Source of the DNA: Candidatus Thorarchaeota archaeon
Lineage (GTDB): Archaea; Asgardarchaeota; Thorarchaeia; Thorarchaeales; Thorarchaeaceae
Assembly (NCBI GenBank): GCA_046482545.1
Contig: JAWOEX010000019.1
Location: 8,243-72,242 of the forward strand
Direction: 5' to 3'
Length of the DNA stretch: 64,000 nt
A model generated the notes under the pieces. That model did not search any database. It was not told where the DNA came from and saw only the letters and a program-made list of their open reading frames with translations. The translations under genes were made by a program, and so were the position numbers. Positions 1-64,000 of the stretch are shown here, one piece after another; position 1 is the first letter of the stretch; each line of letters begins with the position of its first letter.

Positions 1-924
1 ATTCTCAAAAAGCTCTTTTGTGCTGGCGGTTTCAACGGTATTGCCAGCATACATAACGGTAACCCAGTCACAGGTTTCGGCCACGACACCCAAGTCGTGA
101 GTTATTATGATGATGGAAGATCCAATCTCTTTCTTGAGATCATTGAGCAAATCGAGCACTTGAGCCTGAACCGTGACATCAAGCGCTGTAGTAGCTTCAT
201 CGGCAATGAGGATGCTCGGATTGCATGATATAGCCATAGCAATAAGTGCTCTCTGACGCATCCCACCAGAAAGCTCATGGGGGTATTGATTAGCCACTTT
301 TTCAGGGCTCGGTATTCTTACTATCTCTAGTATCCTAATGGCTTCTCTCTTTGCAGCCTTCTTGGCATCCTTTTCATCCGGTTCTGGAGGGTCATCTAGC
401 TGCGATTCATAATGTTCTATTTTCGCTTTGATTTCAGAGCGCCTCTCATCTGGAATGTCGCCCTCAAGAGCTTCCTCTAAATTCTCGATCTTCATTTCCA
501 GAACATCGCGTGAAAGGTCCTGATGCAGGTTGACTACTTCGGCTATCTGGTCGCCTATTCGAAAGACTGGATTCGGAAAAGTTGCCGGGTCCTGAAATAC
601 AATAGCAATCCTTCTACCGCGGATTTTAAGCATTTCATCGCTAGCGAGGTCAAGAATAGGTATCTCTGTTATTTCTCCCGTTTCCTTATCTTTGTCGTAG
701 AACCGCACTGAACCTTCTTCGATTACGCCAGGCGCTTCCACAATCCGGAGAATGGATCGTGCAGTAACCGATTTTCCACAGCCAGTTTCGCCCACAAGTC
801 CCATGGTATCTCCCCTTCTCAGGAACATCTCAACACCATCTAGAGCTTTTACGACTCCTTCGTATGTATAGAAATTGGTCTTCAGATTACGAACTTCAAG
901 TACTAGGTCATGAGGTGTCGTCAT
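1..924 (-). CDS. dppD: ABC peptide/oligopeptide transporter ATP-binding subunit (DppD/OppD), runs off the window start
   Basis: Not in the ORF track; translated by hand: MTTPHDLVLEVRNLKTNFYTYEGVVKALDGV..., Walker A GETGCGKS, YPHELSGGMRQR signature, IADEATTALDVTVQAQ Walker B region; directly downstream of the permeases. Confidence 0.93.
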   Translation of the reverse strand, partial: MTTPHDLVLEVRNLKTNFYTYEGVVKALDGVEMFLRRGDTMGLVGETGCGKSVTARSILRIVEAPGVIEEGSVRFYDKDKETGEITEIPILDLASDEMLKIRGRRIAIVFQDPATFPNPVFRIGDQIAEVVNLHQDLSRDVLEMKIENLEEALEGDIPDERRSEIKAKIEHYESQLDDPPEPDEKDAKKAAKREAIRILEIVRIPSPEKVANQYPHELSGGMRQRALIAMAISCNPSILIADEATTALDVTVQAQVLDLLNDLKKEIGSSIIIITHDLGVVAETCDWVTVMYAGNTVETASTKELFEN

Positions 925-928
925 TGTC

Positions 929-2263
929 CTACCTCCGTCTCAGCTTAGGATCAAGAATGTCTCTAATACCGTCACCCACTAGATTGAAAGCTAATGACGT
1001 TATTAGGATGGCCATGCCTGGGAAGAAAACAGGCCATATATTCGAAGTGAAATACAATTGTCCAATCGAAATCATATATCCCCACTCAGCTACCCCAGCA
1101 GGTGGACCGAACCCAATAAACGAAAGACCAGCGGCTGTCAGAAGTACTGCACCAGTATCCATTGTAGCTTGCACAATCAGGGGTTGAATGGTATTTGGAA
1201 TAATATGAAACAGTATGATTCTGGTGTCACGGGCACCCACAGACCTAGCCGCTTCGACATAGAGTTTTTCTCGTTCAGCTAGTACCTGACCCCGTACTAG
1301 GCGAGCGTAGGTGGGCCACCACGTAGCCATGAGAGCAATTGAGATATTGGTCATGCTCCGCTCTCCCATCGCCATGACGATTGCCATTGCGAGAACCAAT
1401 CCAGGAAAAGCAAAGAAAATATCTGTTACTCTCATGATGACTTCGTCTATGGCTCCTCCGAAATAACCCGCAATTGCACCCAGACCAACACCAACAATTA
1501 TAGCGACAAAGACCACAGTAATGCATATTGTAAGGTCCAGTTGCGCCGCCCAAAGAATCCGACTGAAGATGTCTCCTCCGGTATCGTCAGTTCCCCAGAA
1601 ATGTACAGGTCGATTAGACAAAGTACTATCAGACATTGGAGGCAGATTGGTATCTGCCCAAATGCGCTCCTCAGGACCGTATGGTGCGAGCCAAGGAGCA
1701 GCTATAGCCCCAGAGACGATAATGATGATTACAACCAGGCCAATCAAAACAAGGGGGCTCTTTCTGATTAGGTGAAGACTGTAACGAAACTCTCTCAATC
1801 GAGGTTTCATATCTTCAACGAAGCTTGGAATCCAGAATCTCCTCACTTCAGGCTGGAATAACGAGAGGATAGAAACAGCTGCGAGGATAGCGAGATACGC
1901 ACCTAATGGAAAAGGAAGTGTCAGAAAGATAACTACCAAGATGATGTTGACATATAGGCTAGTTGAAAATGGCCAAACCTCTTTTTCTAAGAGATTAACT
2001 GCTACGCTGGTACCCACGATGCCCAAACCAAGAGAAATCACTCCTTGGATTGCCCAAGCCGCAAACAACGGGTCACCTCTTTCAGTTACTAGTAGTCCCG
2101 TGAAATAGGCAGTTAGCTGCGTAACAACAATGATGCCACCGAGCATGAGAGCAGTAGACGCCAGAATCATCTCAAAGATACCAGCCAGCTGAAACTGCCT
2201 GCTAAGTTCACCAAACTTTACTTTCTCGAGTGGCTTATTCTGATTCTCATTCATTGATTCCAT
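929..2263 (-). CDS. dppC: ABC peptide transporter permease (DppC/OppC) with an N-terminal membrane extension
   Basis: HFWGTDDTGGDIFSR, EAARSVGA EAA loop, FNLVGDGIRDILDP C-terminus. Confidence 0.92.
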   Translation of the reverse strand: MESMNENQNKPLEKVKFGELSRQFQLAGIFEMILASTALMLGGIIVVTQLTAYFTGLLVTERGDPLFAAWAIQGVISLGLGIVGTSVAVNLLEKEVWPFSTSLYVNIILVVIFLTLPFPLGAYLAILAAVSILSLFQPEVRRFWIPSFVEDMKPRLREFRYSLHLIRKSPLVLIGLVVIIIIVSGAIAAPWLAPYGPEERIWADTNLPPMSDSTLSNRPVHFWGTDDTGGDIFSRILWAAQLDLTICITVVFVAIIVGVGLGAIAGYFGGAIDEVIMRVTDIFFAFPGLVLAMAIVMAMGERSMTNISIALMATWWPTYARLVRGQVLAEREKLYVEAARSVGARDTRIILFHIIPNTIQPLIVQATMDTGAVLLTAAGLSFIGFGPPAGVAEWGYMISIGQLYFTSNIWPVFFPGMAILITSLAFNLVGDGIRDILDPKLRRR

Positions 2264-2274
2264 ATTCTCAAAAC

Positions 2275-3309
2275 CTATCCATATCTGATTCTAGGATCTA
2301 ATGCACCATAGACCAAATCAACAATCAAATTAGCTGAGACGAAAATGAGGGCTACGAGCAGGGTGAAACCAGTAATAGCTGCCATATCCGAAGTAAGTAT
2401 TGCACCCGTTGCCCACCGACCAAGACCAGGCCAGCTAAATATGCTTTCAGTCAATACTGCTCCGGTAATAAGGCTTCCAAATGCAAGACCTATGACAGTA
2501 ACTGTTGGGATGAGGGCATTTCTCAATGCATGTTTATAGATGACAACCCTTTCAGACAAGCCCTTTGATCGTGCTAGAGTAATGTAGTCTTCTCTCAAAA
2601 CCTCTAGCATACTTGACCGCATCATTCTTGTGATGATTGCTAAAGTAAGATAACCCAGGCAGAATGCAGGCATTATGAGATGAAGCAGTGCATCCACGAA
2701 CAAGCGTATATTGTGAGCAAATAATAGGGAATCAATGAGCAAGAAGCGCGTGACATAATCGAAATCCCGAAAGACGACTGGATTATATCGCTTGTCACCC
2801 GGAAGATGGGGAAGACCATTAATAGCGAGCCAATAGAAGAATACATATTTTAACATCAGGGCAAACCAGAAGATAGGCATAGACACTCCTGCCAATGAAA
2901 AGACTCGGGTTGCGTGATCAACGGGTTCATCCTTTCTCGTCGCAGATACAATCCCTAAGGGGATTCCTAATGCAATTGCGATAATCATAGCAAAAATCGA
3001 GAGCTCGATAGTTGCGGGGAGTTTCTTAGCAATTACTTCTAGGACGGGATTGTAGCTTGCTGAGGTGCTAATGCCCCAGTCTCCTTTGAACAAGTTCAAT
3101 ATGTACAGAAAATACTGCACGTATAACGGGTCATTGAAGCCGTGTTGTTCCCTGATTCCCTCTATCGCGCTTGCAGGCGTATTATCATTGATGTACATCA
3201 CTACGGGGTCTGCAATCACGTGGGATAGGAACCAAACGATTGTGATAACACCAAAGATTACTGGGATGGCAAGAATCACACGCCTTATGACAAAATCCCT
3301 TAGTTTCAT
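2275..3309 (-). CDS. dppB: ABC peptide transporter permease (DppB/OppB)
   Basis: DPLYVQY, EDYITLARSKGL, HALRNALIP, ESIFSWPGLG, LDPRIR motifs. Confidence 0.94.
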   Translation of the reverse strand: MKLRDFVIRRVILAIPVIFGVITIVWFLSHVIADPVVMYINDNTPASAIEGIREQHGFNDPLYVQYFLYILNLFKGDWGISTSASYNPVLEVIAKKLPATIELSIFAMIIAIALGIPLGIVSATRKDEPVDHATRVFSLAGVSMPIFWFALMLKYVFFYWLAINGLPHLPGDKRYNPVVFRDFDYVTRFLLIDSLLFAHNIRLFVDALLHLIMPAFCLGYLTLAIITRMMRSSMLEVLREDYITLARSKGLSERVVIYKHALRNALIPTVTVIGLAFGSLITGAVLTESIFSWPGLGRWATGAILTSDMAAITGFTLLVALIFVSANLIVDLVYGALDPRIRYG

Positions 3310-3653
3310 TGTTGATTCCCTCTATATGATTTGTACATGTTCAAGTACATATTTATCTGACTACGTACGCATCATATATTCCAAATCATTTTGCCGTCTA
3401 ATCTGATACTTAAGGGTTTGGTTCAATGGAGGGAATCTTTGTTCTACGAGAGACGTTTCGTTGTGATTCTCTGGTCGTACTTCCATCGAATATGTCATCG
3501 TACGTGAGAAAGTCCAATTCTAGCGGTATATCCTGCGAATTAATTTGATGCATAACTTATATTAGAGGCAATTCTGTTGTCATAACTATCGCGACTCCAA
3601 AATGGACATGAAGCGTAAACCACTTGTCCAAAACGCGAAAGAAGGAGGAAAAA

Positions 3654-5513
3654 ATGGAGAGAAACTACATAATAGCAGTAGTAGTCATTGTTATTATTGC
3701 AGGTGCAGCAGGTGCGTATATCCTGATGCAACCAGCAGCTCCAACCGGACAGACTGTTGTGTGGGAAACAATTGGTAACCCCAATTATATGGACCCACAT
3801 GTCAACTATGAGTCGTTCGGTTCTTGGATTCATTACAATGTCTATGAAACGCTATATACATACGAATGGGATAGTGTGGACACAGAGCCTACTCAACCGC
3901 TCTTGGCTACAGACTATACTGTATCAAGTGACGGCCTGAACTACACGTTTACACTGCGAGAAGGTGTGACATTTCATGATGGCACTCCGTTTAACGCCTC
4001 GTGTGTGAGATACAACTTTGAACGTGTACTGGCTGTATTTGACACTGGCGGTCCTGCATGGATGCTGGCTGAACCCATATTGGGTGGCCAAGCCATTGAA
4101 GATGCAGCATATGCTTATGGAGCTGGAAGTCCACAGCACGAAGGAAACTTCACCGAATGGCAGGAAGCCAATGAGGATGGTACAGGAGCCATCATCGTCA
4201 TGGATGAGTACACTGTGAGAATCAGGCTCGCATATCCATACGCAGCATTTCTACCCGCAATCACCTACGAAGTTGGCGCAATGATCAGTCCGACTTTTGT
4301 TGAGAATAATGGCGGGATAGAAGTAGGTTCCCACAACGAAGTCCTTGACGAGGAGACCTGTGGTACCGGACCATACATGCTTGACGAATGGGAAATTGAC
4401 GATCATATTACCCTCGTCCAGTATGACAACTACTGGAGACGATCTATTGCCAAGTCTCAGTTCCCGAATGCAGGTGCAGTTGAAACCATCATTATCAACA
4501 CAGTTGATGATGTCAACAGCAGAATCCTGAATATCGAAGCGGGAGAGTCCGATGTCTGTTATTGGCCAACCAGCCATTCTGAGGACATATACCAAGAGGT
4601 AGATGATTTGCCTCCGTTCTCCGAGAACGATGGCACTCTTCAGAGTCAGGATGACAATCTCAAGGTATGGGCGAAGTACCCAGGATACAACTTAGCATCG
4701 ATACACTTCCTCATGTCCGAGACCTATAATAAGTCAGGAGATGTCCTACTGAACCCATTCTACCTCAAGAATCTGAGACAAGCAGCCAGCTACGCCTTCG
4801 ACTATCAAACCTTCATCGACACAGTGATTTATGGTCACGGCGTACAAGGGCGAGGCCCTGTTCCTATAGGGATGTTCGGTCACGATGACGATGCCTTCCA
4901 GTACAACTACAGTATCGATGATGCTGTAACAAAGTGGGACGCTGCCATGGCAGACGGTTTGGGTGATATCCTAGACAACTGCTCCTATACAATCGACCTC
5001 TACTACAACAGCGGTAACGAGGTTCGTAGGAAGGGTATGATGCTGCTCAGAGATGGCCTCTATGAAGTGCTAAATGAGACCACAGAAGCGCCTGCGGAAG
5101 ATGTCAGTATCAACGTTCAGGGAGTTGAGTGGTCAACATACATTGGTCGGTTGATCAGTGGTGACATGCCCGCCTTCATGATTGGATGGGCGCCAGACTA
5201 CGCTGACCCTGACAACTATGTCGTACCGTATGTCAGCAGCTGGGGCACCTATTCCGGTTTCCAGCGCATTGCGGACTCACCAGGCTGGGATGCCGAAAAA
5301 GTCGATGGCTGGATTACCGATGCAGCTCAGTCTCAGGATGATGAAGAGCGTATCGGGTTCTATGAGGACATTCAGGCAGAAATCATCGAGCATGCTGCCT
5401 ATATCTGGGTATACCAGTCAACAGTATTCCATGTTGAGCGTGCTGAAATGAATGGGTACCAGTACAACCCAATGCATGACGCATATCTCTTCCACTACTG
5501 GAAGTCAGAGTGA
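3654..5513 (+). CDS. dppA: ABC peptide transporter substrate-binding protein (family 5)
   Basis: N-terminal TM anchor; YTFTLREGVTFHDGTPFNA, GTGPY, GWAPDYADPDNY motifs; GGAGG RBS before ATG 3654; divergent from the permeases. Confidence 0.93.
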   Translation: MERNYIIAVVVIVIIAGAAGAYILMQPAAPTGQTVVWETIGNPNYMDPHVNYESFGSWIHYNVYETLYTYEWDSVDTEPTQPLLATDYTVSSDGLNYTFTLREGVTFHDGTPFNASCVRYNFERVLAVFDTGGPAWMLAEPILGGQAIEDAAYAYGAGSPQHEGNFTEWQEANEDGTGAIIVMDEYTVRIRLAYPYAAFLPAITYEVGAMISPTFVENNGGIEVGSHNEVLDEETCGTGPYMLDEWEIDDHITLVQYDNYWRRSIAKSQFPNAGAVETIIINTVDDVNSRILNIEAGESDVCYWPTSHSEDIYQEVDDLPPFSENDGTLQSQDDNLKVWAKYPGYNLASIHFLMSETYNKSGDVLLNPFYLKNLRQAASYAFDYQTFIDTVIYGHGVQGRGPVPIGMFGHDDDAFQYNYSIDDAVTKWDAAMADGLGDILDNCSYTIDLYYNSGNEVRRKGMMLLRDGLYEVLNETTEAPAEDVSINVQGVEWSTYIGRLISGDMPAFMIGWAPDYADPDNYVVPYVSSWGTYSGFQRIADSPGWDAEKVDGWITDAAQSQDDEERIGFYEDIQAEIIEHAAYIWVYQSTVFHVERAEMNGYQYNPMHDAYLFHYWKSE

Positions 5514-5544
5514 TTCATGCTCAGCAGTGACTTAGTTTAATACT

Positions 5545-5577
5545 GCAGAGGGTATTGCCCTCTGCTCCTTTTTTTTT
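5545..5577 (+). terminator. Hairpin plus T-tract terminator
   Basis: GCAGAGGG-tattg-CCCTCTGC followed by TCC and T9, about 30 bp after the SBP stop. Confidence 0.75.
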
Positions 5578-5693
5578 GAACCGTTTTCGAGATTACTACA
5601 ATACCGGAGGAACACTCACCGATTTTCATCCTGCGTAGTAGAGATGACTTAAAATCAGATATGATTAATTGGTTACGAAGAGATGGGGCTACA

Positions 5694-6560
5694 ATGAAAA
5701 TGAGCGAAAAGCCAAGCCTTGCTAATATGGACTTATTCGATATGTTTGGCCTTTGGTGGGATGTAGCATGGGTACGGTATCTCGTACTTTCGCTTATTCC
5801 GATCGGAGTTATCGATGGCATCTATACATCGCTTCTATTTGCAGCTCATGGGCCTGAACATGAATACAACCTGCTGGTTCGGTTGGCGTTCATGAATAAT
5901 TTGGGTATGGTCTGGGTTATTGTGAACATCGTGTCATTTGCCATGTTCGCAATGCTCGCGGGATCATACTATTTGCACACACGAGAGAATGTTTTTGGAA
6001 ATAAAACACGATGGCTTTCACTGCTGATCAGTATCAGGGTTGGCGGAGCACTCTACAACATATTCGTCTACTATTGGATATGGCAAGCAGGCTTCCTCGC
6101 TATGCTCGGAATGTTTCTAGTATGTATCGGGATGAACACTCTTTTGAGCCAAGATGGGGATGTATCAATGGAGAGATTCAAGAGATATTTCAGAGCAAGA
6201 TATGATAGATTTCATGATGCTTTGTTAACGAGGGGCATCGATCAAACACCTGAAGAGAAGGTGCTTATTATGAATGAAGAAGACAGCAACAAGAAGACGG
6301 ATAGGGCAAACACTTGGCCTAAGCGGACAGCATACATGCTCATCGCAGTTTTGGTTTTTGTTAGCATCCCATTCATCTTAACTGAGATTGCACGTCTAAC
6401 CGGAGCGTTAGATTGGACTGGAGTGTTTGGAGGTACATTCTACTGGAATTACATTTCTGGCCCCACATTCATGATTGGGTTTATCATGGTTATCGGAGTG
6501 GTTGCTTTAGCAGTCTATCTCATGTTCAAAGCATTTGATACAAGTAAAGGCGCCTGGTAG
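5694..6560 (+). CDS. Hypothetical multi-pass membrane protein (DUF5658-like N-terminus)
   Basis: Long ORF with about 7 hydrophobic segments; D-x-x-x-T...E-x-N pattern near the N-terminus. Confidence 0.7.
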   Translation: MKMSEKPSLANMDLFDMFGLWWDVAWVRYLVLSLIPIGVIDGIYTSLLFAAHGPEHEYNLLVRLAFMNNLGMVWVIVNIVSFAMFAMLAGSYYLHTRENVFGNKTRWLSLLISIRVGGALYNIFVYYWIWQAGFLAMLGMFLVCIGMNTLLSQDGDVSMERFKRYFRARYDRFHDALLTRGIDQTPEEKVLIMNEEDSNKKTDRANTWPKRTAYMLIAVLVFVSIPFILTEIARLTGALDWTGVFGGTFYWNYISGPTFMIGFIMVIGVVALAVYLMFKAFDTSKGAW

Positions 6561-6613
6561 ATTCGGGCATTTTTTCAAATCTGATTTCGTGTGATTTCTT
6601 GTCTAGCTCAGGA

Positions 6614-6895
6614 TATAACCTGTCTCTTACAGCTGTAGCAACTGCTTGAAACTTCTGTGTTCCGCCCTTCTTCTGCCAGCGTTACCGCCCCCAAGATACC
6701 CGTAGGCCCTTGAGTCAGCAGGGGCTTCGGCCGCGTGCTTCGTGACAGAACACTAGCCCCCTTCTCTAGTCCTGCTGGGACGAAGTTCCGTACTGAGCCT
6801 AACAAACTCCCCTCGTCTGTGGTCAGGAAAGGAGTTGCAGGAAATCTTACACTGCTCTACCCTGGTTGTTTAGGATTCTGTAAGCTCTTGGTTAT
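6614..6895 (-). mobile_element. Copy 1 (internally deleted, 282 bp) of a non-autonomous structured-RNA element
   Basis: Reverse complement aligns with the 5' and 3' parts of 22073-22633 and 40595-41187; flanked by TCAGGA direct repeats (6608-6613, 6896-6901); imperfect TIR ATAACC-N5-CTTACAG at both ends. Confidence 0.85.
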
Positions 6896-7051
6896 TCAGG
6901 AAACCTACATTTAATATTGTTAAGGTGATAGCTCTGTGTTAGAATACCCAAATGTGAAGTAGGTATCTTGGTCGTAGAAACCTAACTTCACAGCAAGGGA
7001 CAGAATAGAAGTTAACAAAAGTATTAGATTGTTCGAAGATGGAGGTTTACT

Positions 7052-7813
7052 ATGCTCGACAGATACAGCAAATTAACTGATTTTGAGGTGTTCACTGAAG
7101 AAGAAAAACTAGGCGAAATCCACGATATCTATTTTGAGGACGGTGATTGGCAGGTGAGGTATGCTATCATCGAGTCGGGCGATTGGCTTCTCGGTGAAAG
7201 ATTTATCATCGCAATGGAAGCCCTCGGTAAACCCAACTGGGAAAACAAACGGATTGTCGCTGACGTATCGAGGGAAGACATAGAAAGCAGACCCAAAATT
7301 GATTTTGCTAAACCTGTTTCACGGGACAGACTAAGTGAGCTACATCAGCATTACCAATGGGCACCAGTCATGCCATCTAGTGCACCACCAGGATCGCCAA
7401 TCGTTGGACCATATCCGATTCTACCACCAACCGCTGATATAACAGAGCGGAGAAAGCTACTTGATGAGGCAGAGGAAGGAGAGAGCAGTCTTCGAAGTGC
7501 GCAAGAAGTGGGAGGATATGAAATCGAATGCGAGAATGACTGCATAGGCTCGGTAGAGGATTTCTTCATAGATGAAGATGGTTGGATAATTCGCTACCTT
7601 CTGATAGACATCCGAAGATGGATTAAAGAGAGAAGAGTAATAGTATCTCCGGACTGGGTTTCGGAAATCGATTGGCTGGGAGAAGAGATTGAAGTTGACC
7701 TCACAAAGAACCAAATCGAAAACAGCCCTGAATTTGACCCTTCAGAAGCACCTACAAGGAAATATGAAACAGCCCTCTATGATTTTTATCATCAGCCGGG
7801 CTACTGGCTCTGA
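7052..7813 (+). CDS. Tandem PRC-barrel domain protein
   Basis: Two repeats of the G.I.D.(Y/F).(E/D)...W.(V/I)RY..I...W pattern; SPEFDP motif; GGAGG RBS. Confidence 0.85.
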   Translation: MLDRYSKLTDFEVFTEEEKLGEIHDIYFEDGDWQVRYAIIESGDWLLGERFIIAMEALGKPNWENKRIVADVSREDIESRPKIDFAKPVSRDRLSELHQHYQWAPVMPSSAPPGSPIVGPYPILPPTADITERRKLLDEAEEGESSLRSAQEVGGYEIECENDCIGSVEDFFIDEDGWIIRYLLIDIRRWIKERRVIVSPDWVSEIDWLGEEIEVDLTKNQIENSPEFDPSEAPTRKYETALYDFYHQPGYWL

Positions 7814-7846
7814 AGACGGAACAAAAGCGAATTGAAAACCTGAGCG

Positions 7847-7873
7847 GAGGAAGAGGGTATTTCCCTCTTTCTC
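7847..7873. terminator. Hairpin between convergent genes (likely bidirectional terminator)
   Basis: GAGGAAGAGGG-tattt-CCCTCTTTCTC. Confidence 0.6.
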
Positions 7874-7885
7874 AGCAAACGTCAA

Positions 7886-8914
7886 CTACTGAATGGCCAT
7901 AGTAAGAGCCATCAATGCTTTCTGTACGTGCAGCCTGTTTTCAGCAACATCATAGACGATTGATTTAGCACCGTCAACCACTTCGTTGGTGACCTCTGAG
8001 TTCCTGTCGACTGGACCGCAGTGTGTGAAGAAGGCATCATTGGTTAGCTCCATTTTCTCACTATCGCAAATCCATGCATCATACTGAGCTGCTTGTTCTA
8101 TTTCTAGTTGCTTTGCTTTTTCCACGCCATGTTTCTTTACGCGATCATAGAACTTGGGGGACATCCAATTCCGTGAATAAACAAAGTCTGCATCCTTGTA
8201 AGCCTCTTCCAAATCATCGGTAACTTCAAAATCGGAATCGGCTTCATCCGCATTCTCTTCGCACCACTTCATGACCTCGGGGTCAAGGTCATAGCCTTCC
8301 GGGCGAGCAAGAGTTACATCAAGCCCCAGTCTGCTGTTTATCAAAATGCTCTCCTGAACAGAACACCATGATCTGACAAGGGCACCCTTTCCCCAGACTT
8401 GCAGTATCTTCTTACCCTTCAAATCTTCGCCAGCATGTTCTCTCATACCCATAACATCTGCAAGTCCTTGACATGGGTGGAACCTATCATGAGCCATGCT
8501 TATGATTGGGACGTCTGCGTACTTCACATATTCCTCAAGTAAATCATGCCCCTGACCGTATTCTTCAATGGCAGTCTCAAGGATACGTATACCTATTCCA
8601 GCTGCGTATCTACTCATAACATTAGCTGCATCCTGAACCGTCTCCCCCGCAGATTTCTCAGTCTTGAGACGCATTGTCTTTGGTGTCAAGAATTGAGCAT
8701 GTCCACCTAGTTCGGTAGCGGCGCATTCGAATGATTGCCGAGTTCGGACGCTGGGATTATAGAACATCATGAAAAATGACCTGTGGTCCAGACAGTTATT
8801 CAGCCTATGATCAAAACGTTTGGCTTTCAACTCCTTGGCCAATTCCAAGGTCTTCTCTATTTCATCAATACTCCAATCCTGCGTGCAAAGCAGGTCACGA
8901 CCGTAGAGACTCAT
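7886..8914 (-). CDS. Ornithine/N-acyl-ornithine carbamoyltransferase-family protein (divergent paralog)
   Basis: PSVRTRQSFE, HPCQGLAD, HCGP (canonical HCLP), AENRLHVQKA. Confidence 0.88.
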   Translation of the reverse strand: MSLYGRDLLCTQDWSIDEIEKTLELAKELKAKRFDHRLNNCLDHRSFFMMFYNPSVRTRQSFECAATELGGHAQFLTPKTMRLKTEKSAGETVQDAANVMSRYAAGIGIRILETAIEEYGQGHDLLEEYVKYADVPIISMAHDRFHPCQGLADVMGMREHAGEDLKGKKILQVWGKGALVRSWCSVQESILINSRLGLDVTLARPEGYDLDPEVMKWCEENADEADSDFEVTDDLEEAYKDADFVYSRNWMSPKFYDRVKKHGVEKAKQLEIEQAAQYDAWICDSEKMELTNDAFFTHCGPVDRNSEVTNEVVDGAKSIVYDVAENRLHVQKALMALTMAIQ

Positions 8915-9266
8915 ACTAATTTGGAAGGCTGCCTTGCCCTTAAATCTTCATGTCTTCGGACAAAAGAGCAAATTCTGTTTCAGTTGAATTCCACTTAGAT
9001 TGCCTTTCACCAGTCATCTAGTACGAATAAGAACAGGCGCAAAAGAGCTCTCAAGCAGAAAATTCTATGAATAGTGTTCATTTATCTGTTAAACATGGAA
9101 CAGAGTTTAGTTTTACATTAAACAATGGCAGAAATGAAGCCCTGTTATGAAGCAACTTGATGCACTAGAGATATACTAAACGCGCAAAAAAAAGAGGAGA
9201 AAGGGGGGTCGGGCATTGAATAGACCTGATAATGTTCTGACCCCGGAAATGACAGCCTTACATATG

Positions 9267-10319
9267 CTATCTCATGGTAAGAGACATGACGGCTTTCTGA
9301 CCATGGAGCCTGTTCTCGGCCTGATCGAATACAACAGATTGTGGGCCATCAATAACGGAATTCGCAACTTCAAAGCCCCTGTCTGCAGGTAGGCAATGCA
9401 TATACTTTGCCTGGGGTCCAGCAATTTCCATCATTTCGTCGTTGCAAATCCAATGCTTGTTCTTATCAAAGACTTCCTGCGACTTCTCCAGTTCGACCTT
9501 GTCATTGAATGGCGGGATGTACTCCTTGCAGGTCCAAGCCTTTGGATACACAACATCTGCTCCTTCAAAGGCCTCTTCCATGTCATACATGATTTCGAAG
9601 TTCGAATCATTTTCCTCAGCCATCACCTCGCATTCTTTGATCACGTTGTCATCGAGTTCCATTCCCTTCGGATGGGCCAGTACTGTATCCATTCCCATCT
9701 TTGTGGCTGCTATAACAGCGCTCTGAGGCACTGCCAATGGTTTGTGAACTGATGGAGAATAAGCCCAGCTCATCACGAACTTGACATCCTTGAAACTGCC
9801 AAACTTTTCCTTCACCGTCAGTATGTCAGCTAGACCTTGGCACGGATGATACACATCATCCTCCATGTTTATGATTGGACAGTCTGCCCAGTAAGCGAAG
9901 TTTTCAAGCATCTTGTTTGCTTTCCCATAATGCCAACCAACTGGATCTCCGTAACATCGGATTGCTATGGCTTCACCCATCCGCGAAAGCACACGGGCAA
10001 CATCGGATACCCGTTCGGTTGAGTAAGCTTTCTCATCTCCCTCAAGTGCGGGGGCATAAATCTTGTCAGTGTCCAGAAAATGTGCGTGTCCGCCAAGCTG
10101 GGTCATTCCCGCTTCAAAAGAGTTTCTGGTACGAAGGCTGCTATTATAAAAAATCATGAATAGCGATTTTGCATCCAGAAGCTTGTGGGGTTCACCCATC
10201 GCATATCTTCGTTTCAAATCAAGTGCTACATCAAGAAGAGTTTCAATTTCTTCCTTCGAATAATCAAGCAAGGTTAGGTAATCCTTTCCTCGAAAGGTAT
10301 CAGTTTTTACCATTGTCAC
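9267..10319 (-). CDS. argF: Ornithine/N-acetylornithine carbamoyltransferase-family protein
   Basis: SSLRTRNSFE, HPCQGLAD, HCLPADRG, QAENRLH; SLRT and WAYSP resemble the N-acetylornithine (ArgF') type. Confidence 0.88.
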   Translation of the reverse strand: MTMVKTDTFRGKDYLTLLDYSKEEIETLLDVALDLKRRYAMGEPHKLLDAKSLFMIFYNSSLRTRNSFEAGMTQLGGHAHFLDTDKIYAPALEGDEKAYSTERVSDVARVLSRMGEAIAIRCYGDPVGWHYGKANKMLENFAYWADCPIINMEDDVYHPCQGLADILTVKEKFGSFKDVKFVMSWAYSPSVHKPLAVPQSAVIAATKMGMDTVLAHPKGMELDDNVIKECEVMAEENDSNFEIMYDMEEAFEGADVVYPKAWTCKEYIPPFNDKVELEKSQEVFDKNKHWICNDEMMEIAGPQAKYMHCLPADRGFEVANSVIDGPQSVVFDQAENRLHGQKAVMSLTMR

Positions 10320-10517
10320 TCACACTATTCAGATGGCTATTCAGCTATAGAAAAACCTTGCTAACGGGTCAATACGAACCAAAAACCACAAGACATCCTT
10401 GGTTCGGATGAAAATCTTTATTCCGAGTACTGCATTGGTGTCATCACACAGGGGAGAGCTTTTATCAGCCGGTTCCAGAGATTGTAAACATCAGCTTCAA
10501 CAAGGTGGCCTTAGAGA

Positions 10518-11708
10518 GTGCATAAAGAAATTGTGGATGGAGTGCATTATGTTGGTGTGGATGACCATCACACAGAGCTATTTGAAAATATATGGCGTAT
10601 TCCTTACGGCATCTCCTACAACAGCTATCTCATTGTAGACGAAAAAATTGCAATTATTGACCTGGTCAAGGAACCATGGGCCGAAAAGTGGCTCAACAAT
10701 ATTCGAGAGATTATTGACCCTTCGGAGATAGACTATATCATAATGAACCACATGGAGCCAGATCATACTGGAGCTTTGCCTGAACTTGCTAGGATAGCAC
10801 AAAATGCAACAATGGTATATACTGATAGGGCAGCAGATATTCAGGAGTCGTTCTATAATGTGGAATTGGAGGAACATACCGTCGATGACCTAGAAGAGAT
10901 ATCTCTTGGAAACAAGACACTCCAGTTTGTACATGCACAATTTCTTCACTGGCCTGAAACCATGTTGACTTATTTGAAAGAAGACAGGGTTCTCTTCGCT
11001 TGTGATGCCTTCGGGTCATATGGCGCACTCAATGGAAAAATCTTCGATTCAGACTGGAACCTTAATGTGATAGAAGAAGAAAGCCGGAGATACCTATCAT
11101 CAATTATCACAAGCTATCTGAGATTTATACAGCGAGGTATTGAGAAGGTCCGCGACCTAGGAATAGAAATCGATGTCATTGCACCGAGTCACGGTCCGAT
11201 ATACAATGAAAAACCAGAATGGATTATTCAGAAATACGATGAATGGAGTAGTCCAGAATTAGAAGACAACGTAGCTATTGTCTATGGCTCGATGTACGGA
11301 TACACACAGAGATTGGCCGTCAATCTCAAGAAGCAGCTGCTCGAGCAAGATGTTGAAGTTAACATGCATAATGCCTCCTACTCAGACATGAGCAAAATTC
11401 TCGTAGATGCTATGAGAGCAGGTGTGCTTGTAATTGGTTTGCCAACCTACGACGCATTCCCGTTCCCACCAATATGGTCGTTCCTCAATGAGGTGGAAGG
11501 GAAGAGACTACCCAAGAGACCAATCGGGTTGTTCGGTACATATGGCTGGGGTGGAGGCGGAGTACGCAAAACTAAGAAGAAGCTTGAAGACATGAGGTTC
11601 AATATCCTGGAGCCCGTAATTCGAGTTCAAGGTTTACCATCCGACGCAGAGTCGGCTCAAACCAAGAAACTTGCAGACGCAATAAAAGCTCATCTAGAAA
11701 ACAAGTAA
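10518..11708 (+). CDS. fprA: Flavodiiron protein (FprA, A-type flavoprotein)
   Basis: NHMEPDH, LHWPETM, CDAFG, APSHG, flavodoxin SMYGYT, FGTYGWGGG. Confidence 0.94.
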   Translation: MHKEIVDGVHYVGVDDHHTELFENIWRIPYGISYNSYLIVDEKIAIIDLVKEPWAEKWLNNIREIIDPSEIDYIIMNHMEPDHTGALPELARIAQNATMVYTDRAADIQESFYNVELEEHTVDDLEEISLGNKTLQFVHAQFLHWPETMLTYLKEDRVLFACDAFGSYGALNGKIFDSDWNLNVIEEESRRYLSSIITSYLRFIQRGIEKVRDLGIEIDVIAPSHGPIYNEKPEWIIQKYDEWSSPELEDNVAIVYGSMYGYTQRLAVNLKKQLLEQDVEVNMHNASYSDMSKILVDAMRAGVLVIGLPTYDAFPFPPIWSFLNEVEGKRLPKRPIGLFGTYGWGGGGVRKTKKKLEDMRFNILEPVIRVQGLPSDAESAQTKKLADAIKAHLENK

Positions 11709-11730
11709 GTCCTCGAATTACACACCAGTT

Positions 11731-13059
11731 TCAGGTGTCCGAGAAACTTCCGAGACTGCCAACCAGAGAATCCCATGATTGGAAAAGCCTCGCTACGGGA
11801 AAGGCTTCATTGAAGTATTTGTTATGCTCCAAATCAACATACTGTGCGTGCCGTGCTAACTGTTCGCATATCCGTCGTGTGTCACTTGAGCATAAAATCG
11901 CCGCTGCCCCCAAACTAGCTCCATGATCTCTCGCTACATGCTTCGTATTTTCGAAATCTGGGAGCATGCCTATCCTTCTTGCAGCTTCGATATCCAGCGA
12001 GGAGCCAAATGAACCTGTTGTGTGGACCTGACTAACTTGCGATTCAGTGATTTCAGCCTCTCTCAATAGGGCAACTACCCCGGCCGCCACTGCGGATTTG
12101 GCAAGCTGTAATGCTCGAATTTCGGGTTGAGTTATGTAGATTGCTTCACCCGTGAGAGTCTCTTCTTTGGTGGCAACGGTGTAGTAGTATATTGACCCTG
12201 ACGCTTTGATTTGACCACTATCCGAATCACGGTTCAACGTACCTGTTCTATTGAGCAAACCTGTTTGCAGCATCTCTGAAAGTAAAGAGATTACCCCGGA
12301 CCCGCAGATGCCCGAAGGTTTGTTCCCATCGATAACACTGCATTCCGTGCTGAGGGTGTCAGGTTCTATGTGAATTCCATCAATCGCACCGGGAGATGCC
12401 TCAGCTCCACATTCGAGTGACATGCTTTCGAAGGCGGGGCCAGATGCTACCGAAGCAGCCCATATCTTCGCTCCGTCCCACATCAGTAGCTCAGTATTTA
12501 CTCCAATATCCATGATTAAAACTGGCTTCTTACGTTCCCAGACTCTCGCTGCAGCAACATTCGCACAGGAATCAGCTCCAACAAATGCGTCTATTAGTGG
12601 AGGAGAATAGAGCAATGTAGAAGATGCAGAGGTTAGCCCTGTATCTCGGGCAGTGGTTGCTATAGGGGCACATGAATAGGGGGTATAAGGAGTGTCAAGA
12701 AGCGAACCGAGTTCGAGACCATAGAAGAGGTGATGCATTACCGTGTTACCTACCAAAACTATCTCTCCTAGATCCTCTGTCTTGACTTGGTTGCGTTTCA
12801 TTATGTCCTTTAATGTGAAATCAATAGTTGCGACTGTGACTAATCGCAATTTTTCTGTTTGCATTGGTGATGATACAGCATATCTGGCACGAGATATGAT
12901 ATCGAGGCCTGCAAATGATTGAGGATTAGGTACTACTCGCTCAGCAAGAGGGGTGCTATCACCACAACTAACAAGTCTGAAAACTATGTTAGATGTGCCA
13001 ATGTCCACGGTCAATCCAAGCATTGCCAACGCAACCTTGTAATTCAGGGTGCTATCCAA
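11731..13059 (-). CDS. ASKHA-domain reductive activator of corrinoid proteins (RACo/DUF4445-like), no N-terminal ferredoxin domain
   Basis: DIGTSN, GNTVMHH, DIGVNTE, GPAFE, GICGSG, QLAKSA motifs. Confidence 0.85.
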   Translation of the reverse strand: MDSTLNYKVALAMLGLTVDIGTSNIVFRLVSCGDSTPLAERVVPNPQSFAGLDIISRARYAVSSPMQTEKLRLVTVATIDFTLKDIMKRNQVKTEDLGEIVLVGNTVMHHLFYGLELGSLLDTPYTPYSCAPIATTARDTGLTSASSTLLYSPPLIDAFVGADSCANVAAARVWERKKPVLIMDIGVNTELLMWDGAKIWAASVASGPAFESMSLECGAEASPGAIDGIHIEPDTLSTECSVIDGNKPSGICGSGVISLLSEMLQTGLLNRTGTLNRDSDSGQIKASGSIYYYTVATKEETLTGEAIYITQPEIRALQLAKSAVAAGVVALLREAEITESQVSQVHTTGSFGSSLDIEAARRIGMLPDFENTKHVARDHGASLGAAAILCSSDTRRICEQLARHAQYVDLEHNKYFNEAFPVARLFQSWDSLVGSLGSFSDT

Positions 13060-13078
13060 AGCAAGACCAAATGAATAT

Positions 13079-13528
13079 CTATCTCACAAGCATAACTGGA
13101 CATTTTGCATGGTTGGTGACCTTATCGCTTATAGAACCAACAAAGAACCGCTTGATACCACTAAGGCCCCGTGAACCCATTATGATAATATCTGCGTCTT
13201 TCTCATCCGCAATTTCAATGATGCGGCTTGCGGGGTCACCATGATCAAGCAAATCAGTGACTTCACAACCAAGATTAGAAGCAAGCGTCTTAGCTTTTGT
13301 CAATATATCCTCACCTACCTTTTCGAGCGCAAGAAACGGCTGGTCTGACACAGTATCTTGATAGGGAGTTGCTGATACAAGCATCGGAACCACATGAAGG
13401 AGAATCACTTCTGCATCCATACTAGGTCCTATTGAGCAAGCATACTGCACCGCCTTGTCTGAGTGTTCTGATCCATCAACTGCGACAACTATTGTCTCTA
13501 TATCAACTGGCTTTACTTCCTCACTCAT
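13079..13528 (-). CDS. uspA: Universal stress protein
   Basis: IVVAVDGSEHS, GSRGLSGIKRFFVGSISDKV, CPVMLVR. Confidence 0.95.
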   Translation of the reverse strand: MSEEVKPVDIETIVVAVDGSEHSDKAVQYACSIGPSMDAEVILLHVVPMLVSATPYQDTVSDQPFLALEKVGEDILTKAKTLASNLGCEVTDLLDHGDPASRIIEIADEKDADIIIMGSRGLSGIKRFFVGSISDKVTNHAKCPVMLVR

Positions 13529-13629
13529 CGGACATCCTCTGGCTCCTTTTTAGCTGCATACCTTATCTCTCTTTCCGATAGAGATAAGTTTGGATCTTCC
13601 CTATATTGTTATGTTGTTGGTGAAAGAAA

Positions 13630-13863
13630 TTGAGAATAGCAGGAACTAGGTATTCCATGAGTCGGGAAGGAGATGCAATAGAGCTCAAAAAACAGGGACA
13701 AAGAGTTCAAACATTCGACGTCAAAGAAAAAACAGCTACAGAAATTGCTGAAAACATCCAGATGACATTACGAAGAAAAGGTGTCATTGTGCAGAAGTCA
13801 CTGCTGGAGGATAATATCCGCGAATTTTTCCCGAATGCCCGTAAATACGGAGTCCTAAAATAG
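13630..13863 (+). CDS. Small hypothetical protein
   Basis: 77 aa ORF filling the intergenic space, GGTGA RBS upstream. Confidence 0.6.
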   Translation: MRIAGTRYSMSREGDAIELKKQGQRVQTFDVKEKTATEIAENIQMTLRRKGVIVQKSLLEDNIREFFPNARKYGVLK

Positions 13864-13867
13864 GAAA

Positions 13868-15397
13868 TCAGTTCTCATTTTCAAGTAGTACTTGGAAATC
13901 CTTCTTCCCTTGAACCAAGTCAGTGAGTACCGAAACCAATTCATCTCTATGCCTGCGAATCTGTTTCATGCTTTCGATTTCGCGTATCGTAACAGTTCCG
14001 TCTTCAAGCGTATCATAGTCTATAGTTACACAGAATGGCGTACCAATCTCGTCTTGCCTTCGATATCTCCTGCCGATTGAACCACTATAGTCAAACTGGC
14101 AAATCAGACCGCTTTCAGAAATATCTTCATAAATCTCCTTGGCCGGTTTCATCAGTTTGTCTTTGCTCATCAGTGGAAATACAGCTACTTGGACAGGTGC
14201 AACCTCCGGCTTGAATTTCAACCACACACGCTTACCGTCCTTTCTATAAGCATTGTCGATAAGACAATACAACGGTCGTTCCACACCAAAAGCTATCTCA
14301 AGCACGTTCGGTACAACCTTCTTGTCACCGACATTCACAGTCATGGTTTCACCAGAATACTCTTGATGACGCTTCAAATCGTAGTCGCCACGATCATGGA
14401 CGCCGCAACACTCAATCCAACCGAAGCTATCTGTATGAATCTCGACGTCCCATGCGTCCTTTGCATAGTGAGCCCGTTCATCAGGCAGATGCTGGCGCAA
14501 TCTCATATTCGAATTGGTGAATCCCATACCGCTGAATATCTCATAGGCGAGGTAAACGCACCATGCATATGCTTGGGTTTCGAAATATCCGCTTTCTTTA
14601 GCTTCTGCAACCTTTGTCATCGATACCTCCGCGTTAGTATTCTCAAGCTGAGCTTCTGCAGGTAGCAAAGGAATCTCGATATCATCGATTTCTTCATAAT
14701 CCGCCCAGTCCTTCTCATCTTCCTCAGTAATGAAAATCTGGCCCTCAACTTGAGTGAACTCTCTCAGTCTGAGAAGTCCCTGTCGAGGAGATATCTCGTT
14801 TCTGTAGGCCTTTCCTATCTGGAAGACTGAAGCTGGTAGTTTGTCCCGGAAGAAAGTCATCAGCCGTTTGAACAAGAGATATGTTGTTGTTGCTGTTTCC
14901 GGTCTCAAGTAAGCCTCTTGAGCCAGTCCAAGCCGCGTTTTGAGCATGAGATTGTACGATTCGACTTCTCCGAACGGACCAGAACATGACGGGCATTCGA
15001 GTTCAAGTTCTCGAATAGTATCCGACATCTCTTCAAGGCTCATACCCTCGACTTTGATATCTGGCGCTTCTTCTTTAATCAGAGAATCAGCTCGATAGGT
15101 TTGATCACACTTCTCGCAGGTGACTATAGGATCAATGAAACCTTCAAGATGACCAGAAGCCTCCCATACTTCTCGCGGGGCTACTGTTGGGCTTTCGATT
15201 TCCCAAAAATCAGCCTTGACAAATTCCTTACGAATTCCGCTCTCAAGACGATTCTTGAGAAGTTTGCCAAGGGGACCCAAGTCGTAAAAGCCGGAGCTTC
15301 CACCATAGATTTCGGGAGATGGACCCCAAAAAAATCCTCTCTTAATTGCTAGAGCGGAAATAACGTCGCTGAAATCTTTGTCTCCGGACATGAACAA
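13868..15397 (-). CDS. glyS: Glycine--tRNA ligase (archaeal/eukaryotic alpha2 type)
   Basis: YLRPETA, RNEISPRQGLLRLREFTQ, ERAHYA, GSIGRRYRRQDEIGTPFCVTID. Confidence 0.96.
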   Translation of the reverse strand: MFMSGDKDFSDVISALAIKRGFFWGPSPEIYGGSSGFYDLGPLGKLLKNRLESGIRKEFVKADFWEIESPTVAPREVWEASGHLEGFIDPIVTCEKCDQTYRADSLIKEEAPDIKVEGMSLEEMSDTIRELELECPSCSGPFGEVESYNLMLKTRLGLAQEAYLRPETATTTYLLFKRLMTFFRDKLPASVFQIGKAYRNEISPRQGLLRLREFTQVEGQIFITEEDEKDWADYEEIDDIEIPLLPAEAQLENTNAEVSMTKVAEAKESGYFETQAYAWCVYLAYEIFSGMGFTNSNMRLRQHLPDERAHYAKDAWDVEIHTDSFGWIECCGVHDRGDYDLKRHQEYSGETMTVNVGDKKVVPNVLEIAFGVERPLYCLIDNAYRKDGKRVWLKFKPEVAPVQVAVFPLMSKDKLMKPAKEIYEDISESGLICQFDYSGSIGRRYRRQDEIGTPFCVTIDYDTLEDGTVTIREIESMKQIRRHRDELVSVLTDLVQGKKDFQVLLENEN

Positions 15398-15534
15398 CTA
15401 CCATTTCCCACGCAGTATTCTGATTGTCTTAAGTCTAACGAAGCATCATCTCTCATCTTTTATCATATGGGACATCCTTCCACCCCCAGCACTCTTATTA
15501 GGATAGAGACTTTGCGGAAATGTGCGGTGGTAAT

Positions 15535-16800
15535 ATGGTCGATGATTCAAGGTTATCTGGTTTCTACAATCTTCCCCGAGAAGAAAGAATCAACAAACTC
15601 ATGAAATTAACCGGTCTAGATGGAGAAGCTCTTGGCCCACTGATAGATCCGGGTCGAGTTGAGATGGGTATTCTGGACCATATGATCGAGAATGTAATTG
15701 GTTCAATGACACTTCCACTTGGAATCGCAACCAACTTCAAAATCAACGGCTCTGACTACTTGGTTCCAATGGCAATAGAAGAACCTTCAGTAGTTGCCGC
15801 AGCAAGCCATGCAGCCAAGATTGCTAGGGTCCATGGTGGTTTTACGGCAATCCAAAGAGACTCAGTGATGATTGCTCAGATTCAAGCAGTTAACGTTCCA
15901 TCACCCCATTCCGCAAGAGTTGATGTATTGAATTCTAAGGATGAAATACTTGAGCTTGCAAATGAACAAGACCCGATTCTTGTCAAATTGGGTGGAGGAG
16001 CCAAAGATTTGCGGACCCGTGTCATTCATACTTTCCGTGGGCCAATGATGATCACCGAGCTCCTAGTAGACACGAAGGATGCCATGGGAGCAAATGCAGT
16101 TAACACAATGGCTGAAGCAGTAGCTCCTCTCATCGAGAGGATTACAGGCGGAAGAATCCTTTTGCGCATACTTTCAAATCTTGCTGACAGAAGGTTGGTC
16201 CATGCTAGCGCCAAATTTGATGCAGAAGAATTGGGTGGAGAAGAAGTTGTTGATGGGATTCTTGATGCTTGGGCATTTGCAGAAGCAGATCCGTACAGAT
16301 GTGCGACACATAACAAAGGAATCATGAATGGGATAGACGCAGTTGTAATCGCTACAGGCAACGATTTTCGAGCCATTGAGTCTGGAGCACATAGCTTCGC
16401 ATCAATAGGGGGGTACAGTAGCCTCACAAAATACGAGAAAGCTGAAGATGGTAACTTAATTGGCTCTATAGAACTACCTCTGGCACTGGGTCTTGTTGGA
16501 GGAGCAACTAAAGTACACCCCGTTGCAAGAACATGCGTTGACATCTTAGGTGTCGAAAGCGCACGAGAGCTTGCAGAAGTAACCGCAAGCGTAGGATTAG
16601 CCCAAAATCTTGCTGCTCTACGAGCCTTGGCTTCTGAAGGTATACAGGAAGGTCACATGGCTTTGCACGCGAGAAATGTTGCAGCAACGGCTGGGGCGTC
16701 TGGTGAAGAAATTCAAAAAGTAGCGGATATTCTTGTAGAAGAAGAAAAAATCAACACTGAAAGAGCAACCGAGATTCTTCAAGAATTGCGCAAATCATAG
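15535..16800 (+). CDS. mvaA: HMG-CoA reductase, class II
   Basis: SRLSGFY, MIENVIG, EEPSVVAA, DAMGAN, THNKGIMNG, GIQEGHMALH. Confidence 0.95.
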   Translation: MVDDSRLSGFYNLPREERINKLMKLTGLDGEALGPLIDPGRVEMGILDHMIENVIGSMTLPLGIATNFKINGSDYLVPMAIEEPSVVAAASHAAKIARVHGGFTAIQRDSVMIAQIQAVNVPSPHSARVDVLNSKDEILELANEQDPILVKLGGGAKDLRTRVIHTFRGPMMITELLVDTKDAMGANAVNTMAEAVAPLIERITGGRILLRILSNLADRRLVHASAKFDAEELGGEEVVDGILDAWAFAEADPYRCATHNKGIMNGIDAVVIATGNDFRAIESGAHSFASIGGYSSLTKYEKAEDGNLIGSIELPLALGLVGGATKVHPVARTCVDILGVESARELAEVTASVGLAQNLAALRALASEGIQEGHMALHARNVAATAGASGEEIQKVADILVEEEKINTERATEILQELRKS

Positions 16801-16995
16801 AGCGTGACTAGATAAGCATTAGAAAGAGAAAACTCGTCAGTATGAAATCTCAAAATGCGGGGCCACCATAATCGTGTGTATCTGTCGAAATGGTTCATCA
16901 ACACAACATATTTCTGTTACTCAAGCAACCATAATAACGAGTATGGGCTCTTGCCATAACCTAATGGAGCCCACCCAAACGGGGTTAGATTGAAT

Positions 16996-17748
16996 ATGGA
17001 ACAGGATTGTAGCCAGTGGGAACGGCTAGCCGGTGAGTTTGCTGAAGTTGAGAAGTTCTATCAGGCAGCCAATCAGTATGAACAGGCCGCAGCATGCTAT
17101 CTTGATAGGGTCGAGGAAATGACTCGAAATTCAGCTGAAAACTATCACATCTACGCAGAGGTAAGCCTAGAAAAAGATGATCATAAGTCTGCAGCTCAAG
17201 GATATTTCGAAGCAGCAACTCAATACAGGCAAATTAGCGAGCACGATACAGCCCTTACGCTTTTTGAGAATGCCGCCAAAGAAGCACTTCTGGAAAGAAT
17301 GACTGAAACCGCTGCTCAGGCGTATCTATGGGCAGCATATGCCTGCCACAAGTTGGGCAACAAGGAATACTTCTTAACATGTGCCAAGAATATGGGTAAT
17401 CTGTACAAGGAAGCGGCAAAGAAAGCACTTGACGCGGGTAAAGCGGAGAGAGCCGTCATTGATCTCTCGCTGGCGGCAATGGGATTTGCGACCATTGAGC
17501 GTATGGAAGACGCCCGCGAAGAAATAGAGAAAGCCCGTCGAATCATTGGCAAGACTAGATGGGTTTGGCTCAAGACACTATTGCAATTCAGCGATGCGCT
17601 AACTGAGAATAATCTGGATAAGGCAGATGAGCTTCTTGAAAATTTCGATGAAGAAAAGACAATTCAAGAGGTTATGGGCGCATGCCTGAACATCCGTGAA
17701 GAAATAGAAAGAAGAAGAAGGAGAGAAGAACTGGCTGCAGAGTCGTGA
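16996..17748 (+). CDS. All-helical TPR/alpha-SNAP-like repeat protein
   Basis: Repeats of AA..Y..AA..Y (QAANQYEQAAACY, SAAQGYFEAATQY, TAAQAYLWAA). Confidence 0.75.
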   Translation: MEQDCSQWERLAGEFAEVEKFYQAANQYEQAAACYLDRVEEMTRNSAENYHIYAEVSLEKDDHKSAAQGYFEAATQYRQISEHDTALTLFENAAKEALLERMTETAAQAYLWAAYACHKLGNKEYFLTCAKNMGNLYKEAAKKALDAGKAERAVIDLSLAAMGFATIERMEDAREEIEKARRIIGKTRWVWLKTLLQFSDALTENNLDKADELLENFDEEKTIQEVMGACLNIREEIERRRRREELAAES

Positions 17749-17750
17749 TA

Positions 17751-19013
17751 TCAGTCCACAAATACCTGCAGCGTTTCAGAGGCTAAGACTTCTCCTTCAG
17801 CATCTCGAACGAATACAGATGCTCTTTCTTGTCCCTCAGCTGCACCCCGCAGATAAAGCTGGAATCTCATTTGTTCACCTACTCCAACGAAATTGATTGA
17901 TTTGCTGTTGCTCCCAACTGCAACTTCAATGCCAGGAGAGGTCTCGAAAACCAAATCAATATCGTTAGCCGGGCCAGAGCCTTCGTTACTAAGTGTGATA
18001 TCGAACACTACTTCTTCGCCCAAACCACAAGAGACTTCTTCGGGGTGGATATCAATGTCTAGGCTCGGAGGCGCAGGTGCGATTCTGAAAGAAATCTTAT
18101 TGCTCCGTTTATGAACCAAAACCTCTTCTCCTTCCAAAGTCATTCTCACTGGACCGAGAGAACCATCACCACTTAGAGTCGGCTCAACCCTTAGAAGCCA
18201 GGACTTCTGTTTCGAAGGTGGTCGTTCAATTTCGGGCTCGTTTGAGAGTCGGATACTATTGGACAACGAGAAGCGATAATCCGTTACCTTCACTGGCACA
18301 GGACAGGTGTAATGAATCTCAAATTCCAGTTCTTGCTTGGCTCTGACTTCTCTTTGTGCGGGACCTGCCCATTCTAATAACAAATCAGTATCGCTTGCGT
18401 ACTTGAAGGAACTAGATAGAAAACTAATGGCTTCTTTTTCCTCTGAAGCCAATCCGGATTTCTTAAGAAATCGAGAAAATTCCTTCTGGTCAGCACTTTC
18501 ACCTTCAAAAAGAACAGAAACGCACAGACGAGCCAATCTGAATGATGCCAAGTCAGAGGCTAAGTTCGGGGTAATTCTCTTTTCAGCCTTTCTAAGAAGA
18601 TTGACAGCTGTATCGAAATTCCGGGACAAAAGGCGGCAAAGAATCGCCATGGATATCGTTCGACCAGAGCCTTTGGCATGCCCTCCACGGTTGAAATGAT
18701 CGGACGTTTCCGAATAGAGAACAGCTGCTTCATCATATCTCTTATCACGAATAAGCGCTTTAGCCGCCGTCCGTTTAAGATGGCCAACCCGCTTGTGATT
18801 GTCCATTTCCAATGAACAATAAGCTGCTTCTCGGAAATACTTGATTGCAAAATCAATCTCATCTGCTTTAAGGAAAAGATTGGCTGCCTTCTCATATTCG
18901 GTGCTGGCATAATCGGGATAATTCTGCTCCCATTCTTCTATTGCCCGATCAATATGTTTCTTTGCTCGATCAACCGGGTCTCTATTCAGAATTTTGTCAA
19001 GGAAATCAAACAT
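17751..19013 (-). CDS. SNAP-like helical repeats fused to C-terminal Ig-like (CARDB-like) domains
   Basis: ASTEYEKAANLF, AIKYFREAA, AAVLYSE; C-terminal ITLSNEGSGPANDI Ig-fold pattern. Confidence 0.72.
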   Translation of the reverse strand: MFDFLDKILNRDPVDRAKKHIDRAIEEWEQNYPDYASTEYEKAANLFLKADEIDFAIKYFREAAYCSLEMDNHKRVGHLKRTAAKALIRDKRYDEAAVLYSETSDHFNRGGHAKGSGRTISMAILCRLLSRNFDTAVNLLRKAEKRITPNLASDLASFRLARLCVSVLFEGESADQKEFSRFLKKSGLASEEKEAISFLSSSFKYASDTDLLLEWAGPAQREVRAKQELEFEIHYTCPVPVKVTDYRFSLSNSIRLSNEPEIERPPSKQKSWLLRVEPTLSGDGSLGPVRMTLEGEEVLVHKRSNKISFRIAPAPPSLDIDIHPEEVSCGLGEEVVFDITLSNEGSGPANDIDLVFETSPGIEVAVGSNSKSINFVGVGEQMRFQLYLRGAAEGQERASVFVRDAEGEVLASETLQVFVD

Positions 19014-19089
19014 CGATTCTCTTCTCCGTGCCTTCCGTTACATTCGAATAGTCATACCGTTTTATGGATTACGCCTCAGGTGGATAAAC

Positions 19090-20304
19090 ATGAAGGAACT
19101 ACCGCCGTATTGGACCGATCCGTATAAAGCTCATTTCGAAATAACTATTCTAGACGTACGAGAAACGAAAAGAGTCACTGAAATAACTATCAAGGAGCCA
19201 GTAGTACGATCTGCTGGGGGCGGCCAAGCTGGTGACAGGGGTATTTTGTATACTGAAGAACAGGACATCCAGTTTCTGGACACTAGAAAACATGGAGAAA
19301 ATACTGTATTGATTGCAGATCAAGCTCCTCTAACGGGTCAGAAACACAACTTGGCGATTGACTGGGAGTGGAGATATGGGATGATGAAGAATCATACTGC
19401 AGAGCATCTTTTTGTCGCCCAGTTGCTAAAGATGCATCCAGATATTTTGGTCTCTGAACTATGGATTGATGGTGAGAACGGAAGCATTGTACTCGACGAA
19501 GCTGATTTTGAAATCAAGGATTTGCTGATAGCGGAAAATGAAGTTCAGAAGATGATTGAACGGAGTATTCCGATATCAACGGAATTGGTCGAATCCCAAG
19601 CGGTGGATGACGAAGTAAGAGTAAGGAAAGGAGCACTTGAAAGGCATGACGAACTACGCGTTGTCAGAATTGGTGAGCATGATAAGTCAGCCTGCTCAGG
19701 AACGCATGTGAAGAATACAGAGGAAATTCGAGCTTTCAAGATCGTTGATTATCAAATATCAGAAAGCTCTGTTCATGTAGAGTTTGTAACGGCCGCTAAG
19801 GCTATTGGCATTCTATCGAGAACCTACAACGCCGCACTGCGGAGGAAACACACCGTTCCATTTGAGATGGAACAACTGGGACACATCCTAGACAAGTATT
19901 GTGCTTTGCAATCTAATCACCAAAGAATGACGGAAAAAATCAAATCAGTAGTTCCGGACTTAGTTGAAACCGTTACAAGTGGAGAGACTAATATCCTTCA
20001 TGATGTATTACCCGGATTTGATACCAAGGCATTAAGGGACGCTGCATTGAATCTTAATCCCGCTAAGCCAGCACTGATAATTCTTTTCTCACCAGGGGAT
20101 ACATCACATGTCGTTGTTCGATCAGTAGGATTAGAACGAGAAGCGAAATTCTATGTTGAAGGTATTGTTGAATCTTTAGGAGGTAAAGGTGGAGGTGGTG
20201 GAGATATTTATACCGGCGGCTTCAGCTCTTCTGAAGACCCCTATTCAGTCTATGACAATCTTGTTTCCAAAGCAATAAAGAAAATGCGAAAGAGTGCCAA
20301 TTAA
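19090..20304 (+). CDS. alaX: Alanyl-tRNA editing protein (AlaX family, long form with DHHA1)
   Basis: GGGQAGDRG, NHTAEH (HxxxH), CSGTH (CxxxH), GGKGGGG. Confidence 0.88.
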   Translation: MKELPPYWTDPYKAHFEITILDVRETKRVTEITIKEPVVRSAGGGQAGDRGILYTEEQDIQFLDTRKHGENTVLIADQAPLTGQKHNLAIDWEWRYGMMKNHTAEHLFVAQLLKMHPDILVSELWIDGENGSIVLDEADFEIKDLLIAENEVQKMIERSIPISTELVESQAVDDEVRVRKGALERHDELRVVRIGEHDKSACSGTHVKNTEEIRAFKIVDYQISESSVHVEFVTAAKAIGILSRTYNAALRRKHTVPFEMEQLGHILDKYCALQSNHQRMTEKIKSVVPDLVETVTSGETNILHDVLPGFDTKALRDAALNLNPAKPALIILFSPGDTSHVVVRSVGLEREAKFYVEGIVESLGGKGGGGGDIYTGGFSSSEDPYSVYDNLVSKAIKKMRKSAN

Positions 20305-20777
20305 TCTAGGTTATGCTTCTGAGCTATTTCAGCCCAGAATTTCTTCACAGCCCACGGCACAGCTAGGAACTCTGCTCTGAATGCATCGAAATTCAGTCCC
20401 TGCACCATCATTTCCTGCGATGTCCCTATAACCTCTTGATCCTCATCAAAATCAAAACAGACTTCTGCATACTTCCTGTTTGCTGCTAGAAGATCTTGTA
20501 ATACTTCGCTTTTCTTATCATCTGAAATTTGGTCAAGCGGATATACGTCACAGTACACCTGAACCCATTTTTCGGTCAAGAGCACATTGATCTTGTAGCG
20601 GAAGTGATCCTCTTCCTCCGTGACCATAGGACTAGCTGGAATCTCATCCTTCCGTTCTTTGAAGACCAGCTCAAAGACATTTTTTTCTTCGTTCCAATAA
20701 TGTTTCATATCAAGAAGGTCTAAGTAGGACTCGACCTGTTCTTTAACCCAGATAGCCTTCGACTTGTTTTCATTCAT
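20301..20777 (-). CDS. YbjN/T3SS-chaperone-like protein
   Basis: Acidic 158 aa protein with an LL.AN...VCFDFD pattern typical of the YbjN fold. Confidence 0.6.
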   Translation of the reverse strand: MNENKSKAIWVKEQVESYLDLLDMKHYWNEEKNVFELVFKERKDEIPASPMVTEEEDHFRYKINVLLTEKWVQVYCDVYPLDQISDDKKSEVLQDLLAANRKYAEVCFDFDEDQEVIGTSQEMMVQGLNFDAFRAEFLAVPWAVKKFWAEIAQKHNLD

Positions 20778-20970
20778 GAGTTGCCCGCCTGAGTCTTAAT
20801 TAAGGTCTCTTATGATTAAAGGTTTCCGCGGTATATGCATGCATAATACTTTCGGTACACCCCCTCCACGCAGTCTTTGTAGGTTTACATAGAGAAAAAG
20901 GTTACAGAATCCAAATAGAAGATCTCGTTGGTGAATAGACGTAGATCCACCCCAGTAGGGACGAGTCTCT

Positions 20971-22098
20971 ATGTCAACAGGTCAGACCCTTCAAACCCAG
21001 ATTCATGTTGACCCGGTCCAAGGTAAGAAAGATATCAGGCTTTTTACCCCGCCGGGCATCCTTATCGAATCTCGTAGATATCCTACTGTTATAGCCAGCG
21101 TATTGGCATCATCATCCCCCTCCGAGCATATAGCTCTCTTTAATCATCCGGAGTCCTGGGAAGGACTCGACAAAACTACTATTCTCTCGATGAGGAGACG
21201 CTTGTATCGCTTGCAGATTCCCCTCAATGCCAGACGTATGGAACCATATGAAGCCGTGCACAAACTCCACCAGATAGCCCTGAGTGTCTCGCCTGTCGCA
21301 GTAGAGATAAGAAGTCAGGGCCTTCCTCATTCTAACTTAGTTACAAACCCGGGACAACTACCATGTGGGACAGAAGTTCCTGCTGAATCACTTGAAATCA
21401 TATCAAATACAGAAACCAGCAGAGTCGCAAAAACAATAACCGAGAAAGATATTCCCGCTGCACAGGGAGTTTGGCAACTACTTGAATACGACTATTCACT
21501 TGATCAAGCGGCACGTCTCATGGCGGTAGGTCTTCTCGGGAAGATTGGAAACCGAAGAATCATCACAACCCGTGGGGCATACAAAGCGGCAATTGATGCT
21601 TTCATTGGCCGAACAATAATTGAGCTAGCTGAAAGACCGTTGGCAAATAGAAGAACAGTATTCTCTGCCAACTTGTTCAACGACGATTTCACTGTGTTCC
21701 TACAGCCAGGTGAGCCAGCAGTTGACTACGTGAGAATGGATATCAGGCCATCGGGCACAAGTCAAGGATATTCATTTGAGCGAGAAAATGGTTCCGCTTC
21801 TGATGCCAAGTCCTCACTTTACGCTGACCATGCCCGATACTCAGCTTACAGGCATCTCTTAGCAAATCAGCTGAAAGCACATATTACGATTTTTCACTGC
21901 TCCAAAACACCTAGGAATAATCTTCTGGGTCCATGGATTGCTAGAGCTGGTGTGGAGAAAGCGCTTTCATCAGGACCCAGACGTGTAGGTACGGGTCAAT
22001 CGGATTCAGATCTTCTCAACGGAATCCTTTCACCAAACTTGAAAAAATGGACTCACTCGCTTCCGTTCAAGAATAGGCAAGTTTTACAAAAATCCTAA
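20971..22098 (+). CDS. Divergent Nre-family paralog; C-terminus supplied by the inserted element
   Basis: TPPGILI..RYPTV, PESW, MAVGLLG...RRIITT, LGPWIAR align with NreA at 57204 (SPPSVFVGEHGYPKV, PDLW, SVGLLG...RRLVPT, LGVWRFR). Confidence 0.75.
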   Translation: MSTGQTLQTQIHVDPVQGKKDIRLFTPPGILIESRRYPTVIASVLASSSPSEHIALFNHPESWEGLDKTTILSMRRRLYRLQIPLNARRMEPYEAVHKLHQIALSVSPVAVEIRSQGLPHSNLVTNPGQLPCGTEVPAESLEIISNTETSRVAKTITEKDIPAAQGVWQLLEYDYSLDQAARLMAVGLLGKIGNRRIITTRGAYKAAIDAFIGRTIIELAERPLANRRTVFSANLFNDDFTVFLQPGEPAVDYVRMDIRPSGTSQGYSFERENGSASDAKSSLYADHARYSAYRHLLANQLKAHITIFHCSKTPRNNLLGPWIARAGVEKALSSGPRRVGTGQSDSDLLNGILSPNLKKWTHSLPFKNRQVLQKS

Positions 22099-22633
22099 AG
22101 AATCCGAGTGGAAGAGTGTAAACTATCTGTAAGAGTTCCTGTAAGTGCTACTGTGACCGAGGGCGATAGGACTTTATTAGGCCCAGTAAGAAATTTCGTT
22201 TCAGTAGGACTAGGCAAGTGGGCTAGTGGTGTAACACGACGCACGCGGCCGAAAGCTGCAAGGAAGACTCGTTCTTCTAAACAGAAGTCCCCACTCTCCA
22301 AACAAGGGGCCTCATCGAGCTCTGGAGAGTCCGCGGCTGTTCACCTTGTCCGTAATGGACCTCCTCAGTTACGGCGACAAGGCTGAGGTGGGTGATCATG
22401 ACCACGCCGTGGTAAGAACTGTGGAAGACCTCGCTGTCGCCGGGAGTGTGACCCGGACAACGACAGGAGACAGAAGCCAGGACCGCAGGAGGAATTCCAT
22501 TCCGATGAACGCGGACAAAGCCCCTGCTGACTCACGGAGCCACTGGGTAACCTTGGGGGCGGCGACGCTGGCAGGGGAAGGGTGGAACACAGAAGTTTCA
22601 TGCAGTTCCTAGAACTGTAAGAAATGGGTTATA
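22073..22633 (+). mobile_element. Copy 2 (full length, ~561 bp) of the structured-RNA element
   Basis: Flanked by TCAAGAA direct repeats (22067-22073, 22634-22640); left end ...TTACAAAAATCCTAAA, right end CTGTAAGAAATGGGTTATA; colinear with copy 3. Confidence 0.87.
22200..22620 (+). ncRNA. Putative large structured RNA inside the element (family not recognised)
   Basis: Stem-loops conserved across copies with compensatory or G-U-compatible changes; no reading frame is conserved between copies. Confidence 0.6.
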
Positions 22634-22663
22634 TCAAGAAAAGGAGGTAGTTGCCGATTCCAT

Positions 22664-22696
22664 GAGAGGGTGCTCATTGTGATTGAGCACCCTTTC
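22664..22696. terminator. Hairpin between convergent genes
   Basis: GAGAGGGTGCTCA-ttgtgat-TGAGCACCCTTTC. Confidence 0.65.
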
Positions 22697-22741
22697 TATG
22701 GCGCCTAAGTAGAAGAACAGCTATCAAATAGTGAAAAAGAA

Positions 22742-23326
22742 TCAATCAGTATCTTCTGCTTGCTCAGCGAAACTACGACATCTTTCCGCTTCTCTTTTCT
22801 CTCCTCGATTTTCATGGAGATTTGCGGCTATTCGATAGGACCTAGCAACCTCATCCCATTTTTGCTTCGCATCAAAGCAGAGAGCTAGCGCTTTCCAAGT
22901 GCTGGGATCAGAAGAATCAGATTTCAGAGCTTCTTTGTAGGCCTTTATCGCACCATCGATTTGCATCATGCTTTCGAGTGCCCCAGCTTTCTTCTTCCAG
23001 AGTAGAGCCGCATGACCATTATTTGATAGCCCTTCTTTGCTAGTCTTCAACGCATTTTCAAAATCACCAATGCTCAGATATGCTTCTGCTTTGTTTGCAT
23101 GCGCATCTGGATTTTGAGGAGCTAGACCTATTGCCTTATCGAAGTCTCGGATAGCTTCATCTTGCCTGCCAATCAGTATCTTTAGGCGCCCCATCTCATT
23201 TAGTGCTTGGATGTCTTCAGGATTGCTCTCGAGATGTTGCTCATAGGCTTCAATGGCCTTTCGATTTTCACCCCGATTCTTAAGCTCCCGAGCTTCCCTT
23301 AGATGGGCTTTAGGCTTCGTATTCAT
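22742..23326 (-). CDS. TPR repeat protein
   Basis: About 5 TPRs (AIEAYEQHLESNP, AIRDFDKAIGLAP, AIKAYKEALKSD). Confidence 0.88.
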   Translation of the reverse strand: MNTKPKAHLREARELKNRGENRKAIEAYEQHLESNPEDIQALNEMGRLKILIGRQDEAIRDFDKAIGLAPQNPDAHANKAEAYLSIGDFENALKTSKEGLSNNGHAALLWKKKAGALESMMQIDGAIKAYKEALKSDSSDPSTWKALALCFDAKQKWDEVARSYRIAANLHENRGEKREAERCRSFAEQAEDTD

Positions 23327-23475
23327 AATGGTATTTCTCCATTTGGAGATTTAATGCTTATTCTTCCGTAATGGATTTCAAAAATCATCTTACGGACCAA
23401 TCCAATATCACATTGATAACAAGTATTTTAACGGGCACGTAAACTAAAATTCACACCAATAGAGAGGAGAATCTA

Positions 23476-23979
23476 ATGAGTTCAAAGCAAAATCCCCCTC
23501 AAGATAATAGTCAAATCGGGGATGACATCGAGTCCGAAGAGGAGAGAAATCACGATGAGTATGCTGGAATGGAGCCATCTTTCTTCAAAAATCCTTGGCC
23601 AAAAACGGTGCTTTTTGTAACATTGATTGGCCTTGGTATTGTTCTCCTGACACCAGTTGATGTGTGGTCAGTCTGGAATTACACCCTGCTGGGCACATAC
23701 GGCTTGGTCATAATTGCCTCTGTTGGTACGATTATTGGCCTTCGAATATGGTTCACAACAGAGGGGTCTCGACTGAAATACGGTGGTATTGCAAATGCCA
23801 TAGTTGTTATCATATGCGCTGTGGTGGGAACTCTAGATACTGCTTTCTGGGTGACCCTTGGCAGATCTTTCATCCCTCAGGTTTCAGATAGTCCCTTTCT
23901 ATCATTTCTGCTAGTCATTCAGGTCTTTTGCCTATATAGCATCTGGCTGCTACGGCGTGTCATTCGTGGCGAAGATTAG
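23476..23979 (+). CDS. Hypothetical 4-TM membrane protein
   Basis: Four hydrophobic segments; GAGGAG RBS. Confidence 0.75.
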   Translation: MSSKQNPPQDNSQIGDDIESEEERNHDEYAGMEPSFFKNPWPKTVLFVTLIGLGIVLLTPVDVWSVWNYTLLGTYGLVIIASVGTIIGLRIWFTTEGSRLKYGGIANAIVVIICAVVGTLDTAFWVTLGRSFIPQVSDSPFLSFLLVIQVFCLYSIWLLRRVIRGED

Positions 23980-23987
23980 GCTTCTAG

Positions 23988-24368
23988 GTGCTCTGTTTGC
24001 CTCAGAATGAGCCAACCCTGAGCGAAATCCTCAATATAATACGTGAATTTGTAAGAGAACGCGATTGGGAACAGTTTCACCAGCCACGTTCTCTTGCTAT
24101 CTCAGCAGCTGTTGAGATGGGCGAGCTTCTGGAGCTGTTCCAGTGGCTCAGCAATGAGGAAGTAGAACAAGCTCTCAGTGAGGACAACTATCGGATAAAG
24201 ATATCACATGAAATTGCCGATGCCATGATTTATCTCCTGCGGTTAGCTGATGTTGCCTCAATCGATCCGTCAAATGCTATTATCTCCAAAATGGCAGTTA
24301 ACCGAGAGAAATATCCTTCCAACGAGGTAGAGGGAAGGCGGCCTAAAGATCCGCGTCATAAGCAGTGA
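23988..24368 (+). CDS. MazG-like nucleotide pyrophosphohydrolase (dCTPase family)
   Basis: ERDWEQFH.P, E.GELLELFQW, EIAD..IYL, KM..N.EKYP. Confidence 0.92.
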   Translation: MLCLPQNEPTLSEILNIIREFVRERDWEQFHQPRSLAISAAVEMGELLELFQWLSNEEVEQALSEDNYRIKISHEIADAMIYLLRLADVASIDPSNAIISKMAVNREKYPSNEVEGRRPKDPRHKQ

Positions 24369-25167
24369 CTCTTGAATACAGGCTAGGTTTTCTGTCCTTA
24401 AGCACATGATTTCGGTCGGTAATCATTTTGTTATCAGCTTCAGTTGGATTTATGTCAATGAAAGCAACGCCTGTTTCCTTTTCTTCAAGAGACACAAGGA
24501 CTTCTCCCTTGGGAGTGGTGATTTGTGATTGCCCTGAAAAAGACACCCCTCGCTCTTCACCGACACGATTTGCTGTTGCTGTAAAGACCCTATTCTCAAT
24601 AGAACGCGTAATCATCGCCTTCTGACAAAATGGAAGCACCAAGTTAGCAGGGTGCAGAATGACCTGTGCATTCTTGAGTGCGAGTATCCTTGCAACCTCA
24701 GGGAATGCCCAGTCGAAGCAAATCATCATTCCATATCTGAAATCAAGATGATTGATAACAGGTGGTTCTTTGGCCCCTGCGGAGAAAATATCCAGTTCAT
24801 TATCGAACAGGTGGATTTTTCTATACTTTCCGATCATTTTACCATTTCCAAAGCCTACAGCAGAATTGTAGAGGTCGTCACCATCTCGTTCACAAATACC
24901 GCATACTATCAGCCTATCTTTTCTGGACCACTCGCGAAGTATCTGCGAGGTCTCACCTCCGGGTATTTCTTCGCTACTTACCATTGCCTCTTGCCTATCA
25001 TTGAATACGTAACCGGAGTTTGCCAGTTCAGGAAGAACCAAGATGTCTATGTTGACCGAGGCAGATGCATCCAGCGTCTTCTCGATTTTTTTCAGATTGG
25101 CCGTGGTTTTTGGTACAACTGGTTGAATTTGCCCAACACCTAGTCTGATACCATTTGTCTCTTTCAT
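24343..25167 (-). CDS. Carbon-nitrogen hydrolase (nitrilase superfamily)
   Basis: Glu-Lys-Cys triad: LPEL, YRKIHLF, ICFDWAFPE. Confidence 0.93.
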   Translation of the reverse strand: MKETNGIRLGVGQIQPVVPKTTANLKKIEKTLDASASVNIDILVLPELANSGYVFNDRQEAMVSSEEIPGGETSQILREWSRKDRLIVCGICERDGDDLYNSAVGFGNGKMIGKYRKIHLFDNELDIFSAGAKEPPVINHLDFRYGMMICFDWAFPEVARILALKNAQVILHPANLVLPFCQKAMITRSIENRVFTATANRVGEERGVSFSGQSQITTPKGEVLVSLEEKETGVAFIDINPTEADNKMITDRNHVLKDRKPSLYSRVTAYDADL

Positions 25168-25298
25168 CGGAATTCGTCTCTCAGTAAGGGTATGCTATCT
25201 ATGATACTGAGAGATTTCTTTCTTTTGTACTATTCGAGGGATGTATAGAAAAGACCATATCTGTCCGTTTCAAACATTCAATCAAGGGTGATTCTGAA

Positions 25299-25433
25299 AT
25301 GTCGGAATCAGAAGAGTCCAATCCCAAAAAAACAAAATCCAAACCTGTGGTTGACGAGACTTGGGATGATGTTGAGCTTCCTGAAGAGTATTGGGATGAT
25401 GAGTTCGAAGAAGATGAGTTTGAAGCGTGGTGA
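25299..25433 (+). CDS. Unannotated 44-aa Trp/acidic micro-protein
   Basis: GGTGAT RBS then MSESEESNPKKTKSKPVVDETWDDVELPEEYWDDEFEEDEFEAW*. Confidence 0.6.
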   Translation: MSESEESNPKKTKSKPVVDETWDDVELPEEYWDDEFEEDEFEAW

Positions 25434-25508
25434 AATCTATCATTCAATTCATGTGGCGTTCTACAAATGAATCTTCAAGTGCACCCAGTTTGTTAGTTGC
25501 AGGTCTTT

Positions 25509-26342
25509 CTACCTGCTAGATTTGATATACTTCTTTACTCTGAGAAGCTTGTTGTAGCTGCTGTGGATTTCCTTCTTGGCATCTACTCCCCACATTCTGT
25601 GAAGGAGAGCATACTTCGTGCGCATCCGCTTTATCTGGTTTCGGAGGCCCGAATAGGTTGATTTCAAGCTCTCTATCTTGGTCCCAGAATTTTTGGAACG
25701 CTCACTTAACCGAGCGATTCTCTTGTTGAGTCTTTTCAGTTCAGCTCTTGATGCAGAAGCAATCAGCCTTTCAAGCACATCATTGCTCTTTGTCCCCAAT
25801 GGTCGAAGTCTTGCCCAACGTGAAACGGGAACCCCTGCCTTGCTTATGCTCTCTGAGGTTCTCTTTGCATCTAGCAACCCAGTTTTGTTGCCCTCGGAAT
25901 AGAAACGCTTGTGTTCTCGCTTTCGCAGGTGGGGAAATAGAAGTACACCTCTTTGGATTTTGAGCCCACCGGATTTCTCACAGAGTCTTTGAACCCTCTT
26001 TCTTTGTTGCACAGTTGATTTGGGGAGTGAGTAAGCCACGATTTTGTATGCTCGAAATTCCCCCTCTGAATCGTCATCGTTCTCCTTTGGTATTTGACGA
26101 GCCCCCGTCAAGATAATATGAGAAATGTCTGCTAGCAGATCCCTGAGTCTCCTTGGACTGCCACGTACAACATAGACTCCAGTTACCTGTTTCTTGAGGG
26201 CAAAGTTGGATTTCAGAAATTTCCCTATCTTTTTGTGATGTTCTTCTCGTTTCGGTAAAAGAAGGAGATAGCGTTTTCTCTTATGTTTGACCTTAGTGCC
26301 TTCGTCGCCCTCATCACTCATATTCAAATCGTGTACTGTCAC
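25509..26342 (-). CDS. Basic protein with a ChrB-N/PaaX/Cas2-like domain and C-terminal helices
   Basis: YKIVAYSLPKSTVQQRKRVQRLCEKSGGLKIQRGVLLFP resembles the ChrB-N pattern; very K/R rich. Confidence 0.6.
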   Translation of the reverse strand: MTVHDLNMSDEGDEGTKVKHKRKRYLLLLPKREEHHKKIGKFLKSNFALKKQVTGVYVVRGSPRRLRDLLADISHIILTGARQIPKENDDDSEGEFRAYKIVAYSLPKSTVQQRKRVQRLCEKSGGLKIQRGVLLFPHLRKREHKRFYSEGNKTGLLDAKRTSESISKAGVPVSRWARLRPLGTKSNDVLERLIASASRAELKRLNKRIARLSERSKNSGTKIESLKSTYSGLRNQIKRMRTKYALLHRMWGVDAKKEIHSSYNKLLRVKKYIKSSR

Positions 26343-26624
26343 GGCATATCCTCCTACCAGTTAGTGTTTAAACAGTTTCTCTTGGATATCTTTCTTCACG
26401 GTGTCAGTAGTGACAATTATGGGTCTTTCTCATATTCCTTTTTCTGGGTTATAATCGGCTTCTATGTTCTTCAGAGGCGATATCGACGTGGATAAACCCT
26501 TTTTTCCTTTGTTTTTCGAATTCTTATCCGTATTCTATTTTTACTGCACTCATAAAGTAGTTGGTCGCCGACCGTAAGCTTAACTCAATTATTGGACAGC
26601 AACTTCCTAGGTGAAACATCGTTG

Positions 26625-26720
26625 ATGCGTTTCGATGAAGATTGGGACGAAGACGAAGACTGGGACGAAGACGACGATTGGGACGAAGACGAAGACTGGG
26701 ACGAAGACGACGATTGGTAA
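26625..26720 (+). CDS. Unannotated 31-aa peptide MRFDEDWDEDEDWDEDDDWDEDEDWDEDDDW
   Basis: AGGTGA RBS upstream, ATG at 26625 (TTG at 26622), TAA at 26718-26720; repeat variation falls at third codon positions. Confidence 0.62.
   Translation: MRFDEDWDEDEDWDEDDDWDEDEDWDEDDDW
26634..26717 (+). repeat. 18-bp tandem repeat (4 full units plus 1 partial; 36-bp higher-order unit)
   Basis: GACGAAGACGA(A/C)GA(C/T)TGG units read directly from the sequence. Confidence 0.95.
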
Positions 26721-26816
26721 ACATCTCCCAGTAATGAATCTAAGTCTCGCGTCCAAGTGAGATATTGAAAAATGATTGTGAGCCTTGATTTTTTGGCTCA
26801 CAATCCTCTGTTGTCT

Positions 26817-27677
26817 TTAGAATAGAGCATTAGACATCGCAGTCTGACAGTCACAACTAGCCTCTTCAGGGATCCTCGGTATCAATTCGTAGGTGAGTTT
26901 CCTGACTCGCTCAATGTTGTCAGACATCGTCTTGAGGACTTGCTCATGTGTTACATGACTCTCCCCGTAGACATCTTTGTCAGTGGGCATAGCAATGGAC
27001 ACAAAACAGATTCCAGCTTCCCGTGCCAGCGATGTCTCCGGATAGGCAGTCATACCAACAACATCAAAGCCTTGTTTGTGATAGAAAATCGATTCTGCGT
27101 AGGTTGAAAATCTTGGCCCATTGATGCAGACATAGGTTCCCTCTTCGTGCACCTTGTAGTCCAGGTGCTTGGCCGTCTCAATAGTCAACTCGCGCATTTC
27201 TGGACAGTATGGATTTCCGAATGGCAGGTGGGCAATGGTTCCTCCATCGAAGAAGGTGTCTTTTCTTTGACCGAACGTTCTGTCGAAAATCTGGTCTGCT
27301 ATTACAAATTCGCCCAGATCGATTTTTTCGGGTTGTAGGCTACCGCATGCACAGGGGCTTATGATTCTCTTCACACCGAGGCTCTTCATTCCCCATACAT
27401 TGGCTCGATAGTTTATCTTATGCGGTGGTAAATGGTGATTTCTTCCATGCCTTGCCAAGAATGCAAGACCTTTACCCTTTACCTCACCAACAATGAAATT
27501 GTCAGAAGGGGAACCATAGGGGGTGAAAACCTTGACTTCAATCGGGTTTTCTATGACTGCGGGGTCATAATTCCCGCTACCACCAAAAAGCCCGATTTCA
27601 ATGGGCATTAGATTTTCCAAATCTTCTCTCTTATCCGCGTCCACCGGAACAAGTGACGGTTCAACTTCGAAGGCCAT
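26817..27677 (-). CDS. mtnP: S-methyl-5'-thioadenosine phosphorylase
   Basis: IGLFGGSG, TPYGSPSD, RHG, INYRAN, GPRFST.AES, VGMT..PE..LARE. Confidence 0.92.
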   Translation of the reverse strand: MAFEVEPSLVPVDADKREDLENLMPIEIGLFGGSGNYDPAVIENPIEVKVFTPYGSPSDNFIVGEVKGKGLAFLARHGRNHHLPPHKINYRANVWGMKSLGVKRIISPCACGSLQPEKIDLGEFVIADQIFDRTFGQRKDTFFDGGTIAHLPFGNPYCPEMRELTIETAKHLDYKVHEEGTYVCINGPRFSTYAESIFYHKQGFDVVGMTAYPETSLAREAGICFVSIAMPTDKDVYGESHVTHEQVLKTMSDNIERVRKLTYELIPRIPEEASCDCQTAMSNALF

Positions 27678-27740
27678 GTATAATCAACTCTTCTTTTCTA
27701 TGACGGAAGCTCCGTTCATCCCATAAATAGATGACGAGTT

Positions 27741-28409
27741 TCATTCCTTGAGTCGCCATCTCTTGTCCAATGGGTATTCGATGATGTCAAGATCTCCCAT
27801 GTGCTGTTTGACTTTGGAAAGGCGTTCATCGGAGAGAACAATGTTGTTGTACTCACGCAGTTGCTTCTTGAGCTGTTGAGTGCTTAATTCGTCGGTTCCT
27901 TCTCCATCAAATATCTTTTTAACCAATGAAGTTAAATCCTCAAAGAAGTTCCATGGAAAAATTTCCCAGGCCCAATTAATGGAAATTCCGTAAAAATCAG
28001 GCTCGAATTCTGAACCCTGGATATGCATGAGGGTTGCAGATTTGACGTCCTTAGCGTTGCCTTCTTCCTTGACGTGATTGACAGCCAATGTAAGGCTTTG
28101 CCCTGTATCAGTAATATCATCTACTACTAGAACTTGCTTGCCTTCGAGATCAACTTTTATTGGACAGGTTAGCTTGGCCTCGCCGTCCTTCGTGGCTGTA
28201 ACTCCCCAATGATCGATTTTGACGCTGTAGAGTTCCTTCACTGCCAAGAAATCGCACTGTAACCTAGCGTGGACCCATCCCCCTCGTGCAACACCGACAA
28301 CCGCATCTGGCCGCCATCCCGATTTCTTGATTTTTTGGCTTGTCTGATATGCGTATTGATATATATCATCAAAGTCAAGCAGATAGCAGAGTGGTCCTTT
28401 TAATTTCAT
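27741..28409 (-). CDS. Purine phosphoribosyltransferase (type I PRT)
   Basis: VARGG, VLVVDDITDTGQSL PRPP motif, W..FPW. Confidence 0.92.
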   Translation of the reverse strand: MKLKGPLCYLLDFDDIYQYAYQTSQKIKKSGWRPDAVVGVARGGWVHARLQCDFLAVKELYSVKIDHWGVTATKDGEAKLTCPIKVDLEGKQVLVVDDITDTGQSLTLAVNHVKEEGNAKDVKSATLMHIQGSEFEPDFYGISINWAWEIFPWNFFEDLTSLVKKIFDGEGTDELSTQQLKKQLREYNNIVLSDERLSKVKQHMGDLDIIEYPLDKRWRLKE

Positions 28410-28514
28410 TATGGATTACCGGGTATGGAATCACTAGCTGTCAGTTAAAAGCTTGATGTCCGCTCCATAACAGTATTGTGAAAGACTTGGGGAAATAATC
28501 CAAGTCTAGTATCC

Positions 28515-29354
28515 TTACTTGAGTTGCATTTCAAGTGTGTCGACATGACCCGGCATATATGAAATATGGACCCTCACCACATCCCCCTCAGAGACGCGTT
28601 TTGCAGTATCGAATGAAAGGAAAAGATGTCTCCACCCGTCATCCATGTGTAGAGTGACTTCCTCATCGACTGCGACCTCAAAATACCCCACTACCCCTGT
28701 TAGGGGGTCATCATCTTGGATGCGGAACTCGAGTATCTTGTCAACCCGCTCAGGAGGATCTTGTCTTGAGAAATCGAATTCAGCCAGGAGTTTGGGTTCG
28801 CTTAGTGGTGTAAATTTATCAGGTCCCACAGTCTGGGGAACTCTTGGAAAGCTAAGTTGATTCCATCTGAATCTCTCCAGCAAAGAAGGGCATGTTGCAG
28901 GGGCAATATAGACTCGAGCATTGTGTGGTAAAATCGTCCCTCCACTTCTCAACAAACTTGAAACAGCATGATAGCAGGCTGTCACTTGCTGTTCTACCAG
29001 AAGCATTGATGATAGCATCTCGCAGATAACCACATCAGCCTTCTGTTGTGGTTTGAAACTGAGGTAGTGCGATTCTACGAATTCAACTCTTTCCTCTAAC
29101 CCATTGATCCTCGCTGCTTCTTTGGCGTAAGCAATAGAATCGGGGTTGATTTCCACACCTGTTACTTTCTTTGCTCCAGCTTTGGCCGCGATAAGTGAAA
29201 ATAGCCCTGAACCCGATCCTAGTTCAACAACATAATCACCGTCAGCAACATGGGTTTTGATTGCACAAGCAAACTTGTTTATCCTTGCTTTTTGGGCTAG
29301 CAGGCTCGCAGCATGAAGTTTTTCAAACGGGGTAGCATACTCAAGGGGGGACAT
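28515..29354 (-). CDS. SAM-dependent methyltransferase with PRMT-like architecture
   Basis: VVELGSGSGLFS, GAKKVTGVE, DVVICEMLSSMLLVE (double-E), GGTILP, C-terminal beta-rich GVVGYFEV region. Confidence 0.85.
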   Translation of the reverse strand: MSPLEYATPFEKLHAASLLAQKARINKFACAIKTHVADGDYVVELGSGSGLFSLIAAKAGAKKVTGVEINPDSIAYAKEAARINGLEERVEFVESHYLSFKPQQKADVVICEMLSSMLLVEQQVTACYHAVSSLLRSGGTILPHNARVYIAPATCPSLLERFRWNQLSFPRVPQTVGPDKFTPLSEPKLLAEFDFSRQDPPERVDKILEFRIQDDDPLTGVVGYFEVAVDEEVTLHMDDGWRHLFLSFDTAKRVSEGDVVRVHISYMPGHVDTLEMQLK

Positions 29355-29474
29355 AAGATTCAAGCTGCCATAAACTAATCTCTTTATAATCCGATTGAAC
29401 ATTACACTTACAAGAAAAACCATCTGGATTCTCAGCCAGCATGGGAACTAGCAATTAGCGGGGCATTAGAACAA

Positions 29475-30635
29475 GTGACTTCCGAAACGATAGAGCATGC
29501 AAAGCACGCACTCGCTGAGTGTCGCTTTGAGGATGCTATAGCTCTTCTTGAGGAAAACCTTGAGAAAGATGATTCGGATCCTGATACACTTGTTCTTCTT
29601 GGAATTGCATACGTCCAGTCCGAGCAAGCTAAGAAAGCCGTCAATGTGTTGAGAAAGGCGGACGAACTGCTGGAAGAGCATTGTGTGGTTTCTCTTTTTC
29701 TTGGTCGAGCTCTTGAGGCTCTCGGTGAGCTTGAGGAGGCAGAAATACATTTGCGGCGCGCAATTCGCCTCGATCCAGATGAGCCAGAAGCCTGGAGAGA
29801 TGTTGGCAGAATTCTGCTGTCACAGAAACGCTATACTGAACTGATTGAAACTGTTCGTGATGCTCTCAGCCGTTTTTCCGATAGTGCTTATTTGAGGAGT
29901 CTCTATGCTATTGGCCTTTACAGATTAGGAGATTGCACAGGCGCTTGTCGGCAGTGGTATGAAGTATACAAGCTACGACCTGAATCCCTCTTGGCCTTGT
30001 CGAATTTCACGTACATGCTCCTTAGGCAGGGTCGTGTTCGAAAGGCCGTAACATATGTGGAACAGGCTTCCAACCTTAATCCTCAGGATTCTCGGACGCT
30101 GTTCTTACAAGGAGAATTGCACCTCCATCAGGAAAATTACGAAAAAGCGCGATTCTTATTTGAGCAAGCACTAGCCGAGCAACCCACCAATCTAACGATT
30201 TTATCCCGATTAGCGGTCATAGCCCATCACGAGAATAAACCAGATGAGCGGAACGATTTGATCGATCAAATCCGTGATATGGGAAAGAATAACCCTCATT
30301 CATGGAAGGCACTCTCATACATCTACGAGAATCTTGGCCAATATGAAGAACTCATTGATTGTATGCTTGACTTTGTGACTGAATGCCAGTGTTCAGCTGC
30401 ACTCTGGGTAAAACTGGCTACAGCATATGAGGCCTTAGGATTATCAGACGAAGCTGAACATGCTTGGACTATGTCTTTCAAGCTTCGGAGGTATGTTAAG
30501 ATTCACTGCAGGCACTGCGGAACGTATCTTCGATTACCTTATGAAAAGCAGAATGGTTTCGATATTCACAGAGACAGAAACTGCCTGGAATGCAATTCTG
30601 TCATCCCGATGCCTGATTCCCTTGCTGAAATGTGA
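29475..30635 (+). CDS. TPR repeat protein with C-terminal Zn ribbon
   Basis: Multiple TPRs; CRHC...CLEC at the C-terminus. Confidence 0.85.
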   Translation: MTSETIEHAKHALAECRFEDAIALLEENLEKDDSDPDTLVLLGIAYVQSEQAKKAVNVLRKADELLEEHCVVSLFLGRALEALGELEEAEIHLRRAIRLDPDEPEAWRDVGRILLSQKRYTELIETVRDALSRFSDSAYLRSLYAIGLYRLGDCTGACRQWYEVYKLRPESLLALSNFTYMLLRQGRVRKAVTYVEQASNLNPQDSRTLFLQGELHLHQENYEKARFLFEQALAEQPTNLTILSRLAVIAHHENKPDERNDLIDQIRDMGKNNPHSWKALSYIYENLGQYEELIDCMLDFVTECQCSAALWVKLATAYEALGLSDEAEHAWTMSFKLRRYVKIHCRHCGTYLRLPYEKQNGFDIHRDRNCLECNSVIPMPDSLAEM

Positions 30636-30653
30636 TTCTTGGGGGTGACGATT

Positions 30654-31106
30654 ATGGGGTCTCGAGAATATTCATCACAAGCACTTGTGGGGGTTGGAGC
30701 GATTGTGGTTGGTCAAAGAGGACTTTTACTCGTAAGGCGTGACAAGGATCCAGGTGAGGGACGCTGGAGCATCCCTGGAGGACTCATTGAACTGGGAGAA
30801 ACACAAATAGAGGCTGTTAGTCGTGAAGTCCACGAAGAGACGGGTATTAGTGTTGACGTGCTGAATCTGCTAAGCACGGCAGACGTCATCATTCGCGATG
30901 ATGACGACCGAATCAAGTTTCACTACGTTTTGAATCACTACCTTGCAAGAGCACTAGACGAAGATACTAGGCCAGAATACCCCAAAGCTGAAGTTGACTG
31001 GTTTTCCTTTTCGGACTTACAATCGCTGGATGTCCCTGAGATGATTCATCAGCTCCTTAGAAAGCATAGTTTAGCCATTGATACTACTTATGACAAATAC
31101 TACTGA
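30654..31106 (+). CDS. NUDIX hydrolase (ADP-ribose pyrophosphatase-like)
   Basis: Nudix box GGLIELGETQIEAVSREVHEETG. Confidence 0.93.
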   Translation: MGSREYSSQALVGVGAIVVGQRGLLLVRRDKDPGEGRWSIPGGLIELGETQIEAVSREVHEETGISVDVLNLLSTADVIIRDDDDRIKFHYVLNHYLARALDEDTRPEYPKAEVDWFSFSDLQSLDVPEMIHQLLRKHSLAIDTTYDKYY

Positions 31107-31362
31107 GAATCAGATTTGAGAATGCCTTAGCGGGTATCGAAAGCTCTGTGGAAAGTCATATCAAGATATCGGAGTGATTCATGTTTTTGTTTCTGCTTGT
31201 TAGTATCTGTGCATTTGAATAGCGAATTGACGACTCATTTGATTTTATAACAACAATATCGTCAACTTTTTCAATAGTGATGGTGCCGACTCAAGGTATA
31301 TAAAAGTCTACAGAAGAATACCTATAGAACGATTCTAGAATACACGGAGATGTGAAGGAATA

Positions 31363-31827
31363 ATGCCATTCAGAACAATCACGGCCTTGATAATCGCCCT
31401 CGTTGTGGCGATTATTATTGGTGCGTTTCAGATTCTTGGACTAAGTATTGAACAGATTCAGATAATTCTAAATTCGGGAAATATAACGGGTGAACTGGAG
31501 ATATTGGGGGCTCTCCTGTTTGGTCAACTGGTGTTTCCTTATACATTCGCTACTGGTGGTGCATACGGACCTTTAGTTGCACTGGGCGTAGCAGGATTCA
31601 TTGCTGGACTGATATCAAAGAGCGGTGTGAGGATGCTTTTCGTATCCATCATTTCGATGGTCCTCTTCTTTCTAGGTTACACCATTCTTACACTGGGCCT
31701 TGGCCCAAGTTCTGTTGAGCTGCTTATAGATATCGCGAGGAACATTCCAATAGATCTTGCTGTAGCCTTTGCTCTTCTATTCGTACCCGGTATAATTGGG
31801 GCAAGGTTGACAGCTGAGAAGTATTAG
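31363..31827 (+). CDS. Hypothetical membrane protein
   Basis: About 5 hydrophobic helices. Confidence 0.75.
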   Translation: MPFRTITALIIALVVAIIIGAFQILGLSIEQIQIILNSGNITGELEILGALLFGQLVFPYTFATGGAYGPLVALGVAGFIAGLISKSGVRMLFVSIISMVLFFLGYTILTLGLGPSSVELLIDIARNIPIDLAVAFALLFVPGIIGARLTAEKY

Positions 31828-31836
31828 ATTAGCAGT

Positions 31837-31870
31837 GGAGGGGTGTAACCCTCCTCCTCTTTCTCTTTTT
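31837..31870 (+). terminator. Hairpin plus pyrimidine/T-tract terminator
   Basis: GGAGGG-gtgtaa-CCCTCC then TCCTCTTTCTCTTTTT. Confidence 0.6.
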
Positions 31871-33351
31871 TAGACTAGTTTTTTACTGAGGTTTCTGGAC
31901 ACCAAATCTAGATATTCCTCTAACCTATTTGGCTGAATAAATGCACCAGCCGCCATTGGATGGCCTCCTGCTTCAACAACAAGTGCATCGTATTTCGTGT
32001 TGAGGCATTCACCACAATGAACAAACGTCTCCTTTAGATTGATTCCTCGGTTTACCAGTCTTCTGCAAGTTCTCCCAGAAAGCTTTGCTAGGCTGCTCTT
32101 CTCTGAAGTATTGGTAGTGACGCCAATAACTGGCTTATCATCGGGCAAAATCCGGGATGACTGAGCCATACCAATGACAATACCAATGATGGTGTCTTGT
32201 ATCTCAGAATCCTGCACTAGATACATCCCTTCTCTTTCGTCGAAACCGTGCGTCTCAATTCTTCGAAGGGCGGTAGCTAGGTTTCTTCTGTGCTCTCTCA
32301 GTAGAGTCCTTCCTTCTTGGTATGCCTCCTGATTTCCCAGACAGATTTTGACTCCAACTTTTGCTCTTCTGTTCCGTCCGCAGGCATTGAGCAGGGTTGA
32401 GAACTCCTTGGCACTTCGGAGTTCAGATCTCTCGGGTCTATTCAGTAATGTTATGACATCGCCAACTATCCCTTGCGCCTTTCGAGCATCTTGATAGGAT
32501 TGAAGAATGAGACTCATCAGATGTTGAATTACAACTTGTTTTTCCTGTGTATTGAGATCCACCCATCGTCGCCATCTTTCGTTTACCTTCATTGGTATTC
32601 CGAGGGCTTCAAAGAACTCAAAGGATGCGTCCCGATTCCCAGTAATACCGGGAATGTATGGATCGGTTGCATATTCTAGAAGAAACGGTAGTGGTCTAGT
32701 ATTGATTCCGAAGAATGTGAGGTCGCGGTCTAATCGAACCATTCCACTTTCCACCCCTGTTTCGAGTATTTGGCGGTTCACGCCAGAGAATCCTTTGCCA
32801 TAATACCTTTGCAGGTCGCCTGTGGCACCAACTACAGCCAGCTCGCTCAAATCTGCATTCTTTCCGGATACCTCGTAGGCCAAGAGAAATGCAGTTCCTG
32901 CTCCGGAGAGGTCAGAGCTTCCACTTATGCCGTGGTGGCATGGATTAACTTCGATAATAGGACTGTTTGCATGCTTCTGCAAATACCCTTCCGTATTATT
33001 CTGGGGAAGATGGTGATCCAACACAATGATGCTTTCAAGAGATTCCTGCTTTCCGAGTGCCTCGATAATTAAAGGCATCTGCCCAGTTCCCAAATCACTG
33101 AAAATAACCGTATCTGGTCTCTTCTCAGAAACGAGCTTCCTTACATCTCGAATGGTCTCCGAATTAAGCTGATGGATGTTTCTCCACAAAGGGCTCTTTT
33201 TCAATCTTCTAAACATCCGGCATACGATAGCGAGTGCAGTGATACCATCCGTATCGATGTGAGAAATAGCGAGAGGGCGCCTTGCAGCTTTGACTCGATT
33301 TGCGGCTCGCTCGAGTTGATTTCTCATTTGTTCAGGTAAATCGAAGTGCAA
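31870..33351 (-). CDS. recJ: Archaeal RecJ/Cdc45-like DHH phosphoesterase (GAN-like)
   Basis: SHIDTDG, FSDLG, LDHH, STLLNACGR, GGHPMAAGA. Confidence 0.92.
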   Translation of the reverse strand: MHFDLPEQMRNQLERAANRVKAARRPLAISHIDTDGITALAIVCRMFRRLKKSPLWRNIHQLNSETIRDVRKLVSEKRPDTVIFSDLGTGQMPLIIEALGKQESLESIIVLDHHLPQNNTEGYLQKHANSPIIEVNPCHHGISGSSDLSGAGTAFLLAYEVSGKNADLSELAVVGATGDLQRYYGKGFSGVNRQILETGVESGMVRLDRDLTFFGINTRPLPFLLEYATDPYIPGITGNRDASFEFFEALGIPMKVNERWRRWVDLNTQEKQVVIQHLMSLILQSYQDARKAQGIVGDVITLLNRPERSELRSAKEFSTLLNACGRNRRAKVGVKICLGNQEAYQEGRTLLREHRRNLATALRRIETHGFDEREGMYLVQDSEIQDTIIGIVIGMAQSSRILPDDKPVIGVTTNTSEKSSLAKLSGRTCRRLVNRGINLKETFVHCGECLNTKYDALVVEAGGHPMAAGAFIQPNRLEEYLDLVSRNLSKKLV

Positions 33352-33424
33352 GAACGTGTGACCTCATAATAATCTACAAGCTTGTGGAATATAAGTAGAC
33401 ACCTCTTCGGTGACGAGATATTCC

Positions 33425-33784
33425 TTAGTCTGAACCCCTTGCAACTCTGGACAAAGCTAGGAAGACAACCAGAAATACACTTGCTACTGCAGCCAATCCT
33501 TTTGCGATTTTCTGCCACATTGTCAGTGGTACTTCAATCTCTTTTAGCTCATTCTTGACTCTCTTCAGGTAGATTCGTTGTTCATTATAGAGAGAACTAG
33601 AATCATCGTATTGATCGGAAAATTCGGACCAGCTCGAATAGAAGGGCGGTTCAGGTTTGCTTGCTACCCACTCATCCCACAGAGCTAGTATATCTGACTT
33701 GTGAGGCTCTGGAAATTCTTGTATTGTTGCAATGATTTGTCTTTCCGTCTCTCTTGATAATCCCAATCTATGCACCCGCATCAA
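33425..33784 (-). CDS. Hypothetical protein with a C-terminal TM helix
   Basis: Soluble N-terminus, single hydrophobic tail LAAVASVFLVVFLAL. Confidence 0.7.
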   Translation of the reverse strand: MMRVHRLGLSRETERQIIATIQEFPEPHKSDILALWDEWVASKPEPPFYSSWSEFSDQYDDSSSLYNEQRIYLKRVKNELKEIEVPLTMWQKIAKGLAAVASVFLVVFLALSRVARGSD

Positions 33785-33868
33785 TCAGTATCTGTTATTC
33801 TCTATACGTTGTAGCCTTCTTAAGGCTTGAGCTTGCATGTTGGTTAACCTTACTCTTGACTGGGAGTC

Positions 33869-34387
33869 TTATTCCTTTGCCTGTATTTCGTCAATCCAAT
33901 CGCGTATATCTGCCTTCAATTTCCTAACATCGTTTGGGTTGACACTATCTACTCTGCTGTAGGTTTTCAGAATACGCCGCCACCTATCCATTTTAATCGT
34001 TAGAGACCCAGAGCCAATTGCTTTTTCCACGGTATCGGACGCCTCAGAAATACGCTCAGCTAGCTCACTGGCAATTGCTCCCTCCTTAACCTGTATTTGG
34101 AGATTCTCCAGAACTGACCTTGCATTAGATACTCCTTGTTTTCCTTTCACTTTTGTCTTCTCTTCGCCCACAGGTTTTTCTACCGGCTTTTGCGTGGCAG
34201 CGAGCTTGAGTTCATCCAGCTTCTCTCGGTTTGCTGCTACCTCAAGCCTTAGCTCCCCGATTTCATCCCGCACTTCCGAAATGATAGAAATGACATCCAC
34301 CATTTTGTTCACGGTTTCAGTTAGGCGCTCTATGGACTTGTTTATTTCAGTGAATTTGGCTCGGATATATGTGCTGTCGTCATTCAT
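33869..34387 (-). CDS. Hypothetical coiled-coil protein
   Basis: Heptad-like N-terminal 65 aa; GGGAG upstream. Confidence 0.72.
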   Translation of the reverse strand: MNDDSTYIRAKFTEINKSIERLTETVNKMVDVISIISEVRDEIGELRLEVAANREKLDELKLAATQKPVEKPVGEEKTKVKGKQGVSNARSVLENLQIQVKEGAIASELAERISEASDTVEKAIGSGSLTIKMDRWRRILKTYSRVDSVNPNDVRKLKADIRDWIDEIQAKE

Positions 34388-34596
34388 TTAGTGCATTCTC
34401 CCTTACGGCTACTGGGAGTAAACCCCGGGATTCATACTCACATCTATTCGTTTCCGATTCAAGATTAAGCTTTTTGTCACCAATAGTTTTCTCAGAATAT
34501 CATTCGATTGGCATATCCTACAGCTGAATCCTTTTATCGGAGGCCATTTATTCAATCCATTGAAAATCCACACTCCAGTGAGTCTTACGAGGTCGA

Positions 34597-34956
34597 TTGA
34601 AGTTGTATATAACGAACTACAAGGAAAGGGAGAAAATCGAGGTTACTTTAGAAGGCAGCAAGAAGACCACCATGCGATGGCTCGTAGGAAGAAGAAGCGG
34701 TGCCAGAACTTACGCAATGCGTTGGTTCAAGATTGAGCCCGGTGGAATTATCCCCTCACATACTCATCCCGAAGAGCATGAGATTTTTGTACTCAGTGGT
34801 GAAGCCAAAATGCTCGGAGATCTTGAGGGTAAGACCGCTAAGAAGGATGACATCATTTTCATAGATCCAAACAAACCACATGGCTATGACAACACGGAGG
34901 GCACAGAGGACTTTCGCTTCATATGCGTCATACCGCTTCTTGATAAAGAAGATTAA
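34597..34956 (+). CDS. Cupin domain protein
   Basis: HTHPEEHEIFVLSG ... PH metal-binding motif. Confidence 0.92.
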   Translation: MKLYITNYKEREKIEVTLEGSKKTTMRWLVGRRSGARTYAMRWFKIEPGGIIPSHTHPEEHEIFVLSGEAKMLGDLEGKTAKKDDIIFIDPNKPHGYDNTEGTEDFRFICVIPLLDKED

Positions 34957-35021
34957 CCCTGCTTTCTCGGTTTACACCGGAAAGCTATCAAAGCAAAATT
35001 TTCACAAAGACGGTGTTAGTA

Positions 35022-35837
35022 ATGGAGCTTAATGAGAAATCACTCTGGCTATTTGATGTTGACAATACACTGATACAAGACGTAGAGCATCCAACTCCCT
35101 TTCCAGGTGCTATAGAATGCTGCCGAACTCTCGAAGATGCTGGTAAACAAATTGGTATACTAACAAATGTTGGCCGACTTTCAGCTAGGCAAGTCCACTC
35201 AGCAGTAGAGGGGGCTGGTTTTCCATTTTCACGAGAGGCGGTATTCACTGCGGGGGCAGCCACGGCAGCCTATGTCTTCAACAGAAATCCTGATGCTAGA
35301 TGCTTTGTAATAAGCGAAGGTGGAGCCACTGAAGATTTCATCGCAAAAGGTCTGAACGTAGTCAATAATCCCCCAATCGATTTTGTTGCTATTGGTGCGG
35401 ATCGAGATTTGAGCTTTCAGCGTTTGAATTTCGCAACCAAATGTGTTAGGGATGGAGCCGAATTACTCTGCATTAGTGGTAGTAGAGATTATCCTGGCAT
35501 CTATCTAGGAAAAGAGGATGTGTATCTGGGTGAGCGTTCCATAACTGCTGCAGTTGAGGATGCAACAGGAGAGAAGGCAACAATAGTCGGAAAGCCATTA
35601 CCTGAGATTGTTGTTGAAACAGTGAAAACTATGGGCTATAATTGTGATGATGCCGTAATGATTGGCGATAATCCAGCTTCAGATATTGCAGGGGGAAATG
35701 CGGCGGGTTTGTATACTATTCTAGTTAAGCGAAATCCTGATGATATTGTCGCGTATGAAGCAGACGGGCTCGATACGAATCCAGATGTGATGATTAACAG
35801 CTTGGAAGAGCTCCAATTGCTTATCAGCGAATGGTAG
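35022..35837 (+). CDS. HAD-IIA hydrolase (NagD-like)
   Basis: FDVDNTL, LTN, VGKP, IGDNPASDIAGG. Confidence 0.92.
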   Translation: MELNEKSLWLFDVDNTLIQDVEHPTPFPGAIECCRTLEDAGKQIGILTNVGRLSARQVHSAVEGAGFPFSREAVFTAGAATAAYVFNRNPDARCFVISEGGATEDFIAKGLNVVNNPPIDFVAIGADRDLSFQRLNFATKCVRDGAELLCISGSRDYPGIYLGKEDVYLGERSITAAVEDATGEKATIVGKPLPEIVVETVKTMGYNCDDAVMIGDNPASDIAGGNAAGLYTILVKRNPDDIVAYEADGLDTNPDVMINSLEELQLLISEW

Positions 35838-35995
35838 ATCTCTTTATTCTGCCTAGGTCTGTCCTCATTATTATTCACTAACATTTTTCCATATCCCGCA
35901 CGGACGGGTTTACAGGGCAAACCAAATCTTACATGCTGGTCTAATAGTGCTGTAATGGCCATAACCTTGAAGACTCATGGTGTCATAGCTTAATT

Positions 35996-36706
35996 ATGAA
36001 TGCAGAGACTAGGTCATCAAACACTCCACTTGGTGAGATTGACGTATGCTTTGAAGTTCGGAGGACTAACGTATCCTTAGCGGTTATTGAGCTCTACAAT
36101 GTGGAAGTTTCTCCTGTGCAGGATTCTTTTCTAGAGTACGAATCCGAGGTATTCAAGAAGATCAGAGAGCAGTATTCACGTGATGACTTGAAAAACGATG
36201 AAATCCTGAGTGCATTCCGTGACTTTTACTGGTCCTTTGGCATGGATCCTACCAAAACGAGGGTGTCCAGTGAGGCACTTCTCCGGCGAATTCTTCGCGG
36301 TCACGGTCTCTGGAGGATATCAAATGTTGTAGACATTGCCAATCTTGCTTCAGTTTCTCATAGATTTCCTATTGGTTTGGCTGATACTTCAGGAATTGAG
36401 GGGTCACTCCGTGTTAGGACTGCAAGGGACGGAGAGGTATTCGAGAGAATAGATGGTGAAGAGATAGAATGTAGAGAGCGTGATATTGTTGTTGCGGATG
36501 AACAGCGAATAATCTGCTTCGGATATGCAACACATGATTCAAAATATACTAGAATTCGTGACGATACAGAAACAGCACTTGTTATGGTCTATTGTGCACC
36601 GGAAATCAAGGCGAAACTCTTCTCTGAAGCAGCAAAGAGCACCCGTGACATGTATGACCGGTGGGTCAAATGTGAAGTTGGTGCCACTAAATTCTTCCAC
36701 TCTTAG
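35996..36706 (+). CDS. B3/B4 (PheRS-beta editing-like) domain protein
   Basis: DPTKTRVSSEALLRR, VVDIANLAS, IVVADE. Confidence 0.88.
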   Translation: MNAETRSSNTPLGEIDVCFEVRRTNVSLAVIELYNVEVSPVQDSFLEYESEVFKKIREQYSRDDLKNDEILSAFRDFYWSFGMDPTKTRVSSEALLRRILRGHGLWRISNVVDIANLASVSHRFPIGLADTSGIEGSLRVRTARDGEVFERIDGEEIECRERDIVVADEQRIICFGYATHDSKYTRIRDDTETALVMVYCAPEIKAKLFSEAAKSTRDMYDRWVKCEVGATKFFHS

Positions 36707-38625
36707 TCGATTTCAAACTCAAGAAAAGGCTTGCCGAGCGCAATCCTTTCAATCATATTGTTCTTCTTCGCTGTGTTGACCACGTGTAGGAATGTGTTTT
36801 CTAGCCTCTCCATATCGAGGTATTCGGGATTCTTTATGCCCATACTCTTGGCTACCTTCTCGACCGCTTGTTCAAAATCGAAGATAATGTGGGGTTCCAT
36901 GCGTCCACCATGCCGCTCCACGGATTTCTTCTCTTTTCGCACAAATCCGTGTTTGATGACGCTACGGGTTTCGGTCAGGTAGTAGACGAGAGATTTTTCG
37001 TAATTGAGTTCTCCTCTTTTGATTAATTCACGTAGGAAGTTGAGGCCATGAGTTGTGCGTGCAACTTTTTCAATACGCGCAATGAGTCCGTTAATGATAT
37101 CGTCGTAGGAGACCCTCTCCGTTTTTCCTTTCGTTTCAATTACCTTTTCATCATCATCTGCCTTGGCAAGCTTCGCTTTCTTAGCGGCAATTTCTTGCTG
37201 TTTTTTCTTGCGTTGTTCTTCCAGCTCTTTCTGACGTTCCCGTTCTTTCCTCCTTTTCTCAGCTTCCTTTCGCTTGGCCTCTTCCCGTTTCTTCCGTTCC
37301 TGTTCCATCTTCGCAAGGATTTTTTTCCTTCTCTCTACGAGTTCCTTCATATGCCTCTCGACGTCTTTCTCGGTCAATGTCACGTGCTTCGTAAGGAGCC
37401 ATCTGACACCTATCTGATTGACCTTTGGTCTGAGGTCCGCCGAAGAGAAGACGAAATTTGCCGTCTGTTGTCCCGGTAGTGAATCTATGATTCTCTCAGC
37501 AGCTCGTTCTCCTGCAATAGGCTCAAGAATCCGTTCGAGGACTTTCAGAGACTGTTTGCTGCTGATTCTGCCCGAGGCGATGGTGTTGAATTGCTCAAAC
37601 GCCTTGTAATCGATGTCTTTGGGGCTTTGCGTAGCAATCAAACATTCTACCCCGTACTTCCTGGCTTGTCGGAAGAGTAGGAGAAATGTTTCTTTTGGCC
37701 CGGGTGATTTCATCCCTGCAGGAATGAATGGGGCCGCCTCGTCTTGGAAAAGAATCATTCTGGGATCCTCACTGTATCCTTGCCTTAGCATCCAAGAATA
37801 CAGTTGGTTTAACACGATAGAAATGAAGAAGTGTTTTTCCTCCTCGCTTCGTAGTGTCTTCAAGAAAAGAACATTGATTGGGGTCTTACCATCGACATCC
37901 TTGGTCATATAGTCAAAATCAATTTGACCTGCTTCTTTGAAGAGGAGTTGTGAAGAACCAACAGTCAAGCTTCTAATTGATGTAGCAAGCTTCTGTCGTT
38001 GTGAAGCTTTCATGTAAGGGTTCAAATCCACTCCTACCTCCTCTTTGTCCGCTTCAAGCATATCTGCCAATTCAGCTAGAGATCCAATCTCCTTTTCATC
38101 ATCCTCCCAAACTGCACGCAGAAGCTCGTATACAGCAGCGAATGACTTGGCTTCCCACGAGCTAGATAGCCCAGCAACCTTGGCTAGGACTTTGACAAGG
38201 GTTCTTGCTGAGTTGTCCAGCAATCTGATAACATCATCTTGATCTGCTTTCTTGTCAGGCAATTTTAGTGGATTGATAGATACCGGCAAACCCTTGCTGC
38301 TCGCGGGGGTAAAGACACGGACGATTACTTTTTCCATGTATTGTTCCAGTCGTTCTGGGGGCACTCCTTTCTCTTCAAGCTCCTCTGGATCACCCGGAAG
38401 CATCAAGGATGCTATATCCCCTTGAGGATCGAAAGCCAGCACAGGAATTCCTTCGAGTGCGGCTTCTTCTATTATGGCCTTGCTCAATACGGTCTTTCCA
38501 GAACCTGTGGACCCGAAAACTCCCCCATGTCTGCGTAGAAGATCGACGCTTATCTCAAATCTCCTATCGGTTTTCTGCCCTTCATCATCTAGGTACCTTC
38601 CTAGCCATAACTTGTCGTCTGTCAC
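36703..38625 (-). CDS. HerA/FtsK-like ATPase (DUF87/DUF853) with a charged coiled-coil and C-terminal domain
   Basis: RHGGVFGSTGSGKT, FDPQGD, FQDEA, RQARKYG, ATQSP. Confidence 0.88.
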   Translation of the reverse strand: MTDDKLWLGRYLDDEGQKTDRRFEISVDLLRRHGGVFGSTGSGKTVLSKAIIEEAALEGIPVLAFDPQGDIASLMLPGDPEELEEKGVPPERLEQYMEKVIVRVFTPASSKGLPVSINPLKLPDKKADQDDVIRLLDNSARTLVKVLAKVAGLSSSWEAKSFAAVYELLRAVWEDDEKEIGSLAELADMLEADKEEVGVDLNPYMKASQRQKLATSIRSLTVGSSQLLFKEAGQIDFDYMTKDVDGKTPINVLFLKTLRSEEEKHFFISIVLNQLYSWMLRQGYSEDPRMILFQDEAAPFIPAGMKSPGPKETFLLLFRQARKYGVECLIATQSPKDIDYKAFEQFNTIASGRISSKQSLKVLERILEPIAGERAAERIIDSLPGQQTANFVFSSADLRPKVNQIGVRWLLTKHVTLTEKDVERHMKELVERRKKILAKMEQERKKREEAKRKEAEKRRKERERQKELEEQRKKKQQEIAAKKAKLAKADDDEKVIETKGKTERVSYDDIINGLIARIEKVARTTHGLNFLRELIKRGELNYEKSLVYYLTETRSVIKHGFVRKEKKSVERHGGRMEPHIIFDFEQAVEKVAKSMGIKNPEYLDMERLENTFLHVVNTAKKNNMIERIALGKPFLEFEID

Positions 38626-38807
38626 TAGTTACACCACCTGCATAAACACAGAGGAGCTTGGGTCTTCACTGGTTGGGTGAAGTTCGGAAAAGGTGTTATG
38701 TATTTATCTCCTCTGTTATTTTCTGTAGACTCTCAAGTGCCTGAAGAATGATAGATACTTTCAAAGAAATCGAGAAGGGGGCTGCTAACCCCCGTATTCT
38801 TATGCTG

Positions 38808-39416
38808 TTATTCACCGACGGGTTCGTATCTTCTTCCAAGCGCGATACCCATTGTTAGGACAAGGCCCACTGCAAAGGCGCCTAGTGCAACTGCAGCCCA
38901 CTCGTAGCTGCCTACTGAAATCCTAATCCAGTCCAAACCTACCATGAGGCCTGCCATTAGTGAACCAAGTAACAATGAAACGAGCATGAATCGCGAAGTC
39001 ATCTCCTTTACTTGACTGATATCTGCTCCTTCAGTGATTGTAGTGCTGAAGTAGCTGAAAATGAATAGGAACACGTATGCAATGACTATCATCGATGCCA
39101 TCTCGAAAACCGTATCTTGAACGGCAGTGTTGAATATACCGTAGATCAAAATTGTCGCGATTGCCATCAGGAACACGAATATGTTACTCATGAGCTTGTC
39201 TTCTGGATGCACAAAACCAGTTAGCTCAGTGAATGTGCTTATGAGCGAGAACACAACCACCAGAATCATGAGGGCCGCACCGACTACCCACGTGATAAAA
39301 GGCGTATTCTCCTGTGCGGGTACACCTTGAAGCAGGTATTTCAGGATTACAGAGAATCCTAAGATTGTAAGCCCGATTCCAGCGATTATATTGCTAAGCG
39401 TTGTCAATCTCACCAT
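38808..39416 (-). CDS. Hypothetical 6-TM membrane protein
   Basis: Six hydrophobic segments; GGGGAG RBS. Confidence 0.78.
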   Translation of the reverse strand: MVRLTTLSNIIAGIGLTILGFSVILKYLLQGVPAQENTPFITWVVGAALMILVVVFSLISTFTELTGFVHPEDKLMSNIFVFLMAIATILIYGIFNTAVQDTVFEMASMIVIAYVFLFIFSYFSTTITEGADISQVKEMTSRFMLVSLLLGSLMAGLMVGLDWIRISVGSYEWAAVALGAFAVGLVLTMGIALGRRYEPVGE

Positions 39417-39529
39417 TATTAATCTCCCCTAACGGAGTTATTGTGTGAGTTTCGCAAGGCCGTTATTAACCTTTGCTGAGCACCCAATCACGGCAATTCG
39501 GTCTTTTCTTCATAGATTTCAGGCAGGAA

Positions 39530-41292
39530 ATAGGTTCCAATAATGGCAACTGCTATCATTATGGCTATCACAACTGTAAGTCCCGGGAGATTATAGGGGG
39601 AAAGGCAAAACCCCCAACTGCTGGTCCAATTAGCATACCAGAGCCGAAGAAAATGCTATGCACTCCCATGGTAGCACCCCGTGTTTCTTCCTCAGACACA
39701 TCGGTAAGATAAGCCATGGATGCTGGTGGTATATACCAGCGAGATATCCAAGAGCTGGTAGAAGCGGCCATTTCGACCAAAGTGCGCTGATATTATCAGA
39801 ATTTGCTAGCAGCAGATATGCAAGCACACCAAAACCCAAGAGACCGCTAATAATGAATGGCCGACGTTTTTTCAAGCAATCGGATAGATACCCATGGCGA
39901 TGATGCCCAGAAGCAAGGCTCTTCTAAGCATTCCGAACAGAATTATGAACTCGATGGCTGTGATGTAGAATTCGCTTTCGATAATACGCTGAGCATATCC
40001 AATGAGAAGACCGTACATTGAAATGATTGGCACGTAGAATAGTATCATCTTCTGAATTCTGCGGTCACTAGCTACTTCTTTTACAAGATCTGAAACACTC
40101 ATTTGGACTTGAATATCCGTTCGGGTTTCCGAAAACCCGATATTTGCTATGAGTCCGCTAATAAGACAGGCTTAACCTGTAATTCCCAGAATGAGAACCG
40201 GCATGAAACCAAACTCCAGCAGAATGGCTCCCATTCCATAACCACTGATGAGCCCCATCAGTGTTGAAAGATTGTAATAGCTCATGAGATTTGCCCCATT
40301 GTCCTTCGCTGACATGTCTCGTATCATAGATAGGGCTGTTGACCCCTCCCAAGCGGCTCCTAAACCAAAGATGACTGATGCAATCAAAAGAATTGGGACG
40401 TTCGGAGTAAAAGCAAAGCTAAGTGCAGCAAATCCCGTTATGAAGAGGCTTGTAATCAGAATGGGGTTTCTTCCGATTTTGTCACTATATGATCCGAAGA
40501 ATGAGACTGACGTCAATTCTGCTACGGGATAGACTAGCATTACTGCTGCTATCTCCAGCACATGTGTTCCTCCACCCATGTATGAAGAACTCTGGAGTGC
40601 TCGGAATTTTACAAAATCCTAAATAAATCGGCACATAGAAGTGTAAGATTTCTGTAAGATGTGACGTGAACCGATGGACCCGTCCAAAACGGTGTGTTTA
40701 CCTTCTCTCTTCTCGAGCACTAGGGGGCTCTATTCCCTGCAGTACGAAACAACTCTACAGTAGGACTAGGCAAGTGGGCTAGTGCTCTGTCACGAAGCAC
40801 GCGGCCGAAACCCTAAGAGAAGACTCTGCTTCTCGACGGAAGTCCTCACTCTCCATACAGGACCTTCATTCAAGGTCCGGAGAGTCCGCGGCTGTTCACC
40901 ATGTCCAGACGGACCTCCTCAGCGGCGGCGACAAAGCTGAGTCGGGTGATCATGACCACGCCGTGGCAAGCACTGTGGAAGACCTCGCTGTTGCCGGGAG
41001 TGATGACCCGGGATGACGACAGGAGAAGGAAGCCAGGACCGCGGGAGGAATCCCATTCCGGTGAACCCGGACGAAGCCCGTGCTGACTCAAGGGTCTACG
41101 GGTATCTTGGGGGCGGCGGCGCTGGCAGGGGAAGGGTGGAACACAGAAATTTCATGCAGTGTACGCAACTGTAAGAAACAGGTAATGTGAATTACTGCGA
41201 TACTGATGTAGAAGGATGCCCGTACTATGATAGTGAATGTGTAAAGTGCAATGAGATTCAGGGTATGTTCTGAGGATTTAAGGCCTCTTCAT
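39530..41292 (-). pseudogene. MFS transporter pseudogene, frameshifted and split by element copy 3
   Basis: Fragments in different frames: TM1 LNLIALYTFTIIVRASFYISIAVI (about 41190-41260, GGAG RBS and ATG 41292), GSYSDKIGR motif A (40172-40579), SDCLKKRRPF, AYLTDVSEEETRGATMG. The 3' end is approximate. Confidence 0.85.
40595..41187 (+). mobile_element. Copy 3 (full length, ~593 bp) of the structured-RNA element, inserted in the MFS gene
   Basis: Colinear with copy 2; removing 40593-41187 restores the in-frame ...YISIAVIQSSSYMGGGTH...; flanks TCTGGA / TGTGAA. Confidence 0.87.
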
Positions 41293-41359
41293 TTAATCTC
41301 CTGTTTCTGCTCGTGTGAATCACTCTCTTTTTATAAGCTCTGGTTAGACTACGCTTACC

Positions 41360-41722
41360 ATGTCCACTGAGAAACCATCATCGGCTACGGGATCTCGGGA
41401 GTATGTCTATCTGACCCTGTACCGACTGAAAGATCTCACAGACAAAGAGAAGAGAGACTGGTTTGAGAAGTGGTCTGAAATCCGGAATTCTTTGCCTGAA
41501 GGAATCCGTATTGTCACAGAGGCGGGGAATGCTTTCGGTACTGATTTCACAGGCTTCACCGTTTTTGAAGGCCCATTTGAAGCATTTGGCCAGCTCATGT
41601 CTACCTTAGAAAGGCATGCAGGAGCGCTTGTTGAGAAAACATATACTATAATCGGTACCAAGGGCCTATTTGATCCCTATTATGGTATCAAGCAAATAAT
41701 GGAGAAAAGACCAATTGACTGA
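41360..41722 (+). CDS. Hypothetical protein (possible dimeric alpha-beta barrel fold)
   Basis: 120 aa ORF with plausible composition. Confidence 0.65.
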   Translation: MSTEKPSSATGSREYVYLTLYRLKDLTDKEKRDWFEKWSEIRNSLPEGIRIVTEAGNAFGTDFTGFTVFEGPFEAFGQLMSTLERHAGALVEKTYTIIGTKGLFDPYYGIKQIMEKRPID

Positions 41723-41809
41723 ACATTGTATCTCTTCTATCATTGCCGCAGTGCCCCCCTTTTTAGAGGGTTAATCTGCGAGAACACATAGGAATATACG
41801 CGCCGAGGG

Positions 41810-43579
41810 ATGCATTTGTCGTACCGTATATCGAAAAAGACTGTCATCGTTTTGACAATCGCCCTTGTTGCTGGCGTTGTGAGTTATCATATTGCTCCCA
41901 CTGACATACGCCCCGGCAATTACCAAGCTACTCTGACTATAGATTCGCCCGAAATCTCTCTTGAACACTCAATACCTATTGAAGTAGTTGAGAGTGGTGA
42001 GATTGAACAAAGCACAGTGTTCCTGATAGGGGATTCAACAAATGTGAGTATGACCGCCAGAACGGTTTTGCCAATCAACACGGATACGCCGTTCCGTTTT
42101 GTGGTTCAGTACGCAGGGGAGCCTTTGAAAGCAAGTGAAATCTTAGTTAGGATAACCAACAATGCAGGGTATAATCAAACGGTGAGACCAACACTACAAC
42201 GTGATAACGAATTCATCATTGAGCATCAACCTCTCGTTCATTCAAAAGCCGCTGTTGCAATACTTACTGTCGTAGGGATATTGTGGTTTACTGAAGGTAT
42301 TAGTCTCGTTGCTACTTCAATAATGATTCCAGTCATGGTTATCCTAGCCAACATCAGAACCCCTACAGAAGCACTGAATCCGTTTTTTGACCCTTCTGTG
42401 GCACTAATCCTTGGTGGATTCTTGATCGGGCGTGCACTTAGCAAATACGAATTAGACAAACGTCTTGCCTTAATGATCCTTTCTCGAAGTGCAGGCAGTG
42501 GCTCAAGTCTCGTACTGACTGTTATGGGTGTTAGTGCGTTCCTTTCTATGTGGATTAGCAATACTGCTTCTGCTGCAATCATGATTCCGATTGCGATTGC
42601 AATTATATCCAAAATTGAGAGCAAGGAAACCAGAAACATGTATGGAAAAGTACTGGTTTTGGCCGTAGCATATTCCGCCACGGTGGGTGGAGTAGGAACT
42701 CTTGTAGGCTCTCCTCCGAATCCACTTGCAGCAAAATATATCAACTCATTTCTTGGCATGGAATTCAGTTTCATTGACTGGATTCCTTACGGGCTACCAG
42801 TTGTTATTATCATGCTTCCAATCATCTGGCAATGGTTGATGTTTCGTTTCGACTTGCCAAAAGACATCGAAGAGATTCAGAACTTGAAGACGGTTTCTAA
42901 GGAAGAATACCTTCGACTAGGATCGATGTCTACACAACAGAAGCTTGTTGTAGCGGTTTTCTCGGGCGTAGTTGTTTTCTGGCTTACAGAACAGATTCCT
43001 GATGTGCTTGCTAATGCGATAGGTTGGTCAGGCCACGGAATATCGAGTTCGGTTACTGCCTTGGGCGGCGGCCTATTGCTACTGATTCTTGGTCTCTTGG
43101 ATGAGAAAGATGTCTCCCACGAGATTAGCTGGTCGTCTCTTTTGATTCTGGGAAGTGGTATTGTACTTGGTGGTGCTATGATTGATACTGGTCTTTCAAC
43201 CTACATCGCAACGCAGATGGATGCACTGGGAGCTTTGCCTCAATTGCTCGTGATTATCATAATAGGTGCCGTAGCCATTATCATCACCATGATTGCCTCC
43301 AATACGGGTTCTGCAGTTATTCTAATACCTATTGCAATACCCTTGGCCACAGGACTTGAGATTGACCCATTACTGATTACGATGGTAATCGCTATAGCCG
43401 TATCAATGGACTTCGCTCTACCTACAGGCACACCTCCGTCGACGATAGCTTACAGTACAGGGAAAGTAGAAATGCGAGAAATGGTGACAACCGGTGTCAT
43501 TGTTGACCTGATTGCTTTGCTCATAGTTACCGTTGTAGTTGTCTATTTGTGGTCACTGGTAGGGTTAGTGGTATTATGA
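41810..43579 (+). CDS. SLC13/DASS anion:sodium symporter with an extracellular N-terminal domain
   Basis: SMWISNTA, GTLVGSPPN, ASNTG, FALPTGTPP. Confidence 0.92.
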   Translation: MHLSYRISKKTVIVLTIALVAGVVSYHIAPTDIRPGNYQATLTIDSPEISLEHSIPIEVVESGEIEQSTVFLIGDSTNVSMTARTVLPINTDTPFRFVVQYAGEPLKASEILVRITNNAGYNQTVRPTLQRDNEFIIEHQPLVHSKAAVAILTVVGILWFTEGISLVATSIMIPVMVILANIRTPTEALNPFFDPSVALILGGFLIGRALSKYELDKRLALMILSRSAGSGSSLVLTVMGVSAFLSMWISNTASAAIMIPIAIAIISKIESKETRNMYGKVLVLAVAYSATVGGVGTLVGSPPNPLAAKYINSFLGMEFSFIDWIPYGLPVVIIMLPIIWQWLMFRFDLPKDIEEIQNLKTVSKEEYLRLGSMSTQQKLVVAVFSGVVVFWLTEQIPDVLANAIGWSGHGISSSVTALGGGLLLLILGLLDEKDVSHEISWSSLLILGSGIVLGGAMIDTGLSTYIATQMDALGALPQLLVIIIIGAVAIIITMIASNTGSAVILIPIAIPLATGLEIDPLLITMVIAIAVSMDFALPTGTPPSTIAYSTGKVEMREMVTTGVIVDLIALLIVTVVVVYLWSLVGLVVL

Positions 43580-43630
43580 CATCGCATCAGTTTTAAAGCA
43601 TAGTTTCACCAGAATTGAAATAGGTGACAA

Positions 43631-44392
43631 ATGATGAACTGGATTACCAAGATGGTGAAAGGCAACCCAGATGAATTTGCCCATGCGCAGTTGGTTAAGT
43701 ACGGACTAGGGACTCACCCCGGCCCGAGAGCTGAACTCCGCTTTACCAGCAAGAAAATATGGTTCAAGGGTGATTTGGGCACGGAGAAGATATTTCTGAG
43801 AGCCTATCTGAAAGGTGTACCAGAGGGTAGTCAGAAGGTCAATGGCTATATTGTCACCTATGAGAACAGACAAGAAGATTTTGACCGGATAACTGCTCCA
43901 CTCATTTTTAAGGAGAAGTCAGGCAAGACTGCAACCACTTACAAGGCTCCATTCAAAGAGGTTGTTCCTTTATCTCATCTGAAGGAGCTTATGGAGGTAG
44001 ATGGTCCAACGACGTTCTTTATGCTTTCTATTAAACCCAAGAGCGGCGAGAAAGCTTGGAAGATCGACATTAAGAAACGGTTCCCTAAAGGAAGGAAGCG
44101 TACCGATGATGAGAAAGCTCCAAATTTTGTGAAAGGAAGTCTAAAGCACCTCCCTGAGCTTCGTGAACATCTGATTGAACAGCTATTTCCTGAGATGAAG
44201 GATGAAATTCCTGAAGATGTTGGGAAAATCGAGCTTGACACGGACCTAGTTATTGAAGACATAGAAATTCCCAAGGATCCAGATATGTCCTTTGCAGAAA
44301 AACGGAAGACTGCAAAGAAGTCTGGGAAACTTGTCAGGATCGTAACGATTGATGGTGAAGATCACGAGTTCGAGACTGAATTCTACGTCTAG
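43631..44392 (+). CDS. Hypothetical protein
   Basis: 253 aa ORF, AGGTGA RBS. Confidence 0.75.
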   Translation: MMNWITKMVKGNPDEFAHAQLVKYGLGTHPGPRAELRFTSKKIWFKGDLGTEKIFLRAYLKGVPEGSQKVNGYIVTYENRQEDFDRITAPLIFKEKSGKTATTYKAPFKEVVPLSHLKELMEVDGPTTFFMLSIKPKSGEKAWKIDIKKRFPKGRKRTDDEKAPNFVKGSLKHLPELREHLIEQLFPEMKDEIPEDVGKIELDTDLVIEDIEIPKDPDMSFAEKRKTAKKSGKLVRIVTIDGEDHEFETEFYV

Positions 44393-44463
44393 TCTTCAAC
44401 CGTGATGTTTAAATTCGCCTTACCGTGGAAGTGCATCAGAAAACAGCGAGGAAGCCAAAAGAA

Positions 44464-44688
44464 ATGCAGGAATGGTTTGACTGGATTGAACAGATTACCT
44501 TAGAGGGGTCATTCATCTACATATCGATATTGTTCTTTGTGATGGGATTATTTGCTTTCGGATGGCTCGCTGTACACGTAGAGCATGGTCGACACTTCTC
44601 GAACTCTAGGGTGTTCTTTGCTACTGTTTTAGGTTCGCTTCTTCTTGGTTTCGCATTTCATTTTCTCTTGTTAGCCTATGGAATGTAG
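44464..44688 (+). CDS. OST5/TMEM258-like two-TM oligosaccharyltransferase subunit
   Basis: MGLFAFGWLAV...LGSLLLGFAFHFLLLAYG parallels the TMEM258 pattern IGMFFTAWFFV...VASLFMGFGVLFLLLWVG (recalled, not searched). Confidence 0.65.
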   Translation: MQEWFDWIEQITLEGSFIYISILFFVMGLFAFGWLAVHVEHGRHFSNSRVFFATVLGSLLLGFAFHFLLLAYGM

Positions 44689-44895
44689 GTGGGCAGTCTG
44701 CCCATACTGGCTAGGAATCCATCATTTCGTTGAATATCGAAGAACCATTCGTTATTTCGTTAATTCTGAGTGATTTCGCCACACTATGAACGCACAACAT
44801 CTATTTATCAAATAAGGAAGACGAGAGATGTCTTGGTTCCGATACCTCATGCTAGATGCCAAACAGGGGTCCTACAGTTGCTAATTGATTCCGAG

Positions 44896-46059
44896 ATGGA
44901 GAAGGTTGCTCTTAAAAGCCGCAAGAGGCTGATCGACGAATTTCGGGAACGGTATACAACCCTTCAGAGAAATGTTGATAGAGTTCCAATGGACCGAGCT
45001 CGTCAGATTGCAGATGAGATGAATTGCCCGCTCCAAATTGCTATGGTTGCACTTTATCTCCATATGGAAGGAATCGTGTCGTGTAAGGAAGCTATTAGAT
45101 TATTGAGCAACGAACTCAGTAGAAGAGCTGAGGTTGGCACTGAGGTTCCCAATCTACCTGGTAACGTGATGGACTTTGCCCTCTCTGAGGGACGCTGGAT
45201 TCAACACATATATGACACATTCAATAATGAGATGGAGCGAAAAGTCCGGCAGATGGTCAACCTGGAGAATACACTGGAAGATGAATCTTTGACCGTGGAG
45301 AAAGTAATTTCGGTTCTGAAACGGAGGGCGGAAATAGCGGAAGCTTACGCCACACCTGTACTTGAGACATGGATTCAGGAGCATCCGCAATCGAACGCTT
45401 ATGATGCGCTTATGGCTTTTGCTCCCGCAATCACGAAGTGGAAGCCAGCTACTATTGAAGGCAAGCTGAAATTCAAGCGTAGACAGACCCAAGCATTCTT
45501 CAGAAAACTCCATCATGCTCTTGCGCCGATTTCAGATTCAGCTACGATTGATATATCGGTTGATAAGATTCTAGAGCTGATAGAGAGTCTTGAGGTCGAT
45601 TTTCGAGAAATGCAAGTTGTAGCTACTTGTCACTTGCTTTTGCATATGGCTCCACGTCCATCAACCCGTGGGGATCGTTCTAGCTATATTTCTAGAGGAA
45701 CGTCCAGCACTAGAGGTGGGAAAAGCGAACCGGACATGGAAGGGCCCGTAGACTATCTTGAGCGTGATGTGAGACTTGCTAAGAGGCGCCCTTCTGATGA
45801 ACGGAAGGAATACCTAGAGGAAAAAATTGACAGGGTCCTTCGTGTACTAACGCATCTTGGGAAATCGTCCTTCGGGGCTCTCAATGATTGTCTAATTGAA
45901 TTGAACAGTAGACTGAATATCGATATGAATTTGGAACCCCTTCTCGATACTGCTAAAGAGAAATTGAATGGCGTATCTGGTGACCAACAGGAGGCAATTG
46001 CCGTTGAAACCGTGTTTAGATTTCTAGATGCCAATTTTTTGGGTGGAGATGAAAATTGA
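44896..46059 (+). CDS. Hypothetical helical protein
   Basis: Long ORF; start uncertain (44770 or 44896). Confidence 0.72.
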   Translation: MEKVALKSRKRLIDEFRERYTTLQRNVDRVPMDRARQIADEMNCPLQIAMVALYLHMEGIVSCKEAIRLLSNELSRRAEVGTEVPNLPGNVMDFALSEGRWIQHIYDTFNNEMERKVRQMVNLENTLEDESLTVEKVISVLKRRAEIAEAYATPVLETWIQEHPQSNAYDALMAFAPAITKWKPATIEGKLKFKRRQTQAFFRKLHHALAPISDSATIDISVDKILELIESLEVDFREMQVVATCHLLLHMAPRPSTRGDRSSYISRGTSSTRGGKSEPDMEGPVDYLERDVRLAKRRPSDERKEYLEEKIDRVLRVLTHLGKSSFGALNDCLIELNSRLNIDMNLEPLLDTAKEKLNGVSGDQQEAIAVETVFRFLDANFLGGDEN

Positions 46060-46826
46060 AAACTCCGACCCCTATGTACTGGCTGTTAGATGTGGAAGCC
46101 TACGATTTTGATATAGGCGTTTTTGATGGGTGTAAGATGAATGGCAAGGCTCTCATTGTATCTCGCCAGCTTTGGTCTATCATACGTGGAGAGGAGGTTT
46201 TCTCTGCACTTATTGGACCCGGCATATTCAAGGGGCAGGGTGTTGAAGGCAGGCGAACTGCAGAAATCCTTGAACCCCTTAGTGCTCTGATTTTTAATCC
46301 GTCTGAGCTTCGTCCTGACAAGCCAGTTCCTTTGGTTGACATAATCACCCCTGAAGTAATCGATCCTTTGGCCCAGTCGGAGAGCGAAGAAATCATGGCT
46401 ATGATTAAGTCCCTGCTTGTTGAGAAAGGAAACATTCTACCTGTTGGAGCCATAGCAACTGTACGGACGCAAAGCAACATCCCTACAACTGTGCACTGGG
46501 ATGAAGAGGTGAAGAAAATATCTATCACACACGTATCTGGAACAACACGTGCACGTTTCATACTCGGAGGCACTAATTCTCCTCTTTATAGACCATTTTC
46601 AGAGAGCTTTCGGAATCTACGGTTTAGCGATCCTGACAACTCTAGGATTCTTTCTACCACTTCTGGACAGTTTCTGGAATTTGAGAGAAATGATTTCCTA
46701 GATACATGGATAATTGTCGAAAAAGCTGACGAGGGCTCTGGCAGTGGATATGAGGACGTACGAGAGGAGTATCTAAAGGTATACACAGAAATGGTAAAGC
46801 ATGAAGAATCGTTCATTCTCGAATAG
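46056..46826 (+). CDS. Hypothetical protein
   Basis: 256 aa ORF overlapping the upstream stop by 4 bp. Confidence 0.7.
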   Translation: MKTPTPMYWLLDVEAYDFDIGVFDGCKMNGKALIVSRQLWSIIRGEEVFSALIGPGIFKGQGVEGRRTAEILEPLSALIFNPSELRPDKPVPLVDIITPEVIDPLAQSESEEIMAMIKSLLVEKGNILPVGAIATVRTQSNIPTTVHWDEEVKKISITHVSGTTRARFILGGTNSPLYRPFSESFRNLRFSDPDNSRILSTTSGQFLEFERNDFLDTWIIVEKADEGSGSGYEDVREEYLKVYTEMVKHEESFILE

Positions 46827-46935
46827 CGACTAAACCACAAGAGTCTTTTCTGCAGCTCTCAGGTCTTCGTGTGAGGCACCTGTTCTGGAAGTTGCTGCTG
46901 CTGATATTCGCAATAGGCTCAAGAAGTCATATGCA

Positions 46936-49503
46936 TTGGTTCTGCGAGCAACCAAGCAGGAGTGGACACTCCGTGTAGAAATATTTTCAGATGTGCTCAG
47001 AGATAGGCAACTTGCTTCTTTTTCGGGAAGGATAGAATTTGGGCATAAGCAATCGGGACTACTAGAAATACGCAAGTCTTGGTTCGTGAAATACAACAAG
47101 CCGGTATACATTCGACCCAAGAACTTTCGGGATATTCTTCGAAAAGCTGAGCATATTATTATTCCGCGCCAACAACAGCCTTCCTTTGTTTCTGAACTTG
47201 GGGGCTACCTTGAGCGGATAGAAGCACCTGCTCTAAAAACGCTGCCCGTTTGTGAAAGCTGTCTACGTGAAAAACGCCTTACAGTTTTGTCGAGACGGAA
47301 TGCTGTGAAGACATCGTCTGAACAAGTCATGTGTTTGGCATGTGCAGGAAGGGAGTTGAAGCTCGATATCAGCAGCCTTGGGATTGACCTGTCAAAGGGG
47401 ATGGAACAGTATCTCTTGAATCGCTTGGGAAAAACGAAATCGGTTCCAGACATAATGAGACTGATGTCTCCTGGTTTCGATCCAGCCAGTGATCCGAGTC
47501 TGACCAAGGTTGATGAATTGGAAGCTGGAGAAGTAGTTGAAGGAAGAGCGATTGACGAGCTACCGATTCCGGACGAGCTCAAAGCCGTATTGAAGAAGCA
47601 AGGATTGAACAATCTTCTACCTGTCCAAGAAATCGCAGTCAGGGCTGGTCTGTTTGAAGACGAAGACATGATGATTGTATCTTCCACCTCGTCGGGCAAG
47701 ACTCTTATTGGGGAACTTGCAGGAATTCCAAAAGCTCTTACAGGAAAGAAGCTACTTTACCTTTCTCCCCTCGTTGCACTCACAAACGAAAAATATGAGC
47801 GATTCAAACACAGGTATCGCCAACTTGGCTTGCGAGTAGGCATACGAGTAGGCATGTCCAGAATCGAAGTTGGAGATGAGGGGAAGATTATAGTTGATAC
47901 TGATATATCAAGATCAGACGTCATCTCTGCAACCTACGAAGCCTTAGACTTGATTTTTCGTTCTGGGAAAGCAGAAGAGCTAGGTGATATTGGTACAATC
48001 ATCATAGACGAGATACAAAATCTTGCCGAACCGGAGCGCGGGCCAGAGCTTGATGGTCTCTTAAATCGTCTAGAGATGTATGCCCCCAAAGCCCAGAAAT
48101 TAGCCCTTTCAGCAACTGTAGGAGCACCGTCGTCACTCGCAGATGAGCTTAGACTGAAGTTAGTAGAGTACACCGGCCGGCCAGTTCCTTTGGAAAGACA
48201 TCTTGTGTTCGCAAGGGATGATAAAGACAAATGGCGAATCGTGAGAAGGCTTGTCAGCAGCGAATTCAGGACTACCAGTAGCGCAGGCAAGAAAGGACAA
48301 TCAATTGTGTTCACATTCTCCCGCAAAAGGTGTCATAGGATATCCGATTGGCTTAATGAGCATGGGGTTTCTTCAGCAGTATATCACGGCGGGCTATCCT
48401 ACTACGAACGACGGCGAATCGAGAAATCATACACCAAGCAGCGCTATGCATGTGTTGTGACAACAGCGGCACTTGGTGCGGGGGTAGACTTACCTGCGTC
48501 TCAGGTGATTTTCGAATCTCTAGCTATGGGAGCTAGATGGCTATCGACTGCTGATTTTGAACAGATGCTGGGAAGGGCTGGCAGGCTTGGCAAACACGAT
48601 AGAGGAAAGGTGTACTTGGTAGTGCAGCCGGAACGCAAGTACCACGGGGGCCAGGAGCTAACAGAGGATGAAATTGCATCGGATTTGTTTCGGGGAGAAA
48701 TAGAGGAAGTAGAACCTTTTGCCAATATGGAGCGGAGCGCTGAGCAGATTCTTGCAACGATTTGTTCTTCAGGGGGTATGGAACTGAAGACCGCGGCGAA
48801 GCACTACAGCCAGCTTCTTTCTGCGTCAGTTCCCCCGTCCGATGCTCTCAAGCATCTAGTAAAGAAGCGCATGATACGTGTGAGTGAAGGGAAAGCGATT
48901 CCGACCGACTTGGGAATGGCAACTTCTGTGTCCTTCTTAACCCCGAGCGAAGGGATAGAAGTGCTAAGGATGTCCGAAAGGATGGAACCCTTGGAAATTG
49001 CTGTATCGTTGGAACCTTTCGAAAACATCTATTTCAGCAAGAAGGTACAGAAGGAGATTAATTCAGCTTTTAGAACTCATATGCCCACGAGATTCTTTTC
49101 AGGCGTCTTTCTCGACATCAGCGATGTTGGCGCAGAACATGGTGGTGCAAGTCGCCTTTCGCGATGGATGTTTGAACTGTTCGGACGATGGACTAGAGAT
49201 TTCTTCAAGTGCAAGTGTCCTGACGCTCCAGAATGTGGCCATCCCAAGATAGAATTTGGCAAGTGGGTTGTAGAAAAAAGGAAGAAGGGGCTGAACCCCT
49301 CAGATATTACGCGAAAGCTTCTGAAAGAATATGAGTTATGGGTCTATCCTGGCGATATGCTTTCTTGGCTTGATACAGTAATTCATAATCTGAAAGCCGT
49401 ACAGCGTATTTCCAAGGTCGCTGGTAAGACAGACTTGGAGTCTGCCATCCAAGATCAAATTGCTCGGATAGAACAGCCCTTGGAAGAGGATGACACCAGC
49501 TAG
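46936..49503 (+). CDS. Archaea-specific SF2 DEAD/DEAH-box helicase (COG1202-like)
   Basis: LLPVQ, STSSGKT, DEIQ, LSAT, YHGGL, QMLGRAGR; Cys clusters at the N- and C-termini. Confidence 0.92.
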   Translation: MVLRATKQEWTLRVEIFSDVLRDRQLASFSGRIEFGHKQSGLLEIRKSWFVKYNKPVYIRPKNFRDILRKAEHIIIPRQQQPSFVSELGGYLERIEAPALKTLPVCESCLREKRLTVLSRRNAVKTSSEQVMCLACAGRELKLDISSLGIDLSKGMEQYLLNRLGKTKSVPDIMRLMSPGFDPASDPSLTKVDELEAGEVVEGRAIDELPIPDELKAVLKKQGLNNLLPVQEIAVRAGLFEDEDMMIVSSTSSGKTLIGELAGIPKALTGKKLLYLSPLVALTNEKYERFKHRYRQLGLRVGIRVGMSRIEVGDEGKIIVDTDISRSDVISATYEALDLIFRSGKAEELGDIGTIIIDEIQNLAEPERGPELDGLLNRLEMYAPKAQKLALSATVGAPSSLADELRLKLVEYTGRPVPLERHLVFARDDKDKWRIVRRLVSSEFRTTSSAGKKGQSIVFTFSRKRCHRISDWLNEHGVSSAVYHGGLSYYERRRIEKSYTKQRYACVVTTAALGAGVDLPASQVIFESLAMGARWLSTADFEQMLGRAGRLGKHDRGKVYLVVQPERKYHGGQELTEDEIASDLFRGEIEEVEPFANMERSAEQILATICSSGGMELKTAAKHYSQLLSASVPPSDALKHLVKKRMIRVSEGKAIPTDLGMATSVSFLTPSEGIEVLRMSERMEPLEIAVSLEPFENIYFSKKVQKEINSAFRTHMPTRFFSGVFLDISDVGAEHGGASRLSRWMFELFGRWTRDFFKCKCPDAPECGHPKIEFGKWVVEKRKKGLNPSDITRKLLKEYELWVYPGDMLSWLDTVIHNLKAVQRISKVAGKTDLESAIQDQIARIEQPLEEDDTS

Positions 49504-49528
49504 CGTATCACGGATTGGCTAAATTGGT

Positions 49529-49774
49529 CTAATCCATGCATTCCATTGACACTCTAAGATTCTGCATATCATTCTCGGTTAGGCTGTCGATATTCAGGTC
49601 AAGCCAGCGGTGGAGTTGCTTGCGGAGTTCCTCTTTCGCCGAAAGGTTGCTCATTACGTCTGTTGCATCCTGAGACACAAGCTGGAAGTGGGTGCTTCCA
49701 CAACTGCATGCGCCATCCAGGACCATGTCGATGTCAGTTGATGTTTTCCCGCAGTTACGACATTTGAAAATCAT
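49529..49774 (-). CDS. Zn-ribbon protein (OapC/DUF2072-like)
   Basis: FKCRNCG...LDGACSCGSTHF. Confidence 0.72.
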   Translation of the reverse strand: MIFKCRNCGKTSTDIDMVLDGACSCGSTHFQLVSQDATDVMSNLSAKEELRKQLHRWLDLNIDSLTENDMQNLRVSMECMD

Positions 49775-49950
49775 TGAAAATCCTCTACCATCATCTACCT
49801 CGTTATATCTATAGGGATTGGTAACGCCACGGTATTACTCACTAGGTATTACCCATCAAGTAATGAATAGCAGTTTTGAGGAGCTTCCAATGGAAGGGGG
49901 GCTAGATTTATTTGAATCAAAATAACCGATTGTAGACGGGGCTTATGTGA

Positions 49951-50256
49951 ATGCCCAAGTCTTGTTCACTCTGTAGCAAAAAGACAAGTCTTCGATGTGA
50001 CCGTTGCGGAAATGAATTCTGCATTGACCATGCGGTGAAATGCCGTTCGTGCGGCATGATAATATGCATCAGAGGCCTGCGCCATAGAATCAGCTGTCCT
50101 ACCTGTGGAGAACCACTAGATATCTGTCCTGAGTGTCTAATCAACGGAAAGGTTGTCCGAACCATTCCTGGAACGAAAGTATGTGCCGAGTGTGGCTGGA
50201 ATGGAGGAGAATCAAAAGAACATCAGCAAATACAACAGAATAGCCGCGATGGCTAA
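49951..50256 (+). CDS. Cys-rich multi-zinc-finger protein
   Basis: CSLC, CDRC, CIDH, CRSC, CPTC, CPEC, CAEC. Confidence 0.75.
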   Translation: MPKSCSLCSKKTSLRCDRCGNEFCIDHAVKCRSCGMIICIRGLRHRISCPTCGEPLDICPECLINGKVVRTIPGTKVCAECGWNGGESKEHQQIQQNSRDG

Positions 50257-50466
50257 TATCACTGCTATTGTTTTACCCTTTTCTCCAAAGCCCCAGACAA
50301 TTGGAATTGGGCCAAGGAGCAGGATCCCTTTGCTCTTGACTTCGCTTTCACTTTGCTGAGTTTTCGAACGCCAGATAAGTCCCAGAATCATTAGTGCAAT
50401 TCCCGTTACGATAAGGGAAATCGCTATGAGATAGTAGTCAGGAGCAATTTGCATCATGATACTCAC
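50212..50466 (-). CDS. DUF131 (TIGR00304) membrane protein
   Basis: GILLLGPIPIVWG signature. Confidence 0.85.
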   Translation of the reverse strand: MSIMMQIAPDYYLIAISLIVTGIALMILGLIWRSKTQQSESEVKSKGILLLGPIPIVWGFGEKGKTIAVILAIAAILLYLLMFF

Positions 50467-51050
50467 CTATCACTCTTGGCGGTGGTATCGAATCTCTCGC
50501 TTGGCAACTCAAATTCCATTCGTTCGTAGCCTCCAACTTCCTGTCCATCCAAGGCCCAGAGGACGATTTTGTCGTTATATATCTCATAATCAAGCAAAGT
50601 ATCGACATCAACTACTTGAGTCCCTACTGGGAAGCGCCAAATAATCTCGAAATCATAGGGCGCTGTTTCTTCTTCAATCCATGTTTCAATTCGATTAAGC
50701 CCAGTCTCCAAGTGACCCGCAAAATCTATGAGATATACTACGCTGACGACTTCGGTATCCCCCTTGGTGAAGATATCAACGTAATTTACGACTGACTTCA
50801 CCTTCTGTCCGTTTATCTCCACTCTTTCTTTATCGAGGAAGTACTGCATATTTCCTCCAAGTTTCTCAGCTTCGCTTCTAAGCAAATCATCATCTCTAAG
50901 CACTCCTTTGTAGTAGCCTTCTGGATCATCGTACTCGTAGGTAAGCATCTCATGTACTTCTCCCGAGGTGGAGACAGAGAAGAAGGAAAAAGCATGAACT
51001 GGTCTTACCATTTCAGATCTTATTCTTTCCAATTCTTTCATTGCTACCAC
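50463..51050 (-). CDS. Hypothetical protein
   Basis: Acidic 195 aa ORF in an operon-like arrangement. Confidence 0.75.
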   Translation of the reverse strand: MVAMKELERIRSEMVRPVHAFSFFSVSTSGEVHEMLTYEYDDPEGYYKGVLRDDDLLRSEAEKLGGNMQYFLDKERVEINGQKVKSVVNYVDIFTKGDTEVVSVVYLIDFAGHLETGLNRIETWIEEETAPYDFEIIWRFPVGTQVVDVDTLLDYEIYNDKIVLWALDGQEVGGYERMEFELPSERFDTTAKSDR

Positions 51051-52055
51051 CTATTCAAGCGGAACTGCTTCAACACCATTTTTGCTAAGGTGGTCCGCAA
51101 GAGTTTTTCCGTTTTCAGTAAAACAGTATGTAAGTCTAGGATTTACATTCTTGGCAAAGCGAATCAACCCAGGGAAATCTGTATGAGCACTGAGAGGAAA
51201 TCCCTTCTCTCGGTATTTCCCAAGGGTCCAACCCGAAAGGGAAAGCACAGCCATCTTCTTACGTAATTCTCTGCCTACGTTGTGATCTATTCTTTTTCTC
51301 ACATTGCCTAGCGTATACCGGACGGATGAGCTTACGACAACGCTCTCTCGCGTGAGTAGTTCCGGTGTCTTTTCGTCATTGAGTCTGAAATGCTGAAGCT
51401 TCTTTCCGTGCCTAGCATACATGTCGCAAACAGCATCTATGCTATAATTACCAGTGATGACATCTATACCCGCCCTGTTAAGAAGCGCTATGGCTTCCTG
51501 CGCCTTACCGAGTGAATATGCTTTGAGGACAGGTATCTTTCCTTTTTCCTGTAATCTATTCACCTCTAAGATGATATCGTCGTACACCCGTTCTCTATCC
51601 GGGAAAACCCAGGTTGGTTCGCCGTATGTTGCTTCTGTTACGAGAACATCAGCGTCGGTTGTATCTGCACCCACATGAACCAAGCTATCAACAGTATTGA
51701 AGTCCCCCGTGTATAGAATTGATGGTCCATTTCCAACTTCAATCTTGAACATACTTGAGCCAAGGACGTGGCCTGCGTTCAGAGCTGTGATTCTGAGTTG
51801 ATCAATTGCATATGATTCACCATAGCCTATGGTCAATTTTCTTCCGCGAACAGTCCCTCCTCTTGCCTTTAGTGTATCGAATGTCCCAGCAGTAGCAACC
51901 ACGAATCGCGCAGATTTGAGACCTCCGACATGGTCCATGTGCGAATGCGAGAGTAGCGTTGTTCCACCTTCGAAGCCTGTATCAAGTCCTAGCTTCCTTC
52001 TTCCATAGCGTAAGAGAAATCCATCCCCATGCTTTCTAACGCTGACGCTTGACAT
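51051..52055 (-). CDS. Metallo-beta-lactamase/beta-CASP nuclease
   Basis: SHSHMDH, AGHVLGS, YTGD, EATYG, YSLGKAQE, LSAHTD. Confidence 0.92.
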   Translation of the reverse strand: MSSVSVRKHGDGFLLRYGRRKLGLDTGFEGGTTLLSHSHMDHVGGLKSARFVVATAGTFDTLKARGGTVRGRKLTIGYGESYAIDQLRITALNAGHVLGSSMFKIEVGNGPSILYTGDFNTVDSLVHVGADTTDADVLVTEATYGEPTWVFPDRERVYDDIILEVNRLQEKGKIPVLKAYSLGKAQEAIALLNRAGIDVITGNYSIDAVCDMYARHGKKLQHFRLNDEKTPELLTRESVVVSSSVRYTLGNVRKRIDHNVGRELRKKMAVLSLSGWTLGKYREKGFPLSAHTDFPGLIRFAKNVNPRLTYCFTENGKTLADHLSKNGVEAVPLE

Positions 52056-52111
52056 CCGTTGCCCTATCTCCTATCAGGTTGGACTTAAGAAAAGGATTTC
52101 CACATACCCTT

Positions 52112-53002
52112 TCATAGGATTTTGCGAAAGACTGTATATTCATTCACCTCTGGTTGAACCCCCAAACTCCTTTTGATTGCTTCAACGAATTCCTTCTGTT
52201 CGGGTGGAATCATTGCTAATTCTAGATTTCTGAGTTCTCGTCTAGAGAGATATGCCAAGAAATCTTGAGCAAGTACATCGATGTTAATTTCATCCACTTT
52301 CCACTCTATTGGTCCAAGTATGATCCGTTCTTCTATACGCATGATTTGCCCAACTGCAACAACTTCTGAATCTTGGGATAGGGCATGGACTGTTGTTACA
52401 TCCGGTGATAGCGATATCATTGGTACAAAATGGGTGTGAATAAGATGTCGATCTTGCTTCGAACCCGGGTCAAATGTTCGGCCATGAGATCGACTTGTGG
52501 TGACTTCATATTCGCTGCTTTTGGAATCATTTTGTATTTCCAAACCGGGGAAGACGTAATGATTTATTCCTGATGCAGTTTTGAAACCCAGCTGTTTCAA
52601 AGAGTTGTTCACCCATGACGGAATGCCGCTTCGCAGAGGAAATGGCAAAATATGTTCACTTGCTTCAGGATTAACCAAAGCGGTTACAGACTCTATGGAT
52701 TGGCTGCGAAACCATGGCAAAGAAGACTTGATAAGCTGAAAAAGAAGGTGCCCACGAAATTCACGGTCCAGTCTTACAGATACAAGAGCTAGGTCATGCA
52801 GGAGATTGTTGTGGTATACAATGGTTCCTCCTACTCTCTGATCTGCTATTGATGAAACATAGCTAATTGATTTAGGAAGACGTAAGAACCAAGTTAAACG
52901 GGCATCATCTCCCGCCACCTTTGGATTGTCATGGGGTAAGCTAAGCCAGTCCGCCACTTCGGCTTGTCCTAGTCTCCTACATAGAACTGTTCTATCCTGC
53001 AT
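52112..53002 (-). CDS. Hypothetical protein, GNAT-like fold possible
   Basis: VRLDREFRG and LKQLGF GNAT-like motifs; start moved to 53002 (GAGGT RBS) to avoid overlap with mer. Confidence 0.55.
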   Translation of the reverse strand: MQDRTVLCRRLGQAEVADWLSLPHDNPKVAGDDARLTWFLRLPKSISYVSSIADQRVGGTIVYHNNLLHDLALVSVRLDREFRGHLLFQLIKSSLPWFRSQSIESVTALVNPEASEHILPFPLRSGIPSWVNNSLKQLGFKTASGINHYVFPGLEIQNDSKSSEYEVTTSRSHGRTFDPGSKQDRHLIHTHFVPMISLSPDVTTVHALSQDSEVVAVGQIMRIEERIILGPIEWKVDEINIDVLAQDFLAYLSRRELRNLELAMIPPEQKEFVEAIKRSLGVQPEVNEYTVFRKIL

Positions 53003-53031
53003 TGCTTCTACCTCAAATGGAAGGAATCTCT

Positions 53032-54036
53032 TTAAGTAATCTGTGGGATGATTTCCTCTCCTATTCTTCCTATCGTTTCTTGTTTTTTTGTTCCTATTGG
53101 TGAACCGACGACGAACTGGTCGATTCCAACTTTTGCCAGCTCTCTTATTCGCGATATACATTCGTCAGGAGACCCTACAACAGCAAATGACTCAATCATA
53201 TCTCCGGTGACAGCTTTCGTGGCAGAGGCATAATCGCCCTTTTGCAGGTTGGTTTTGATAGCCTTTTTCTTCCCAACATCTATTCCATGTCGTTCTAAAA
53301 CCCGTTCTGAACTACCGGCTACAATATACGCTACAACAACTCTTGTTTCCAATGGTATCTGCTCTTCTTCATTCAGCAGGCAAAAAGATGAATAACAAAC
53401 AAATTTGAGAGATTCCGAATCGCGGTTGCCTTCTTGTAGAACTGCAGTTATTATTTTTCTAGCAGCTTCCACATCACGAGGATGACTGGCATTCAGTAAA
53501 ATACCGTCTGCAATCATAGACGCGGTCTTCAGCATCTGAGGGCCTTGAGCACCCACATAGATATCTATACCACCATCCCCGATTGTCTTGAGTTCAAGAT
53601 TCAATCCTGCATTGTTGGTGGAAAATACAGAGCCTTCTTTGGTAACCCTTTCTCCACTAAGAAGATGTCTGATTATTTCTACTGCTTCCCTGATTGCCGT
53701 TACGGGTCTCCGTCTTGTAATGCCTATGGATTCAAGAGTAGATTTGTCACCTGCACCAAGACCTAAGATAGCTCTTTCTTGGCTCATTTCTTGAATAGTG
53801 GCAATCGATGATGAAATAGCACACGGATTCATTGTATAGGGGTTGGTCACACCAGGCCCCAGTAGTATATTACTAGTTCTCAAAGCGATAGCACTCAATA
53901 TAGGCCACACTCCATGGTGGTTGTAGTGATCGGTAATCCATACGTTGCTGAATCCATTTTGCTCTGCTACTAGAGCCAGCTGAACTGCTTTGTCAGCTTG
54001 CTTGTCTGGTACGATTTCAAGCGCCATCTCTTCCAT
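53032..54036 (-). CDS. mer: F420-dependent 5,10-methylene-H4MPT reductase (LLM family)
   Basis: WITDHYN, LGPGVTNPY, GLGAGD, GAQGPQML, LLNASHP, VVGSPIG. Confidence 0.88.
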   Translation of the reverse strand: MEEMALEIVPDKQADKAVQLALVAEQNGFSNVWITDHYNHHGVWPILSAIALRTSNILLGPGVTNPYTMNPCAISSSIATIQEMSQERAILGLGAGDKSTLESIGITRRRPVTAIREAVEIIRHLLSGERVTKEGSVFSTNNAGLNLELKTIGDGGIDIYVGAQGPQMLKTASMIADGILLNASHPRDVEAARKIITAVLQEGNRDSESLKFVCYSSFCLLNEEEQIPLETRVVVAYIVAGSSERVLERHGIDVGKKKAIKTNLQKGDYASATKAVTGDMIESFAVVGSPDECISRIRELAKVGIDQFVVGSPIGTKKQETIGRIGEEIIPQIT

Positions 54037-54202
54037 ATCAAGACCTCGTAGATAGTAGTGTGAGTTCCGTGCTGACCTCTACGCTCTTATCATGCTATAT
54101 GTCCTTGGAATTCGTTAATCGATTTTTCATGTCTTTCATGCTCGTATAGTACTATCGAAGGATTTATGCTTCTGTGGAACGATTGATTATAGCAAGGAAA
54201 GG

Positions 54203-55201
54203 GTGTGTTTAGTGCAATCACTTGTCTTAACACAGGACGGGCTGCAACTTGCCGATGTTCCGAGCCCTCCGGTCATGCCGGGTGAAGTGAGGATTGAGGT
54301 TCGTGCCGTTGGCATTTGTGGGACTGACATCGAGATTTGGCGAGGGGACAAGGATGTTTCGTTGCCCTTGGTACTTGGCCACGAGATTAGTGGTGTTGTT
54401 CACAAGAGCTCGGTCGATGAAATTGAAAAGGGCACGATGGTGACAACTGAAGTTGATTTGTCTTGTGGTCGATGCTGGTACTGCAAGCATGATCTTACTC
54501 GTATGTGTTCAAAAAGGAAGACTCTAGGAATCGATGTAGATGGGGGCTTGGCTGAATATGTAAGCGTGCCAGCATCGTTGATACACCCATTGCCAGAAGA
54601 CGTAAGCATACAGAAAGGTATTTTTACGGAACCACTTGCATCAGCAATAGCGACTGTTAGAGCCACTGGTATTGAAGCCGAAGAACCTATAGCTATTATC
54701 GGTAGTGGACGATTAGGACTGTTGATTGCTCAAGTTTACGATGCATACGGTGCCGAAGTCTATCTCGTTGGTAGGAATAAATGGCAGCTTGGTCTTGCGA
54801 GGCGATTGGGACTCAGGAATACGTTGCTTACATCAGAGAACAATTGGAGAGAAACTATCGCTGATGTAACTCAAGGGGCAGGACCTCGGGTTGTTGTGGA
54901 ATGTACCGGAAATTCTCTTGGCCTCCAAATGGCTCTTGAGATAGTCCGAAGCCGCGGCATGGTCGCTCTGAAAAGCTTGCATGGAAAGAAGGTAGGTATA
55001 GATACAGATCAAGTGGTGGCGAATGAATTGAAAATCGTTGGGTCAAGTCATGGGCCATTTGATGAAGCACTTGATATGCTCCAAAAAGGGAGAATTGAGG
55101 TAAAGAGACTGATATCGAAAGAGTTTCCGCTGGAAGAGGGCGAAGAGGCATTTCGCTATTCAAACAAGCCCGAGGCCACGAAGGTCATAGTGAGGATATG
55201 A
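54203..55201 (+). CDS. Zn-dependent alcohol dehydrogenase (MDR, Tdh-like)
   Basis: GICGTD, LGHE, CGRCWYC..C, GSGRLG. Confidence 0.93.
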   Translation: MCLVQSLVLTQDGLQLADVPSPPVMPGEVRIEVRAVGICGTDIEIWRGDKDVSLPLVLGHEISGVVHKSSVDEIEKGTMVTTEVDLSCGRCWYCKHDLTRMCSKRKTLGIDVDGGLAEYVSVPASLIHPLPEDVSIQKGIFTEPLASAIATVRATGIEAEEPIAIIGSGRLGLLIAQVYDAYGAEVYLVGRNKWQLGLARRLGLRNTLLTSENNWRETIADVTQGAGPRVVVECTGNSLGLQMALEIVRSRGMVALKSLHGKKVGIDTDQVVANELKIVGSSHGPFDEALDMLQKGRIEVKRLISKEFPLEEGEEAFRYSNKPEATKVIVRI

Positions 55202-55209
55202 AATTCTAA

Positions 55210-56481
55210 ATGACGAGCTTATTTGACACTGATTTGCATCTCCATTCTTCTCATTCAATCGGTGTGAGTCCGCGAATGTCAATTCCTAACATGGCACTCG
55301 CAGCCCAGAAAAAGGGTCTAAACATTCTAGGAACGGGCGATGTTACTCAACCGGATTGGAAGGAGCACTTGCAAAAGAATCTCACTTATGAATCTGGGGC
55401 CTTCAGACATGAACAAATCGCGTTTGTTCTAACCACTGAGCTCGAAGATGAGAACTCTGTACACCATCTTGTGCTCCTACCTGATTTTGATGCTGTAGAT
55501 GAACTCGTTGGTCTTATTCAACCTCACACTCCAAATATTAATGATGAATGGACCGGTCGCCCCCGAGTCAATTCCAGTGCTGAAAGGCTGGCGGGAATTG
55601 TACGAGATGTTGGAGGAATGATTGGCCCTGCCCACGCCTTTACGCCTTTCCGGTCAATCTTCAGACAAGGTCAGAATGAAAACCTTCGTGATTGCTACGG
55701 TGCTGAAAGTGATAACATCAAGTTCTTGGAGCTCGGGCTCTCTGCCGATACAGCTTTAGCTGACCACATACCGGAGCTAAGGTCACTGACTTACGTGACT
55801 TCGAGTGATGCTCATTCTCCTTCTCCCGACAAAATCGGGCGCGAGTTTCTGCGGTTGAAGCTGGAGAACCCCTCTTATCACGAGATTTCGTTTGCACTCC
55901 GTAGAAAACAAGGTAGAAGACCCGTGGCAAACTACGGCCTGAATCCACGATTGGGGAAATACTACCTATCTTTCTGTCCCACCTGCAGAAGGACATTGGT
56001 TATGGTCCAAGATTCAACTTTCTCAAGTTATGATGATCTTAACATCTACATTCCCTGTATTTCTTCAGGTGAGCGGAAAGGAATAGTGGAGAATATTGCC
56101 AAGAAAAAGCTGAAGTGCCCTGCTGATGGGGCTGCTATTCGCCTTGGTGTAAGAGATCGGGCTATGGCAATTGGTGAGGCCAAATCAGTTTCTCCCACTC
56201 ATCGACCACCATATCACCATATTCCTCCTCTTCTCGATTTGGTTGCTGATGCGCTGGAAATTAAATCGCGAACCTCCAAAACAGTTAGGTCACTCTACTC
56301 CAAATTGAGAGAACATTTCGGAGACGAAATAGAAATATTAACACAAACTGATACTGAATTGATTCACAAAATTGATGTCAAAATTTCTTGGATGATTGAC
56401 TCCTTTAGGAAAGGTAATATCGAATATCAGGCAGGTGGTGGTGGCCGATATGGAAAGCTCATAGGTCCATGGATGGAATGA
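55210..56481 (+). CDS. Endonuclease Q family (PHP domain, TIGR00375)
   Basis: DLHLHS, GTGD, GPAHAFTP, LELGLSAD, SDAHS, LGKY, HRPPY, GGGGRYG. Confidence 0.9.
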   Translation: MTSLFDTDLHLHSSHSIGVSPRMSIPNMALAAQKKGLNILGTGDVTQPDWKEHLQKNLTYESGAFRHEQIAFVLTTELEDENSVHHLVLLPDFDAVDELVGLIQPHTPNINDEWTGRPRVNSSAERLAGIVRDVGGMIGPAHAFTPFRSIFRQGQNENLRDCYGAESDNIKFLELGLSADTALADHIPELRSLTYVTSSDAHSPSPDKIGREFLRLKLENPSYHEISFALRRKQGRRPVANYGLNPRLGKYYLSFCPTCRRTLVMVQDSTFSSYDDLNIYIPCISSGERKGIVENIAKKKLKCPADGAAIRLGVRDRAMAIGEAKSVSPTHRPPYHHIPPLLDLVADALEIKSRTSKTVRSLYSKLREHFGDEIEILTQTDTELIHKIDVKISWMIDSFRKGNIEYQAGGGGRYGKLIGPWME

Positions 56482-56487
56482 ATTGCT

Positions 56488-56790
56488 ATGACTGTTGTAA
56501 AAGGAACAATTCGTGAAATACTGAAAAGTGACAGTCGACGGGTTGCTACGCATCGTTGGTATGCATATACTGATTTTGTGCTTCAGAATGGAGGAGGTAA
56601 AACATACAGGGTGCGACTGTCTTCGAAAACAATGAAGCGCTGTAATTTTCTTCCAAGAGCAGGAATAGACGTAATCTTGGATGGCTATGTTGAGACAGCT
56701 GAATATGGGCTTTCCGATTATTTTGTATCCCGTGTTAAGCACATTAGAAGGAAGGATTCTGACATTAGGAGTGTCCATAAACCAGACTAG
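56488..56790 (+). CDS. Hypothetical protein (OB-fold-like)
   Basis: 100 aa beta-rich ORF directly after EndoQ. Confidence 0.6.
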   Translation: MTVVKGTIREILKSDSRRVATHRWYAYTDFVLQNGGGKTYRVRLSSKTMKRCNFLPRAGIDVILDGYVETAEYGLSDYFVSRVKHIRRKDSDIRSVHKPD

Positions 56791-56795
56791 TTCCT

Positions 56796-57098
56796 CTAGC
56801 GATCCTTTTCAACTATGGTATACGCCGGCATCCGAATCCACTCAGAGTTGCACTCAGGGCATTTGGAAGGTGTGTCTGGTCTCCTGCGACTGCGAAAAAC
56901 GAATCCGCAATCACTGCAACTGGCGGGCCGCATGAGCAGTTCCTTCCCCTCATTTTGAACACTTTTTGCTATGTGAGTGAGATCCTCATAGATTCTTGAA
57001 AGACTTTCCAGTTCAAGAATATCACGTATATCGGATGCTGTAAGTGGTTGATCTATCTCTTCGAGGAGACCTGCGATTCGTTGACGACGGGTAGGCAT
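56796..57098 (-). CDS. HTH plus Zn-ribbon transcriptional regulator (COG3357-like)
   Basis: MPTRRQRI, YEDLTHIAKS, CSDCGFVF, PSKCPECNSEWI. Confidence 0.88.
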   Translation of the reverse strand: MPTRRQRIAGLLEEIDQPLTASDIRDILELESLSRIYEDLTHIAKSVQNEGKELLMRPASCSDCGFVFRSRRRPDTPSKCPECNSEWIRMPAYTIVEKDR

Positions 57099-57203
57099 TT
57101 GATTGATTACCTCTTGACCGGATGGATGGTATGTCTCCGGGGATAGTGATAATTTAAAAATCGCAAAATAAACGTATTGTGATGAGTAGGTGAGTACCAA
57201 GGA

Positions 57204-58460
57204 ATGCCGCAAGTGCAGTTTGACCATAGTGGTAACGGGATTGCATTTGACGAGAGGGTATGTTCACGCTGCATGGGACATCGCCATCTTTGCGGCATCA
57301 ATCCATGCCCTCTTCTCTTACGTGCAAAGGCCCTAGTAGACATCGATGAATCTGTAAGGGGCATGAATCTGACTGGCTCATCTCCCCCTTCTGTATTCGT
57401 TGGAGAACACGGATATCCAAAGGTAAGAATGGGCCCTCTGATTCCTCCGCTGGTGGGAAGACGGGCTGCAATAATGGAACGGCCTGATTTGTGGCTAGAC
57501 AAGAGCATAGACGAAATCATTGGGTTGAGGTTTAGTCTGGTGCGTACCAAGAGACCGTTTCCTGTTGATGCAGCAGTAGACCCCCCACGTGTTCTCAATG
57601 AAACTCAAGTTATGGCTCTTTCCGATTCTCCTGCTGATTCGGAGGCACAACTTCTTCGGAAACCTCAATTTAACAGAATCACAACAGGTCGGACGCTTCC
57701 GGTTGGCCCCTCAGCACCATTGGATTCATTCCGATTAGAAGAGAATCCGAGTGTTCCTCGAAAAGTCGACTATATCACATCAGACACAGATTTCAGGGCT
57801 GATCGGGGCATTATGACACTTTTTGATGAAGGTATAAGACAGGAGCACCTTACCCGCCTTTTGTCAGTGGGTCTGTTGGGTCAGAAGAAGAAAAGACGAC
57901 TTGTTCCAACGAAATGGAGTATCACAGCCGTAGATGATATAGTTGGGAAGAATCTCCACAAGGAAATCATAGATTACCCATGGATAAACGATTACATGGT
58001 ATTCTCTGATTACGCTCTTGGAAATCGGGTTGTCCTTATGTTCCTTCCCAGCGCATGGCAGTTTGAAGCTCTTGAATGCTGGCTAACTGATGAGCAGCCA
58101 CCCATTCTTTCTGATTATGAGTGGTTCAAGGGTCGGACTGATTATGCCAATGATGTAGTTGGCGCGTATTATGCGACAAGATTACCGGCTTTGGAACATC
58201 TGAGTGATATGAGGAAACAAGCTGGAGTGCTTGTCTTTATGGAGATAGATCCGGCGAAATGGGTACCCCTTGGTGTCTGGAGATTTAGAGAAATAGCCAG
58301 ACGAGCACTTACAGAATCACAACCTGAAACATACTCGACTTATCAGGAAGCCACACAGGCCATAGCCAAATACCTGTATACTCCATTAGAGAGGTGGCTT
58401 GAAGCGAGTTACATCCACGAGAATCATCAGTGTCAGAAGAAGATTACGGATTTCTTCTGA
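57204..58460 (+). CDS. nreA: DNA repair protein Nre (PCNA-interacting)
   Basis: N-terminal CSRC..LCG..PCP, GSSPPSVFVG..GYPKV, RRLVPTKWSITAVD, GAYYATRL, C-terminal PIP box QKKITDFF. Confidence 0.93.
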   Translation: MPQVQFDHSGNGIAFDERVCSRCMGHRHLCGINPCPLLLRAKALVDIDESVRGMNLTGSSPPSVFVGEHGYPKVRMGPLIPPLVGRRAAIMERPDLWLDKSIDEIIGLRFSLVRTKRPFPVDAAVDPPRVLNETQVMALSDSPADSEAQLLRKPQFNRITTGRTLPVGPSAPLDSFRLEENPSVPRKVDYITSDTDFRADRGIMTLFDEGIRQEHLTRLLSVGLLGQKKKRRLVPTKWSITAVDDIVGKNLHKEIIDYPWINDYMVFSDYALGNRVVLMFLPSAWQFEALECWLTDEQPPILSDYEWFKGRTDYANDVVGAYYATRLPALEHLSDMRKQAGVLVFMEIDPAKWVPLGVWRFREIARRALTESQPETYSTYQEATQAIAKYLYTPLERWLEASYIHENHQCQKKITDFF

Positions 58461-58511
58461 TAGTGTCCTTTATCATTATGTTAGCAGAATGAATTCCCAG
58501 AGGGACGCCGA

Positions 58512-60038
58512 TTGGTCTTTGAGAGCCTGTGTCAATTTGCATCGAGAATTCCCCCCTTCTCCACTATAGCACAAATTAGAGAAAATGAGGATATGGAGCG
58601 AGCGCTAGCTTTCCTATCTCCTCTGCTTTCATTAAGTGTGCTCTCCGTATATTCCGCGGCATATCTTGTTTCGACAGTTGCTTTCACAGGTATTGCTCTC
58701 CTTCTCTTTGCAAGTCAGAATTCACCGTTTCTACTGGCACCAATATCATTACTGGGCGGTGTGCTTTCTTACTACCTCATTGTCACACATCCGGAGCGAA
58801 TCATGGATGGTTACAAGGTCACACTTTCTGAACATGCTGATATGATATTCGAGCAGTTCGTCTTGGTCTATGCATCCGGAGGAACAGTGTTCGATGCTAT
58901 TGAGATGATAGCTCAATCGGGTTATCCCTACTTATCAAGGGCCTTTGCAGATATGCTTCTCCAGATACAGGATGGGGTTCCTCCTGAACACTGTCTCAGC
59001 GAATTCGCGAAGAACCAACCTTCGAAAGACCTTCGTCGATACATCACGGCTATTCTCTCTTCGTCTGAGCGTGAGACTGTCCTGCTAGATTCGCTTTCTG
59101 GCAAATCATTCGAAGCCGATATGGCACTTCGTAAGAAGAATCTTGAGCTGGAAAGCCGACTCCTCATCGTATCAGCACTATCAACCTACTTGCCCATCGT
59201 CATAACATTGGCGATCTCATTGTCGGGGTTTGCTCAGAACTGGGTAGTGCTGCTAATGGCTCCGTTGCTGATAGGAATTCACTACTCACTGAAGTCAAGA
59301 TTTGCTGATGATTTTTCAGTATATTTTGATATGCCGAATCCGCATAGTGAAGAAAGCTACTCCCAACAACTGGCAATTGATGAATATGATGAATTTCTGA
59401 ATCTGCTCATGCTTTTGGGCGAGCGGTTGTCTTCTGGTGATACCTGTGAGATTGCCCTTGTAGAAATCAGGGATAAAGTGAACCCGCCAGTGGAATCTCT
59501 CCTCGATATCATCCTTGCGTCTATCTACCATCGAGAAGAAAGCCTGTCCGATGCCTTTCATGAAGCAAGGAAACATGCCATAGGGTTGCGGGTGGCAAGA
59601 TTGTTTCGTATTATTCCGCTCATGTGCGAACGGTCGGCTAAAGCGGCTGGTGAAAGAATTTCCATGATCGCCTCAAGACTTGTTGAACGATCCGCAACTG
59701 CAAAAGAAAGGGATTCCATAATAGAAGCGCAAAAGCTTAAGGTGCTGCTACTGAGCATTACAAGCTCCATCGTATTGGGACTGATAACCTCCCTGTCTCC
59801 CTTCTTAAACATAGGAGCGCTATTGGGTGAGGGACCGTTTTCTGTATCTGAACCAGCTGGGCTAACTGATGTGCTACCTCTTACTCTTACATTGGCACTT
59901 GTTACAGGTTCTGCGGGGTACCAAAATGCCCAGATGATTGGCTTTTCCCATCCGAAAGCAATTGGAGTGGTTTCAGTGTTCGCTTTCTGGGTAACTCTTG
60001 CACTTTCTGGAATGCTTTTGGGAACAAACAATATTTGA
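58512..60038 (+). CDS. Type II secretion/pilus platform (TadB/TadC/ArlJ-like) membrane protein
   Basis: Two repeated cytoplasmic helical domains (SGGTVFDAIE...YLSRAF; SGDTCEIAL) each followed by TM helices. Confidence 0.7.
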   Translation: MVFESLCQFASRIPPFSTIAQIRENEDMERALAFLSPLLSLSVLSVYSAAYLVSTVAFTGIALLLFASQNSPFLLAPISLLGGVLSYYLIVTHPERIMDGYKVTLSEHADMIFEQFVLVYASGGTVFDAIEMIAQSGYPYLSRAFADMLLQIQDGVPPEHCLSEFAKNQPSKDLRRYITAILSSSERETVLLDSLSGKSFEADMALRKKNLELESRLLIVSALSTYLPIVITLAISLSGFAQNWVVLLMAPLLIGIHYSLKSRFADDFSVYFDMPNPHSEESYSQQLAIDEYDEFLNLLMLLGERLSSGDTCEIALVEIRDKVNPPVESLLDIILASIYHREESLSDAFHEARKHAIGLRVARLFRIIPLMCERSAKAAGERISMIASRLVERSATAKERDSIIEAQKLKVLLLSITSSIVLGLITSLSPFLNIGALLGEGPFSVSEPAGLTDVLPLTLTLALVTGSAGYQNAQMIGFSHPKAIGVVSVFAFWVTLALSGMLLGTNNI

Positions 60039-60096
60039 GAATAGTTTTTTAGCAACGGTGTTCAAGAACCAATAGAAAGAGGCTGGGTGTACTAAG

Positions 60097-60768
60097 ATGC
60101 TTCAATTTGAGATATTTAATCAAAGTCTGGGAGATATAATGGCCTTCTTCCATGATCCATGGATAGTTGGCTGGGTGCTCGTTGGCACTGGAATCATTGC
60201 AGCTGCGTGGTTGCTTGAACGAATAGTCGATCCTATACCGCTATTAGGTAGTATCCTGAAATACATCATCAAGTTCGCATCGTATTTCGGTTTCTTCGTC
60301 GGTATTCTTGACATTCTCGTAGGATATGTTGTCTATGAGCGTTATGTCCCGGCGGATACGACAGGATTGGCAATCGTTGTGGCCGCAGCATTCATCATAG
60401 CAGGCTTCTCACTGACTATGAGAATCTTGACGAAAATGCCCTTAGCTATTGTCTTTGCTTTGGCAGTATCTGCTTTTGGCACATTTACGCTATACGGTAT
60501 ATTATCAAACTACGCTACTGATCAGCTTATCGGCGAATACGTGACCCAAATCATGCAGTTGAAGTGGATGATATTAATCGGAATTGTAATCTTCTCTGTG
60601 GTCTATGTATTAGGCGGACTCATACTCGGGTTGGTTGAGCTGATTGGTCGCGTTTTTGCAGCTAGACCAGTTAGCATTTTGATTGGATTGGGCTGTATAG
60701 CGCTCGGTATCATTGTTCTGGTCAGTCCTGCAACGGTAGGGATTGTAGAAGCAACGATGTTACCGTGA
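60097..60768 (+). CDS. Hypothetical multi-pass membrane protein
   Basis: About 6 TM segments. Confidence 0.75.
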   Translation: MLQFEIFNQSLGDIMAFFHDPWIVGWVLVGTGIIAAAWLLERIVDPIPLLGSILKYIIKFASYFGFFVGILDILVGYVVYERYVPADTTGLAIVVAAAFIIAGFSLTMRILTKMPLAIVFALAVSAFGTFTLYGILSNYATDQLIGEYVTQIMQLKWMILIGIVIFSVVYVLGGLILGLVELIGRVFAARPVSILIGLGCIALGIIVLVSPATVGIVEATMLP

Positions 60769-60932
60769 CAGTTTGCGAGAGGGGGATTCTTCCTCCTTTC
60801 ATCTTACTTTTTTCGGTATCAGAATAGTGTGAGAGCGCGTAGTTAGCAAGGCCGCGGATCTATTCTAAGAACTGAACATTCTATGAAACAGTAGCAGCGC
60901 AACAACAAGCTGATGGTATCATGCACAGAAAA

Positions 60933-61214
60933 CTAGATTTCTTTGGGTGGCCTAATTTCTCGAAAGAATAGAAACTTGATTTTTCGCTCGGTGTAGAAAC
61001 TTGCAGCTCCCTCAGCTGCTCTTTTTGCTTTTACTATTCCAAGATGCCAGTCAGTTACATACAGGCTACTTGTGGAATTATCGGTCTGGATTTCAGAGAG
61101 ATGGAAATCATCGGGATACTCGTGTCCCTCTGGGACAAGGAGAGCCGCACGGTATTTTTTTCCCGCTGCAGCCATTTCAAGCCAAACTTCAGCATATGGA
61201 GTCTTTGCAGGCAT
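60933..61214 (-). CDS. Hypothetical protein
   Basis: 93 aa ORF with GGAG RBS. Confidence 0.65.
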   Translation of the reverse strand: MPAKTPYAEVWLEMAAAGKKYRAALLVPEGHEYPDDFHLSEIQTDNSTSSLYVTDWHLGIVKAKRAAEGAASFYTERKIKFLFFREIRPPKEI

Positions 61215-61480
61215 GAGTACCCATACTCCTTGGCACGATTAAGTCTTCGCCTTATGAACTACAAAAGAAGCCTGTCACTAGATATTGAGGAAAATAGTTT
61301 CATTTAGGGTCGTGGAGTCTCACTGGGTGTCTCATTTTCAGAAGACTTCTGCTTCCCAAAGAACTCAAATAGTAGCTATGCACGTGAAATAGTTGAAATC
61401 CATAGCCCTCATTACATTCTAGTTGAAAGCTTGAGCCTTTCGAATGGGGCATGGCCACAGACTGAGGAGGAAAAAGCTCT

Positions 61481-62038
61481 TTGTCAAATGGATCAGATGA
61501 TTCGGACAAGAAGAAAATAATCAGTGTGACTATGAGTCAATCGTTGGTGAAACGCATTGATAGATTGGTGAAGGAGCGTGTAGCTCGATCAAGAGCTCAA
61601 ATGATTGAGGACGCCGTACGATGGTTTCTGGACTTTACTGTTCACAAATGGACCGAACGAGGACTTTACGTAAACACATTCCGATTTGCTTTAGAGTCTG
61701 AGAGCCAAGTATCCTTGTTCTTTAGCACCTTAACTCCTGATGAGCAGTACGAGCTAGGGCGGACAGCAGGCAAACAAGCGCCAATATCGGATATTGTAAA
61801 GATTTTTCATGGAACGGATATTAAAGAAGAAGAGGAGGGATTAGAACTTGCAATGGAGCGGCTTGAAGAATATGGTTGGGGTTCTATCGGTCTCCATGAT
61901 GACCTTATTGTTATCAGTAGCCCATTCTATCCTGCGCATTTCTTGAAGGGCTATTTTGAATCGCTTCTGGGAATCGATTTAGAGCTGATGGAGACGAACG
62001 TGAAAGAGAATGTGGCACTGAAGATGGGGTCTTCTTAG
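61481..62038 (+). CDS. Ribbon-helix-helix (CopG) regulator with a V4R/HNOX-like C-terminal domain
   Basis: ISVTMSQSLVKRIDRLV...SRAQMIEDAV; YELGRTAG...YGWG...FLKGYFE. Confidence 0.75.
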   Translation: MSNGSDDSDKKKIISVTMSQSLVKRIDRLVKERVARSRAQMIEDAVRWFLDFTVHKWTERGLYVNTFRFALESESQVSLFFSTLTPDEQYELGRTAGKQAPISDIVKIFHGTDIKEEEEGLELAMERLEEYGWGSIGLHDDLIVISSPFYPAHFLKGYFESLLGIDLELMETNVKENVALKMGSS

Positions 62039-62089
62039 TCCTCTATTCCACGAACCAAAACAGTCTCGTTGGCAAGAACTAAGAATACG

Positions 62090-62515
62090 CTACCACTCTA
62101 CTCCAATCGTAAGAATCTCAAACTCGCTATTATAGAGACCCGGAATTTTCTCTATGGTGTTCCGAATATCCTCTTCCTTTTCTGTGAGTGAATCAGCTGC
62201 AAAATAGACTTCGTAGATGCATCTATTCTGTTCATAGCAAAATCCTGTAGTGAACAACACCTTGAGATTATGCTGCTTGAATAGTCGCGTCATGGTTTGC
62301 ATTAAAACCGGATTGACCTTCTCAACTTCCAGTCGCACTCTCGCCCCGCTATCCTTCATCATTGGAATGAGACGGATTTCACCTGACTTCTCGAAGTAGA
62401 TAACCATAGCTGCCTTCATTCCCTCAAGACTCGGATTATCGAACAGCTCGTCTGGCAATCTAATTTGCTGTTTGTTTTTAACATCAGCAATCATGCCTTT
62501 CGTAAGCCCAGCCAC
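62090..62515 (-). CDS. Hypothetical regulator (AbrB-like N-terminus, ACT-like C-terminus)
   Basis: QQIRLPDEL AbrB-like strand; beta-alpha C-terminal domain with TTGFC...C.YEVYF. Confidence 0.5.
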   Translation of the reverse strand: MAGLTKGMIADVKNKQQIRLPDELFDNPSLEGMKAAMVIYFEKSGEIRLIPMMKDSGARVRLEVEKVNPVLMQTMTRLFKQHNLKVLFTTGFCYEQNRCIYEVYFAADSLTEKEEDIRNTIEKIPGLYNSEFEILTIGVEW

Positions 62516-62770
62516 AAATATCGCCTCTCGCCTTCAAACATGTCGGTGCACGTATAAGTATATATCTTATGTGCGTCTCCACAGCTAGAATGTCCAGCAC
62601 ATGTCTTTTTTCCGTTTTATTGTATCAATCACGAAGATTGAAACGCGTTTTCTGTCAACTGGCTCAATGGATGACTGTCGAAGCAAAAGAGCTGGATATT
62701 CATCCAATTACAAAGTAATAAAAGCGATTCTCATACTGAGGACCGTGAAATACACTGGAGGAAAATGTAA

Positions 62771-62893
62771 ATGGCCAAAGAAGGAGCAACGTACGTCTGT
62801 GATATCTGTCAACAAGTTATTGTAGTGAAGAAATCGGGCGCTGGGACTCTGGTCTGCTGCGATCAGCCCATGAGGTTGTACAAGGAAGACTGA
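62771..62893 (+). CDS. Stand-alone desulforedoxin (40 aa)
   Basis: GGAGG RBS; MAKEGATYVCDICQQVIVVKKSGAGTLVCCDQPMRLYKED* has the CxxC...CC motif; below the ORF-track cutoff. Confidence 0.88.
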   Translation: MAKEGATYVCDICQQVIVVKKSGAGTLVCCDQPMRLYKED

Positions 62894-63061
62894 GAAGAAG
62901 CTAGTTTGATGAACTTTCAGTGCCTAAATTCGGCACTGAACATCTGCTTAATCATTGTGGTTGATTTAGACTGGACTTCACCAATATGACGATTTCATTC
63001 AAACGGGAAGTATGTAGTATGTCAATTGGGAAAACTTTTATCCCCACCACAAATTTTCTCC

Positions 63062-63643
63062 ATGAAACCGGGTGTTTTTGAGTTGGACGAATTTCCCACG
63101 CTAGTTATGAAAACAAGAGAACTCCTCCACCTTCGGGGGTACGAGACTGAAGAGCTGTTGGAATATGATGATTGGTATGCCATGATATGCCGGAAAGAAG
63201 AAGGTGAAGATATCATCAAGAAACTAGTCTGGGTTTTCAAGGAACCAAAGCTAGTTGGTATTGCAGTTGTCAGAGATATAGTGCGCTACATGGAGGACTT
63301 CAATGCCCAGCGAGGAATGCTGGTTGGCGGTAAACGGTTTACTCCAGCTGCAAAGAAACACGCTCGCAAAACCCGTGTTGAACTTGTAGAGGGCGGATAT
63401 GCATCCTTCGACTTGTTCGACCATGATCTTGTCACACCACACACGATAGCGAGCGAAGAAGAAGTCCAATTGGTCATGGACCATTATGGTATCGATAAGC
63501 GCAAACTTCCTCGAATCTTTCGTGAGGATCCAGCTGTGAAACTCTTGGGTGCTCGTCCTGGTCAAGTTATTCGGATTGAGCGGGACAGTCCAACTGCTGG
63601 TAAGACCTACTACTATCGTCTGGTTGTTGAACCCGGGCAGTAG
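63062..63643 (+). CDS. rpoH: RNA polymerase subunit RpoH/Rpb5 with an N-terminal restriction-endonuclease-like domain
   Basis: C-terminal HDLVTPH, LPRIFREDP, VIRIERDSPTAGKTYYYRLVV; N-terminal LRGY...FTPAAKK. Confidence 0.9.
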   Translation: MKPGVFELDEFPTLVMKTRELLHLRGYETEELLEYDDWYAMICRKEEGEDIIKKLVWVFKEPKLVGIAVVRDIVRYMEDFNAQRGMLVGGKRFTPAAKKHARKTRVELVEGGYASFDLFDHDLVTPHTIASEEEVQLVMDHYGIDKRKLPRIFREDPAVKLLGARPGQVIRIERDSPTAGKTYYYRLVVEPGQ

Positions 63644-63652
63644 CAGAAATGT

Positions 63653-63826
63653 TCAGATAATCCCTATCGCTATTGCAACAATCCACATTATAGTTGTCGA
63701 AAGCATCGGTACTGTGACATTGTCACTTCCCTTAGGACTAACCAGCTCGATGAGAGTTGCTGATATCGCACCGATGATTGCCAGCAATACCATCGGAATC
63801 CATTGTATAAACCCGCTTTCAACATA
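63653..63826 (-). pseudogene. 3' fragment of a dolichol/phytol-kinase-like (cytidylyltransferase family) membrane protein
   Basis: VESGFIQWIPMVLLAIIGAISATLIELVSPKGSDNVTVPMLSTT...* contains the DN.TVP motif; the frame is closed by a stop at about 63842. Confidence 0.6.
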
Positions 63827-63832
63827 AATAAT

Positions 63833-64000
63833 ATGGCAACATTAAATTTAGATACAAACGAATTTGCTGATATTGCAATTATATGGTTGTTCGATCAAAT
63901 TATGAATCCTGAACAGGTTCAAAGTGAAAAATTATTAAATTTCATTGAAGACCATAGATCAAAAATTCGAACACCATTAATGAAATATTATCTTGATTCA
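63833..64000 (+). CDS. AT-rich hypothetical ORF, runs off the window end
   Basis: MATLNLDTNEFADIAIIWLFDQIMNPEQ... open to 64000; about 26% GC. Confidence 0.5.
   Translation, partial: MATLNLDTNEFADIAIIWLFDQIMNPEQVQSEKLLNFIEDHRSKIRTPLMKYYLDS

Follow-up and report, generated by a model that had tools for sequence, protein, structure and literature searches.

How can an element with no gene of its own spread through an archaeal genome, and why would it keep a long structured RNA while doing so? The question is raised by three homologous non-coding blocks in a 64,000-nucleotide stretch of DNA (the window, analysed at its full length) from a Thorarchaeota genome (G000 below; 3.05 Mb, 98.9% complete). 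The original prediction, made from the letters of the window, described a three-copy mobile element of an Asgard archaeon, mobilised in trans and built around a ~560-nt RNA. The three blocks are present where they had been placed, with the shared left- and right-end motifs as described, and mobilisation in trans is supported by an autonomous parent with the same ends in the same genome. The block examined here is very likely a non-autonomous derivative of a Thorarchaeota aCas1-TnpB transposon, which has lost the genes and kept the ends and the RNA. The features of the three window copies are collected in Table 1.

Table 1. Features of the three element copies in the window (copy 2 in detail)
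Feature	Positions	Strand	Description
Copy 2, element	22073-22633	+	Exactly bounded by TCAAGA hexamers at 22067-22072 and 22634-22639
Left core hexamer, copy 2	22067-22072	+	TCAAGA (TC-NN-GA); probably element-derived, NN tracks left-end subfamily
Left end, copy 2	22073-22146	+	80-99% identity to left ends of 8.2-8.3-kb autonomous copies
Left-end motifs, copy 2	22117, 22128, 22140 (direct)	+	TGTAAGA-like, one inverted and three direct, spacing 11-12 bp; putative transposase binding sites
Promoter-like segment, copy 2	22147-22202	+	TTTATTAG box at 22173, 34 nt upstream of the first conserved helix of the RNA
Structured RNA, copy 2	22203-22632	+	~430 nt; putative omega/tracr-like scaffold of TnpB, with ~250 nt at its 5' end descended from the 3' coding tail of tnpB
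Guide-adjacent pseudoknot, copy 2	22399-22403 (5' strand) with 22627-22631	+	TGACC pairs with GGTTA; helix score 66 vs null maximum 57
Short hairpin, copy 2	22602-22618	+	GCAGT/ACTGT; putative fused, shortened anti-repeat:repeat duplex (single-guide form)
Right end, copy 2	22616-22633	+	TGTAAGA motif and GGTTA, two extra bases ahead of the core
Right core hexamer, copy 2	22634-22639	+	TCAAGA; probably host target, begins the predicted flank-derived guide (about 22633-22652)
Copy 3	40591-41191	+	595 bp core to core; cores TCTGGA (40591-40596) and TGTGAA (41186-41191)
Copy 1	6608-6901	-	288 bp; TCCTGA core at both ends (6901-6896, 6613-6608)

Three copies is a large underestimate for the genome as a whole. 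A profile search of G000 gave 105 hits, 32 of them end-to-end copies, totalling 35 kb or 1% of the genome, and the family-wide RNA profile gave 86 hits, of which 46 are near-full. A typical gene-less copy is ~565 bp long and consists of the left end, a TATA-like box, the ~430-nt RNA and the right end, with TC-NN-GA hexamers outside; many copies are truncated, and many sit within genes. The RNA part was found in 54 of the 86 genomes of the source's family and in 0 of the 16 genomes searched outside it, and gene-less copies that carry a promoter-like box also occur in further genera, where ends and promoters differ. In the window, the RNA of copy 2 retains all 65 of 65 tested pair positions, and its right end belongs to a two-base variant seen before the core in 5 of 65 right ends. 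Copy 3, whose left 70 bp are 98.6% identical to those of an autonomous copy (G000 C20), is inserted in antisense into an MFS transporter gene encoded on the minus strand, and this gene has decayed. Copy 1 carries an internal deletion that removed ~280 nt of the RNA, with its junction near 6728, and an identical junction occurs at G000 C22:210909. The parent's GTTCACTCA motif is deleted in all three window copies.

The search for a longer copy with open reading frames between the same ends, proposed along with the original prediction, yielded two complete elements in G000, of 8,232 and 8,302 bp. They carry tnpB and a divergently oriented giant open reading frame, and the 3' end of tnpB overlaps the ~430-nt RNA, which reaches the right end. 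Several profile hits start at model position 156, and the upstream reading frame, of 544-623 aa, is TnpB: it matches Pfam PF07282 above the cut-off, its best NCBIfam match is guided_TnpB, below the cut-off (72-92 vs 100 bits), and Cas12f and TnpB are the best structural matches of its model in Foldseek (E 6e-15). Residues D243, G346, E404 and D438 are invariant among 24 TnpB sequences. The features of the rearranged-RuvC type (TnpB2/RII-r) are present, namely Gly (G346) where RuvC-II normally has Glu, with a second, conserved Glu (E404) downstream as the alternative, although their spacing is 58 residues, compared with about 45 reported for rearranged RuvC; the pattern with the alternative downstream Glu is active in other TnpBs and Fanzors (PMC10530073). 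Close relatives of this TnpB were found in 55 of the 86 genomes of the family, and the giant reading frame lies divergently upstream in 39 of 65 tnpB loci.

The giant protein (1,365-1,963 aa in G000) has no sequence match in Pfam, PHROGs or PDB; its sequence shows a PD-(D/E)xK-like motif and a degenerate P-loop, and its Cas1-like E/H/D residues are invariant. A model of its first 494 residues is of modest quality (pLDDT 57, pTM 0.40) and has no match in Foldseek. In VIA, the model matches seven Cas1 or casposase structures, with aligned lengths of 140-177 residues and Z-scores of 7.0-8.6, a range which that tool deems ambiguous for helical models, and Cas1/casposase is the only recurring family with this coverage. 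It is thus moderately supported that the giant protein contains a Cas1-like catalytic domain.

A tnpB gene beside a large Cas1-like protein in Asgard archaea is a feature of the aCas1-TnpB loci (Cas1H-Asgard-1/-2) that were described computationally by Altae-Tran et al. 2023 (PMC10691335), where aCas1 is attributed to Makarova et al. 2020. As outlined in the main text of that article, these loci share with our parents TnpB, the Cas1-like giant protein, end repeats and GTTCACTCA downstream of tnpB after a variable stretch. The expectation of an undescribed element without a known parent has to be given up, since the autonomous parent is in the genome and matches these loci, including GTTCACTCA. 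The main text of PMC10691335 contains no gene-less copies, exact ends, TC-NN-GA core, RNA length or fold, TAM or upstream small RNA; relative to it, the length and fold of the RNA, the inherited core, the split and fused guide modes, and the TAM with its uncoupling from the target go beyond the published description. Gene-less omega-RNA elements as such are already known from IS200/IS605, and what is described here is the gene-less form of a family known from computational analysis. No paper on TnpB in Thorarchaeota was found in the open-access literature searched.

The RNA begins at the GLG codons, close to where the nuclease domain ends, and extends as far as the right end of the element. 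In all probability it is a scaffold for TnpB, a role that suits its position, pseudoknot and anti-repeat. A structured RNA had been predicted correctly; however, it is about 430 rather than ~560 nt long, and the ~130 bp at the start of the block are taken up by DNA end repeats and by a promoter-like box. In overlapping the 3' end of tnpB, in reaching the right end, in its guide-adjacent pseudoknot and in its predicted T-rich TAM it resembles TnpB omega RNA. A typical TnpB scaffold has about 150-200 nt, and that of ISDra2 231 nt (PMC13639567); the RNA of this element is about twice the usual omega-RNA length.

The absence of a conserved reading frame, noted in the original prediction, was misread as to origin. 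In the parents, the RNA's first ~250 nt encode the TnpB tail, and their counterparts in copies 2 and 3 still translate at 67-93% identity, with frameshifts in each copy. A decayed transposase coding sequence had been named as an objection to that prediction, and the objection applies in half: part of the RNA derives from a coding sequence, the tnpB tail, but the constraint in this part acts on the RNA. Variability by codon position is flat in the tail (0.20/0.23/0.21) compared with the nuclease core (0.16/0.16/0.39), which indicates constraint on RNA and not on protein; protein-level constraint on the overlapping tail was rejected on the same grounds.

Ten helices, including the pseudoknot, score above the null maximum of 57 in an alignment of 104 sequences, where the null consisted of ten tree-based alignments preserving column rates, a custom phylogenetic null that gives support at the level of helices. 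Of the 20 strongest covarying pairs, 17 are compatible with base pairing (background 16%), and in a strict pair-level test only 1-10 single pairs pass, depending on the null. Folding of single sequences does not distinguish the copies from shuffles (z -1.0 and -0.8); thus the structure rests on covariation, not on energy. Among the proposed stems, ACTCTCC/GGAGAGT, CTCAG/CTGAG, CTGT/ACAG and the CCCCTGCT/GGCAGGGG domain covary across the 104 relatives, whereas ACTAG/CTAGT is not family-wide and is replaced by a GGACT:AGTCC pairing, itself weaker in the null test (helix score 43, below the null maximum). The pseudoknot joins an internal TGACC with the final GGTYA, and other lineages have the compensatory forms TGAAC:GTTTA, TGATC:GATTA and CGACC:GGTCG, the first of which was seen in gene-less lineages of other genera.

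These observations bear on the possibility that the RNA is a passenger, the gene-less copies being recent deletion products or gene-conversion mosaics whose structure is inherited and unselected. Some gene-less copies indeed share 91-96% identity with autonomous RNAs, the left ends and the RNAs disagree in their relationships, truncation is frequent, and stem-preserving changes could come from unsampled parents. On the other hand, the gene-less copies, with a mean identity of 77%, still have 96% of their pair positions intact, their private changes fall in stems at 4.3% compared with 8.9% elsewhere, and 55% of the private stem changes retain pairing, compared with 36% expected; the compensatory change of the pseudoknot in a gene-less lineage points the same way. 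In addition, a TTTATTAG-like box lies 34-36 nt before the first helix in nearly all gene-less copies (it is degenerate in copies 1 and 3), and the tnpB coding sequence has no such box at that place. In other genera the gene-less families carry boxes of another sequence, about as far from the RNA, which suggests repeated origin. We therefore regard a mere passenger as improbable, and stem constraint together with covariation supports the earlier proposal of selection on an RNA read in one orientation, with the omega-RNA kind among the options listed.

The other options, a self-splicing intron of the IStron kind or an IS110-type bridge RNA, left no sign. A 430-nt RNA with multiple domains and long-range pairing is ribozyme-like, and the location of many copies within genes would suit splicing. 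However, the Rfam search matched no known family, intron or other, at E 1 for the window or even at E 10 for the element, and group I and II introns and IStrons were rejected as candidates; the position of the RNA, its pseudoknot and its anti-repeat agree with a TnpB scaffold; among the proteins of the parent there is no IS110 domain and no Y1 or serine recombinase; and copy 3 lies antisense in a host gene that has decayed. A catalytic or recombinase-guiding RNA is thus very improbable.

How the scaffold acquires its guide is suggested by the full elements. Directly upstream of tnpB, nearly all loci have a TATA box, a ~70-nt hairpin ending in RGGTYAG and, after the hairpin, a 12-15-nt repeat of the TATA region of the same locus. 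This guide matches its own promoter at 13 or more of 14 positions in 33 of 54 loci, compared with 0.24 for permuted loci, a contrast whose permutation p-value overstates the significance because the loci are related and not independent; the match holds at variable positions and fades beyond 15 nt. The sequence TTMAT precedes the target copy and not the guide copy, with T invariant at -4 and -1 (43 loci). The predicted TAM is accordingly TTMAT, as deduced from a repression target.

The small RNA is also complementary to the stretch of the long RNA that ends in GTTCACTCA. The duplex of own partners has -20.4 kcal/mol, compared with -18.4 +/- 0.24 for permuted partners (here, too, relatedness of the loci inflates the significance), and compensatory changes are clear. 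The variable stretch before GTTCACTCA was suggested as a guide in the main text of PMC10691335; it behaves as an 11-14-nt anti-repeat that pairs and covaries with the small RNA, so it is better read as an anti-repeat. Neither the variable stretches around GTTCACTCA nor the right-end guides have targets within their own loci beyond chance level. In the source lineage a repeat lies in cis behind the anti-repeat. The window copies have the loop reduced to a short hairpin, which is probably a natural single-guide form with repeat and anti-repeat fused.

Similar arrangements are known from CRISPR systems. Two features are shared with tracr-L, CreR and other crRNA-like autorepressors and with the split-RNA TranC intermediates: a short guide directed to the effector's own promoter beside a PAM or TAM, and a long scaffold joined to a short guide RNA by an anti-repeat:repeat duplex. 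Unlike these, our loci show no CRISPR array, the effector is a transposon TnpB, and split and fused forms coexist in one element.

The ends of the element point to the way it moves. TGTAAGA motifs occur at both ends and are phased by 11-12 bp on the left; in three other genera TGTCAGA takes their place at both ends, as expected for binding sites of one protein. Intact copies sit between two TC-NN-GA hexamers, in which NN takes nine or more values. NN agrees between the left and the right hexamer of 34 of 48 copies; all six bases agree in only 24 of 48, and some of the mismatches may be later decay. NN tracks the left-end subfamily across sites and genomes (concordance 20 of 28 vs 6.9 in permutation), so the hexamer looks like a matched core, which plain duplication of host DNA would not predict. 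When copy 3 and one hexamer are removed, what remains aligns collinearly with the precise empty site of two relatives (G001 and G002). Both differences in the right hexamer of this copy are at third codon positions of the host gene, as are 20 of 34 flank differences. Because the TC..GA consensus is met by the left core in 39 and by the right core in 29 of 48 copies, and given these third-position differences, it is most likely that the element brings the left hexamer with it, the right one being a host target selected for its agreement. On the left of the core the host sequence favours R-A-W (26/68 vs 6.7 expected), and T is absent at -3 from the core, the invariant TAM position (0/68 vs 19.9 expected). 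An explanation of this absence as TAM avoidance was discarded: right ends themselves read GTTAT, and a preference of the protein is simpler.

A likely mechanism is core-matched exchange, proposed from the pattern of ends and targets. The giant protein, with its Cas1-like domain, PD-(D/E)xK-like nuclease motif and degenerate P-loop, would recognise the TGTAAGA repeats and release the gene-less element in trans, and the element would then be joined at a host RAW-TCNNGA whose NN equals that of the left-end hexamer, without target-site duplication.

Each of the known transposon classes shares some of these features. IS607 elements have short phased direct end repeats and a matched core rather than a duplication. 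Our element shares with them the phased direct repeats, the matched core and Gly for the RuvC-II Glu; in contrast, its core is TC-NN-GA with variable NN and not a fixed GG, and its TAM is T-rich and not G-rich. IS607 was rejected, as no serine recombinase (PF00239) was found in the 98.9% complete genome or in the parent elements and there is no fixed GG core. Tyrosine recombinases were not found in G000 either. Casposons carry a DNA polymerase of family B, have long perfect terminal inverted repeats and generate a 14-25-bp duplication. The common feature is a Cas1-fold protein as the likely integrase (casposase 6opm is among the VIA matches), but the full elements contain no polymerase ORF, long perfect terminal inverted repeats are absent and the core has six bases; a casposon was therefore also rejected. 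Finally, PATE-like gene-less derivatives of IS200/IS605 likewise keep the RNA (Meers et al., 10.1101/2023.03.14.532601). Our element differs from IS200/IS605 and PATEs by the lack of a Y1 transposase, its own promoter-like box, a dual-RNA mode and a longer RNA. The only Y1 gene of G000 is frameshifted or fused and unlinked to the element ends, and no recurrent Y1 gene adjoins the 65 tnpB loci. Assignment to this group was rejected for want of a linked Y1 TnpA and on account of the left flanks (TAM in 0/87, its invariant T in 0/68), unlike the TAM-at-left-end homing of these elements.

Classical homing would nevertheless be the most familiar role for the retained RNA: TnpB supplied in trans would cut the empty donor site, recombination would restore the copy, and the six-base repeats would be ordinary target duplications. 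There is the precedent of PATEs, which often specify omega RNAs dependent on TnpB in trans (10.1101/2023.03.14.532601); the guide would read into the right flank, the RuvC residues of TnpB are intact and the stems are under selection. In a register shifted by one base, MAT was found in 8 of 68 left flanks, compared with 3.0, and a TAM deduced from a repression target leaves room for looser requirements in cutting. However, the flank counts just given (TTMAT in none of 87, T at the invariant position in none of 68) mean that the insertion sites lack the TAM, which makes ordinary homing unlikely, and duplication does not predict that NN tracks the subfamily. Moreover, searches of G000 for TAM-flanked targets of right-flank guides gave runs of 9-10 nt, as in controls, and three 22-nt hits that are self. 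Homing with a looser TAM therefore appears unlikely.

The RNA could also act in cis, if the Cas1-like protein were recruited by TnpB that is loaded with the element's own RNA and bound to the right junction, where the end would provide a near-TAM and the flank the protospacer, or by TnpB with a circle-junction guide that helps to pick the core. Gene-less families with different ends retain the whole RNA and the promoter-like box, tnpB and the giant gene travel together, right ends read the near-TAM GTTAT or TTTAT before the guide, and a junction-derived guide would explain the inheritance of NN. However, the pseudoknot and core alone account for the near-TAM, targets lack the TAM, and identity between left end and target beyond the core is not significant (0.35 vs 0.30, p 0.09). 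Furthermore, copy 1 and the C22 copy share the deletion of 280 nt, which removes a partner of the pseudoknot, and sit at different sites; thus the centre of the RNA is probably not needed in cis for movement. We rate RNA-assisted mobilisation as improbable, on a level with homing. The same low probability is assigned to a more elaborate proposal, a class of transposons that would unite Cas1 with an ancestor of Cas12 and in which the Cas1-fold/nuclease fusion exchanges DNA at TC-NN-GA, the scaffold is bimodal (split for autorepression, fused for a flank guide) and the fused RNA of each gene-less copy is required for its own mobilisation.

The role that we tentatively favour, on admittedly weak grounds, is competition of gene-less RNA with the repressor guide for TnpB. 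It builds on a reading of the two RNAs that is itself very likely. In the full elements, the 3' anti-repeat of the long RNA would pair with the separate ~70-nt RNA made upstream of tnpB, and the 12-15-nt guide of the latter would send TnpB to its own TATA box beside TTMAT, where TnpB would bind but not cut and so repress itself. Fused repeat and anti-repeat would, in the small copies, form a single guide reading into the right flank. Abundant gene-less scaffolds could then load TnpB in trans, compete with the repressor guide and raise expression of the mobilising genes. Competition thus stands ahead of RNA-assisted mobilisation and looser-TAM homing, which rank equally, and the passenger comes after them. 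The benefit from competition would be a shared one, and selection on single copies weak.

The gene-less copies are of importance both for the aCas1-TnpB family and for its hosts. A new transposon family with aCas1 as its transposase has been proposed, a proposal for which no test was found in the searched literature; the copies offer for this purpose the exact ends, a natural donor of 290-570 bp, the target consensus RAW-TCNNGA and the NN-matching rule, and they predict the TAM (TTMAT), the guide register and the scaffold of TnpB. The combination of a probable Cas1-fold integrase with a TnpB that would use a split, tracr/cr-like, self-repressing RNA pair bears on the origins of type V CRISPR. 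TnpB appears to be kept here where homing seems impossible. Finally, an element that makes up 1% of the genome also reshapes Asgard genes.

Two of the window's gene-less mini-elements, copies 2 and 3, lie in host genes. In the Nre_N-domain gene the new C-terminus and stop are supplied by the left end of copy 2, and relatives of this gene have a C-terminal end that differs by about nine residues. A near-perfect inverted repeat, 22 bp 3' of copy 2, is likely a host terminator between convergent genes. When the two halves of the MFS transporter gene are joined again without copy 3, they yield only 173 aa; thus this gene has one more break.

Coordinates and loci of the features (contig positions are those of genome G000 unless indicated; C, contig; L, single locus)
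Feature	Location	Strand	Remark
Nre_N-domain gene	window 20971-22098	+	copy 2 inserted in final codons
Inverted repeat	window 22661-22696		
MFS transporter gene halves	window 40172-40579 and 41192-41330	-	interrupted by copy 3
Stand-alone small-RNA cassettes and tiny palindromic element	C38:60510 (-), C34:44623 (-), C38:49793 (-), C28:231809-231860		
Second, inner left end	C20:236240		inside an autonomous copy
Deletion derivative	C28:70475-72285		
L030	G022:C49		tnpB deleted
Apparent AsnC/Lrp-like HTH-TnpB fusion (L038)	C28:236500-237200		
Y1 transposase gene (L137)	C24:6134-6874		sole one in G000
Non-random sequence after RGGTCA	L051, L073, L083, L085, L187; L099, L102, L053, L136; L141, L157, L186		three groups
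Full elements beside tRNA-Gly TCC	L096, L122, L127, L134, L140		tRNA on opposite strand
Full elements beside tRNA-Arg TCG	L103, L130		tRNA on opposite strand

In a 1.8-kb intermediate deletion derivative, a fragment of the giant gene is joined to a tnpB fragment. In L030 the start of the small guide RNA runs straight into the long RNA; gene-less copies may also arise in this way. The tiny palindromic element is composed of two right ends; a target search with two guides of the stand-alone cassettes or this element gave none flanked by the predicted TAM (TTMAT). At L038, an N-terminal AsnC/Lrp-like HTH segment and the RuvC half of TnpB apparently form one in-frame fusion. The Y1 transposase gene looks either frameshifted or fused with an unrelated membrane-protein gene.

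In some lineages the motif RGGTCA is followed by a fixed or tRNA-like sequence, or by a palindrome, in place of random flank; these may be tRNA-directed guides or else remnants of old targets. In addition, the full elements of one lineage end beside a tRNA gene. Most of those at tRNA-Gly lack the cis repeat and RGGTYA, and therefore their long RNA would need a separate guide and would work only together with it.

Finally, the giant protein and divergent tnpB are also present in a different Asgard family (L211 and L212, genome G208), with weak traces of the long RNA (E 0.003-0.005). These elements are perhaps the second group of Altae-Tran et al. 2023 (PMC10691335).

Follow-up and report, generated by a model that had tools for sequence, protein, structure and literature searches.

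An acidic, tryptophan-ended microprotein gene paired with a very basic protein gene in a Thorarchaeota archaeon, and its probable relatives in Asgard archaea and Thermoproteota

The window, by which we mean the whole 64,000-nt stretch of DNA analysed, carries on its plus strand, at 26625..26720, an open reading frame for a 31-aa Asp/Glu-Trp microprotein with a terminal Trp, here called peptide A. The frame starts with the ATG at 26625, is closed by a TAA at 26720, and encodes Met-Arg-Phe followed by 16 Asp, 7 Glu and 5 Trp residues, with a net charge of -22. A re-reading of the sequence confirmed two claims of the first-pass annotation, namely that the stop codon adjoins the last Trp codon and that an AGGTGA ribosome-binding site precedes the ATG; this Shine–Dalgarno (SD) site lies at 26609..26614 on the plus strand, 10 nt 5' of the start. 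The coding tract repeats every 18 nt (58/66 matches at period 18 and 46/48 at period 36); its variation consists, as had been stated, of synonymous GAT/GAC or of GAA/GAC exchanges, every difference falling at a third codon position. The description of the tract as (D/E)5-W repeats holds for four units with five acidic residues each, but not for the first unit, which has three. A TATA-like box, CTTAACT (26579..26585, plus strand), is located 46 nt 5' of the start. About 17 of 29 orthologues likewise have a [CT]TTA[ATG] box between -41 and -47, and most of the remaining ones carry a TTTAC variant there, which suggests that the peptide A gene has its own promoter. Scanning with bacterial promoter and terminator models, which are unsuited to archaea, gave results at chance level, and an Rfam search returned nothing meaningful.

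Divergently from peptide A, with 282 nt between the two starts, lies a gene for a very basic 277-aa protein with a net charge of +41 (25509..26342, minus strand). On its other side, peptide A converges across a 96-nt gap with an MTA phosphorylase-family gene (MTAP; PF01048; 26817..27677, minus strand), beyond which a phosphoribosyltransferase gene is found (PRT; PF00156; 27741..28409, minus strand); the product of the latter belongs to the same family as the PRT of a Bathyarchaeia locus, L108, described below, to which it is 34% identical. At the end of the basic gene that is far from peptide A, and convergent with it, there is a second ORF, which encodes a paralogous, Trp-ended acidic microprotein of 44 aa with a net charge of -14, peptide B (25299..25433, plus strand). 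It was recognized from its ORF, preceded at 7 nt by GGTGA, and from its counterparts in relatives (loci L002-L006, L012, L013, L024 and L045), and it is called as a gene in a collection of 15 billion proteins. Peptide B, which was not in the first-pass annotation, is divergent from a nitrilase-family hydrolase gene (PF00795; 24343..25167, minus strand) and is kept beside the nitrilase gene in family-level relatives, even where the basic gene is missing. In one genome without the basic gene, an ORF at L089:1315-1578 resembles a fusion of peptides B and A, as if the basic gene between them had been deleted. The window also contains a gene of the archaeal Nre DNA-repair family (PF04894; 20971-22098, plus strand) and, as judged by eye, TPR-like genes at 17751-19013, 22742-23326 and 29475-30635.

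With the basic 277-aa protein as bait, 30 of 61 relatives were matched, and an acidic-Trp micro-ORF was present divergently from the basic gene in 24 out of 25 loci of the same family, the single locus without it being a contig end. All 29 peptide A orthologues have an SD site 4-10 nt before the start codon, matching GAGGTGA at five to seven of its seven positions. They start with ATG (20), TTG (6) or GTG (3), end with TAG (13), TAA (12) or TGA (4), and are 25-35 aa long, differing by whole codons; their net charges range from -16 to -26, and Trp is the last residue in most. Synteny and a frame-preserving variation in repeat number, which the first-pass annotation had proposed to look for in Asgard relatives, are thus both present. 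It had also named relatives with no start or ribosome-binding site, or with frame-breaking indels, as evidence against its reading; SD, start and frame are all kept, and at the level of sequence their conservation supports the claim that a translated micro-gene exists here in an Asgard archaeon.

In 134 family ORFs, codon positions 1 and 2 are nearly fixed (G 0.91 and A 0.89, respectively), while position 3 is free. Selection maintains a strong negative charge, aromatic residues at intervals of 4-8 positions, and a Trp that is left free at the C-terminus. As last-residue counts from Trp-based patterns are biased, the terminal Trp was assessed in 88 peptides that had been found without Trp in the query, and 76 of them end with it. 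Such acidic-Trp windows are rare: the six frames of the 3.05-Mb genome contain only three, two of them at the peptide A locus, and when 803 tiles of 3.7 kb were drawn from it at random, 2 held such an ORF, one being the peptide A locus. The two-Trp DNA pattern matched 51 out of 301 Asgard genomes, and the same pattern reversed matched none. Other frames (Arg-rich, Lys/Thr, Ser-rich and Val/Phe) were dropped, as they lacked a conserved SD-start-stop set. All 11 peptide A sequences that were looked up (the window's own and ten orthologues) are absent from the 15-billion-protein collection; the family was missed by annotation because its genes have 20-45 codons and are of low complexity. The fact that gene finders never call peptide A would fit a purine-rich repeat or another non-coding element that is no gene, but with SD, start and stop conserved, three different stop codons in use, lengths changing by whole codons, the first two codon positions fixed and the third free, and no Rfam match, such an element is scarcely credible. 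Peptide A is almost certainly a real gene, encoding an acidic peptide of 25-35 residues that is under selection.

The homologues of the basic protein have net charges of +18 to +41 and constitute an archaeal family of about 100 clusters; the homologue searches made found no members outside archaea. The gene is present in 86 of 301 Asgard and 23 of 251 Bathyarchaeia genomes. In Bathyarchaeia loci L103 and L127 its copies are frameshifted or broken, and L127 retains the peptide. The tree of the basic protein served only for choosing homologues. The predicted fold consists of two ferredoxin-like domains and a three-helix bundle (pLDDT 84, and 88.5 in the N-terminal part). Its best fold match was the PaaX central domain, with a middling Z of 7.5 and an rmsd of 1.9 over 59 residues, its Atlas match was ChrB_N, and one homologue passes the PaaX_M cut-off; Foldseek found no match at E<=0.001, and whole-chain VIA structure matches were generic helical bundles. 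The likeness to ChrB and PaaX regulators is a resemblance of predicted fold only. Among 80 homologues, the conserved columns are mostly Arg/Lys and aromatic residues, and there is no conserved acidic column, i.e., no catalytic Asp, after strand 1. On these grounds the basic protein is likelier to be a binder of nucleic acids or other polyanions than a nuclease.

The pairing of peptide and basic gene extends beyond the family of the window. It was found in the divergent arrangement in 18 of 21 loci of other Asgard families, and in 20 of 26 loci of Bathyarchaeia, with the peptide ORF lying downstream of the basic gene, either co-directional with it or convergent; the background is the 2 of 803 tiles given above. 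These counts, like the 24 of 25 above, include kin, so the loci are not independent. Even so, the two genes have stayed together through rearrangements in two phyla, which speaks for a functional link between them, and the charges of the partners are complementary (-16 to -26 versus +18 to +41). This conserved linkage agrees with an alternative offered by the first-pass annotation, in which the peptide would, as an acidic partner, mimic nucleic acid and inhibit the basic protein next to it. A complex prediction for peptide A and the basic protein scored 0.00, with an uncertain fold for the partner, and carries no weight either way as to binding. Alternatively, the basic protein could regulate the peptide gene instead of binding the peptide. 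The two do not always occur together: five genomes of Asgard family f1 with no basic-gene match keep related ORFs, acidic and Trp-ended, between nitrilase and/or MTAP genes, and 144 of the 251 Bathyarchaeia genomes show the tail pattern, versus the 23 that have the basic gene.

Peptide A appears to belong to a family of acidic-Trp microproteins shared by Asgard archaea and Thermoproteota; neither this wider family nor its link to ABCE1 had been noticed in the first-pass annotation. In Bathyarchaeia, 25 of 30 fetched pattern matches were micro-ORFs directly upstream of the gene for ABCE1, the enzyme of ribosome recycling. Among 69 Thermoproteota ABCE1 loci, picked by score and by hand across the phylum rather than randomly, 22 have a micro-ORF in front of ABCE1, at a distance of up to 900 nt, all of them Trp-ended, and the gene for TFS2 (PF02150; as defined in PMC5715097) often lies between the two. 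Only 1 of 29 Asgard ABCE1 loci, L233, has an acidic-Trp micro-ORF, and the ABCE1 locus of the genome studied here has none. The gene order and the ABCE1 sequence of L233 (genome G120) are Thermoproteota-like, and this locus may represent a contaminant contig. Bridging loci connect the two settings: the order is PRT, Cgi121, basic gene, peptide and ABCE1 in Bathyarchaeia loci L108 and L119, the same without PRT in L121, and basic gene, peptide and ABCE1 in L104, while in Asgard family f13 the order is peptide, basic gene and TFS2. At locus L174 the peptide ORF faces away from a TFS2-ABCE1 operon. Since low complexity prevents a real alignment, we infer the homology of the Asgard and Thermoproteota peptides from composition, shared grammar, the terminal Trp and bridging synteny.

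At many loci of both phyla the acidic peptide is accompanied by a co-directional Lys-rich micro-gene of 15-26 aa with its own SD (L014:2738-2803 and L016:982-1047; further examples are in L017, L019, L064, L065, L067-L073, L101, L105, L107, L112 and L118). No such gene was found at the peptide A locus, which is one of the cases that led us to reject the idea that the two always occur together. Some of the Lys-rich micro-genes of Bathyarchaeia finish in an acidic-Trp tail, and a Lys-rich short ORF or tail of about 33 aa is present elsewhere in this genome, on the minus strand of contig C40 near 83853, and might be its relocated Lys-rich micro-gene. Acidic-Trp C-termini were also seen on larger proteins: a TBP-like protein in one genome (L306:1273-1992), and a Cys-rich small protein encoded beside a tRNA-synthetase-like gene in two genomes (L303:1667-1972 and L304:1708-2025). 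On such proteins the tail might serve as a docking signal that they have in common. In Bathyarchaeia locus L098, among ribosomal-protein genes, a LysW-like Zn ribbon that ends in a Glu run and Trp (2128-2313) is encoded directly upstream of the basic gene.

The role that we propose for peptide A is drawn wholly from composition and gene neighbourhood. The monocistronic layout with a convergent downstream gene indicates a product acting in trans. Peptide A would be a disordered polyanion with Trp anchors, acting as a clamp or chaperone of basic nucleic-acid-binding proteins, and first of all of its neighbour, in a manner like that of DSS1/Sem1 or eIF3j; we put this forward tentatively, as a reading whose chances fall a little short of even. 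Runs of Asp and Glu would take the place of DNA or RNA in covering the Arg/Lys surfaces that bind nucleic acids. The Trp side chains, that of the last Trp in particular, would dock in hydrophobic pockets, so that electrostatics would serve capture and Trp anchoring, as in the design of disordered ligands. The likeliest partner would be the divergently encoded basic protein with its tandem ferredoxin folds, which peptide A might shield or switch off, and the older neighbourhood of ABCE1, TFS2 and Cgi121 suggests a module serving the translation or transcription apparatus.

The linkage to ABCE1 may also be read as that of a dedicated cofactor, whose acidic tract and terminal Trp would bind ABCE1 and tune either ribosome recycling or the Fe-S maturation of ABCE1, the Asgard lineages having merely lost the synteny. 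The upstream position in Bathyarchaeia and the Trp-ended micro-ORFs near ABCE1 in Thermoproteota speak for it, and so does the fact that ABCE1 binds a C-terminal hydrophobic tail (PMC6125642) and contacts the N-terminus of eIF3j (PMC7780240), and that the ABCE1 adaptor Lto1 ends in an essential Trp (PMC10245660). We nevertheless consider a dedicated cofactor unlikely, as most of the sampled Thermoproteota ABCE1 loci and all but one of the Asgard ones, including that of this genome, lack the peptide, and as the peptide has neither the L-x-x-L-F of aP1 nor a [LIM] residue at -2 as in the CIA signal. Quite unlikely is a buffer of cations or polyamines, or a charge-balanced pair with the Lys-rich micro-peptide, forming a condensate or acting as a counter-ion with no specific partner: it would leave the conserved terminal Trp and the regular aromatic spacing unexplained, there is no Lys-rich gene at the peptide A locus, and transporter neighbours are not conserved, even though the charge density is about -0.7 per residue, MTAP, an enzyme of polyamine by-product salvage, adjoins the peptide in many loci of family f1, ion transporters do so in a few others, and a Lys-rich micro-gene comes before or after the peptide at many loci.

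The Cas2-like fold of the basic protein, the charge complement and the tight linkage are reminiscent of a VapXD-like pair, in which the peptide would be an antitoxin and the basic protein the nuclease that it inhibits. In VapXD/Cas2 nucleases, the catalytic Asp lies at the end of strand 1, and the absence of such a conserved residue from the basic protein, the mostly single copy per genome, the housekeeping neighbourhoods, the persistence of the peptide without the partner, and the divergent rather than operonic layout make an antitoxin highly improbable. A substrate for modification, either a RiPP precursor or a LysW-like amino-group carrier, is to be judged no differently: peptide A has neither a Zn ribbon nor a terminal Glu, and the alternative of a modified-peptide precursor offered by the first-pass annotation found no backing in the neighbourhood, where no modifying enzyme, ATP-grasp ligase, protease or exporter is conserved; what favours such a substrate is the acidic-Trp tail of the LysW-like protein of L098, with a match to PF21344 at E 1e-3, below the cut-off. 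A cis-acting leader ORF, whose acidic nascent chain would destabilize the ribosome (IRD) or couple termination to the next gene, with feedback on ABCE1, appears marginally less remote but still very unlikely. The ORF often stops 40-140 nt before the ABCE1 start, and acidic nascent chains can abort translation, according to PMC9718836; against this, no co-directional gene follows the peptide here or in nearly all Asgard loci, where its features are kept all the same, and in L174 the peptide faces away from the TFS2-ABCE1 operon. A Trp-attenuator leader was rejected because the downstream gene is convergent.

The headline of the first-pass annotation, a multivalent W-acidic motif that would bind actin- or Arp2/3-like proteins or TPR proteins like the kinesin light chain, was not supported by the survey: the family occurs in genomes with no detectable actin. 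The ABCE1-linked peptide is present in four genomes, G628, G586, G579 and G593, none of which gave an actin match. Not one genome of the large Asgard families f9 (0/68), f5 (0/28) and f22 (0/21) has the two-Trp pattern. Most of what a looser pattern picked up in these three families was chance frames or the ends of larger proteins, with one clear stand-alone ORF in f9. The motif does resemble the WASP-type and kinesin W-acidic motifs, this genome has one actin-family match, and TPR-like genes lie in the window, which count in favour of a cytoskeletal role; a kinesin search of this genome gave no match, no cytoskeletal genes were seen among the neighbours at the fetched loci, and we give such a role only the slimmest chance. 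The neighbourhoods speak instead for gene expression, in which peptide A would be a small binding partner that has been overlooked, and not for the actin cytoskeleton.

One may also imagine an old micro-module of TACK and Asgard archaea, composed of the acidic-Trp peptide, the Lys-rich peptide and the basic tandem ferredoxin-fold protein, that would work with ABCE1 in ribosome recycling and be a forerunner, in function or descent, of the eIF3j N-terminus or of DSS1/Sem1; this is speculative, and we think it rather improbable. In any case, annotation has overlooked a family of genes that two archaeal phyla retain. The company of ABCE1, TFS2 and Cgi121 suggests that it contributes to gene expression in archaea in a way not recognised so far, and adaptors of the acidic-Trp kind have hitherto been regarded as eukaryotic. 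Direct tests would be cheap, since the peptide can be synthesized, the fold of the partner is predicted with confidence, and complete Thermoproteota genomes contain relatives.

Searches of Pfam, NCBIfam, PDB sequences and the Atlas assigned the peptides to no family, and no description of an acidic-Trp microprotein family was found in the literature open without subscription. Among the known proteins closest to them is DSS1/Sem1, which is likewise small, very acidic and studded with Trp; it is disordered and engages its basic partners as an adaptor that mimics DNA. DSS1/Sem1 is about 70 aa long and carries two acidic motifs besides a C-terminal helix, whereas the archaeal peptide A orthologues, of 25-35 aa, have half that length, end in Trp and have no C-terminal helix segment. 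The W-P-E-E-x-W-like core of peptide B is, we presume, reminiscent of the acidic-aromatic motif of DSS1. With PF05160 (DSS1/Sem1), neither a search of five family-carrying genomes at E<=10 nor direct scans yielded a match, in searches that had no positive control and in which HMMER filters biased sequences. The HMM of eIF3j/Hcr1, PF08597, gave no match either, and eIF3b is not known from archaea. In eIF3j, the Trp of an acidic motif is held in a pocket of the eIF3b RRM, a ferredoxin-like domain (PMC2824034), but the motif is part of a protein of about 250 aa with a helical dimer domain, while peptide A has only 31 aa.

In LysW/ArgW carriers, a Zn-ribbon domain is followed by a C-terminal Glu of the EDWGE type, in contrast to peptide A, which has no Cys and no Zn ribbon and ends in Trp. 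The A motif of WASP, WAVE and cortactin and the W-acidic motif of kinesin-1 also place Trp among acidic residues, but they sit inside large eukaryotic proteins, unlike the stand-alone peptide A; the Arp2/3 and kinesin receptors were not found in this genome (the ARPC3 search having had no positive control), although divergent TPR receptors may be encoded, and the spread of the family does not follow that of actin. In its likeness to the N-terminal domain of ChrB (PF20229) and the central domain of PaaX (PF20803), the basic protein has a helical bundle after a Cas2-like ferredoxin domain, but it has two such ferredoxin domains, no winged helix and no ChrB_C.

The remaining likenesses are to ligands of ABCE1 and of the Fe-S machinery. 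The tail of the ribosomal stalk protein aP1 is flexible, and its terminal aromatic residue binds NBD1 of ABCE1; it does so as a hydrophobic helix, through L103, L106 and F107, and is anchored to the ribosome (PMC6125642). The peptides, in contrast, have no aliphatic residue near the C-terminus and only acidic residues between the Trps. Lto1, the adaptor for Fe-S insertion into ABCE1/Rli1 (PMC4523923, PMC10245660), and the CIA targeting signal, a C-terminal [LIM]-[DES]-[WF] (PMC10245660), share the terminal acidic-Trp with the peptides, which end, however, in EEW, DDW or EDW, with Asp or Glu at -2 instead of Leu, Ile or Met, and which are archaeal, whereas the CIA signal is reported to be eukaryote-specific. 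Taken together, these comparisons indicate that the acidic-Trp microproteins form an undescribed archaeal family, possibly working like the known acidic-Trp adaptors while belonging to none of their families.
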